Source: Eledone cirrhosa
Lineage: Eukaryota
NCBI GenBank assembly: GCA_964016885.1
Contig: OZ024740.1
Location: 102,982,001 to 103,046,000, forward strand
DNA length: 64,000 nt
Direction: 5' to 3'
The notes under the pieces are model-generated. The model was not told the DNA's origin, made no database searches, and saw only the letters and a list, made by a program, of their open reading frames with translations. Shown here piece after piece: positions 1 through 64,000 of the stretch (within the stretch, counting starts at the first letter, position 1; every line of letters begins with the position of its first letter). The position numbers were made by a program, and so were the translations under genes.

Positions 1-976
1 AGCACAAGTACTTGACAGACACATATTAAACACACACAAGTACTTGACAGACACATATTAAACACACACACACACACAAGTACTTGACAGACACATATTA
101 AACACACACACGAGCACAAGTACTTGACAGACACATATTAAACACACACACACACACACAAGTACTTGACAGACACATATTAAACACACACACACACACA
201 AGTACTTGACAGACACATATTAAACACACACACACACACAAGTACTTGACAGACACATATTAAACACACACGAGCACAAGTACCTGACAGACACATATTA
301 AACACACACGAGCACAAGTACCTGACAGACACATATTAAACACACACACACACACACACAAGTACTTGACAGACACATATTAAACACACACACACACACA
401 CACACACACAAGTACTTGACAGACACATATTAAACACACCAACACGAGCACAAGTACTTGACAGACACATATTAAACACACACACAAGTACTTGACAGAC
501 ACATATTAAACACACACACACACACAAGTACTTGACAGACACATATTAAACACACACACACACACACAAGTACTTGACAGACACATATTAAACACACACA
601 CACGAGCACAAGCACTTGACAGACACATATTAAACACACACACACACACACACACAAGTACTTGACAGACACATATTAAACACACACACACACACACAAG
701 TACTTGACAGACACATATTAAACACACACACACAAACACAAGTACTTGACAGACACATATCAATCACACACACACACACAAGTACTTGACAGACACATAT
801 TAAACACACACACACGAGCAAAGCACTTGACAGACACATATTAAACACACACACACACACACACACAAGTACTTGACAGACACATATTAAACACACACAC
901 ACACAAGTACTTGACAGACACATATTAAACACACACACACACACACACACACACAAGTACTTGACAGACACATATT

Positions 977-1014
<38 letters not shown>

Positions 1015-1118
1015 GTACTTGACAGACACATATTAAACACACACACACACACACAAGTACTTGACAGACACATATTAAACACACACACACACACACAAGT
1101 ACTTGACAGACACATATT

Positions 1119-1154
<36 letters not shown>

Positions 1155-1174
1155 GTGCTTGTCAGACACATATT

Positions 1175-1210
<36 letters not shown>

Positions 1211-2977
1211 GTACTTGACAGACACATATTAAACACACACACACACACACAAGTACTTGACAGACACATATTAAACACACACACACACACACAAGTACTT
1301 GACAGACACATATTAAACACACACACACACACAGGTACTTGACAGACACATATTAAACACACACACACACACACAAGTACTTGACAGACACATATTAAAC
1401 ACACACACACACACACAAGTACTTGACAGACACATATTAAACACACACACACACACACACAAGTAGTTGACAGACACATATTAAACACACACACACACAA
1501 GTACTTGACAGACATATTAAACACACACACACACACAAGTACTTGACAGACACATATTAAACACACACACACACACACACACAAGTACTAGACAGACACA
1601 TATTAAACACACACACACACACACAAGTACTTGACAGACACATATTAAACACACACACACACAAGTACTTGACAGACACATATTAAACACACACACATAC
1701 ACAAGTACTTGACAGACACATATTAAACACACACACACACACACAAGTACTTGACAGACACATATTAAACACACAAACACAAGTACTTGACAGACACATA
1801 TTAAACACACACACACACACACAAGTACTTGACAGACACATATTAAACACACACACACACACACAAGTACTTGACACACATATTAAACACACACACACAC
1901 ACACACACAAGTACTTGACAGACACATATTGAACACACACACACACACACACAAGTTCTTGACAGATACATATTAAACACACACACACACACACAAGTAC
2001 TTGACAAACACATATTAAACACACACACACACACGAGCACAAGTACTTGACAGACACATATTAAACACACACACACACACACGAGCACAAGTACTTGACA
2101 GACACATATTAAACACACACACACACGCACAAGTACTTGACAGACACATATTAAACACACACACACACAGACACAAGTACTTGACAGACACATATTAAAC
2201 ACACACACAAGTACTTGACAGACACATATTAAACACACACACACACACACACAAGTACTTGACAGACACATATTAAACACACACACACAAGTACTTGACA
2301 GACACATATTAAACACACAAACACAAGTACTTGACAGACACATATTAAACACACACACACACACAAGTACTTGACAGACACATATTAAACACACACACAC
2401 ACACACAAGTACTTGACAGACACATATTAAACACACACACACACACAAGTACTTGACAGACACATATTAAACACACACACACAAGTACTTGACAGACACA
2501 TATTAAACACACACACACACACACACGAGCACAAGTACTTGATAGACACATATTAAACACACACACACACAAGTACTTGACAGACACATATTAAACACAC
2601 ACACGCACACACAAGTACTTGACAGACACATTAAACACACACACACACACACAAGTACTTGACTGACACATATTAAACACACACACACAAGTACTTGACA
2701 GACACATATTAAACACACACACACACACACAGGTACTTGACAGACACATATTAAACACACACACACAAGTACTTGACAGACACATATTAAACACACACAC
2801 ACACAAGTACGTGACAGACACATATTAAACACACACACACACACACACAAGTACTTGACAGACACATATTAAAAAAACACACACACACACACACAGACAC
2901 AAGTACTTGACAGACACATATTAAACACACACACACACACACACACAAACACAAGTACTTGACAGACACATATTAAA

Positions 2978-3034
<57 letters not shown>

Positions 3035-6000
3035 GTACTTGACAGACACATATTAAACACACACACACACACAAGTACTTGACAGACACATATTAAACAC
3101 ACACACACACACAAGTACTTGACAGACACATATTAAACACACACACACACACAAGTACTTGACAGACACATGTTAAACACACACACACACACACACACAA
3201 GTACTTGACAGACACATATTAAACACACACACACACACACACAAGTAGTTGACAGACACATATTAAACACACACACACAAATACTTGACAGACACATATT
3301 AAACACACACACACACACACAAGTACTTGACAGACACATATTAAACACACACACACACACAAGTACTTGACAGACACATATTAAACACACACACATACAC
3401 AAGTACTTGACAGACACATATTAAACACACACACACACACACAAGTACTTGACAGACACATATTAAACACACACACACACACGAGCACAAGTACTTGACA
3501 GACACATATTAAACACACACACACACACACACACACACAAGTACTTGACAGACACATATTAAACACACACACACACACACAAGTACTTGACAGACACATA
3601 TTAAACACACACAGACACACGAGCACAAGTACTTGACAGACACATATTAAACACACACACACACACGAGCACAAGTACTTGACAGACACATAATAAACAC
3701 ACATACACACAAGTACTTGACAGACACATATTAAACACACACACACACAGACACAAGTACTTGACAGACACATATTAAACACACACACACACACACACAC
3801 AAGTACTTGACAGACACATATTAAACACACACACACACGAGCACAAGTACTTGACCGACACATATTAAACACACACACACACACACAAGTACTTGACAGA
3901 CACATATTAAACACACACACACACACACAAGTACTTGACAGACACATATTAAACACACACACATACACACAAGTACTTGACAGACACATATTAAACACAC
4001 ACACACAAGTAGTTGACAGACACATATTAAACACACACACACACACGAGCACAAGTACTTGACAGACACATATTAAACACACACACACACACACAAGTAC
4101 TTGACAGACACATATTAAACACAAACACACACAAGTACTTGACAGACACATATTAAACACACACACACACACGAGCACAAGTACTTGACAGACACATATT
4201 AAACACACACACACACACACAAGTACTTGACAGACACATATTAAACACACACACACACACGAGCACAAGTACTTGACAGACACATATTAAACACACACAC
4301 ACACACACAAGTACTTGACAGACACATATTAAACACACACACACAAGTACTTGACAGACACATATTAAACACACACACACACAAGTACTTGACAGACACA
4401 TATTAAACACACACACAAGTACTTGACAGACACATATTAAACACACACACACACACACACAAGTACTTGACAGACACATATTAAACACACACACACAAGT
4501 ACTTGACAGACACATATTAAACACACACACACACACACACAAGTAGTTGACAGACACATATTAAACACACAAACACACAAGTACTTGACAGACATATTAA
4601 ACACACACACACACACACAAGTACTTGACAGACACATATTAAACACACACACACACAAGTACTTGACAGACACATATTAAACACACACACACACACACAA
4701 GTACTTGACAGACACATATTAAACACACACACACGAGCACAAGTACTTGACAGACACATATTAAACACACACACACACACAAGTACTTGACAGACACATA
4801 TTAAACACACACACACACACAAGTACTTGACAGACACATATTAAACACACACACACACACACACAAGTACTTGACAGACACATATTAAACACACACACAC
4901 ACACGCAAGTACTTGACAGACACATATTAAACACACACACACGAGCACAAGTACTTGACAGACACATATTAAACACACACACACACACACACACCCACAC
5001 ACACACACACACAAGTACTTGACAGACACATATTAAACACACACACACACAAGTACTTGACAGACACATGTTAAACACACACACACGAGCACAAGTACTT
5101 GACAGACACATATTAAACACACACACACACAAGTACTTGACAGACACATATTAAACACACACACACACACAAGTACTTGACAGACACATATTAAACACAC
5201 ACACGAGCACAAGTACTTGACAGACACATATTAAACACACACAAGTACTTGACAGACACATATTAAACACACACACACACACAAGTACTTGACAGACACA
5301 TATTAAACACACACACGAGCACAAGTACTTGACAGACACATATTAAACACACACACACACACACAAGTACTTGACAGACACATATTAAACACACACACAC
5401 ACACAAGTACTTGACAGACACATATTAAACACACACACACACACAAGTACTTGACAGACACATATTAAACACACACGAGCACAAGTACCTGACAGACACA
5501 TATTAAACACACACGAGCACAAGTACCTGACAGACACATATTAAACACACACACACACACACACAAGTACTTGACAGACACATATTAAACACACACACAC
5601 ACACACACACACACAAGTACTTGACAGACACATATTAAACACACCAACACGAGCACAAGTACTTGACAGACACATATTAAACACACACACAAGTACTTGA
5701 CAGACACATATTAAACACACACACACACACAAGTACTTGACAGACACATATTAAACACACACACACACACACAAGTACTTGACAGACACATATTAAACAC
5801 ACACACACGAGCACAAGCACTTGACAGACACATATTAAACACACACACACACACACACACAAGTACTTGACAGACACATATTAAACACACACACACACAC
5901 ACAAGTACTTGACAGACACATATTAAACACACACACACAAACACAAGTACTTGACAGACACATATCAATCACACACACACACACAAGTACTTGACAGACA

Positions 6001-6181
6001 CATATTAAACACACACACACGAGCAAAGCACTTGACAGACACATATTAAACACACACACACACACACACACAAGTACTTGACAGACACATATTAAACACA
6101 CACACACACAAGTACTTGACAGACACATATTAAACACACACACACACACACACACACACAAGTACTTGACAGACACATATT

Positions 6182-6213
<32 letters not shown>

Positions 6214-6233
6214 GTACTTGACAGACACATATT

Positions 6234-6267
<34 letters not shown>

Positions 6268-7085
6268 GTACTTGACAGACACATATTAAACACACACACA
6301 CACACACAAGTACTTGACAGACACATATTAAACACACACACACACACACAAGTACTTGACAGACACATATTAAACACACACACACACACACAAGTACTTG
6401 ACAGAAACATATTAAACACACACACACACAAGTACTTGACAGACACATATTAAACACACACACACACACACACAAGTACTTGACAGACACATATTAAACA
6501 CACACACACACACAAGTACTTGACAGACACATATTAAACACACACACACACAAGCACTTGACAGACACATATTAAACACACACACACACACACACACACA
6601 AGTACTTGACAGACACATATTAAACACACACACACACAAGTACTTGACAGACACATATTAAACAGACACACACACACACAAGTACTTGACAGACACATAT
6701 TAAACACACACACACACAAGTACTTGACAGACACATATTAAACACACACACACGAGCACAAGCACTTGACAGACACATATTAAACACACACACACACACA
6801 CACACAAGTACTTGACAGACACATATTAAACACACACACACACACACACAAGTACTTGACAGACACATATTAAACACACACACACAAACACAAGTACTTG
6901 ACAGACACATATTAAACACACACACACACACACAAGTACTTGACAGACACATATTAAACACACACACACGAGCACAAGCACTTGACAGACACATATTAAA
7001 CACACACACACACACACACACAAGTACTTGACAGACACATATTAAACACACACACACACACACAAGTACTTGACAGACACATATT

Positions 7086-7123
<38 letters not shown>

Positions 7124-9085
7124 GTACTTGACAGACACATATTAAACACACACACACACACACACAAGTACTTGACAGACACATATTAAACACACACACA
7201 CACACACAAGTACTTGACAGACACATATTAAACACACACACACACACAAGTACTTGACAGACACATATTAAACACACACACACACGAGCACAAGTACTTG
7301 ACAGACACATATTAAACACACACACACACACACAAGTACTTGACAGACACATATTAAACACACACACACACAAGTACTTGACAGACACATATTAAACACA
7401 CACACACACACGAGCACAAGTACTTGACAGACACATATTAAACACACACACACACACACAAGTACTTGACAGACACATATTAAACACACACACACACACG
7501 AGCACAAGTACTTGACAGACACATATTAAACACACACACACACACACAAGTACTTGACAGACACATATTAAACACACACACACAAGTACTTGACAGACAC
7601 ATATTAAACACACACACACACAAGTACTTGACAGACACATATTAAACACACACACAAGTACTTGACAGACACATATTAAACACACACACACACACACACA
7701 AGTACTTGACAGACACATATTAAACACACACACACAAGTACTTGACAGACACATATTAAACACACACACACACACACACAAGTAGTTGACAGACACATAT
7801 TAAACACACAAACACACAAGTACTTGACAGACATATTAAACACACACACACACACACAAGTACTTGACAGACACATATTAAACACACACACACACAAGTA
7901 CTTGACAGACACATATTAAACACACACACACGAGCACAAGTACTTGACAGACACATATTAAACACACACACACACACAAGTACTTGACAGACACATATTA
8001 AACACACACACACACACAAGTACTTGACAGACACATATTAAACACACACACACACACACACAAGTACTTGACAGACACGTATTAAACACACACACACACA
8101 CGCAAGTACTTGACAGACACATATTAAACACACACACACGAGCACAAGTACTTGACAGACACATATTAAACACACACACACACACACACACCCACACACA
8201 CACACACACAAGTACTTGACAGACACATATTAAACACACACACACACACAAGTACTTGACAGACACATATTAAACACACACACGAGCACAAGTACTTGAC
8301 AGACACATATTAAACACACACAAGTACTTGACAGACACATATTAAACACACACACACACACAAGTACTTGACAGACACATATTAAACACACACACGAGCA
8401 CAAGTACTTGACAGACACATATTAAACACACACACACACACACAAGTACTTGACAGACACATATTAAACACACACACACACACAAGTACTTGACAGACAC
8501 ATATTAAACACACACACACACACAAGTACTTGACAGACACATATTAAACACACACGAGCACAAGTACCTGACAGACACATATTAAACACACACGAGCACA
8601 AGTACCTGACAGACACATATTAAACACACACACACACACACACAAGTACTTGACAGACACATATTAAACACACACACACACACACACACACACAAGTACT
8701 TGACAGACACATATTAAACACACCAACACGAGCACAAGTACTTGACAGACACATATTAAACACACACACAAGTACTTGACAGACACATATTAAACACACA
8801 CACACACACAAGTACTTGACAGACACATATTAAACACACACACACACACACAAGTACTTGACAGACACATATTAAACACACACACACGAGCACAAGCACT
8901 TGACAGACACATATTAAACACACACACACACACACACACAAGTACTTGACAGACACATATTAAACACACACACACACACACAAGTACTTGACAGACACAT
9001 ATTAAACACACACACACAAACACAAGTACTTGACAGACACATATCAATCACACACACACACACAAGTACTTGACAGACACATATT

Positions 9086-9123
<38 letters not shown>

Positions 9124-9435
9124 GTACTTGACAGACACATATTAAACACACACACACACACACAAGTACTTGACAGACACATATTAAACACACACACACA
9201 CACACAAGTACTTGACAGACACATATTAAACACACACACACACACACACACACAAGTACTTGACAGAAACATATTAAACACACACACACACAAGTACTTG
9301 ACAGACACATATTAAACACACACACACACACACACAAGTACTTGACAGACACATATTAAACACACACACACACACAAGTACTTGACAGACACATATTAAA
9401 CACACACACACACAAGCACTTGACAGACACATATT

Positions 9436-9467
<32 letters not shown>

Positions 9468-9951
9468 GTACTTGACAGACACATATTAAACACACACACA
9501 CACAAGTACTTGACAGACACATATTAAACAGACACACACACACACAAGTACTTGACAGACACATATTAAACACACACACACACAAGTACTTGACAGACAC
9601 ATATTAAACACACACACACGAGCACAAGCACTTGACAGACACATATTAAACACACACACACACACACACACAAGTACTTGACAGACACATATTAAACACA
9701 CACACACACACACACAAGTACTTGACAGACACATATTAAACACACACACACAAACACAAGTACTTGACAGACACATATTAAACACACACACACACACACA
9801 AGTACTTGACAGACACATATTAAACACACACACACGAGCACAAGCACTTGACAGACACATATTAAACACACACACACACACACACACAAGTACTTGACAG
9901 ACACATATTAAACACACACACACACACACAAGTACTTGACAGACACATATT

Positions 9952-9987
<36 letters not shown>

Positions 9988-11153
9988 GTACTTGACAGAC
10001 ACATATTAAACACACACACAAGTACTTGACAGACACATATTAAACACACACACACACACACACAAGTACTTGACAGACACATATTAAACACACACACACA
10101 CACAAGTACTTGACAGACACATATTAAACACACACACACACGAGCACAAGTACTTGACAGACACATATTAAACACACACACACACACAAGTACTTGACAG
10201 ACACATATTAAACACACACACACGAGCACAAGTACTTGACAGACACATATTAAACACACACACACACACACAAGTACTTGACAGACACATATTAAACACA
10301 CACACACGAGCACAAGTACTTGACAGACACATATTAAACACACACACACACACAAGTACTTGACAGACACCTATTAAACACACACACACACACACAAGTA
10401 CTTGACAGACACATATTAAACACACACACACACACATGTACTTGACAGACACATATTAAACACACACACACGAGCACAAGCACTTGACAGACACATATTA
10501 AACACAAATACTTGACAGACACATATTAAACACACACACACACACACAAGTACTTGACAGATATATATTAAACACACACACACGAGCACAAGTACTTGAC
10601 AGACACATATTAAACACACACACAGACACACACACACAAGTACTTGACAGACACATATTAAACACACACACACAAGTACTTGACAGACACATATTAAACA
10701 CACACACACACACACACACAAGTACTTGACAGACACATATTAAACCCACACACACGAGCACAAGTACTTCACAGACACATATTAAACACACACACACACA
10801 CACAAGTACTTGACAGACACATATTAAACACACACACACACACACACAAGTACTTGACAGACACATATTAAACACACACACACAAGTACTTGACAGACGC
10901 ATATTAAACACACACACACACACACAAGTACTCGACAGACACATATTAAACACTCAGACACGAGCACAAGTACTTGACAGACACATATTAAACACACACA
11001 CACACACACAAAAGTACTTGACAGACACATATTAAACACACACACACACACAAGTACTTGACAGACACATATTAAACACACACACACGAGCACAAGTACT
11101 TGACAGACACATATTAAACACACACACACACAAGTACTTGACAGACACATATT

Positions 11154-11185
<32 letters not shown>

Positions 11186-14100
11186 GTACTTGACAGACAC
11201 ATATTAAACACACACACACGAGCACAAGTACTTGACAGACACATATTAAACACACACACACACACACAAGTACTTGACAGACACATATTAAACACACACA
11301 CACACAAGTACTTGACAGACACATATTAAACACACACACACACACACAAGTACCTGACAGACACATATTAAACACACACACACACACACACAAGTACTTG
11401 ACAGACACATATTAAACACACACACACACGCACACACAAGTACTTGACAGACACATATTAAACACACACACACGAGCACAAGCACTTGACAGACACATAT
11501 TAAACACACACACACACACACACACACACAAGTACTTGACAGACACGTATAAAACACACACACATACACACACACACACAAGTACTTGACAGACACATTA
11601 AACACACACACACACACACAAGTACTTGACAGACACATATTAAACACACACACACGAGCACAAGTACTTGACAGACACATATTAAACACACACACACACA
11701 CACACAAGTACTTGACAGACACATATTAAACACACACACACACACAAGTACTTGACAGACACATATTAAACACACACACACACACACACACAAGTACTTG
11801 ACAGACACATATTAAACACACACACACGAGCACAAGTACTTGACAGACACATATTAAACACACACACACACAAGTACTTGACAGACACATATTAAACACA
11901 CACACACACACACACAAGTACTTGACAGACACATATTAAACACACACACACAAGTACTTGACAGACGCATATTAAACACACACACACACACACACACAAG
12001 TACTCGACAGACACATATTAAACACTCAGACACGAGCACAAGTACTTGACAGACACATATTAAACACACACACACACACACAAAAGTACTTGACAGACAC
12101 ATATTAAACACACACACACACACAAGTACTTGACAGACACATATTAAACACACACACACGAGCACAAGTACTTGACAGACACATATTAAACACACACACA
12201 CACAAGTACTTGACAGACACATATTAAACACACACACACACACACACACACACAAGTACTTGACAGACACATATTAAACACACACACACGAGCACAAGTA
12301 CTTGACAGACACATATTAAACACACACACACACACACAAGTACTTGACAGACACATATTAAACACACACACACACAAGTACTTGACAGACACATATTAAA
12401 CACACACACACACACACAAGTACCTGACAGACACATATTAAACACACACACACACACACACAAGTACTTGACAGACACATATTAAACACACACACACACG
12501 CACACACAAGTACTTGACAGACACATATTAAACACACACACACGAGCACAAGCACTTGACAGACACATATTAAACACACACACACACACACACACACACA
12601 AGTACTTGACAGACACGTATAAAACACACACACATACACACACACACACAAGTACTTGACAGACACATTAAACACACACACACACACACAAGTACTTGAC
12701 AGACACATATTAAACACACACACGAGCACAAGTACTTGACAGACACATATTAAACACACACACACACACACACAAGTACTTGACAGACACATATTAAACA
12801 CACACACACACACACACACAAGTACTTGACAGACACATATTAAACACACACACACGAGCACAAGTACTTGACAGACACATATTAAACACACACACACACA
12901 AGTACTTGACAGACACATATTAAACACACACACACAAGTACTTGACAGACACATATTAAACACACACACACACACACAAGTACTTGACAGACACATATTA
13001 AACACACACACACACACAAGTACTTGACAGACACATATTAAACACACACACACGAGCACAAGTACTTGACAGACACATATTAAACACACACACACACACA
13101 CACAAGTACTTGACAGACACATATTAAACACACACACACACACACAAGTACTTGACAGACACATATTAAACACACACACACGAGCACAAGTACTTGACAG
13201 ACACATATTAAACACACACACACACAAGTACTTGACAGACACATATTAAACACACACACACACACACAAGTACTTGACAGACACATATTAAACACACACA
13301 CACACACACACACAAGTACTTGACAGACACATATTAAACACACACACACACACAAGTACTTGACAGACACATATTAAACACACACATGAGCACAAGTACT
13401 TGACAGACACTTATTAAACACACACACACGAGCACAAGTACTTGACAGACACATATTAAACACACACACACACACACAAGTACTTGACAGACACATATTA
13501 AACACACACACACACACACACACACAAGTACTTGACAGACACATATTAAACACACACACACACACAAGTACTTGACAGACACATATTAAACACACACACA
13601 CAAGTACTTGACAGACACATATTAAACACACACACACACACACAAGTACTTGACAGACACATATTAAACACACACACACACACACAAGTACTTGACAGAC
13701 ACATATTAAACACACACACACACACAAGTACTTGACAGACACATATTAAACACACACACACAAGTACTTGACAGACACATATTAAACACACACGAGCACA
13801 AGTACTTGACAGACACATATTAAACACACACACACACAAGTACTTGACAGACACATATTAAACACACACACACACACACAAGTACTTGACAGACACATAT
13901 TAAACACACACACACGAGCACAAGTACTTGACAGACATATATTAAACACACACACACACAAGTACTTGACAGACACATATTAAACACACACACACAAGTA
14001 CTTGACAGACACATATTAAACACACACACACACACACACACACAAGTACTTGACAGACACATATTAAACACACACACACGAGCACAAGTACTTGACAGAC

Positions 14101-15139
14101 ACATATTAAACACACACACACACACACACAAGTACTTGACAGACACATATTAAACACACACACACACACAAGTACTTGACAGACACATATTAAACACACA
14201 CACACACACAAGTACTTGACAGACACATATTAAACACACACACACACACACAAGTACTTGACAGACACATATTAAACACACACACACACAAGTACTTGAC
14301 AGACACATATTAAACACACACACACACAAGTACTTGACAGACACATATTAAACACACACACACAAGTACTTGACAGACACATATTAAACACACACACACA
14401 CACACAAGTACTCGACAGACACATATTAAACACACACACACGAGCACAAGTACTTGACAGACACATATTAAACACACACACACACACACAAGTACTTGAC
14501 AGACACATATTAAACACACACACACACACACAAGTACTTGACAGACACATATTAAACACACACACACACAAGTACTTGACAGACACATATTAAACACACA
14601 CACACACGCAAGTACTTGACAGACACATATTAAACACACACACACACACACAAGTACTTGACAGACACATATTAAACACACACACACACACACAAGTACT
14701 TGACAGACACATATTAAACACACACACACGAGCACAAGTACTTGACAGACACATATTAAACACACACACACACACAAGTACTTGACAGACACATATTAAA
14801 CACACACACACGAGCACAAGTACTTGACAGACACATATTAAACACACACACACACACACAAGTACTTGACAGACACATATTAAACACACACACACACACA
14901 CAAGTACTTGACAGACACATATTAAACACACACACACGAGCACAAGTACTTGACAGACACATGTTAAACACACACACACACACACAAGTACTTGACAGAC
15001 ACATATTAAACACACACACACACACACAAGTACTTGACAGACACATATTAAACACACACACACACACACATACACAAGTACTTGACAGACACATATTAAA
15101 CACACACACACACACACAAGTACTTGACAGACACATATT

Positions 15140-15171
<32 letters not shown>

Positions 15172-15472
15172 GTACTTGACAGACACATATTAAACACACA
15201 CACACACACACACACACAAGTACTTGACAGACACATATTAAACACACACACACACGAGCACAAGTACTTGACAGACACATATTAAACACACACACACGAG
15301 CACAAGTACTTGACAGACACATATTAAACACACACACACACACACACAAGTACTTGACAGACACATATGAAACACACACACACACACACAAGTACTTGAC
15401 AGACACATATTAAACACACACACACACACAAGTACTTGACAGACACATATTAAACACACACACACACACACA
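1..15472. repeat. Tandem satellite: 25-bp constant core AAGTACTTGACAGACACATATTAAA + variable (CA)n spacer (unit mostly ~36-50 bp); runs off the window start
   Basis: Directly visible; common variant CGAGCACAAG; all ORFs here are repeat translations. Confidence 0.99.
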
Positions 15473-15678
15473 ATTGTGAATGATATGAGAAGGAGAGAGA
15501 GCAATAGTCACTGGGAAATGTTGATAGAGAGACAAAGTAGGAATAAATTACAAATGAGAGAGTGAGAATAAAAAGAATTAGAGAACAAACAGTAAGAGAG
15601 GAGAAGGGGAGAGAACATTCTATGATTGTATTGTTTGCATAATTGAGTGAGTGTGTGTAGATATTTATATTTACACAT

Positions 15679-16019
15679 GGAGGCACATAGCTTAGTGGTT
15701 AGAGCATTGGGCTTGCAATCGAAAGGTTGTGAGTTCAATTCTCAGACCGGGTGAAGTGTTGTTTTCTTGAGCAAGAGACTTTATTTCATATTGCTCCAGT
15801 TTACTCAGCTGTAGAAATGAAATGATAGGACTGGGGTCCATATCATTCCACTGCAAAATGGACGTGGAGGTGCCACGGAAAAAAAAGCACCCAAAACTCA
15901 CTGTAAATGAGGTTGGTGTTAGGAAGGGCATCCAGCTGTAGAAATCAAGCCAGAATCAGTTCCCGTCCTACCCTTGCAAGCAGGGAAAAGCGGACATAAA
16001 ATGATGATGATGATGATGA
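15679..16019 (+). mobile_element. tRNA-derived SINE with RTE-type 3' tail ending in (ATG)n
   Basis: Box A-like TAGCTTAGTGG and box B-like GTTCAATTC, core TTGAGCAAGAGACTTTATTTC, tail GTTAGGAAGGGCATCCAGC...GGACATAAAATGATGATG shared with the RTE 3' UTR at 43445-43700. Confidence 0.8.
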
Positions 16020-16059
16020 CACATATATCGATAGTTGATTGACTTTCATCAAATCAGAC

Positions 16060-16248
16060 CGTGGAAACAATGCTTCCATTGGTCTTTCCAATTGCTAATA
16101 CTATCTGTCGGTCGTAAATCCAGGTAGAAGGAACAACGTGAAATAAAGCGTCTTGCTCAAGGACACAACGCTTCACCCAGTCCGGGAATCAAAATCACAA
16201 CCTCACGATGGCAAATCCAATTCGCTAACTACTCAGCCACGTGCCTTC
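16060..16248 (-). mobile_element. tRNA-derived SINE
   Basis: Reverse complement of the same head/core (GAAATAAAGCGTCTTGCTCAAGGACAC...CTCAGCCACGTGCCTTC); related copy at 56300-56484. Confidence 0.8.
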
Positions 16249-17249
16249 ACACACAGACACACACACACACATATATATATGTACACACAAACATACATGC
16301 ACGCGCATGTATATAAATACATATTACATGTATATATGTATGTAACTAAGTATGGTTGTGTGGATGTAATACACACGTAATATCAAACATTTTTCCCTGC
16401 CGGCATACTAACACATACATACAAATACACACCCATTCACTTGCACACATTAAACAATATACATTTCACAATTTTTTTTATTCTCCTTCAATTTATTGCA
16501 GATATAATAACCAACACCGACACATGCCGACAAATAATAATGAATACATGAATTTATTTTGGAATTATCTTCAGATTTAAGAGACCTTATCTATGTAGCT
16601 TTCCAGTTTGTAAAAAAAATGTCTTTAGTTAAAAAGTAACTTTGTTTCATGATTCTTTTCAACCTAATGATTTCACAAATCCTTCCATTTTCTTATACAA
16701 ACACACACACACGCACTCATATGCGCACGCACACACACACACCCGACATACACATGTATATAAATACATATTACATATGTATATAAATGTGTATGTATAT
16801 ATATACATACACACACATATGCATACACTTATATCTATGTATCAGTGTATGTATATATATATGTGTGTATCTAAGTATGTTTTTGCATGCACACACACAC
16901 ACACACACAAATACAGATAAAGACAAACATCATTTTATTTGCACATATTATATGAACTGAATTGAAATTTCATTCATCTCACCTATTGTTTATCTTCATT
17001 TAAATTCAATTTCCTTGGATACCATTTAAATATCAAGCTTTAAATATTTGTAAAATGACTGGGTGATGTCAGATTTCGAAAACTGTTCTTTCCTGTATCT
17101 TATCCCTTTCATGACCATATTTCTAATGAAATACACTCTATTTCAATTAATTCATAAAGAATTTGGGGAGGTTTACTAAAATTATGAATTATTTAATCAA
17201 CATGATAGTAACTTAACATATGGATTTTATATCAAATCAATGTTGCATA

Positions 17250-17875
17250 AACTGAGACATTGATCCTCTCAAGGAAGCCTATGCAGTGCACTCTACATGT
17301 GAATGGAGTTCCACTGAAGCAGGTAGAGAAGTTCAAGTATCTCGGGGCTATGTTCATGAGTGAAGGAAGGCAGGAGGCTGAATTAAGGGCAAAAATTGCA
17401 AAAGCTGGTGGAGTAATGCGCCTGCTTCAGCATTGAGTTTTCGTGCCAACCCTTACCTATCATCATGAATCTTGGGTAATGACTGAAATAATACAATCGT
17501 GAATACAAGCAGATGAAATGGGATTCCTCTGAAGAGTTTTTGGAGTAATGTTACTTGATAAAGTGTGTAGCTCGGAGATGAGAGTCACTCCAGGAAGAGC
17601 TGCTATTTCTCTGTATTGAGAGATCACAGCTCCAATACTATGGACATGTGGTTAGAATGTCTCAGGAAAGAATCACTGGACAGATATTATGGACCCAGGA
17701 GTAGACCCCGAACAAGATGGCTGGATAACACCCATGAACTTGGCTGGTCTCGCTTGGGATCTAGCTGGATCAATTGGAGATGATTGCTGCTGACAAGACC
17801 CACTGGAAACAAGTGTTTGAGGACCCTGCCTCCCCACCCCTCTCATGAATAAATAGGTAAAGAAAAAGAAGAGTT
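17250..17875 (+). mobile_element. 5'-truncated, decayed RTE-clade LINE (Rex3/Expander-like) RT C-terminal region
   Basis: Hand translation: LHVNGVPLKQVEKFKYLGAMFMSEGR...VFVPTLTYHHESWVMTE...IERSQLQYYGHVVRM...RPRTRW...WSRLG with stops and frameshifts. Confidence 0.9.
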
Positions 17876-18159
17876 TAATTTAAGTAGGAACCCTTTAAAA
17901 TGGGTGGTTTTCTTTCATAGAACCAAAGCGTGTTTTGACCAGCTTGGTACAAAAAGGGTTAATTTAAGTGATGTTAACTTTTGTTACTTTATTAACATTG
18001 TCAATAATTACATTATACTAATTAAAATTTTCATCATTAAGCTTATATCATTTAAAAAAGTAATCTCTTTCTATTGTTATACAGTTAGAATTGTCAGTGA
18101 TTAAACAAACAGAAATTATTAATATCATATCATCAGCACTCTCTTATTTTTTGTTTTGT

Positions 18160-18850
18160 GGTATTGATGATGATCATGATGGTGAGAATGGTGTTATTGA
18201 TAGTGATGGTGGTGGTGGTGGTGGTGGTAGTAGTGTTGATAATGGTCATGGTGAGAGTGGTGGTGGTGGTAGTAGTGCTGATGATGATGGTGATGGTATT
18301 GATGATGCTGAAAATGATGGTGGTGGTGGTGGTGGTGGTGAGATTGGTGTTATTGATAGTGGTGGTGATGATGGTGATGATGATGGTGGTGGTGGTGGTG
18401 AGAGTGGTGTTATTGATAGTGGTGGTGGTAGTAGTGCTGATGGTGAACATGATGGTGAGAGTCATGTTATTGATAGTGGTGATGGTAGTGTTGATGATGA
18501 TGAGAGTGGTGTTATTAATAGTGGTGGTGGTGGTGGTAGTGTTGATGATGATGGTGATGATGAGAGTGGTGTTATTAATAGTGGTGGTGGTGGTGGTAGT
18601 GTTGATGATGATGGTGATGATGAGAGTGGTGTTATTAATAGTGGTGGTGGTGGTGGTAGTGTTGATGATGATGGTGAGAGTTGTTATTGATAGTGGTAGT
18701 GGTAGTAGTAGTGTTGATGATGATGGTGATGATGATGATGATGATGCAAGTGGTGTTATTGATAGTGGTGGTTGTAGTGGTGATGATGATGGTGATGATG
18801 GTGAAAGTGATGTTATTGATAGTGGTGGTGGTGGTGATGATGGTGGGCGT
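18160..18850. repeat. GGT/GAT compound trinucleotide tract containing a 60-bp unit x3 (~18490-18680)
   Basis: Directly visible; recurrent GAGAGTGGTGTTATTGATAGT motif. Confidence 0.9.
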
Positions 18851-19284
18851 AGGAAGTGGGGTGTGGTAGGATGTTATCAAAAGGTTTAATATACTGATTA
18901 GATAAGTACTTTTGTTTTCCTAAATTATGCTTCATGGGAGAAGGGAAATATTAGGGTCAAGAAATGATGTTAAATGTTACTGGGAAGAGGCAAGATAAAA
19001 ATGAAAGCAATGGTGCTGTCTATCAGATTGAACCAAAGAAACAATGTTTTCATTGGTCTTTCCATTGTTCAAACTTTCTGTTGGTTGCAATCCTGGTAGA
19101 AACAAGAGAGGGTTTGAACTCAGAAAGCACAGGGCCAGATCAGATTCCACAAAGTATCCCATCTAACTTGTTAACAATTCTGCTACCGTACCTACACCAC
19201 CAACACCACCACCACCACCACATGAGTGGCTGGTAAATTTGCATAATGTGCATTAATTGTTGCCATAATTAATTGAATAATAAA

Positions 19285-19496
19285 TATTGGGTCATCTCAT
19301 AAATAATACGTTCTTTTTTTCAACTGCATGCAATAAAAGTTGAAGAGGTGGGGATAAACACCCGCATAAACTTGTTCTAAAAGCAGGTATTACATTTACC
19401 TTGTCCTCATTCTTAATACAAGCTTTTAAAAGTGCAGTTTATCTTAATTTTTAAAAATAAAAGAATAAAAAAAAACAACACATTATTTATGGGATG
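19285..19496. mobile_element. Mariner-like MITE, right TIR truncated
   Basis: TATTGGGTCATCTCATAAATAAT ... ATTATTTATGGGATG inverted ends, TA at left boundary. Confidence 0.6.
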
Positions 19497-20034
19497 TGGT
19501 GGTGGTGGTGGTGGTGATGGTGATGATTTCATTTAACTCTTTTGATATCATATTTCTAAGGCCTATATTGCCTATAATTTTCAAATCATTTTGAAAATAA
19601 TCAAGAATTTGGATGTATTTAGTAAAATAACTAGCTTTCTTCATTATGAAGCTGGTGTTTGGAGCATCACTTAAAAAGAGTCTTACTTAAAATTATGATG
19701 GAAAGATTTTAGATAAACACTATAAAATAAATGGCTTTGTGTCATAGAACCAGGGGCCGTTTCTTGCAGTTTAGTATCTAAAGGGCATTCCTAATTTGTT
19801 TTGATATAAATAGCATTTGACTAAAGCTCTCTTTGTGAACAGACTAAAAAGGGCTCTTGTCTATTGGTGAACAACCAGACAATAACTGTAAAATATGTAT
19901 AGGCAATATATATTTTTCTGCTTACAAAGAGAATAACAAAATATTTTTCACATTTGTTTAAATTTTCACACAAAATTTTTCACAAGGTTTGAAACAACAA
20001 TTCCTTTGTTTTATTTCTTATTATTCCACTGCAG

Positions 20035-20202
20035 TAGGGTTGTGGACTGAAAGTATCGGTAGAGCATCAGACAACATGCTTTGCAGCAGAGAGTTACACC
20101 CCTTTATGTTCCGAGGTTAGCTTTGACTTTCATCCTTACGGGGGCGATAAAATAAAGTACCAGTCACGCACTGGGGTCGATTTAATTGACTTTCCCCTCC
20201 CT
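20035..20202 (+). mobile_element. SINE, second family (core CTTTGCCTTTCATCCTT..GGGGTCGATAAAATAAAGTACCAGT)
   Basis: Core recurs at ~21480-21620(-), 27055-27155(-), 32685-32855(+), 36435-36615(+), 43015-43190(-), 47000-47190(-), 54010-54170(+). Confidence 0.8.
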
Positions 20203-20413
20203 GTATTTAATATTATTTTTTAGCCAACCTAACTTCTATAATAGGAAGTAACCAAATGATAATTATCTTTTAAATACACGAAGAAAAATGAGAAAGTTTA
20301 CATGTTTAGTTATGTTGATTCAAAACTTATTGTACTATGTTGCAACCTTTATGCCAATTAGAACGGACAAATAGACAGACAGAAAAAAACAGAATGGGTA
20401 TCAATATAGTATA

Positions 20414-20637
20414 TATGAGGGTCAACTGAAAAAGTTCATAGGCTGAATAATTCATAGACTGACCAAGATATTCTCATGGAATGACCAAATAAGGTTTATT
20501 TTTCAACATAGTCCCTGGAAAGAAACAATACAGTTATTAATAAGAAGAGTTGAAATTAATGCCTGCAAGATTTCACATCTTTAGCGCCACTCCTCTCCTT
20601 CATAGTTAGCCTATGAACTTTTCAGTCGACCTCTGTA
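20414..20637 (-). mobile_element. Mariner-derived MITE with ~30-bp TIRs and TA flanks
   Basis: TATGAGGGTCAACTGAAAAAGTTCATAGGCTGA ... TTAGCCTATGAACTTTTCAGTCGACCTCTGTA; minus strand keeps GGGACTATGTTGAAAAATAA (transposase C-terminus DYVEK*). Confidence 0.88.
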
Positions 20638-20644
20638 CACCAAA

Positions 20645-20895
20645 CAAGTGAGAAATTTGAAGATACTACACATAGAGTATAACTTTAAATTTATACCTGT
20701 GATTATTTGACGAGTGGTTATGTAACTAACTGCCGCAGTACCAATCTCCAAAAGGTGAGCTTCACAAAACTAGAAATGATACAGCTAATTAAGAATGTAC
20801 AATTACAAGTCAGTCGTTAATGGAGCTGTGAAAATATGTAAAACATTCCAGCATTTTATGCTGTAGTAGATACATATACACAGATATATACATAA
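20645..20895 (+). mobile_element. R4/Dong-clade LINE 3' fragment (end of RLE domain)
   Basis: VRNLKILHIEYNFKFIPVII...GYVTNC...SVNGAVKICKTF, homologous to 50700-50930(-). Confidence 0.75.
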
Positions 20896-21479
20896 ATGTA
20901 TATATCAATCAATCAACTCCACGCAACTGTTACAGACAATCATTGGGTATCATTCTTGATGTTTGACTGTGTATCCATCATGGCATTTCAGTGGATGTTA
21001 GTAATGCTTGGTGGTGTCTATCTCCTCTCCAAATGTCCAGTCCCACACTAGATTTAGCCTACCAGGTTGTAGCTAAAATATGTCTTGAAACCAAAAGTGA
21101 GAATTAGGTGAGAACTGGTGTATCTGTTTGTCTCTAAAGATGCTGCTGCCAGATATCAAGCTATTCTCTCTATCCTAACACTCTGGAATTGAAATAATGT
21201 TTCTTCGAATCACTTTCTCTCTACTTTCAAAAGAACATTAGTTAATGCTATGTCCAGTATTGAAGTAACATTTCTTCAAATTACTTCACTCTACTTTCAA
21301 AAGAACATTACATAATAACTAGTATGGAAGTAATAGTTCTTTAAATCCTAGCATTTCTAGGGCATATTTTTTTTTATTTGGAAGAGCCCATCTCCATGTC
21401 TGAATGCAGCAGATTTCTTTCAAAGAAGGATTGAGAGTGAAAGAATGGAAGTGAAAAAGATATATAGAGGAAGAATCGA

Positions 21480-21620
21480 CTGGTACTTTTTTTATCGACC
21501 TTAAATGGATGAAAGGCAAAGTTGACCTCGGTGGGTTTTGAACTCAGAGTAGAGAGCCGAAACAAATATCACAAAGCATTTTATCTGACGTTCTAACAAT
21601 TCTGCCCATTCACCACTTAC
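21480..21620 (-). mobile_element. SINE (second family)
   Basis: CTGGTACTTTTTTTATCGACC...GGATGAAAGGCAAAGTTGACCTCGG...GAACTCAGA. Confidence 0.8.
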
Positions 21621-21666
21621 CCACATACAAACAACATATTCCTAATTAGCATCTCACCTATATTGG

Positions 21667-21727
21667 CACCTTTGATGAGTTGTAGTGCACCTGAGCACTG
21701 TACACAATAATTTTCATTATCATTATA
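21667..21727 (+). mobile_element. Extreme 3' tail of CR1-type LINE
   Basis: CACCTTTGATGAGTTGTAGTGCACCTGAGCACTGTACACAATAATTTTCATTAT matches 55450-55510. Confidence 0.8.
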
Positions 21728-23109
21728 TACAGCCAACCTTTCATTTGGAGGGGAAAACCTTTTGTTGTCAACAAAGGTTGTAGTTCCCTAAACTTCTTCC
21801 ATCCTATTTTTAAACTAGCTACTATGCTCTCAGACAACTCTCTTCCACTGCTAATTAAATCATTGTTTATTTACTAGAGAGGCATGAAAAGAATTGAATT
21901 CTTTCTATGGACAATATTTCCATAAGATCTTAAATATCTTATTCTAAGATCAAAATGTTGCAGCTGATACAACTGCCAAGTTCAAAGTGTTGCAGATGAT
22001 ATAACTGCCAAGCTTGATGTCAATCTTGTGTAAGTAACAATTATTATATTATATTTTTAATGTTTAGTCAATAATAGAAGGTGCGATATGTAATGTAATG
22101 CAGCTTATATAACAGATAGATGATTTGAGTGATTGTTCCATTTTTCTTCTGTCCTAGATTGGAACTCATAAATATCTCATATAAGTTTTATATGTATAAA
22201 TATGTGTGAGTGTGTGTGTATGTGTGCATGTGTATAATTATGGAAAAGAATGTATCAGTATCTATGTGGAGCACACACACATACATGTGCACACATGAAC
22301 ACATACACGCACACACACATATGCATATAGACATACACATATACATATTGTATATATTTATATATATATATAAAATTCTTTGTCTCTCTGTCTGTCTCTT
22401 TTCCTTATGTATTCTCAAACTGCTTGACCAAATCAAATCAAATTTTACAAGGTTTAGACCCCAGAATTAACAACATATAATTTTTATTTTCATTTGGATT
22501 AAAATAATATAACATTTTATCTAAAACTACTATAGTCAACTAGAAGTAAATGGACATTCTAAAACGAACGACAACATTTTGTATATAAGTGTGTATGTGT
22601 CTATGAGTGTGTGTGTGTTTGGACGTTCGTTATGTACGGTAGGCCTTGGTAACTTACATACACACACACATATTCACATAAATATTTAATCAGATACACA
22701 GAGAATTAAACACACACATCTACACATACATATACATATGTGATGACTGACAATTATATATGCGTGTGAGAATATATACATTTCTGTAACGACTGACATA
22801 ATGAAACGCTGGGGGTGAATCTCTCTGTGTGTTTGTATGAATGTATGTCTGTGTGTGTTTTTTATAAGTTTGTGTGAATGTATGTGTGTCTGTTCGTAGG
22901 TGAAACTCTATGTATGTGTTTGTATGAATGCATGTCTATGTGTGTTTCTTTATAAGTGTATGTTTGTCTGTTCATTTATATTTATATTCTCATACTGTTA
23001 AATTAGCAGTTAATACATTTGCTTATATTTGGTTAATTTACACTGGATACAAAAATAGAGATTAATATTTATTTCTTTGGGATGTTGATACTTATTTCTA
23101 TACAATATT

Positions 23110-23464
23110 GAAAAAAAAAAGTCTTTATTCTAAAAATTCCTCTCATACCTACAGCTGTTTCATTTGAATTTAAGAGGCTTCAGTTTCCCTTCAAACTAAG
23201 TTTTGTTATTTCAATTAACAAATCTCGGTCAATCCCAGAAGGTACATGTTTCTACCACGGTCAACTCTATGTTGGTTGCTCACGAGTTGGAAGCAACAAT
23301 TTATTTATTTGGACACCAACAAAATATTACACAATGAAAATTGTTTACCCTGAGGGGCTTCAAGATTGACAGATTTTCATTTTTAAATTCTATTATCATT
23401 ACAATTTTGATATTTTTAAAATAAAAACAGCAGTAACCTGGGCAACGCCGGGTCATTCAGATAG
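23110..23464 (+). mobile_element. Helitron 3' end: Pif1-like helicase C-terminal remnant + terminal hairpin
   Basis: Hand translation IPLIPTAVSFEFKRLQFPFKLSFVISINKS...CFYHGQLYVGCSRVG...KIVYPEGLQ; hairpin ACCTGGGCAACGCCGGGT then degenerate CTAG (ATAG) + T. Confidence 0.88.
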
Positions 23465-23518
23465 TTATATATAACAATATATGAGGTTATAGTGTAATAG
23501 TTCACTATAAATAAATAA

Positions 23519-23580
<62 letters not shown>

Positions 23581-23583
<3 letters not shown>

Positions 23584-24438
23584 ATACTTTGGGAGGGTCA
23601 TGCTGCCAATAAAAACACATGCACCTTTTGGTTTTCACTTCAATTTATTATAAATTTCTGGTTGGTTGGTTGGTTGGTTCAATAACCGGAAGGTTGTTTA
23701 CATATTGTCAAAGCTCTTTCGTCACACATTCTGGGACCTTCTCACTGACTAGGTTTTTATTTTGTGTCTCTCCTTTGTTCTGTCCTACACCATCTTGTTT
23801 TTGTGTGTTGTGTGGGAACACAGAACCGACAACAAGATGGTGTAGGACAGAACAAAGGAGAGACACAAAATAAAAACCTAGTCACTGAGGAGGTCACAGA
23901 ATGTGCAAGAACGTTAGAAAACTACGAGCAGTGCTGTGTTAAAGACATAGGTTACTTATGTACTCCGGATGGTCATAGGCACTTTCATTTTCCCAGATAT
24001 TGATTGTAGGACCCCCGAGGGCAGATAACCTCCTTTAACCGCTTCCTTGGAGTCGACTGAAGCACAGCAGTGCAATGCAACAAAACGTCATAACTTCTGG
24101 AGTTGGCAACCAATTTTCACCAAACTTGACACATGGGCTACGTATGTTCTACCGATAAATTTGGACACGCAGAATTGGCACATATTGAGTAGGGGACCCC
24201 CGGAGGCAGTAACCCATTTTTTGAAAAAGCCAATGATTTTGTAAAAGTATACTTTTCGAAGCAGCAATGAATGCTATACATGACTACTATTTAATACCCG
24301 TTAGTTTATAATAAATTGAATTGAAAACCACAGGTGCATGTGTCTTTATTGGCAACATGACCCTCCCAAAGTATAACAATATCTGTTTCAACACACGTTT
24401 TCAGATAAGAAATCTTGCAAAACAAATTCAAAAACGAA

Positions 24439-24439
<1 letters not shown>
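23581..24439. mobile_element. Fold-back element with ~75-bp terminal inverted repeats, internal palindrome and 3' extension, between (TA)n tracts
   Basis: GTTATACTTTGGGAGGGTCATG... / ...CATGACCCTCCCAAAGTATAAC; inner inverted repeat 23725-23905. Confidence 0.85.
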
Positions 24440-24495
<56 letters not shown>

Positions 24496-24496
24496 T

Positions 24497-25590
24497 AAAT
24501 ATATAGCTTATATGGTTAACAGTTGTAATGAACCGTAAATCATTTATGTATTTGTGTATTTATTCGTTTTATGATTCAAGATGTTTGATTTATACATTTA
24601 TATTTATGTATATATATTTATAGTATATGCGTCGCACACGATCCTAGTCGACAACATTTGTCCACTTAACTTGATGTAAAACTTCAATTATAACTTTACT
24701 AACAATGATTGTATTTATTATTTATTATATGTATATGGATCACTAATATCGTCTTGCGTTCCGAACAGAATACTCTATGTATACTTGGACAAATGTGTAT
24801 ATCTAGTATAATAACATGCTTCTAGCTACATTTATAAGTACTTTAGATACTTAAGGACATTCTAGTGTTATAATTGTTAAATATTTTCTAAATTATATAA
24901 CGATTATTATTTTTTAATTTAATTAAATTCGGATTACCTTCGGGTCAATGAAAATCTTAAGTTTTCTTTTTCTCATGTTTGCAGACACTTTAAATATGAT
25001 ATTTTACTACAATATAGATCCTTAAAAAAATTTTCTTGTATTTTTAAATTATATAGCTTAGATATTTGACACTTTTATGATCGCAAACAATTTACTTTTT
25101 TACTTTGAATCTGGTTCTTATCCTTATTATTCATGAAGTTTGATTTGTATATTTATAGTATATATGTATTACATGATCCTAATATAATAATTGATCTAAA
25201 ACCTTAATTTTTAACAATATTAACAGTAACTTATTTATTGTATTATATTATATTATGTTATGTATAACTGATTAATATCGTCTTGAACTTTAGACATTAT
25301 GCTCTTTGTATATATTTAGACAAATGCATATATCTAATTTAATAATACCCTTTTTTAAGTTTAATTATAAGGCCTTTAGATACTTTAAGGCATTCTAATT
25401 GTTAATTTAAAATTTTTAAAGTTATAACTGTAATTATTTTCTAAATTATATAATGTGAATTATTTCAATATAAAAAATTGTTTTTTTTAACATAATATAA
25501 AATAATATAATTTAATATGGATTACCTTCGTGAGGATGAAAATATTAATGCTTCCTTCTCATGTTTGCAAATACTTTAAATATGATTTTA
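24497..25590. repeat. Diverged ~550-bp tandem duplication
   Basis: Colinear blocks TAATATCGTCTTG, CTTTAGATACTT, GGATTACCTTCG, TTCTCATGTTTGCA..ACTTTAAATATGAT each occur twice. Confidence 0.8.
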
Positions 25591-26315
25591 TAAATTAAAT
25601 ATGATGGTATACTTTAATATTAATATAGATATTTATAAACTTTTATAGCCTGAAATACATTTTGATTAATTCATTATTCTGAACTAACATAAATGATTCG
25701 AAATTTAAAGGTCAGCCGGATACGTTTGGATATATATAGTGTATATAATTAATTGTTAGTATATTTCTAATTAACTAAGGACTCGAAATTAAACCCTCAT
25801 ATAATTACACCCAGATATGTTTAATATTTAGATTGATGGATACTTCTAGATAATTCAATAATTCAAAGATTCGAGTTTACTCTTTCACAAAGCTATGCCT
25901 AAATGTATATTCATGTGTTGGTATAGATATATATAATTTTTGCATTATCTATTCACACCCTATTCATCCACGACAATACAAACCTCCCTCCCTGTGATTT
26001 ATACTATAAAAATTATTACTCTTTGTCTCTCTATCTTTGAACTCTCTTTTGCTTTCTATACTTCTAGTAACTATATTTTCTCCTCATCTATTTCTCTCTG
26101 TCTTTCTTCTTTCTTCAATAATTTAAATTATTTGAATCTCTAACAGTTATGTAAATTGCTATTATGTATTTTAAAGGTTTCTCACACGCACCCTCTGTAT
26201 TATATGTATTATATGTAAATGTTTTCATGTCTCCATCTTAAGGTATATAAATATTGAGTTTTGTCATATCTTATTCACTACCATGACTGAATCTTAACCA
26301 TCTACTATGTCAGGG

Positions 26316-26382
26316 TATTTTATCTGATGAGGACGTACTGTTGAAGTTAGCTCAGTACCTCTGAAATATGTATAATAAAATA
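26316..26382 (+). ncRNA. Type I hammerhead ribozyme motif (Penelope-like element associated)
   Basis: TATTTTAT-CTGATGA-GGACGTACTG/CAGTACCTCT-GAAA-TATGTATA-ATAAAATA: 8-bp stem I, canonical core, paired stem II. Confidence 0.75.
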
Positions 26383-26576
26383 TACTTGATCACACGAATG
26401 TCTATTTTTGTTAATATTTTGAATTAATATTATATATATATATATCTTGACTCTGTTTTCCGTTTATTTTTCACCGAAAGTAGTTTTTGAATGCATCTTC
26501 TCTTTTCATGATATCCGGATTACATTGAGTTCTTCATACGGATTGGACACTACCGTAAACTCTTGGTAGATTTATC

Positions 26577-26640
<64 letters not shown>

Positions 26641-26642
<2 letters not shown>

Positions 26643-26728
26643 AACGAGTAGGACCCCGACGGCTGAGCTCAGTCCAGAATTAGCCGTCGAAACGGCTTGA
26701 GCTCAGCCGTCGGGGCCCTAATCGTTCC
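26641..26728. repeat. GC-rich hairpin (31-bp arms, 2 mismatches) directly after (TA)n
   Basis: GGAACGAGTAGGACCCCGACGGCTGAGCTCA ... TGAGCTCAGCCGTCGGGGCCCTAATCGTTCC. Confidence 0.9.
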
Positions 26729-27219
26729 TATTACCCACTCTACTACCCTAAGTATTGAGTACTTGTGGTGCGTTATGGTCCACCTGGTTCCTTACCACAT
26801 TTCCTTCGTTATATATATATATATATATATAATGTGGCGGACTGGACAGGTCGTCAGCTTGCCTGATGGCCAGAGGGCCCACGACAGTACATTAGAGGCC
26901 AATGTAAAAATGTTGCTTTCAAGGAGAAGTCCTATATAAAGAATAAAAAAAAGAAAAACAAAACAAATACAACAATTAAGCATACTAGGGACGACTTTTA
27001 CATGAGACCGAGTATAATTATATATATATATGTATATAACTCATAATATTATAATTGTTTCTACTTTTGGCACAAGGCCAGCAATTATCCAGTACATTAC
27101 TGGTACTTTATTTTATCGACCCTGTAAGGATGAAAGGCAAAGTTAACTTCGGCATTATAATATAAAATTAAATCCCAAAAATGTTTTAACACTACAAGTG
27201 AATTCATTCTTTTCCTTTT

Positions 27220-27280
<61 letters not shown>

Positions 27281-27326
27281 AACACAATGTACGAAGCCGA
27301 ATTTTCGGCTTTTGAAGCGATGAGAA

Positions 27327-27597
27327 TATATGTAATTATAAAGAAAGGGCTTAAGTGCAGAAATGGTGTAAAGATAGCTTATAAAATAGGGTGGACACCC
27401 TTAAAAGACGGGAAAAGAATTTGTCAACGATCGCTATTAGGAATTGAACCCATTATTTTCTAGATAGCGGCTAGAAGATATCCTGAAGATATGGGGCCGC
27501 TGGCAAATTCTTTTTCCGCCTTTTAAGGGTCTTCACCCTATTAATAAGCTATCTTTATAGTATTTCTGCGCTTGGACACTTCCTTTATACTCATATA
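27327..27597. repeat. Imperfect inverted repeat, ~100-bp arms (fold-back/MITE-like)
   Basis: AAAGATAGCTTATAAAATAGGGTGGACACCCTTAAAAG vs CTTTTAAGGGTCTTCACCCTATTAATAAGCTATCTTT. Confidence 0.85.
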
Positions 27598-27875
27598 ATT
27601 ATATATACTAGCAGAAAAACCACCCTCGGGTGGTTTTCTGCTAGCATGTGTAGTGTGTATATTGATATTATACACAAGTATATATGCATGTAGATATGAT
27701 ACATGTGTAGTGTGTATATTGATATTATACACAAGTATATATGCATGTAGATATGATACATCAAATAAAATCGTAATTGACAATATACACAGAAAACTGC
27801 GTTACACTCTCTTATGTAATCAGTAACGTAATCCATGATACATTAAAAAAAACGACGATATCTATATATCTAAAA

Positions 27876-29105
27876 CACAGGTTCTCAACCCATTTAGGCC
27901 AAACGCCCCCTTTTGTCCCTCGGAATCACGAAACGCCCCCCCCCCCCCTATTTTTCCATATACTACTGATTTTTATATCAGTAGATTACTAAAAAATTGA
28001 TTAACAATATTCCAAAGATGTGTGTATTATCTGATTATGTGTTGTATGTGGTCCTAGATGTGTGTATTACCTGATTATGTGTTGTATGTGGTCCTAGATG
28101 TGTGTATTACCTGATTATGTGTTGTATGTGGTCCTAGATGTGTGTATTACCTGATTATGTGTTGTATGTGGTCCTAGATGTGTGTATTACCTGATTATGT
28201 GTTGTATGTGGTCCTAGATGTGTGTATTACCTGATTATGTGTTGTATGTGGTCCTAGATGTGTGTATTACCTGATTATGTGTTGTATGTGGTCCTAGATG
28301 TGTGTATTACCTGATTATGTGTTGTATGTGGTCCTAGATGTGTGTATTACCTGATTATGTGTTGTATGTGGTCCTAGATGTGTGTATTACCTGATTATGT
28401 GTTGTATGTGGTCCTAGATGTGTGCATTATCTGATTATGTGTTGTATGTGGTCCTAGATGTGTGTATTATCTGATTATGTGTTGTATGTGGTCCTAGATG
28501 TGTGTATTACCTGATTATGTGTTGTATGTGGTCCTAGATGTGTGCATTATCTGATTATGTGTTGTATGTGGTCCTAGATGTGTGTATTATCTGATTATGT
28601 GTTGTATGTGGTCCTAGATGTGTGTATTACCTGATTATGTGTTGTATGTGGTCCTAGATGTGTGTTTTTTCTTTTCTTTTTTTATTTGTAATATTATTTA
28701 TACAATAGGGAATAAAATAGATCTACATAGTGTTAACTCGTTGCGGTTGAGTCAATAATTTCAGACATGAAATATATTGTTATCGGTGAAGGAAAGATAA
28801 GATTCTAACTGGCTGCGCTCAAAGTGTCTTTGACCCAGTAGACTGTGGGTTTTTCCATTTTTAGGATCTCAATTACCGGACATGCCTGCACACCTGCTCA
28901 CAGGTGCGGTCAGACTATAGTTATGCTGTCTGCAAGCTCATTCAAATGCATTCACACTGGCTGTCTCAAAGACAAACAAATATGGCTTATAAAACTTACC
29001 AAAATAAAGAGCCTTCCAGCGCCCAACGCCCCCTAACGCGACCTTGCTCCCAAACGCCCCCCACCCCCCGGGAGTTCTGAAACGCCCCCCCGTTGAGAAC
29101 CTTTG
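27876..29105. mobile_element. Non-autonomous hAT transposon with perfect 8-bp TSD
   Basis: TIRs CACAGGTTCTCAAC / GTTGAGAACCTTTG; TSD ATCTAAAA at 27868-27875 and 29106-29113; subterminal AACGCCCCC motifs. Confidence 0.93.
28016..28665. repeat. 40-bp minisatellite, 16 near-identical copies
   Basis: Unit AGATGTGTGTATTACCTGATTATGTGTTGTATGTGGTCCT. Confidence 0.98.
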
Positions 29106-29391
29106 ATCTAAAACAAAGAATGTCTGTCTGTCTGTCTGACTCCCTAAAACTCGAGAATCACCCAACCGATTGTTTTCAAACTTTACACATGTAATACTTA
29201 TGGCCCTATGAGTGTTTTGAGAAAAGAAAATTTCAAATTTTCAATGCCCTAGGGACCGCATTAGGCGAATTAGTGATCTCTCTCTATAATTTTTAGTCTT
29301 TCTTTTTAGATAGATACATAGATATAACGTTGCGCCCTTATAATATCTGTCTGTATGTCTGGCTGTCTGCATTACGACATTATGACGCTAT

Positions 29392-29425
<34 letters not shown>

Positions 29426-30634
29426 ATATATATAGTGTGTGTATATATATATAGTGTGTAACGTTTTTCGAAATATTTACATCTCCGTTCATAGATTGAT
29501 TTTTTTAGTTTCAGAAGATCCCATTAAATCCCTAAAATTCGAGAACCACCGAACCGGCTGTTTTCAAACTTTACACATGTAATACTTATGTTTCAAGGAG
29601 TGTTCTGAGCAAAAGAAATTTCAAATTTTCAATGCCCTAGGGACCGTATTAGGCGATTTAGCGATCTCACTCTATAATTCTTAGTTTTTCTCTTTTTAGA
29701 TAGATACATACATATAACGTCGCGCCCTTATAATATATGTCTGTATGTCTGGCTGTCTGCATTACGTCACTTCTCTGAGGATGTCTCTGTGTGTGTGTGT
29801 GAGTTTGAATCCCTAAAACTAGAGAAGTATCCAACCGATTTTTGTCAAACTTTACATATGTATTACTTATGTTTCAGGGAGGGTTATGCACATAAAAAAA
29901 TTCAACTTTTTTTTTTTTATCTCCTAGGGCCCGTATTAGGTGAAAAACTGCGTTTTTAAAGATTTTTAGGGTTTTTTTAGGCGTTACGTCAGACTGATTT
30001 CCTTGAAATTGTAACTATGTATTAGTCAGTCTCTTCTTCATACCGTAAGCAAAGAAAATCCAATTTTCTTATGGCCTAGGGCCCGCATTAGGTGAAAAAC
30101 TTCATTTTTTCAGCTTCTTAGGGCTTTTTGGAGGCGTTACGTCTAGCCGATTTTCCCGAAATTTAAAGGCATATTATGCACTTTAAAAAAATCATTTTCT
30201 TGATCTCCTAGGGCCCGCATTAGGTGAAAACCTGCATTTTTCCTGTTTCATCGAGGAAAATCTTAAAGATTATCCAGCCATCAGAGTATTCGGTTTATTG
30301 TCCAGGCATGCAGTTTTTCTACGATTAGGTCTGTTGGCGGCCGGCGTTCTAAAATACCTCATCCCGTGCAACGCCGAGTACCACTGCTAGTATAATAATA
30401 TATGTAGAAATAAACACAGATAATTCTGTCTAAAATTACGAGGGTAGATATACCACAAATGTTTTATATATTAAATCTGAATCACCACTCCACTGCAAAG
30501 ATACCACACACTCTCCCGTGTCACATTGTCCTTCCGACTTCGTAGCAAAGGGGAGGAGCTACCGTAGAAATGAGTTTAAAAAGAAAGAGTTAAGCTGTGT
30601 TGTTAATATACATACATACATACATACATACATA

Positions 30635-30865
30635 CTAAAAATATGTAAAACATTCCAAAAATTTTGCATCTAATAACTGCATATACACATGTACAGATGC
30701 AAAGCATACACACATGCACACATACAACTCAAAACATACACATCCACACATACAATAACATCCATATCTACACATGTAAATTCCAATGAGAGAGTCTTGT
30801 GTCTATGTTAGAAACCGACTCTCTCTCTATTGGTAAAACTTTGTGAAATTATAAAACCAGTAGAA
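30635..30865 (+). mobile_element. 5'-truncated R4/Dong LINE 3' end inserted in (CATA)n
   Basis: KICKTFQKFCI* + 3' UTR (TTCCAATGAGAGAGTCTTG...CTCTCTCTATTGG) homologous to 50490-50750(-); (CATA)n on both sides. Confidence 0.85.
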
Positions 30866-31026
30866 CATACATACATACATACATACATACATACGACCGT
30901 CAGCTTTATAAGTATAGATATATGTGTTTGTGTATGTGTGTATGTGTGAATGTGCATATGTGTGTCTGTGTGTTTTGTTTTGATGTTATCCGGCAATTGG
31001 CGAAATCAGGTGTGAAAGTATGTGTA

Positions 31027-31065
<39 letters not shown>

Positions 31066-31464
31066 TATGCGAGCGACGACATGGTACCCCCCCCCCTCTC
31101 TCTCTCTGAATAACTAACACTTTAATTGTATCTCTCTCTGTCTAACGGCCTATCTCTCTTTTCCCCTCCTTCTGTTTTTCTGTCTCTCTCTGTAGATGTG
31201 TGTGTGATTATAGAGAGAGATAAGAACGACGGAGTGAAGAGCGACAGAGAGAGTAAAGCAGTTAAATTATAGAGAGGGGGGAATGATCTATTATAGAGAG
31301 AGAGGGAAGAGCGACGGAGAGAGTAAAGCTAAGAAACTATAGGGAGGTGTGTAGGATACATACATAATACATACAACGACACTCAGCTTTATAATATTAT
31401 ATATATATATATTACAAAATATGAGGAAATAATAGACAAAAATATACCTATTTTTTTCTTCAAA

Positions 31465-31555
31465 GTCCCGACTGCAATTTCGCTAATCCGTGTCAATGTT
31501 TCTGCACTATAAAAATACATCAACGCTGTGAGACAGATACGGCTTATCAAGAGAC
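31465..31555 (-). ncRNA. Type I hammerhead motif, U3-A8 core variant, long stem II
   Basis: Minus strand GTCTC-TTGATAA-GC...GC-GAAA-TTGCA-GTC-GGGAC. Confidence 0.6.
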
Positions 31556-31932
31556 CCCTCAGAAAAAAGGACTTTTTATTTCGTAGCAAGTAAGAATATC
31601 TCGAGAGGCGGAGGGAGAAATTAACACATGATACAGTGGTCTCAGACGGGTAGTAAGGTGAACAGCAAACGAATATCGTATTTGCAAGAAAAAGCAGTTA
31701 GTACACTCCTGGGTTAACTCGACCATGGGGGAGTTTGGGACAATATAAGAATGAAATACACACACATATTCATATGTATATGTGTGTGGTATCCGACTTA
31801 ACAAGTTTTGATCGATGACCAAAAGAGCTAAAATAATAAAAATAATTAAAATAACCCAATAATCAGAACTATTTATCAATTTACAAAATATGAGGAAATA
31901 ATAGACAAAAATATAACAATTTTTTCTTCAAA

Positions 31933-32023
31933 GTCCCGACTGCAGTTTCGCTGATCGGTGTACAACATTCTGCACTATAAAAATGTATCAATGCTGTGAG
32001 GCTGATACGGCTTATCAAGAGAC
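31933..32023 (-). ncRNA. Type I hammerhead motif, U3-A8 core variant, palindromic stem III
   Basis: Minus strand GTCTC-TTGATAA-GCCGTATC...GATCAGC-GAAA-CTGCA-GTC-GGGAC. Confidence 0.65.
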
Positions 32024-32186
32024 ACCCTCGGGCACCTTTGTCTCTTCCTGGAAACCAATACTTTTAGAACCAGTCTGCCAATGTATATATATGGCCAATT
32101 GAATACACATGTGTAGGTTTTTTTCTCATTTTTTTTTTCTAATTTTTCTCAGTTCCTTCCTCTCATCACTCTTTACTTTCTATTTA

Positions 32187-32222
32187 TCTTCTGATGAAGG
32201 ACTAGTGTCCGAAATGTTAAGA
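32187..32222 (+). ncRNA. Minimal type I hammerhead motif (Penelope-like)
   Basis: TCTT-CTGATGA-A-GGAC-TAGT-GTCC-GAAA-TGTT-AAGA. Confidence 0.75.
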
Positions 32223-32339
32223 CTCTCTTTCTATTATTTCAAGCGTTAAACTAATATATTTCTTCCATATGGTGTGTCGTTTGTTTTGATATTTTTTTGT
32301 TATTTTTGTTAATACTATATATATATATATATATATATT

Positions 32340-32529
32340 GTTATACTTTGGGAGGGTCATGTAAAAACACATGCACCTGTTAGTTTTCACTTGAATTTAT
32401 TATAAATTGAAGTGAAAATGAACAGGTGCGTGTGTTTTTATTGGCAGCATGACCCTCCCAAAGTATAACAATATCTGTTTCAACACGTTTTCAGATAAGA
32501 AATCTTGCAAAACAAATTCAAAAACGAAG
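32340..32529. mobile_element. Internally deleted hairpin copy of the 23581-24439 element
   Basis: Same TIRs joined at TTTATTATAAATT, same ~60-bp 3' extension, (TA)n flanks. Confidence 0.88.
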
Positions 32530-32539
32530 TATATATATA

Positions 32540-32665
32540 TCATCATCATCATTTAACGTCGTCCATCTTCCACGCTAGCATGGGTTAGACGGGTTTGTCG
32601 CATTTAGAGGCAAGTTGGTTTGGTGAGCGTGTCTCGCTCATATAGGACTGTTTCTGGCTGGTTAT
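32540..32665 (-). mobile_element. RTE/SINE 3' tail fragment
   Basis: CATCATCATTTAACGTC...TTCCACGCTAGCATGGGTTAGACGG. Confidence 0.75.
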
Positions 32666-32972
32666 ATATATATATATCATAGGGCGGGGGATTGGCAGTA
32701 TCAGTGGAAGGTCGGATGCCATAGTTACGTCCCTTTACGGTCTGAGTTCAAATCCCGCCAAGGTTAACTTTGCCTTTCATCCTTACGGGGTAGATAAAAT
32801 AAAGTACCAGTAATGCACTGGGTAATTGCTGGCCTTGTGCCAAAAGTTGAAACAATTATATATATATATATATCATAAGTGTGCTCTGAATTATGATATT
32901 TTTACATCTAATTTTTATCGAGCTTCTATGGCACATCTAAATAAAAATGTTTTATTTCAATTTTTATCTGTT

Positions 32973-33045
<73 letters not shown>

Positions 33046-33199
33046 ATATATATAGTCATATACATGTCTACATATATCATATATATATATACACAGATGT
33101 CTATAAGATTTTCGTACACACACCCACATCCACATGTTCCTGACATGCATAAAGTACTATTGAATATCTTCAGGAATCCATAAACAACACATAATCAGG

Positions 33200-33880
33200 T
33201 TTCTACCGTCACTACAACCACCACCGCCACCATCTCTCCCACCATTACAACCATCACCACTACCATCATCACCACCACCACCACCATCACCAATACCATC
33301 ACCACCTCCACCAACATCAGCACTACCATCACCTCTGCCACCACCACCACCACCACCACCATCACCACCACCACCTACACTACTATATTACAGCCTATAC
33401 CACCACCACCATCTACACTACCATCCTACAGCCACTACAACAACCACTGCGTTACTACAGGCACCACCACTACCACCACCAACACCACCACCTACGCAAC
33501 CAAACTACGGCCTATACCACCACCACCACCACCACCTACACTACCATACTACAACCTATACCATCACCACCACCACCATAACTACCATACTACAACCTAT
33601 ACCACCATCACCACCACCACCACCACCTACACTACCATACTACAACCTATACCATCACCACCACCACCATAACTACCATACTACAACCTATACCACCATC
33701 ACCACCACCACCACCACCACCTACACTACCATACTACAACCTATACCATCACCACCACCACCACCTACACTACCATACTACAACCTATACCACCATCACC
33801 ATCACCACCACCACCACCTACACTACCATACTACAACCTATACCATCACCACCACCACCATCACCATAACTACCACCACT
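33200..33880. repeat. CAC-rich minisatellite with CCATACTACA(A/G)CCTATACC motif
   Basis: Directly visible. Confidence 0.9.
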
Positions 33881-33984
33881 TGTTTCATATGAAGGAATGT
33901 GGTTTTCTTATCTGGTAAACTTGTTTAACTTCCGATGATAATGTTGGGAAAATTCCAGTTTTAATTGAACACTATTGGCCTACA

Positions 33985-33999
33985 TAGTTGTTGTTGTTG

Positions 34000-34030
<31 letters not shown>

Positions 34031-34490
34031 TGTTGTTGTTGTTGTTGCTGTTGTTGTTGTTGTTGTTGAAGAATTCGTCGTCGTCGTTGTTGTTGTTGTG
34101 AAGTCGTCGCTGTTGTTGTTGTTGAAGTCGTCGCTGTTGTTGTTGTTGTTGTTGTTGTGAAGTCGTCGCTGTTGTTGTTGTTGAAGTCGTCGTCGTTGTT
34201 GTTGTTGAAGTCGTCGTCGTTGTTGTTGTTGTTGTTTAAGAAGTTGTTGAAGAAGCCGTCGTTGTCGTCGCTGTTGTTGTTGTTGTGAAGTCGTCGCTGT
34301 TGTTGTTGTTGAAGTCGTCGTCGTTGTTGTTGTTGTTGAAGTCGTCGTCGTTGTTGTTGAAGTCGTCGTCGTTGTTGTTGAAGTCGTCGTCGTCGTTGTT
34401 GTTGTTGTTGTTGTTGTTGTGAAGTCGTCGCTGTTGTTGTTGTTGTTTAAGTCGTCGTCGTCGTTGTTGTTGTCGTGGTTGTTGTTACTA
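33985..34490. repeat. GTT/GCT/GTC compound microsatellite with GAAGTCGTCG motif
   Basis: Directly visible. Confidence 0.9.
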
Positions 34491-34817
34491 TGGTTTTATG
34501 TGGATATATAGGTGTACATATATGCAAGGTTAGATATATTTGCATGTTTTTACATGCACACATATACATACACATACACATATACATATACATATATGTA
34601 TAGCATACACACACATACAAATCACACACCCACACATATACGTACACATATATGTATTTTTATGTGTACATGCATGTGTATGTGTGTATGTGTGTATGTA
34701 TATGTATATATATATGTACAATGTATGTAGTATATCATTGTTATTTTATCTAATGCAATGTCAGGCGTTTGCTCTTAACCATCAATTTCAACAACCCACA
34801 ACCTCCACCTACTCCTA

Positions 34818-34877
34818 ATCATCATTATCGTCATCATCGCCACCATCACCATCATTGTCATCATCATCATTATCGTC

Positions 34878-34908
<31 letters not shown>

Positions 34909-34983
34909 CCATCATCATCATGAACAACAGCAGCATCATCATGATCATGGTTATGATTGTCATCATCATCAGCAGCAGCAGCG

Positions 34984-35024
<41 letters not shown>

Positions 35025-35075
35025 GTCATCATTGTCATCGTCATTGTCATCGTCATCATCATTATTATTATTAAT
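34818..35075. repeat. (CAT)n-rich microsatellite
   Basis: Directly visible. Confidence 0.9.
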
Positions 35076-35489
35076 GCTAATCATTATTCAAAATTCGAAT
35101 TGTGGCATATTTACACTTTTATCACCCTACCTTTCACCAACTAAGTTCCCCACCTTAGACTAACCTCTCTAATCCCCATTCTACATACATGCACCACACC
35201 CTCCCCTAAACCCATACAAGCATGGAAAGCTGGACACTCTCCCCAACAATACTGATGAAATGGTTAAATGCTCCCAGTCCACCATGTAAGGTACTCAAGT
35301 TTACTTGGTGAGGAGGGTGATTTTAGACACCCTGCAAGACAGAAAACAAAACCTCACAAAGGGCGGAAGAACTCATAAGGGTCAACGGCCATCCAAAACT
35401 GTGTAAATATGTATATACACATGTACATATGTATGTATATGTATATGTGTATATACATGGGTGCATGTGTATGTATATGCGCGGGGACA

Positions 35490-35820
35490 TAGAAATAGTC
35501 AGGGTGGACACCCGATCGCGCGGTTAAACCACTGGGAGTGAAGGACCCCTAGCTTTTCTCAGGGCATTCTTCTAGGAGAAGGCAACTCAGGAAACTGGGA
35601 TAACTCCGATATAAAACCTGTAGCTCAGTAGTTACCGATGATGTTGATCTTTTCTTCTTTTCGGGTTATAGCTACTGTCGCTCAGAGAGTGGGATTGGCT
35701 CAGTGCACAGTCTTTCCTCACTTTAAAAAATATCTTCACGCACAGGCATTGCACGATAGAATTTATTAATAATGGTATATCGTGCAATGGCCATACTCGA
35801 TAACGAGGGGGAAGCCATCA
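35490..35820 (+). mobile_element. Non-coding retroposon fragment, possibly RTE-BovB-related
   Basis: CTAGGAGAAGGCAACTC...AAACC and CCTCACTTTAAAAAA motifs recalled from RTE-BovB-type UTRs; 12-bp hairpin near the 3' end. Confidence 0.4.
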
Positions 35821-35822
35821 TT

Positions 35823-36265
35823 TGTGACATGACAAAAAGCACCCAGCTCATCCTGTAAGGTGGTCATGTTGGTGACATGACACAAAGCACCCAGTCCACC
35901 CTGTAAAGTTGGTGACAACAAAAAGCACCCTGACTACCCTGTAAATTGTCATGCTGGAGACACGACAAAAAGCGCCCAATCAACCAACAAAAGGCGCCCA
36001 GTCCTCCTGGTAAAGTTATCGTGTTAGTGGCATGACAAAAAGCATCCTTTTGAACCTGTCATTTGGTCGCTTTGGTCCCATGATAAAAGGCACCAGTCCA
36101 CATTGGCAACGTGGTTGGCATTAGAAACGGCATCCAGCCATAGAAACCAAACAAGAAACAGTTCTGTATGAGCAAGACATGGTCATATGATCTGACATAT
36201 TTCACAGTGAGACAGCTTGTCTAACCCATGCTAGCATGGGAGAATGGACGTTAAACAGTGATGAT
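35823..36265 (+). mobile_element. RTE 3' UTR with internal ~40-bp tandem units
   Basis: GACAAAAAGCACCCAGTCCACCCTGTAAAG repeats then GGGCATCCAGCC...GGACGTTAAAC. Confidence 0.75.
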
Positions 36266-36649
36266 ATTGGCCTGCTCTCAGCTAGAAATCTCTCTTGCAA
36301 TTGTCTCATTAAGAAGATAACATTAGAGGTATTTTATCCTAGTACAAACCCAAACTGCATCACATCTAATTTTATGCTATTCCTAATAAGAACAAGCCAC
36401 CATATTTAACTTTCATTTATCTGGAGAGGGAAGGGTTGTGGATTGGCAGTATCAGAAGAACATCAGACATCATGGCTTTGAGGCATATAATTCTGAGTTC
36501 AAATCCCGACAAAGTTAGCTTTGCCTTTCATCCTCATGGGGTCAATAAAGTAGTAATGCATTGGCCTCAGTTTAATCAACTTTCCCCTTCAATTCAAATT
36601 ACCGGTTTTGTGTCAAATCATCATCATCACCATCATTTATCGTCCAGTT

Positions 36650-37970
36650 TACTATAGTACTGCCTATACCACCACCACTACCATACTACAGCCTATACAA
36701 CCTTCACCACCACTACCATACTACAGCCTATACCACCACCACTACCACACTACATCCTATACCACCACTACCATACTACTGTCTATACCACCACCACTAC
36801 ATACACTACCATACTACAGCCTATACCACTTCCACCACCACAGCTACCATACTACAGCCTATAACACCACCACCACAGCTACCATACTACAGCCTATACC
36901 ACCATCACCATTACCACTACCATGCTCCAGCCTATACCACCACCACCACTTCCATATTACAGCCTAAACGACCACCACCACGATCACTACCATACTAAAA
37001 CCTATACTACCACCACCACCACTACCATACTAAAGCCTATACCACCACCACCATATTACAGCCTATATCACCACCACCATACTACAGCCTATACCACCAC
37101 TGCCATACTACATCCTATACTACCACTACCACTACCATACTACATCCTATACCATCACTACCACATACACCACCATACTACAGTCTATACCACCACCACC
37201 TCTACCACACTACAGCCTATACCATCACCACATACACTACCATACTACAGCCTATACCACCACCACCACCACTACCATACTACAGCCTATACCACCACCA
37301 CTACTACCATACTACACCCAATACCACCACAACCATCACCATACTACAGCTTGTACCACCAACAACAACATCCACTACGTTACAACAGCCTATACCACCA
37401 GAACTACCACACTACATCCTATACCACTACAACCACCACTACCACTACCATATTACTGCCTATACCACCACTATACTACAGCCTATACCACCACCACCAC
37501 CAACACTACCATACTACTGCCTATACCACCACCACCACCACCACCACCATATACACTACTTTACCACATCCTATACCACCACCACTACCATACTACTGCC
37601 TATACCACCACCACCACCATATACACTACTCTACCACAGCCTCTACCACCACCATTACCATACCACAGCCTATACCACCACCACCACCACCACCACCATA
37701 CTACAGCCTATATCACCATCACCACTACCATACTACAGCCTATGCTACCACCACCACCACTTACACTACAGCCCATACTATAGCCCATACCAAAACCACC
37801 ACTACCATACTACAGCCTATACCACCATCACCCCTACCACTTCCATACTACAGCCTATACCACCACCACCACTTCCATACTACAGCCTCTACCACCACCA
37901 CTACCATATTACAGACTATACCACCGCCACCTACACTACCATACTATAGTCTATACCACCACCACCACTC
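36650..37970. repeat. CAC/TAC-rich minisatellite with CCATACTACAGCCTATACC motif
   Basis: Directly visible; source of the spurious 379-aa ORF. Confidence 0.92.
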
Positions 37971-38139
37971 TCTCTATTATGAGCAAATTGGGTCCTACAT
38001 GCTGGGTGCCCCACGGCCCCGGCAGAGAGAATGGAGAAGGCGTTTCCCCAGAGGATGGTAAGGGAGATGCACTGGAAGAGCCATTCCATCTCGCAGGGCT
38101 CACACCTGCGACTAGCCAGCTCAGCGCCTTTTGTGGTAA

Positions 38140-39005
38140 GTAGGGATGACTTGGTTTATCATATTGATGCCTATGTAGTTATTTCTCTCTAGAGCATCTC
38201 CTTTGCTCTTTTAGTAGTTTGCAATGGTACTACAATACCAGTGATTGGGCATGACACTGTTCTGTACTACTTGATTAATTATGCATCTGACTATATCATA
38301 AACTACCAAACCAGACAATTTTACTCTCTAGTAACTATGCTGAATGGTCCATCTGCCTACCCTACCTTCATATTCTTAATTGCTTTGTATATCACGCTGC
38401 TGTCAACTTTTATGACTGGTCCCTCACTTGGGTCTACATGAGGTAAGCCCATTTATTCTCTTCATTCAATAGTGGGACTTCTATGCCTCTTTTTTTTTAC
38501 ATTTATCTGAGCAGGTGTTTGGACACACTTTCCTCCAACCAAGTCTCTATTTTCTCTAGCACACTGTCTCACAATCCAAATTATTTCACACCTCTGATCC
38601 TCATGATATAGAATATGTGTATTTCTTGTCCATTTGCTAAATATACCTGGAACCTAATCTATCTTCCAGCAATTTGGTATTGCTCTCTGTTTCCTTAAGT
38701 TTTTCCAGACCCGCCTCTTTGCTTTTATGGCTCTATCTACCCTATCATTCCACCACCACATCACTTGTTGCCCTGCTGTGACCTTGCTCCAACTGCAGAC
38801 TTTGTCAGTAGCTTTCAGCGGGTTGTCCAGTAGGAATTCCCAATTTTTCTCTATGCTATATGCCTCCATCCCCACTTCCTTACTGTTATAAGAATCAAGT
38901 CAGATTTCTCTGAATTTCTTGCAAAAAAAGGGTTCTTTCAGCTTCCATGTCCTTTTCCTCCAGATTGGCTGTTGTCTCTGTGTTCATCTGGTCCTTACTC
39001 TAATA
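38140..39005 (-). mobile_element. Decayed RTE LINE internal fragment (EN-RT linker and start of RT)
   Basis: WWWNDRVDRAIKAKRRVWK...EGPVIKVDSSVIYKAIKNMKVG...KGDALERNNY with stops. Confidence 0.85.
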
Positions 39006-39084
39006 CCAGTGATATACATAATGCATTGTAGTCAGTTTAATCAACTTTCCCTTTCACTTCAAATTACCGGTTTTGTGCCAAATA

Positions 39085-39262
39085 ATCATCATCATTACCG
39101 TTTAACGTCCATTTCCATGCTAGCATGGGCTAGATGAGTTGTCCCATTTTGAGACAAGTCAGATCAGATGACTGTGTCTTACTCATACAGAACTGTTTCT
39201 GGCTTGGTTTCTGCAGCTGGATGCCCTTCCTAATACCAACCACATTTGAAGTGTGGACTGGC
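39085..39262 (-). mobile_element. RTE/SINE 3' tail
   Basis: TTTAACGTCCATTTCCATGCTAGCATGGG...GCTGGATGCCCTTCCTAA. Confidence 0.8.
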
Positions 39263-39283
39263 ACATACACACACACACATATA

Positions 39284-39381
39284 TATCAGTCTGAAGAGCA
39301 GATCGATAATGGAGTCAGATCCATAACTCCTATCCGTGACCTTGAGCTAATCCTCTGCAAAACACGTGTAACAGGTTGATA
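39284..39381 (+). ncRNA. Degenerate hammerhead-like motif
   Basis: CTGAAGA-GCAGA...TCTGC-AAAA (GAAA mutated)-palindrome ACACGTGT; weak stem I. Confidence 0.4.
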
Positions 39382-39740
39382 CACAATAAAAATCTTATAC
39401 ATGTAAACGACACTTCCTCGTTCTTCCTAATATATATATTCACATACATATATATAGTCAAGAGAGAAAGAAGAGTTCTGTCAAGCTAGTAACTATTACA
39501 GAGCTATCACTATTCTTGTTAACTAGGCACTGTTACTTTTTCTCTCATCTAACTCACTCTATCTGAAACAATTCTTTATTTTTAAGCAGAACAAGATTTA
39601 ATTTTAAATATAAGTAATTTAATTATATTACTTGTACATAACACAACAACCATAACAGCACTCAGTAGCCATTACACTCTATCTTTATACCAATCATGGC
39701 AATCTAGGCATTACTGCCATTAACCTAAGCACCCACTTTC

Positions 39741-39844
<104 letters not shown>

Positions 39845-39954
39845 TGCTTTATTCTTCTCTTAACCTTAAAAGAATGGTTCTTATGATCACTTACCCCCTC
39901 CCCTACTCCCCTCTTGTGAATCACAGCAAAAAGAAGTGAATGAACAGATATATT

Positions 39955-40182
39955 GCGCGCATTCATGTATAACACACATTCATATATAATGCACTTCATG
40001 TATAATGTGCATTCATGTATAATGCACATTTGTGTATAACGTGCACCCCTTTTTGACCAGAAAAATGTCAGGAAAAGCTTAAGAAAAGCTGGAAACATTT
40101 AGTTATTGTGTATATCGTGCACCCTCAAAACAAAAGGAAAAGAGTAAAAAAAAACTGTGCGTTATACTTGGAAGAATATGGA
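39955..40182. mobile_element. Tc1/pogo-type MITE remnant with ~18-bp tandem units
   Basis: TGTATAATGCAC repeats and end GCGTTATACTTGGAAGAATATGG. Confidence 0.45.
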
Positions 40183-40364
40183 AGGTAGAGAAAACTTTTT
40201 AGTCTTGTCAGGGACAACATATTTATAGTTTGAAAAATGGACTCTGACCATACGGTAAAGTTGTTTGTGGAAAAATGATATCTTATTACTTGGCATTGAG
40301 TATTGAAAAAATTAAAGAGTCAAATATGTAAGTTTGAACAATGAATACAAAAACACATTGTTTT

Positions 40365-40445
40365 TTTTCCAGGGACTTTGTTGAAAAATAAACATCATTT
40401 GGTCATTCTGAGATTATCTGTGAACTTTTCAGCCAATCCTTGGGT
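40365..40445 (+). mobile_element. Mariner 3' end related to the 20414 MITE
   Basis: CCAGGGACTTTGTTGAAAAATAAAC..ATTTGGTCATTC...GAACTTTTCAGC. Confidence 0.7.
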
Positions 40446-40524
40446 GTGTATATATATATATATATATGGAATAGAATGAAACGAAATTTCATTTCTCACT
40501 CTTAGTACGGCACTTACTTAAATG

Positions 40525-40574
40525 TAAGTATGTATGTATAGTACATACATATATGTATACAGACGTACAGTAGC

Positions 40575-40622
<48 letters not shown>

Positions 40623-40933
40623 GCACACATATATATATGCACGTATCAGTTTACCGAACATTTATTATAATGTTCGCTTTGTTCGTTTGTAAACAAACGA
40701 ACAGCCTGATTTACGCCGTACAGTGTTCAGGCAACCACGTCACCTTTTTGTTCAACACTGACACAGGAACGATGTACTAGTTTTAAGCTTGTTAGCTATC
40801 GTCAGCACCGTATACCTTTCTGCCAGATGGTTGAACGTTCGAAAGTATATACTTTCCTTATGAAAATTAACGAACAAAGCGAACATTATAATAAATGTTC
40901 GGTAAACTGATACGTGCATATATATATGTGTGC

Positions 40934-40997
<64 letters not shown>

Positions 40998-41046
40998 GCT
41001 ACTGTACGTCTGTATACATATATGTATGTACGTATACATACATACT

Positions 41047-41048
<2 letters not shown>
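40525..41048. repeat. Near-perfect inverted duplication, ~165-180-bp arms, 181-bp spacer
   Basis: Arms 40525-40687 and 40869-41048, each containing a (TA)n tract. Confidence 0.93.
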
Positions 41049-41116
<68 letters not shown>

Positions 41117-41669
41117 ACCCAGTCTAGATTGTAAAGTTGTTTGCAATAGGAAGGGCTATAATAAATATTCTGAAAAAAATACAAAAAAAAAAAAACGAAG
41201 GTAGGGTAGTTTGAATTTATTGATCTTTTCAAGAATAATCTCATTAGTAATAGTAGCACTATAAAATGTACCAAGCTGTAGAAATCTACCCCAAATATAA
41301 AGCTACATGGTATCACAATTAAGTGGATAGTAACAAGACATTGTGAGAGTCAACCAGCCTATGGTGGCATGGGATAAGGATGATATATATATAATCATTA
41401 AGGCCAGTTATTACAATGGTGGCCTTAATAATTATATTAAAACTTATCCTTTGGACTCAGGTTGCTCTCTACCTTGAATATATATACCAAGTTATTACCA
41501 CTATATATATATATACCCATGCTAGCATGGAAAAATCGTTGTTAAATGGTGATGAAGATGATGATGATAATATATATATATATATATAGTTGAAATATGA
41601 ACAAACAAAACACAGGAAGCAATTTTTACACTGTTATATTAGGTTCACGCTTGGTGGTAGTGGAGGAGG

Positions 41670-41705
41670 TTTCGACGTTTCGGACAGAAGTTTTTCTTCA
41701 GGAAA
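41670..41705 (-). ncRNA. Minimal type I hammerhead motif, stem II mutated (same family as 32187)
   Basis: Minus strand TTTC-CTGAAGA-AAAAC-TTCT-GTCC-GAAA-C-GTC-GAAA; shares downstream AAGCGT.AA.CTAATATA with the 32187 copy. Confidence 0.65.
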
Positions 41706-43444
41706 GTTTGGATAGAGGAACCACAGATACACGAATGGGAAGTAAGGGAAAGTTAGGGAAGGAAATAAAAAAAAAAAATAATAATTATAGTGGGTGGGTA
41801 TAGGTCCAGGCTGGGGAGGGGACAGGGTGGATGGTAGGGGGTGGCAAGGGTATAGTAGTGTGTATGGGTAGAATGTAAGGCTTCAAATTATTCTCAGTGT
41901 TAGATGAAGAGAAGTCTGTCAGGTATTGGTTTTGTGTGTGTGTGCATGTGTGTCTGTGATGTTGATTGTATATTTTTTTTGTTGGTGTGTGTGTGAGAAT
42001 ATGAGTGCATGTGACGTTATTAATTGTTTTTATGTGCAGGTTAAAAAAGCTTGTGTGTGAATGGTGAGCATGTGTGTAAGTATATATGATGTTACTATTG
42101 ATCTTTCGTATATTGGTGTGTATGTGTGTGTATTGCCACGTGCGTATGTGAATGATGTTCATGTATGCGAGTGTGTATGTGGGGTATGTTTGTGTATGTT
42201 AAATTGGTCTGAAAATTGAAAGCAGATAGATGGGTAAGCAGCCAGTGAGGTTAGGTCAAGGCGGAAGTAAGGTGGTGGTGCACACAGAACGGAAGTAGTG
42301 GAGGGGGCTGTGGTAGTGGTGGTGTGTGTTGGGGGGGGTAGAGCCGTGCGGTGAAAGGTCTATAAATATGTTGAGAAGCGAAGGTGGTGAGTTAGTAAAT
42401 TAATGAGGTAGAAAGGGGGAACCGAGGGTTGTGTACGTGTGAGTGAGTGCGTGTGGGGGTTTATCTGTAAATTCTGTGTGAGCGTGCATGATTGCGTGTA
42501 TGTGGATGTGTGTATGTGAGTATGTCTACAGGCAGGTGTGTTGGAGTGGTGGATCAGTTAGTAAAATAGTGGGGTATAAAAAATGTTTAAATATGTGTAC
42601 GTTTGTATGCGTGTGTATGGTGGTGTCAGGGTTCTACGTGAAGGTGGTGTAGAGTAGGAGTGTGTGGATGGAGTGAAAAGGAAGCAGAGTGGGGTGGGTG
42701 TATGTAATAGTATGGTTAATGGGGGGGGGGTAGTGAACCGTTAGTGGTTTAATAGTTGTTGGAGTGGGTTAAAGGATGGGGTGTCTGGTAAGGGAGTATC
42801 AGGTGGGGGTGAGTGGTGAGGTGAGCAGAGGTTAGTTGTGTTAGTAGGGGTGGTAGGCCAGTTGATCGAAAGGTGAGGTAAAATAAAAGTGAGTGTGTAC
42901 GTTTGTGTGTGTGTGTGTATGTGTATGGTGGTGTTGGGGGTGTAGGGTAGGAGTGTATGGGTGGTGGAGGGTGGAGTGAAGAGGTGGTGGACTGGGTTTG
43001 TTTAGTAATGATAATAATTGTTTCTACTTTTGGCACAAGGCCAGCAATTACCCAGTGTATTATCGGTACTTTATTTTATCGACCCTGTAAGAATGAAAGC
43101 AAAGTTAACCTCGGTGGGATATGAACTCAGATCATAAAGAGCCATAACTCTATGCTGCAAAGCATGGCGTCCGACCCTCTATTGATACTGCTGGGGTCGG
43201 TAGTGGTCTGTTAGTGGATTAGTTGGGGTGTGGGAGGGAGTTAAAGGAAGATGTGTGGGGTGTTCAAACTGGTGGCGGTCAAGGTCATCATTGTCATGTT
43301 CACGTCTGCTTTCCCTGCTAGCTCTAAACCTGTTCTTTCTTTTATTCACTGTTCAACCATATATATTTAACTCTGTAGTCTTTTGAATGCTCAATGGCAT
43401 GTAATAAGATACCAAATTTCGCTTTGCTTCGATGCGTTATTCAT

Positions 43445-43489
<45 letters not shown>

Positions 43490-44465
43490 GTTTAACGTCC
43501 ATCTTCCACGCTTGCATGGGTTTGGACGGGAATTTTCCCACTTGAGGCAAGAGTGGTTGTCTTGCTCGTATAGGACTGTCTGGCGGGTTTTCTACGGCTG
43601 GATGCCCTTCCTAACACCAACCACACTTACAGTGTGGACTGGGAGGTTTTTATCGTGTTACCTACACGGCCACATTACAGTGTGGACTGTGTGTTTTTTT
43701 TTTTGTCGTGACACCTACACGACCTCATTTGTTTCGGGCTGGTTGTTGTGGTACCAACATAACTTTACATTGAAAGGGGTGGCGTGAATGGGGTGGGGGT
43801 AGTGGGACGGGGGTGTATTTTTGTTAGAGGTGCCTACTGACTGTAGTAGGTTTCACTTTGTACTTAGGTAAGGCGGGTCTTCTGTATTATTGTGTAGCGC
43901 CAAAGATCTCGGTCCAGTGACATTGTCTTGGAGAGGTATAAGTGTGTGAAGTCGGAATTTATCAGATCGTCCCAGGTTTTTCTGGGTCTGCCTACTCCGT
44001 GGCTACCGTCTATTTTTATTGCCCTGCACTTTTTTATACAGCTGTCGTCTTTCATGCGCATCCCGTGACCGTACCAACGAAGCCTTCTCTCGAGTAAACA
44101 ACATCTGATCCCTCTTATTCCTAATTTCTCCCTTAGTTCATTTATGCTTTGCCGTTCACGTATATTACTATTACACATCCAGCGGTGCATGCAAGCTTCG
44201 TTCCTCTCCAGTCTGCGTAGATCCTCTGCACACAATGCCCATGTCTCACTGCCATGTAACATTGCTGTTCGTATGCAGGCATCGTAAACCTGCCTTTCAT
44301 TTTTAGGGAGAACCCTTTAGCGGCTAAAAGTGGTATAAGCTCTCTGAACTTTTTCCATCCAGTTCTGACTCTAGCTACTGTACTTTCAGAGCACCCTTCA
44401 CCACTGCTGATTTTGTCACCCAAGTAACGGAAGGTGTCTACTATTTCTATAGAACCATCTGTGCA
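43445..44465 (-). mobile_element. 5'-truncated RTE LINE: RT C-terminal region, 3' UTR and (ATG)n tail
   Basis: ORFs 44142-44423 and 43864-44262 (one frameshift): FRYLGD...GWKKFREL...HGSETW...RRLRWYGH...GRPRKTW. Confidence 0.95.
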
Positions 44466-44531
44466 ATCATATCTCCATTACATTCAGTTCTAATAGGGTT
44501 ATAGGGTTATATGTCCTACCTTAATTAGGTA

Positions 44532-44693
<162 letters not shown>

Positions 44694-44756
44694 CATCATC
44701 ATTATCATTTAATGTCCATTTTCCATGCTAGCATATGATATACATGTATACGTTGT

Positions 44757-45042
44757 GAGGGCATGTGGCTTAGTGGTGAGGGTGTTTGGCTGACATTCAT
44801 TAGGTTTGGAGGTTGATTTCTGGTGCTACATTGTATCCATGAGCAGGACACTTTATTTCATATTGCTCGAGTGTATTCAGCTAGCAAAAATGAATTGTAC
44901 CTGTAATTCAATGGATTAGCCTTGCCATATTCTGTATCACATTTGTGGAATGCTTAGCCATTTGCATGTTAATTTCAAAAGCAGGCTGTTTTATTAATTA
45001 TTTCAACTGGAACACTCATCTTCATAACTGACGGAGTGCCAC
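44757..45042 (+). mobile_element. tRNA-derived SINE
   Basis: GTGGCTTAGTGG head, GAGCAGGACACTTTATTTC core; related decayed minus copies near 46560-46820 and 55810-55990. Confidence 0.75.
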
Positions 45043-45051
45043 TTTATACAC

Positions 45052-45100
<49 letters not shown>

Positions 45101-45102
45101 TG

Positions 45103-45563
45103 TATATGTTAGCCAGTCAAAGGATAATGCCTTTTTTATCATAGTAGACTCATTTTTTTATAAAATGAATTGAAATTTGACACAAAGGTAAAGGCACCAT
45201 ATCTCCATGAGGCTAACATATATCATTTTGTTTTTTAGCTTTGTATGAGTGACTGAGTTGATTTCAAGATGGAAGTCCATCCAGAGCAAAGAGTAGTAAT
45301 TGAATTCTTTGTTGCTGAAGGAGAAACCCCTGTTAACATTCACAAAAGACTAAAAAAATGTTTATAAAGGTGACGTCTTAGACAATAGCAATGTGCATAG
45401 ATGGGCCCGTCATCTGAATGAAGAAGTGGGAACTGCAAGCTTACCAGACAAGCCTTGCACTGGTCGCTCGTCAACTTTTGTCAACCCTGCCAACAAAGCA
45501 AAAGTAGACACTTTAATTAGAGCTGATAGGTGCATAACACTTGATTAGTTGGCATTAGAGCTT
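45103..45563 (+). mobile_element. Mariner transposon 5' remnant (transposase HTH domain from ATG 45269, frameshifted)
   Basis: MEVHPEQRVVIEFFVAEGETPVNIHKRLK/VYKGDVLDNSNVHRW...LPDKPCTGR...VDTLIRADRCIT. Confidence 0.9.
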
Positions 45564-45620
45564 GTGAATTGTCTTTATACCCAGAAGTGAGCTGAGATCA
45601 AAAGACTTGATGGACACCAA

Positions 45621-45787
45621 CAATGCTGGATTTAGGACAAATGGGGCCTTGTACGAGTTAAGTTATGAGGCCCCTTACTTGGGCTTTGAAGAAGTTAAAA
45701 AGTTTACTTAGCAGGAAGATGGGTCCCTCTTGGCCAACAGAGCCCTGTGCTTAAGCGCACCTAAGCACAATGGTAAATCTTGCACTG
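45621..45787. mobile_element. hAT-type MITE with perfect 8-bp TSD
   Basis: TIRs CAATGCTGGATTTA / TAAATCTTGCACTG; TSD GACACCAA at 45613-45620 and 45788-45795. Confidence 0.88.
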
Positions 45788-47304
45788 GACACCAACCAAC
45801 AAACTGTATTCCATCCATTTCAGATATAAAGGTATGTTGCTACAAGATGTGAAACAGCATTCATTCTATTGAGAAATTATTTTACTACCTGTGTTCTCTC
45901 AAATTTGTATTTTCTTTTTACTGTAATTTACATTCAGTTTTTGTTTTTGTTAAGTAAATCAGTCAAATGCTGCCTAATGCAGCCATGTGCAATCACTTAG
46001 TTTTCTAGAATGGTACAACTTTATTTTACAGATGGTGATCACTGACCATTAAACAAATCTATTTAGTAAATGATACTAACTTCTAGGTTAATATATATAT
46101 ATATGTGTGTATATTGTATATATATTATATAACATTTTGGTTGACCTGTTGTCTTTGTGTTGCCTTTGTGTTTTGTGTTTGTATATTTCTTTTGTAATAT
46201 ATTCCAGAATATTCTGAAATACATCTCTCTCTCTCTCCTCTCTTCCACATCTCTCTTCTGCCTCTCTTATCCTCACTTTTCCTTCTTACTTAGCCTCTCT
46301 CTCACCTAACTCTTCCCCCTCTCTCTTCTACCTCTCTCTTCCATCTCTCTCTTCCACCTCTCTCTTCCTCCCTCGCTGCCACCTCTCTTTCCCTCCTTCT
46401 TCTTCCTCTCTCTCTGCCCCCTCTTTTCCCTATCTCTCTTTCTTCCTCCACCACCCTCTCTTTCTCATGTTCTCTCTCCCACAGGTATACACATACATAA
46501 ACACATATACAAACACACTGTCTCACTCATACAAACACACAAACACAGAGAGAGATAGACAACAACGTGTATGTTAGACCTTCGTCAATTCTAGCAAAGA
46601 GTGTTCCAGTTGTTCAAACTATGGAGCAGCCTGCTCATCTAATTAACGTGCATGTGTCTGAGTATACTACAGTTTTCAGGTAGATTCAGAATAACACACA
46701 GTGTGACATGGCTGGCCCCTTTAAATTACTGGTATGACTGGGTGGACTGGAACAATGTGAAATAAAGTGTCTTACATAATGACACAACATATTACCATGA
46801 ATCAAACTCACAACACCTTCAAGATCATGCTCTTAATTAACCTTTAGCATGCTAGAAATGTTTATGATTGCTTCCCTTGACACTGCATTATGTATTAAGG
46901 GGAGATTACTCTATTGGAGATTTAATGTGACTAGAACATGTGGAAGGTTAAGCTATTTAAATAAAATAACAAAATAAAATATTATTCACTGTTCTATTAT
47001 GATTTCTGATTTAGGCACAAGACCAACAATTTGTGGGAAGGGAAAGTCGATTAAATCAACCCCAGTGTGTTACTGCTACTTTGGATGAAAAGCAAAACCA
47101 ACCACAGCAGGATTGGAGCTTAGAATGTTAAGGGCTGTACCTAAATGCTGTAAAGCATATTGATCGATGCTTTTCCGATACTGCCAATCTATTTACTGTT
47201 CTATAATAAAAAATATTATATTTTAATAACATGAAAATTCCTTGACCACTTTTATGGTTGCAAGCCAAACGCTCTAACCACTAAGTTACATGCCCTTAGA
47301 GGCA

Positions 47305-47845
47305 AAATATACACACACATACTCACACACACACATGCACACAAACACATGTAGACACTCAGACAACCAGACAGTACACATCTACACACATGCATACTTA
47401 TACATACATACACACATGCACATGTGCTTCAAATACATGTTCACACTCAGACAAGCAAACAATACACACCTACACAGATGCACACATATACATACATACA
47501 CATACTCACACACACACATGCTCATAAACACATATAGACACTCAGACAAGCAGACAATACACACCTTCACACATGAACACATATACATATACATACACAA
47601 TCACACACACACTCACTCACATACTCTCACACACATGTTCACAAACATATGTTCACACTCAGGCATGCAGACAATGCACACCTACACATGCACACTTATT
47701 CATATACTCACACACACACATGCTCATAAATACATTTACACATTCAGACAAGTAGAAAATAGTCACCTACACACATGCACACATACTCACAAACACATGT
47801 AGACACTCAGACAAGCAAACAATACACACATGCACACATATACAT
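47305..47845. repeat. Degenerate CA-rich minisatellite (ACACTCAGACAAGCA motif)
   Basis: Directly visible. Confidence 0.75.
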
Positions 47846-47914
47846 ACTGGTGGTAGCAGCAACAGCAGCAGCAGCAGCAGCAGCAGTAGCAGTAGCAGTA
47901 GTAGTAGTGGCAAT

Positions 47915-47990
<76 letters not shown>

Positions 47991-48309
47991 CAATAAGTGT
48001 GATAAAATATTTAGTTTTGACTTTTCCAGTTGGTTCATTTAACATTACATTGGTTGGTATGGTGTAGGTGTTGGTCTGTAGAGATCTCACACTCTTATAT
48101 CACCAGTACCACTACTACTACTACCACCACCACTACTGCTATCACCATCACCACCACCATCTCATCACCATTACCATCACCATCACACCACCAAAACCAC
48201 CACCACCACCACCACCACCACCACACCACCAAAACCACCACCAACACCACCACACCACCAAAACCACCACCACCACCACCACCACTACTGCTATCACCAT
48301 CACCACCAC

Positions 48310-48843
48310 CATAGAATATATTTTCATCTATCACTAAGTATCTGCAGCAGTCCTCATCAGATACCAGTGAAACAATATATCATTGATAGAGATGTTGCTA
48401 GATTGGCTTGTAGTTATTCCTCACTTTACAATAATATAGGAACATTTATCTTGGCCAAACACCATTCCTATATCTTTTGAGAGTGTTGTAACATGGTCAA
48501 ATAAGACATTGGCTGGAGAGGCTCATTTGTATATAGTGTGAACTTTTTTAGAGTATAATATTGAATATTAAAATGGAAAGGTTTTAATATTCAATATTAT
48601 ACTCTAAAAAAGTTCACACTATATACAAATGAGCCTCTCCAGCCAATGTCTTATTTGACCTTGTTACAACACTCAAAAGATATAGGAATGGTGTTTGGCC
48701 AAAATAAATGTTCCTATATGATTATAAAGTGAGGAATAACTACAAGCCAATCTAGCAACACCTCTATCAATGATTTATTGTTTCACTGGTATCTGATGAG
48801 GACTGCTGCAGGTACTTAGGGATAGATGAAAATATATTCTATG
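48310..48843. repeat. Long palindrome, ~264-bp arms, 8-nt loop
   Basis: Centre ...AATATTAAAA TGGAAAGG TTTTAATATT... Confidence 0.97.
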
Positions 48844-48997
48844 ATGGTATTTGCAACAAGGAATGAGTGACCAGGGAATATAACACTTGAATAGGAAAAA
48901 TATGGTCTTTAAAATTCTCTGCATACAATAAATCAGTAGCCCACAATGTGTTTGCTGTGCCTGTACTGACACCAACATTTGGACTATGTGACTAGAC
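48610..48997 (+). mobile_element. R4/Dong-clade LINE RT C-terminal fragment
   Basis: SKDIGMVFGQNKCSYMIIK*G.../RYLGIDENIFYDGICNKE*VTREY...KIWS...AYNKSVAHNVFAVPVLTPTFG. Confidence 0.85.
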
Positions 48998-49002
48998 CTC
49001 CA

Positions 49003-49266
49003 CCACCCTAGTCCACACTGTAAAGTGGTCTTGTAAGTGTCACAACAAAAAGCACGCAGTTCACACTGTAAAATGGTTGTGTAGGTGTCACAACAAAAAG
49101 CACCCAGTGCACACTGTAAATGCGTTTGGCATTAGGAAGGGCATCCAGCCATAGAAACCAAGCCAAATTTGGTCCAGTGTGAGAAAGACATGTCTTGGCT
49201 CACATCTGAACAACTCGTCTAACCTATTCTAGTCTGGAAAAATGGACGTTAAATGATGATGATGAT
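49003..49266 (+). mobile_element. RTE 3' UTR, downstream half, with (ATG)n tail
   Basis: TCCACACTGTAAAGTGG...AGGAAGGGCATCCAGCC...GGACGTTAAATGATG. Confidence 0.85.
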
Positions 49267-49457
49267 ATATATACATATATATGTATACACACACAATGGA
49301 GTTCCGTGCAGTTTCCACCTACTTAATTCAAGTCAAACGGTATTAGCCAACCTGAAGCTATAGTAGAAGACACTTGCTCAAGTGCTCAAGAAGATGCACT
49401 GTGTGATTGAACCAAGAACCATGTGTTTGTGAAGCAAACTTCTTAACCACATAGCCA

Positions 49458-49975
49458 TATGATGTACTCCAGGTCATCTCTGTTCCACCAGACCTATGTT
49501 GTACTTCATGTCACCCCAGTTCCACCAGACCTATGTTATACTCCACATCCCTCCTGATCCACCAGACCTATGATGTACTTCAGTTCACCTCAGTTCCATC
49601 AGACCTATGATGTACTCCACATTACCCCTGATCCACCAGCTCTATGATGTACTCCACTTAAATGTTTATTCTGGTGTATAAATTCTTCCATCATAATTTT
49701 ATTTGAGAAATTTTTGCTAAGTACATTATGTTCTAAATATTGGCTAGACTAATGAAAGAGTTAGTTATTTTATTAAATTCCTCCAAATTTTTTCTTATTT
49801 TCAAAATTCATTGAAAGATATTTCTTTAGAAATTATCATCATCATCATCATTTTTCACGCTTGCATGGGCTGAACAAAAAACTGCATCCATGATGAGATG
49901 GTCTTTGATCATAGATCTGGTGGATCAGGAGTGACATGAAATACATTATAGTTCTAGTGGATCAGGGGTGACAAG
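49458..49975. repeat. ~38-bp tandem units (49458-49657) with inverted copies at 49908-49975
   Basis: TATGATGTACTCCA...CCACCAGACC vs ATAGATCTGGTGGATCAGG. Confidence 0.7.
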
Positions 49976-50236
49976 GCACAGCCATTTGTAGATTACTTTA
50001 AGGAACAGGCTATTCTGCTGATGAAATCAACTGCAACACTTGTAGAGGTCAAACACACACATGAGTGTGTGTGTGCGTATAGGTTTTTATGAATTTTGTG
50101 TGTGTATAGATATAGATATACAGAAGTGACTGTATATATATACATGTATATATGTATATACATAGCTATATGTGTGTGTATGCGTCTTTCTGAATAAGTT
50201 TAACTGAGGCTCTGTGTAGTTTTGTAGTTATGTATG

Positions 50237-50335
50237 TTCTTTAGCTTATTTTGTATAAATTTCTCACCAAAAGAGAAAGAACCAGTTTCCCAGAAACAAG
50301 ACTCTTTCATTGAAATTTAGACATCTGCTAAATAG
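50237..50335 (-). mobile_element. Short R4/Dong 3' UTR copy between TATG repeats
   Basis: AGAAACAAGACTCTTTCATTG shared with 50557-50578. Confidence 0.75.
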
Positions 50336-50372
50336 CCATGTATGTATGTGTGTATGTATATATATATGTATG

Positions 50373-50406
<34 letters not shown>

Positions 50407-50493
50407 TGTATGTATGTATGTATGTATGTATGCTTGTATGTGTGTGTGCATATGTATATATATATATATATATATATGTATTATGTATGTATG

Positions 50494-51800
50494 TTCTTCA
50501 GGTTTTTTTATTTTATAAATTTTCGCCAATAGAGAGAGAGAGTTGGTATCTCACATAGAAACAAGACTCTTTCATTGGAATATAGACATCATCAACTAGG
50601 TAAATACTTATGTTTGTGAGTATGTGCTGGTATGTGTCGATCTGTATGTTTTGAATTATAAGTCTACACTTTAATATGTTTCTGTATCTGTACAAGTGTA
50701 TATGCAGTTATTACATGCAGAATTTCTGAAAAATTTTACATATTTTTACAGTTCCATTAACAGACTGTACTTGCAACTTCCTAACTAGTCGTGCTCTTTC
50801 TGGTTTTGTGAATCAAAACTCCTCAAAATTTGTACTGAGGCAGTTAGTAACGAATCCAAGAGCCCCAATGATCACTGGTACAAATCTAAAGGTATAGTCA
50901 GGCTGGAGTATCTGCAGATTCCTCATTAGTTCAGCATAAATATTTTCTTTTTCACTGAACATTATATTGACTTCTACTGAGCAGCTGGTTTCCACTACTG
51001 TACATGCCTTCTTTTCTTTGTCCCGTATCACCCTCTGGCCTGTTATGTTTTCATTTTAGTCAGGCTTTGAATGGAACATTCCACTAGTAGTTTTTTATAT
51101 TATGCTTGTATATGTCCTCAACATTACTGTAACTTTTTATGTTTATTTTCAGGGCTATCTTTTCTGCAGATTGCATTGTATAGTGTTTTGGCCACTACAT
51201 CGTGCCTCATAGGTAGATAGTACTGTGATGGCATATTTGGACAGCTGCCTATGATGTAGGTGACATCCATGAAGTTTATTCTGCAGAGTCTGCAGTTGTT
51301 GTCACATCTAGGTGTTTTGCCTGCATCTCTATCTTTTTTGTGCATTAGGTATTTTGTTATTTCCTGTTCTTGGATCACAAAAACATATTCTTCAAAGTGA
51401 GAGATAATATAGTGGTTTTTGATCCAAGACAGACTACTTTGCTTATCTATATTACTCTCACTTTGAAACTTTCCGACACCATAGCCATGCATGATTTTTT
51501 TTCACTGATAAGCAAGACACTTTTCATACATGGATTCATTGAGGCATTGTTGTGCAATTTCCTCCGGTGTGATGTTTTGGTTATCATGCAGAGCTCTCAA
51601 GCAGCTCCTTCCCAACTCACATGATGTTATCTGTCTCATGTACACAGACTTGTTCTATGCTTGGTGGTTTGTAGATATTGTTGAAAGGATATGATGTGAC
51701 ACCTAAATGCTGTTTGGACTGATGTCAAGCCTCTGCCTCTGTTTGCATTTCAGGTAGAGGCAGTTAATGTCACTGTTGATGTGGAAATTTATGGTGAGGT
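50494..51800 (-). mobile_element. R4/Dong-clade non-LTR retrotransposon 3' half (zinc knuckle + restriction-like endonuclease), pseudogenised
   Basis: FHINSDINCLYLK; AIQEQ-like VIQEQEI; CRLC...IIGSC...RHDVVA; HNRP; KENIYAEL; FVPVIIGALG; 3' end joins (CATA)n. Confidence 0.93.
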
Positions 51801-51804
51801 AGAT

Positions 51805-51930
51805 CTAGGGTGGGGTGTTTATGAGGTGTGGGGTGGATCAAGGAAGGGGTGTTAGGACATGGGAGTTGTATGATAAGGAGAGAGTGTGCACATGGGAATG
51901 CAGGTTTTTTTGTATTACTGCATTACACCC
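51805..51930 (-). mobile_element. RTE ORF end / upstream half of 3' UTR
   Basis: GGGAATGCAGGTTTTTTTGTATTACTGCAT matches 58972-59001 and 43870-43900. Confidence 0.65.
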
Positions 51931-52794
51931 TAGATATACCAGGTTTATATGAAAGATGGAATGGTCATGACTGGAATATATTTGAGGAGTTGTTAGTTAT
52001 TACTCCCCTTCCTTACCCCCTCCCTGTTGGGACTAACCAACAACAATTACTATACACATTTAGACAATTACACATCTGAGTATGCTCAACTACTATATAA
52101 TTTCTTTCTCTTTCACTCACACACACATACACACACACTTTCTCTCTGTCTCACTCACACACATACACACACACACAGACATTTAAAGATAGAAACAAAT
52201 TTACATACATCTACACACACACACACTCTTTCTCTCTCTCTTTCTCTCTTTGTTTCGCACACATGCACACACAGAAGCAACTACACACTTTCCCAAGGTA
52301 ACACACACAGACAGAGGCAACTACACACTTTCCCTGTGTAACACATACATACCCCCCCCCCCCCCCCCCAACAACACACACACTTTCCTCCACACACACA
52401 GGCAATCACACACTTTCCTCCACACACAGAAGCAATCACACATATACACTCACACACACATTTACAAATATTTTCACACACACACACACACACAGAGTGA
52501 GAGGCAACTACACACTTTCCTAGTGTAACATGGGATGAATCTGAAGTGTAAATGCCAAGGTATTAGGGACCAGTTTAAAAGACTGTTAACTACTTCATCA
52601 ACATTACCCCAGTGACCCCTTTTCCCCCACCCTACATCCACCTAATGATAGTGGGGGTGGGGGCTAGATGGTAGATGATGTAAACTAGGAGTGGGGTAAA
52701 GTAAACCACACCCTTCAAAACAGGTCAATATAGGTTGGAAAAGATAAGGTCAACATATTGACCCCTCACTTTTACTGGGGGATCAACAATTAGG

Positions 52795-53025
52795 GTGTGG
52801 GGTGTGGTGGTGGTGGTGGTGGTGGTGGTGGTGGTGGTGGTGGTGGTTGTGGTGGAGGTGGCAGTGGTGATGGTTGTAGCAGTGGTAGTGATGCTGATGA
52901 TAGCAGTGGTGGTGGTGGTGGTGGGGATGGTGATGGTTCTGGTGGTGGTCCTGGTGGTGGTAGTGGTGGTGGTGATATTAGTTGTGATAGTGGTAGTGGC
53001 AGTGGCTGTGGTGGTAGAGGTATAG
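52795..53025. repeat. (GGT)n-rich tract
   Basis: Directly visible. Confidence 0.9.
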
Positions 53026-53277
53026 ATAGAGTTTAGGGTAGATCAGGGTGTGGTGACATTAACATAGGATAAGGAGGCCCAAGGATGATGGGTGTAGAGT
53101 GATTGTGAGGAGGAGGCAAGTAGTAGAGAAATTTAGTTCACATAATGTGGTTTGACCCAAGACACTTGCCTAAGATGTGACACAATGGAAATGAACTTAG
53201 AATCTCATGATTGCAAGACAAATCCTAATTGTTTTGGAAGGGAAATACTGACTGCCACTTCCACACTACCACTTCCA

Positions 53278-53278
<1 letters not shown>

Positions 53279-53355
<77 letters not shown>

Positions 53356-53525
53356 TGCTGCTGTTTCTTCTTCTTCTTCTTCTTCTTCTTCTTCTTCTTC
53401 TTCTTCTTCTTCTGAAAGGGTGTTTGGTGGACAAGCCCTTAAACACTCATTCCAGCAGGTCCTGTCAGAAGCAGCTGTCTCTACTTGATTTGGCTGGATC
53501 CACAAGCGAGACCAGCTATGACCAA
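53279..53525 (-). mobile_element. 3' end of Rex3-like RTE with (GAA)n tail abutting (GCA)n(GTA)n microsatellite
   Basis: WSRLWIQPNQVETAASDRTCW homologous to WSRLG...AADKTHW at 17745-17810. Confidence 0.7.
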
Positions 53526-54329
53526 ATCCACCACTCCAGGATATGACGCTGATGTTATGTTCAAGCTTTTGCATCCATGGATTTGTGATGAACTATTGTA
53601 TGTAACTAACTAACACTGAACTGTATGTATGGTGAAAATATGTGAACCTTAATGGCTTAGTTTATAAGTAACACAAAGAAGTACAATGTGGATAATACTA
53701 TTTCCCACTCCTCCTAACCTTTTGTATACAGGTATTATATCAAAGAAACAGTCATGTACTATACCTATGCAAAAACAACAGTCAATATGCATAAACAGCA
53801 CTACTATAATGTCTTCGAAAACTACTCTTCACAACAAATAACGATAAACACTGTATCTAAAATAAAGATAAATCATCATCATCATCATCATCATCGTTTA
53901 ACGTCCATATAAAGATAAATAAACCGCCATCAGTTTTAACAATGGATGTTCCAATTGTTTGGCTAATGGAAAAGCTTACACATTAAACTAACTTATGTAT
54001 ATTTAAGCTAGGTAGTGAATTGGCAGATTTGTTAAAACATTGGATAGAATGCTTTAGTGGTATTCGTTCCAGCTCTCTGCTCTCTGAGTTCAAATCCTGC
54101 TGAGGTCAACTTTGCCTTTCAGCCAGCCAAAGTCGATAAAAATGTTCAAGTCTAGTACTGGGGTCAATTCTTCTTCTATATCCCTTTCTGTCCTTCTCTG
54201 GAAAAAATCTGCTGTGTTCAACCCTAGAGAGGAGATGGGCTCTGCCAGCTTTTAAAAAAATGCCTTAGAAATGTTGTGTGTCAATACGACACCTCTACGA
54301 CTTCCCCGGGAGTTACCGTACTATATATA

Positions 54330-55510
54330 TATTAAAGGTTTTAATTCTGTGCCACACAAAAGACTTATGGCGAATCTCTCTGCAATGGGTGTGAAGGATG
54401 ATCTTTTTAACTGGTTGAAGTCCTTCATTCTCAGTCGAAGAGAGGTAGTCACAGTTCTAGGACAGCATTCTTCACCATATGAAATGTCATCTGACATACC
54501 ACAGGGATCTGTTCTTGGCCCCCTTTTGTTTGTTGCATATATTAATGACATAGATACCAACTTAAAGAATGCCACAGTACTGAAATATGCAGATGACATC
54601 AAGCTGTACCTTGAGATAAAAAGGACAGATCCTGAACCCTATAGATCTTTTCCGCAATCAGATCTGGACAAATGCAACAATGGATCTCAGACTGGCAACT
54701 CAAGCTGGCTGTGGACAAGTGTACCACCATGCATTTGGGGAGGAAAAACCCAGTGTCCACATACTCCCTCCACAACACTAATATCAAGAAGTCTTCTTGT
54801 GAATGTGACCTGAGCATTACCAATTTGCGTTGGACAAAGCACATCTCTAAAATTGTTAAGAAAGCCGGGTGTCTTGGCATCACTCAGCAAGACCTTTGTC
54901 AGCCACTCTCCAGCTATCTATTTAAAGCTGTATATAGCTATAGTGCGGCCACACTTAGAATTTGCATCACCAGTCTGGAACCCCTATCTTACTCAGAACA
55001 TTGACCTCTTAAAAACTGTTCAGAGACGTGCAACCAAGCGAATACCCTCCATCAGGCATCTACCATACTCTGAACAACTTCCTTCCCTGTGTATGTATAG
55101 ATTGAAGCTCCAACGTCTGGAAACTGACTTGGTAAACACCCACAAACCTGAACACCATTTTGAATTCCATGTGTCTAACACACGTGGGCATGCCTACAAA
55201 GTTAGAAAACAGCACAGCTACCATGAATTTCGGAAACATTTTTTCACGCTCAGAGTTGCTGAAGCATGAAACAAACTACCTGCATCAGTTATTAGCTGCC
55301 AAAACACTGCATCCTTTAAAACCTCCATGCCTCCTGAAATTCACCGACACTACACCTGATATCCCCCCTCCATATGCACACATGCATATCATGACTCATA
55401 CACTGTTCACTTTCCTGACATTTGTACATTATTCTATGTACTATACATGCACCTTTGATGAGGTGTAGTGCACCTGAGCACTGTACACAATGATTTCATT
55501 ATTATTATTA
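54330..55510 (+). mobile_element. 5'-truncated CR1-type LINE, frameshifted RT + 3' UTR + (ATT)n tail
   Basis: FNSVPHKRL, PQGSVLGPLLF..YIND, YADDIKLY, LYIAIVRPHLEFASPVWNPY, VQRRATK, FFTLRVAEA. Confidence 0.95.
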
Positions 55511-56299
55511 TGAGTTCAAACTTGATGCTGGGAGTTTGAAGTGAGTTATTTTTACTTTAGGTGTATCAACTCACCTATCTTTTATGAAGAGAGTTCATTA
55601 GATAAGTAACACTTCAAATCTACCTGGAGAAGGCAATGGGAAACCATATCAGTTTATTGTTTCTCTTGTATACCAGTTGACATTTCACCTACATATAGTT
55701 GACATTTCATCTCTACTTAGTACAGGCAAATACAACAAATAACATCATTATTAATAGCTACATCAGCCTCATTAGCTACACACACTATCCCAATGGTAAA
55801 GACAAAAGGAAATAAATAAACCACCATCAGTTTCGATGTTGGGTGTTCTGGTTGTTCGGTCAATGGAAATGCATGTACATTAAATTAACATGTAAGTAGC
55901 TAAGTATTTCATAGATATATGCACTCTTATCTTAATTCTCAGGGAGATTCAGTATGTGACAAAGCTGACGCTTTGAATTATTAGTATAGTTCTTCTATCA
56001 GGCTTCCAAACAGTTTCTATCTATCCAATTTCACTGACAAGGCTTGGGTTGGCTCAAAGTTATTGTACATATAAAAAAACTTGCCTAATATACCACACAG
56101 TAGCTACTGAATCCAGAACCTCATGAGGACAAAATTTTGTTCCATAATTTTTTATCAAATTATACAATGTTTGCAATAAAAAAAAAGAAAGAAAAAAATT
56201 AAATAATGAAGGAGGAAGGAGAAAGAAGAAAAATGGTTCAACAAAATCCCAGATCTCATTCACTTACCGAGTGGAGTGGAGCCCGTTAGATCAACTAAA

Positions 56300-56484
56300 G
56301 AAACAATATATCCATTGGTCTTTCCATTGCTGATACTATCTTCTGGTTGCAACTCCTGGTAGAAAGAACAACATGAAATAAAGTGTCTTGCTCAAGGACA
56401 TTACGCATCACCCGGTCTAGGAATCGAATTCGCAACCTTACAATTGTGAATCTAAGACTCTAACCACTAAGCCACGTGCCTTCC
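56300..56484 (-). mobile_element. tRNA-derived SINE
   Basis: GAAATAAAGTGTCTTGCTCAAGGAC...GGAATCGAATTCG...CTAACCACTAAGCCACGTGCCTTC. Confidence 0.82.
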
Positions 56485-56779
56485 CTAAAGAGGAAGGAGG
56501 AAGACAAAGAAAACTGTAGACCTCAGTGTTGGTGTATCTCAGCTGTGCTGTGCAGACACAATGGTGAAAGATTGTCATGGAGGACAGCTAGTGACATCCA
56601 TCTACAGGTGGGATTCACTCCTCTCAATTTTGTAGAAGAAAACAGCAATTCAGGGGCTTAGGAAACCAAAGGTCTAAATGGTAACAGGCATGAAAAATAA
56701 GCTGTCATGTAAAGCAAACTTTTTAACCATTTAGTCATCTAGATCAGGAGTTGCCAACCGGTGATCAGTGGACCACTGG

Positions 56780-56997
56780 ACCAATTATTAATACCTACAG
56801 ACATCTATAGATATTCTACCATACAGATCCTTACCTGTGTTCAACAATTATTAGTATCTACAGACATCTATAGATATTCTACCATACAGATCCTTACCTG
56901 TGTTCAACAATTATTAGTATCTACAGACATCTATAGATATTCTGCCATACAGATCTTTACCTGTGTAAACCAATTATTAGCTACACTCATCTATAGA
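56780..56997. repeat. 63-bp tandem repeat x3, preceded by hAT-like end CAGGAGTTGCCAACC
   Basis: CTACAGACATCTATAGATATTCTACCATACAGATCCTTACCTGTG repeated. Confidence 0.9.
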
Positions 56998-57982
56998 TGA
57001 TCTGGTTGATAAAGGCCTTAACCTAGACCTGGGACTCAGAAATCTTTAGACTATCAACTTCTTCATGGAATCCTTAATCCATTCATTAACCCACAGGTGT
57101 GTACAAATATAAATCAATAAATCAGTAAACAGAATATATCCCAATTTTTAGAATAGATACACCATATTCCTACATGTGCTAAGTGATGACTAAAAGAGTT
57201 GGCATCAGGAAGGGTATCCAGTTGCCTCAAAAAATGCCATCCAACACATACAAACATGGAAAAGTGGACATAAAAATGATTATAAATATTAATAGTTATA
57301 ACAATAGACAATAAAGACTAATCTATATATAAATTTGAGCAACTTCCGCCTGTCCATGACATAATATGTGTGTTTGTGTGAATATATGTGTATGTAAAAA
57401 GAAGGAATGGGATGATGAAAAAACTATAGCAAAACAGCAGCTGGCGTTCCCTTTGCTATGCTGTGTGTGAGTGTATGTGTATGTGTGTGTTTGTGTAAAT
57501 GTATGTGTGAGTGTGTGTTTATGTGAATGTATGTGTATTTGTGAGTGTGTATTTTTGTAAGTGTGTCTGCGTTTGTGTGTTTATATTTATATACTTCTAA
57601 ACCCATGCTAGCGTGGAAGATAGACATTAAACGACGATGATGATACTCATACATATAAATGTATGCATATGCACATACACATGTGCACACATATATATAT
57701 ACACATACTCGTGTGTTGGAAAAAAATTCTAGTTATATATAAATCAGAAATATATATATATATATATATAAGCAAGTTGTATTTTATTGTATTGTTTTAT
57801 GTATTTTTATTTCTCATACAAATGTCAGGTTTTGGCTGAAAGGTCTAGTCAACACTCTGGGTAATATCATCAACCCGCTGGGTAGCTTCATCGACCCCTA
57901 GGGTTTGATACTGATCAGTTTAGGTCCCTGATCTAGGCCCATCAGTTAGTAATCATTGCTATCTCTCTGTCTTCTTGTTAGT

Positions 57983-58253
57983 CACAAAGTAAGAAAACAG
58001 CACAGTTCCCATGACTTTCAGAAACATTTTTTCACACTCAGAGTTGCTGAAGCATGGAACAAACTACCTGCATCAGTTATTAGCTGTCGAGACACTGCAT
58101 CCTTTAAAGCCTCCATTCTTCCCGAGATCCGCCAACACTACAGCTAACACATACACACATGTACTTCCCTGACATTTGTGTATTATTCTATGTACTATAT
58201 TGACGAGTTGTGGTGCACCTGAGCACTTTACACAATAATTTCATTATTATTAT
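57983..58253 (+). mobile_element. CR1-type LINE 3' end copy
   Basis: KVRKQHSSHDFQKHFFTLRVAEAWNKLP and tail matching 55197-55510. Confidence 0.9.
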
Positions 58254-58536
58254 AGAACAATGAAACATATTTTCAGCTAGTATTCCAACATTGTTCACCC
58301 CAACTTTATCTATTTCCCTCATCACCTTTAACCCTTTAGCATTTAAACCACTGCCCTATCTGGCTAGAACTCTCACTTCTTCCTATTCAAACTGGCCATA
58401 ACCAGCCACTCATACTGACGTTAAGGTATTGTTCTCAAAATAAATAATTTCAAAATCTTACAGATTCAATATTATGTGAAATAATTATGTGAGGTAGAGC
58501 TTTTACCATGAAAATATAATAGTAAATATAGAGTAA

Positions 58537-59005
58537 TCATCATCATCATCATCATTATTTAACGTCTATCTTCCATGCTAGCATGGGTTAGACTGGTTTG
58601 CCCCATCTGAGGCAAGCTGGGTCGGGTGACTGTGTCTCGCTCGTATAGGATTGTTTCTGGCTGGTTTTCTACGGCTGGATGCCCTTCCTAACGTCAACCA
58701 CATTTACAGTTTGTGCTGGGTGCTTCTTGCCATATCTCCTATACAACCACTTTACAGTGTGGACTGGGTGCTTTTTTGTCATGACACTTACACGATCACT
58801 TTACAGTGTGGGATGGGTGTTTTGTGGTACCAACATAACTTTACAGAGTAAGGGAAGTGGGAGTATGTGGAAGTTGGTGAGAGTTGGTGGAAGTGGGAGG
58901 GAGGTGTAGGAGTGTGAGGTATATATTGGATTAAGAGGTGACTACTGAATGTAGGCTTAAGTCCATGCGCAAGGGAAAGCAGGTCTTTTGTATTACTGCA
59001 TATAC
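58537..59005 (-). mobile_element. RTE LINE 3' UTR with (ATG)n tail
   Basis: Colinear with 43445-43900. Confidence 0.85.
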
Positions 59006-59668
59006 TAAAGTGTTAAGACATGAGGGCCTAAAAGAAATGTGGGATCTGATCCTCCATTTCAAACTAGCTATTAATTTTAACAAACAAACAAAAAATGTAA
59101 TTCACAAATTATCTTAGGAACCACAAAATTATAACATTGGAAGATGAGTAAAAGGAATCAAAATATTGTATAATAGCTCAATTATAAACATTATGAAGTA
59201 GGTGGTGTGTGATCTGGGAGAAGAATCCACGGTATATAATGATGAATAGTATGAGGCAATAGGGTTTCAGAGATAAAGTTCTTTTTGTTGATTTTTTTTT
59301 TACTCTGAATAAATGGGTCTCTTCAGGCAGATCAGTGATGTTGAATGGATAGCTGTGTGTTGTAACATAGACAGACTTGAGTAAATCAACAACTTAGACA
59401 GAGGCAGCTTTCATAACTGGTCAATTTAGTACACCATCTATCTCACATAAGACATACAAATAGGGACAATAATATTTACTATCTCTTTATAGACACACAC
59501 TATTGAGTTCTCTTATTCTTAGGAGTATTCACACACAATACAGAAACCCTATTCATTTTACACACATACAGCATATATATATATATATATATAAAAAATA
59601 TATATATATATATATATAAAAAAAATATATATATATATATTATATATATCGTCATCATCATCACCATC

Positions 59669-59702
<34 letters not shown>

Positions 59703-60574
59703 ATATACTATATATATACATATATATATATATATATAACTTCAGCACGTCATCTGAGAATTGCCTGTTCGCCATGAAACTTGAATGGAACAGTAGTCAA
59801 ATTTAAACGCACACTTATGTGTATGTGTGTGAATGTGTGTGTGTGTGTATATACCTCTTGTTTTCTCCTAATTATCTATCTGTCTATCTATTTAGCAATC
59901 ATCTCTACCAATCTAATTCTCTTTAACCTTCTGTTGCTCTTGCCTTGTCCCTTCCTTTCTCACTCTCTCTCTCTCTCTCCCTTACAACAATAAACAAGAA
60001 TTAAACTGTTGTCCTTCAGCTCCTTAAATAGAAACTTGCAACTGAACACCCGAAAAGTTCACAATGCTATATTTGTTTCTGTCCAGGCAGCACACAAACA
60101 CGTAATCACTCATGCACATACTTACACATATGCACACTCACACATATGCACACTACATCACACGCATACACACTCACACATGCACACAATACCTTACATG
60201 TATACACGCTCACACATAAGCACACTCCTCACATGTACACATACTCACACATGCATTCACTATCTTACATGTATACACACTCACACATGCACTCACTACC
60301 TTACACATATACACACATAACTATGCACACAATACTTCACACATAAACACATTGCCTCACACATATATACACACTCACACATGCACAACTACCTTACAAA
60401 TATACACACACACACACACATGCACACATATAGACATTCACACATATACACACTACCTCACACATATACACATTCCCTGACACAACACACTAACCCATAC
60501 ATACACTCATACACTACCTCACACCATACATATACAGATTAAATGCTGCCTTACTTATATAATACACTTGTAAA

Positions 60575-63500
60575 CTCCAGACTCCTAATTCCGCACTCCA
60601 AACTCCACACTCTAGACATCGTATTACACACTCCACACTCTACAGTCCACACTCCATACTCCACAGTCCACACTCCATACTCCACACTCCACACACCATA
60701 CACCACACACCACACCACACACCACACTCCACACTCCACACACCACAATCCACACACCACACCACACACCACACTCCACACTCCACACACCACAATCCAC
60801 ACACCACAATCCACACGCCACACACAAAACTCCACACACCACACACCACACAACACACACCAAACTCCACACACCACACTCCACACACCACACACCACAC
60901 ACTACCCTCCACACACCATACTCCCCACACCACACTCCACACACCACACTCGACACACTGCACTCCACACATCACACTGCACACACCACAATCCACATTC
61001 CACACACCACACTCAACACACCACACGCCACACATCCACACCACACTCCACACACCACACACCACACTCCACACTCCTCACACTACACTCCACACACCAC
61101 ACCACACCACACTCCACACACCACACACCACAAATCATACACCACACTCCACACAACACACCACACTCCACACTCCACACGTCACACTCCAGACACCACA
61201 CTCCACACACCTCACTCCACACATCACACACCACACACCACACACCACACCACACTCCACACACCACACACCACACACCACAAACCACACCACACAGCAC
61301 ACACCACACTACACACCACACACCACACTCCACATACCAAACACCACACACCACACTCCACACCACACACCACACTCCACACACCATACTCCACACATCA
61401 CACACCACACTCCACACACGACACACCACACACCACAAACCACACCACACACTACACACCACACTACACACTACACACACAACACTCCACACTCCACACA
61501 CCACACTCCACACATCACACACCACACTCCACACACCAAACACCACACACCACACTCCACACACCACACACCACACTCCACAGACCACACACCACACACC
61601 ACAATCCACACACCACAAACCACACTCCACACACCACACTCCACACACCACACACCACACACCACACACCACACACCACACACCACACACCACACACCAC
61701 ACTCCACACACCACACTCCACACACCACACTCCACACTCCACACACCACACACCACACATCACACTCCACACACCACACACCACACTCCACACACCACAC
61801 ACCACACTCCACACCACACACCACACTCCAGACACCACAGACTACACTACACACCACACTCCACACTACACACACCACACTCCACACACCACACTCCACA
61901 CACCACAGACTACACTACACACCACACTACACACTACACACACTACACACACGACACTCCACACACCACACACCACACACCACACACCACACTCCACACA
62001 CCACACTCCACACACCACACACCACACACCACATACCACACTCCACACACTCCACACTCCACACTCCACACACCACACACCACACACCACACACCACACA
62101 ACACACATCACACACCACACTCCACACTCCACACTCCACATTCCACACACCACACTCCACACACTCCACACTCCACACTCCACACACCACACACCACACA
62201 CCACACACCACACTCCACACACCACACTCCACACACCATACTCCACACTCCACACTCAACACTCCACACACCACACACTATACTCCACACACCACACACC
62301 ACACTCCACACACCACACTCCACACACCACACTCCACACTCCACACACCACACACCACACTCCACACATCACACTCCACACACCACACACCACACTCCAC
62401 ACACCACACACCACACTCCACACCACACACCACACTCTAGACACCACAGACTACACTACACACCACACTCCACACTACACACACCACACTCCACACACCA
62501 CAGACTACACTACACACCACACTACACACTACACACACGACACTCCACACACCACACACCACACACCACACACCACACTCCACACACCACACTCCACACT
62601 CCACACTCCACACTCCACACACCACACACCACACACCACACTCCACACACCACACTCCACACACCACACACCACACAACACACACCACATACCACACTCC
62701 ACACACCACACACTCCACACTCCACACTCCACACACCACACACCACACACCACACACCACACAACACACATCACACACCACACTACACACTCCACACTTC
62801 ACACACCACACTCCACACACCACACACTCCACACTCCACACTCCACACACCACACACCACACTCCACACTCAACACTCCACACACCATACTCCACACATC
62901 ACACACCACACTCCACACACGACACACCACACACCACAAACCACACCACACACTACACACCACACTACACACTACACACACAACACTCCACACTCCACAC
63001 ACCACACTCCACACATCACACACCACACTCCACACACCAAACACCACACACCACACTCCACACACCACACACCACACTCCACAGACCACACACCACACAC
63101 CACAATCCACACACCACAAACCACACTCCACACACCACACTCCACACACCACACACCACACACCACACACCACACACCACACACCACACTCCACACACCA
63201 CACTCCACACACCACACTCCACACTCCACACACCACACACCACACATCACACTCCACACACCACACACCACACTCCACACACCACACACCACACTCCACA
63301 CCACACACCACACTCCAGACACCACAGACTACACTACACACCACACTCCACACTACACACACCACACTCCACACACCACACTCCACACACCACAGACTAC
63401 ACTACACACCACACTACACACTACACACACTACACACACGACACTCCACACACCACACACCACACACCACACACCACACTCCACACACCACACTCCACAC

Positions 63501-64000
63501 ACCACACACCACACACCACATACCACACTCCACACACTCCACACTCCACACTCCACACACCACACACCACACACCACACACCACACAACACACATCACAC
63601 ACCACACTCCACACTCCACACTCCACATTCCACACACCACACACCACACACCACACACTCCACACTCCACACTCCACACACCACACACCACACACCACAC
63701 ACCACACTCCACACACCACACTCCACACACCATACTCCACACTCCACACTCAACACTCCACACACCACACACTATACTCCACACACCACACACCACACTC
63801 CACACACCACACTCCACACACCACACTCCACACTCCACACACCACACACCACACTCCACACATCACACTCCACACACCACACACCACACTCCACACACCA
63901 CACACCACACTCCACACCACACACCACACTCTAGACACCACAGACTACACTACACACCACACTCCACACTACACACACCACACTCCACACACCACAGACT
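60575..64000. repeat. CCACA/CTCCACA 5-7-bp satellite with ~1.5-kb higher-order duplication; runs off the window end
   Basis: Directly visible; diagnostic variants recur ~1.49-1.50 kb apart. Confidence 0.97.

Follow-up and report, generated by a model that had tools for sequence, protein, structure and literature searches.

A decayed U3-A8 hammerhead repeat in Eledone cirrhosa, probably from a non-autonomous retrozyme family with Penelope-type ends

Two hammerhead ribozyme motifs with a U3-A8 pair lie in tandem on the minus strand of a 64,000-nt stretch of the Eledone cirrhosa genome (assembly GCA_964016885.1, contig OZ024740.1, positions 102,982,001 to 103,046,000 of the forward strand; this whole stretch is referred to as the window), raising the question of what kind of element left them there and whether it still works. 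A preliminary description made from the letters of the window had proposed a candidate retrozyme, from which double cleavage would release a non-coding circular RNA of about 468 nt. The reading favoured here, to which we assign a probability of roughly 75%, is that the locus is a decayed, 5'-truncated copy of a U3-A8 hammerhead repeat that is probably inactive, and that its family likely moved as a retrozyme that was not autonomous but depended on Penelope-like elements (PLEs) for reverse transcriptase (RT) and endonuclease.

Two hammerhead motifs in a partial tandem insertion

Both minus-strand motifs were recovered where the preliminary description had placed them, with the 468-nt spacing that it gave, and cleavage is predicted at 31938 and at 31470; they fall in a pair of repeats (D19) of 107 nt that are 87% identical and likewise spaced by 468 nt. 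In the upstream type I motif (31933..32023, minus strand), the 5' strand of stem I, GUCUC, occupies 32023-32019, followed by U3 at 32018, A8 at 32013, G12 at 31949, C17 at 31938, after which the cut is predicted, and the 3' strand of stem I at 31937-31933. The stem I extension is missing from this motif, and stem II contains a C-A mismatch. The downstream type I motif (31465..31555, minus strand) has its stem I strands at 31555-31551 and 31469-31465, U3 at 31550, A8 at 31545, G12 at 31481 and C17, with the predicted cut after it, at 31470; it retains a long stem I extension, and carries a C-A mismatch in stem II in addition to a U-G at 15.2-16.2. Core nucleotides 3-9, 12-14, 15.1, 16.1 and H17, together with a Watson-Crick 3-8 pair, are present in both motifs, and the insert from A9 to G12 is 62 nt in each. 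The palindrome ascribed to stem III is perfect (ACUGCAGU) in the higher-coordinate, transcript-upstream copy, the other copy reading AUUGCAGU. It had also been claimed that the core and stem I are identical between the copies while the stem II insert diverges; the motifs differ at 13/91 positions, with 1/29 in the core and stems I and III (at 15.2) and 12/62 in the insert, a contrast that runs in the direction claimed and is weak on its own (Fisher p=0.055).

The motifs stand out from the background, with two matches to a hammerhead descriptor in the real window and 0.1 per shuffled window (maximum 1, 50 shuffles), the downstream motif being missed by the descriptor because the search halted at an earlier GAAA within the loop. 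A covariance model search of the window matched the two motifs only, by construction. An Rfam search of the window reported no hammerhead at either motif, as had been anticipated for searches with a canonical core. This miss is not explained by U3-A8 alone, since Rfam was also blind to the hammerheads of a C3-G8 sister lineage (described below) in 4/4 loci tested.

The motifs form part of an insertion of 618 nt, or about 1.3 units, that is a 5'-truncated partial tandem (31412..32029, minus strand), its boundaries being read from BLAST matches of family loci, which begin at 32029 and stop at about 31412. The unit between the predicted cut sites (31470..31937, minus strand; 468 nt, 35% GC) has a longest Met-initiated ORF of 55 aa, and is family sequence over its entire length, with homology to units of 475-567 nt at other loci. 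Beyond the last cut site is a 3' tail of 58 nt (31412..31469, minus strand), the family end lying at about +60 to +64 and preceding a TA tract, represented here by the (TA)n target tract at 31398..31411. Past each cut site is an intron-like stretch (31448-31412 and 31916-31827, minus strand) that is AT-rich and includes AG/GT, CTGAT and TTTTAG; the donor-like AG/GT also occurs in the sister lineage, and the stretch is degraded in the upstream window copy. The reading of this stretch as an intron was set aside, a search of the genome for the spliced junction having given 0 matches; spliced copies are perhaps not to be expected, because the main 3' end of the family falls within the stretch.

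The 5' end of the element directly adjoins an unrelated repeat of about 300 nt, of which the final 54 nt are present together with its TA tract (32030..32092, plus strand). Stem I and U3-U4 of the upstream motif can base-pair with AAGAGACA in this neighbouring sequence (minus strand, 32046-32039), creating a predicted 8-bp hairpin that would rival the hammerhead. Copies of the 300-nt repeat (L159-L177) have fixed ends and (TA)n on both sides, and no hammerhead was found in them. Co-insertion of the element and this repeat in one event was considered and is not supported; given these fixed ends and the missing hammerhead, a deletion explains the junction equally well. Two further features of the window lie outside this unit. 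The first is a minimal hammerhead motif with a canonical C3-G8 core (32187..32222, plus strand) that sits in the end of a far more abundant repeat (approximately 32170-32311) ending in (TA)n, and for which most related contigs have a C at 32215, giving the usual ACGU palindrome. The second is a tRNA-like match at 15688-15745 (plus strand), probably the head of a SINE.

A dispersed family and its Penelope-type ends

The motif region yielded 973 first-look candidates in the 3.0-Gb genome, and the 40 of these that were scored are 86-91% identical to it, the query excluded. Genome-wide searches with exact motif patterns returned 72, 18, 41 and 207 matches, and 0 for each reversed control. The family so defined is a dispersed repeat of head-to-tail partial tandems with a unit of 440-570 nt (468-567 nt where large insertions and deletions are absent; an 80-nt duplicated block occurs in some units). 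The unit is non-coding, as had been proposed, with a GC content below 50% and no Met ORF above 55 aa in the four units examined (longest 38-55 aa). The copies are circularly permuted, in that the stretch before the first hammerhead matches sequence with which the unit ends elsewhere in the family. Among 69 loci, two anchored hammerheads in tandem are found in the window and at 7 others, same-strand arrays of more than two hammerheads were not found, and the longest copy is 846 nt. The 5' ends are spread round the unit, and the idea that they cluster where the ribozyme cuts was considered and dropped as weak (about 3/69).

The 3' ends are far more uniform. Counted from the last cut site, 52 of the 69 fall at +58 to +88, a range that overshoots a true end near +60 to +64 because the alignment extends slightly into the TA tract. 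A further 5 fall at +185 to +200, 5 earlier and 7 elsewhere, three of the last group being arrays with a final hammerhead too worn to anchor. The 69 loci had been retrieved with queries containing the tail, and the test was redone with a pattern that leaves the post-cut bases free. With that pattern, 100/100 of the matches listed (of 207) continue past the cut site into the tail, and the template that was copied therefore had an intact junction. Head-to-head inverted partners within 700 bp account for 7 pairs among the 100 matches listed, one being an apparent duplicate, and a second survey of 49 loci found three true inverted partners and one internal hairpin. Family insertions as a group display a partial tandem structure, a 3' tail, an inverted 5' partner and a microsatellite target. 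As a separate observation, a SINE-like repeat occupies one ATTATTATAT site of the unit in L016, L023, L027, L037 and L154; the duplication lengths differ in L016 and L023, and these insertions are therefore likely independent. No description of this hammerhead family was found in the published literature, where supplementary species lists may include it.

Such ends direct attention to the PLEs of the same genome, for which a GIY-YIG search gave 10,597 candidates, with 150 scored and 50 loci fetched. One locus, L113, contains an autonomous PLE with an RT, a C-terminal GIY-YIG domain and a CxxxxCxxC linker, the linker being Neptune-like according to PMC8557442. The element (L113:2250-7450, minus strand) is near-intact; its two minimal U3-A8 hammerheads are separated by about 5 kb, its tail ends in (TA)n, and copies of its end are 97-99% alike, indicating a young element. 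Its hammerheads have a GUA site and an ACCGGU stem III, and two alternative 3' ends lie ahead of the (TA)n. The non-coding ends of L113 show no similarity to the unit (51-171 of 200 shuffles score as high), and the autonomous Penelope sharing the repeat, for which the preliminary description had suggested a search, was found neither in L113 nor in the 50 fetched GIY-YIG loci. Pieces of PLE protein occur near family copies at 6/127 loci and at 0/30 further loci. No coding-order continuation of such pieces from a unit was seen in the loci examined, and an ORF for RT plus GIY-YIG between terminal repeats is absent from the family units and loci examined.

Long ORFs beside family copies were considered as an autonomous partner and rejected. 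One of them, a 576-codon open frame at L035:3050-4780 (plus strand), stops some 200 nt short of a family copy that lies on the opposite strand, and is presumably the terminal exon of a host gene for a membrane enzyme resembling chitin synthase; the others we take to be LINE-like and helicase-like pieces. At a further locus (L074:5000-8413), a sister-lineage copy faces an older PLE head-to-head; the PLE has a U3-A8-like motif that is worn, and the two are probably separate insertions into one TA tract.

These results bear on the possibility that the copies are merely 5'-truncated pLTRs plus the tail of an unfound autonomous PLE, with no separate non-coding replicon. Truncated PLE ends dominate animal genomes (PMC4209133), the tail and (TA)n structure of the family match those of L113, and the GIY-YIG candidates scored are only 150 of 10,597. 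The longest copies, however, run from the end of a unit through a hammerhead to the start of a unit and a second hammerhead with no ORF between, the 40 best whole-unit matches remain inside unit sequence, and 30 loci are without common upstream sequence, making this explanation unlikely. The favoured reading of a non-autonomous retrozyme instead accommodates PLE insertion marks on a purely non-coding hammerhead repeat, in a genome that also contains a young PLE whose ends are of the same type, and on these sequence features the PLE enzyme class is a plausible mobiliser.

Two states of the 3-8 pair

The U3-A8 core had been interpreted as compensatory for the canonical C3-G8 pair, and this interpretation is borne out by a homologous sister lineage with C3-G8 and by covariation of stem II between subfamilies. 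U3-A8 is found in 50/50 BLAST-found copies of the window lineage, such that the pair is fixed in this lineage, and the 26 copies of the sister lineage comprise 16 with C3-G8, 6 with C3-A8, 3 with U3-G8 and 1 other, both counts being read without pattern restriction at positions 3 and 8. A tally of 103 motif copies from all searches (77 U3-A8, 18 C3-G8, 4 C3-A8 and 4 U3-G8) includes patterns that constrained these positions and four rows mis-sorted between the two groups. The sister unit, of about 400 nt, is homologous to the U3-A8 unit (score 82 vs 31.2 +/- 4.0, 0/200 shuffles). Nearest copies are 73-88% identical in the C3-G8 lineage and 82-93% in the U3-A8 lineage, and the former is therefore the older. 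When positions 3 and 8 were masked, a supported branch separated every U3-A8 row from the rest in each of two trees (28 rows, 98/94; 11 rows, 100/99); the first tree draws on 30 chosen rows from the 77-row group, rooting is by midpoint, and the direction of change is taken from the copy ages. Along a ladder of subfamilies the stem II insert lengthens from about 40-50 to 62-66 nt, with the window copies in the latest subfamily, and position 7 varies among subfamilies (U, A, C or G).

Pairing in the stems is supported at the family level as well. For pairs 3-6 of stem II in 42 related representatives, 118/168 cells are paired, as compared to a shuffle mean of 90.7 and maximum of 108 (10,000 shuffles), and to 44-76 in slid registers. 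A separate count of 18 copies gave more modest support, with 85.8% paired (8/500 shuffles), a covariation score reached in 7/500 shuffles and no excess of doubly changed pairs (4 vs 3.8 shuffled, 329/500); in this set, stem II pairs 4 and 5 are unpaired in 6 and 10 of 17, and the 3-8 pair is formed in 18/18 rows, one U-G included. Sequence changes in stem I preserve pairing across copies, and the palindromic stem III is retained across the family. In the recent subfamily, conservation of the core does not clearly exceed that of the tail (22/646 vs 95/1855 differences), as would be expected of neutral decay after insertion.

Cores with a single mutation were considered as evolutionary intermediates, a role that was rejected when C3-A8 as one clade failed (p-AU 0.0061). 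The share of C3-A8 fits background decay (216/1597 non-CpG G to A), and the single-mutant cores look like decay products. In the inverted pairs of L052 and L197, the C3-A8 mismatch is present on both arms, which hints at copying from a mismatched template or at homogenisation of the arms. The occurrence in nature of C3-G8 and U3-A8 forms of one ribozyme makes their direct comparison possible.

A different route would have the family move through uncut linear read-through RNA, with the hammerhead cutting rarely or serving, for example, to end transcripts, and with circles unneeded. Such RNA would yield ends identical to those from a circle, the junction is intact in all of the copies listed (100 of 207 matches), cores with a single mutation are frequent in the older lineage (9/26), and PLE hammerheads cut poorly in vitro (PMC4209133). 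Against this route, a core that is fixed and stems that covary over several subfamilies imply that selection for the fold is needed, the single mutants occur at the background rate of decay, and copies of at most 1.5 units would be expected to shrink if they were regenerated from linear templates over a long time; we regard it as quite improbable.

Decay of the window copy, a proposed cycle and known systems

For the window locus itself, the predicted folds argue for decay. The C-A mismatch lies at pair 10.3-11.3 in both motifs, where most family copies have C-G, and the upstream motif is truncated immediately 5' of stem I. The hammerhead fold is 14.1 kcal/mol over the minimum fold for the upstream motif, which is predicted to misfold, and 6.8 kcal/mol over it for the downstream motif; the corresponding values are 2.8-3.8 kcal/mol for five well-kept family copies and 5.1-19.9 kcal/mol for five others, and such decay is therefore common in the family. 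Folding of the whole two-hammerhead transcript was uninformative, in that with no span limit the better-kept dimers lose stem I too. Because of the mismatches in stem II and the lost stem I extension, release of the 468-nt circle by double cleavage at this locus, as originally envisaged, is unlikely, and the window copy probably no longer cuts. It is hardly to be expected that the locus is an active source that frees the circle today. In favour of activity, neither GUC site nor any core nucleotide is altered, the stem III segments of the two motifs are predicted to be able to pair together (-10.2 kcal/mol), and stem I of the downstream motif forms with P 0.97 in a local fold. Against it, the folds are disfavoured as above, the motifs differ at 13 positions, mean identity is 0.80 and 0.84 for the window copies and 0.86 overall, which places them with the more diverged members (partly owing to flank), no family copy exceeds 93% identity to a well-kept one, and in Xenopus 8/9 predicted dimers failed to cut, as reported in preprint 10.64898/2026.07.22.740005. 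The term retrozyme candidate suits the family, which is non-coding, permuted and hammerhead-bearing, and does not suit the window locus, a decayed insertion of 1.3 units and a worn copy that is unlikely to matter to the cell. With nearest copies at no more than 93%, the family as a whole looks extinct.

While the family was mobile, the favoured reading suggests the following cycle. A copy carrying two hammerheads would be transcribed, and the ribozymes would cut at GUC, probably aided by pairing between the palindromic stems III, after which the monomer of 440-570 nt would probably be ligated into a circle. A PLE enzyme would nick a (TA)n tract and prime on the RNA at a short run of AUA located some 60 nt beyond the junction or, less often, at about +200. 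Reverse transcription would then circle the template and halt at random, leaving copies of 0.2-1.5 units and sometimes producing a head-to-head inverted partner. We infer cleavage, dimer folding, circularisation and the identity of the mobilising enzyme; a template primed past an intact junction would have been a circle or an uncut multimer. Monomers treated as circles show no unusual degree of predicted self-pairing (z of -0.59 to -1.56, 40 shuffles, four natural decayed monomers). More tentatively, and at odds somewhat short of even, a self-standing circular-RNA replicon may have parasitised PLE enzymes without a cognate pLTR while many subfamilies succeeded one another in this genome, and left dated ribozyme fossils that record one unreversed switch from C3-G8 to U3-A8 and, subsequently, a lengthening of stem II from about 40 nt to 64 nt. 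If so, the strict end at about +60 in (TA)n would represent direct genomic evidence for target priming by a PLE RT on the circles of an animal retrozyme.

The closest known systems are the metazoan non-LTR retrozymes, the mobilisation of which is a hypothesis in print in Cervera and de la Pena 2020 (PMC7229834) and in the preprint cited above, where Li, Clavereau and Pollet (2026, preprint 10.64898/2026.07.22.740005) also argue for a PLE origin of retrozymes. As described there, these retrozymes share with the Eledone family non-coding head-to-tail units of below 50% GC, one type I hammerhead per unit, a short palindromic stem III and co-occurrence with PLEs. The unit size lies inside the 51-972 bp range given in the preprint and is longer than the 170-400 nt of the retrozymes in PMC7229834. 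Unlike the retrozymes of these accounts, the family has a U3-A8 core and a stem II insert of 62-66 nt, consists of dispersed copies of 0.2-1.5 units rather than long arrays, is apparently extinct, has a predicted circle that is not strongly self-paired, and is without a cognate pLTR among the elements found. With the features of PLEs described in PMC8557442, the family has in common partial tandems, a post-hammerhead tail, an inverted 5'-truncated partner and (TA)n targets; unlike PLEs, it has no RT or endonuclease ORF, and long helices I and II in place of a minimal hammerhead.

The U3-A8 pair is not new, and is already in print for natural and PLE hammerheads. For instance, the hammerheads of the Cercyon PLE of Schistosoma carry U3-A8, with about 1,300 hits (Cervera and de la Pena 2014, PMC4209133), and natural U3-A8 hammerheads have been reported, and stated to be active in vitro, by Perreault et al. 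2011 (PMC3088659). The 3-8 covariation is the same as in the latter cases, but unlike those described there, both states of the pair occur here within one repeat lineage of a single genome, C3-G8 being the older. From its sequence, the family would be a variant of the non-LTR retrozymes already known from animals, resembling them in all sequence-level features examined except self-pairing, and what it adds to these systems is a U3-A8 retrozyme lineage with a long stem II, a C3-G8 predecessor and clear PLE-type ends.
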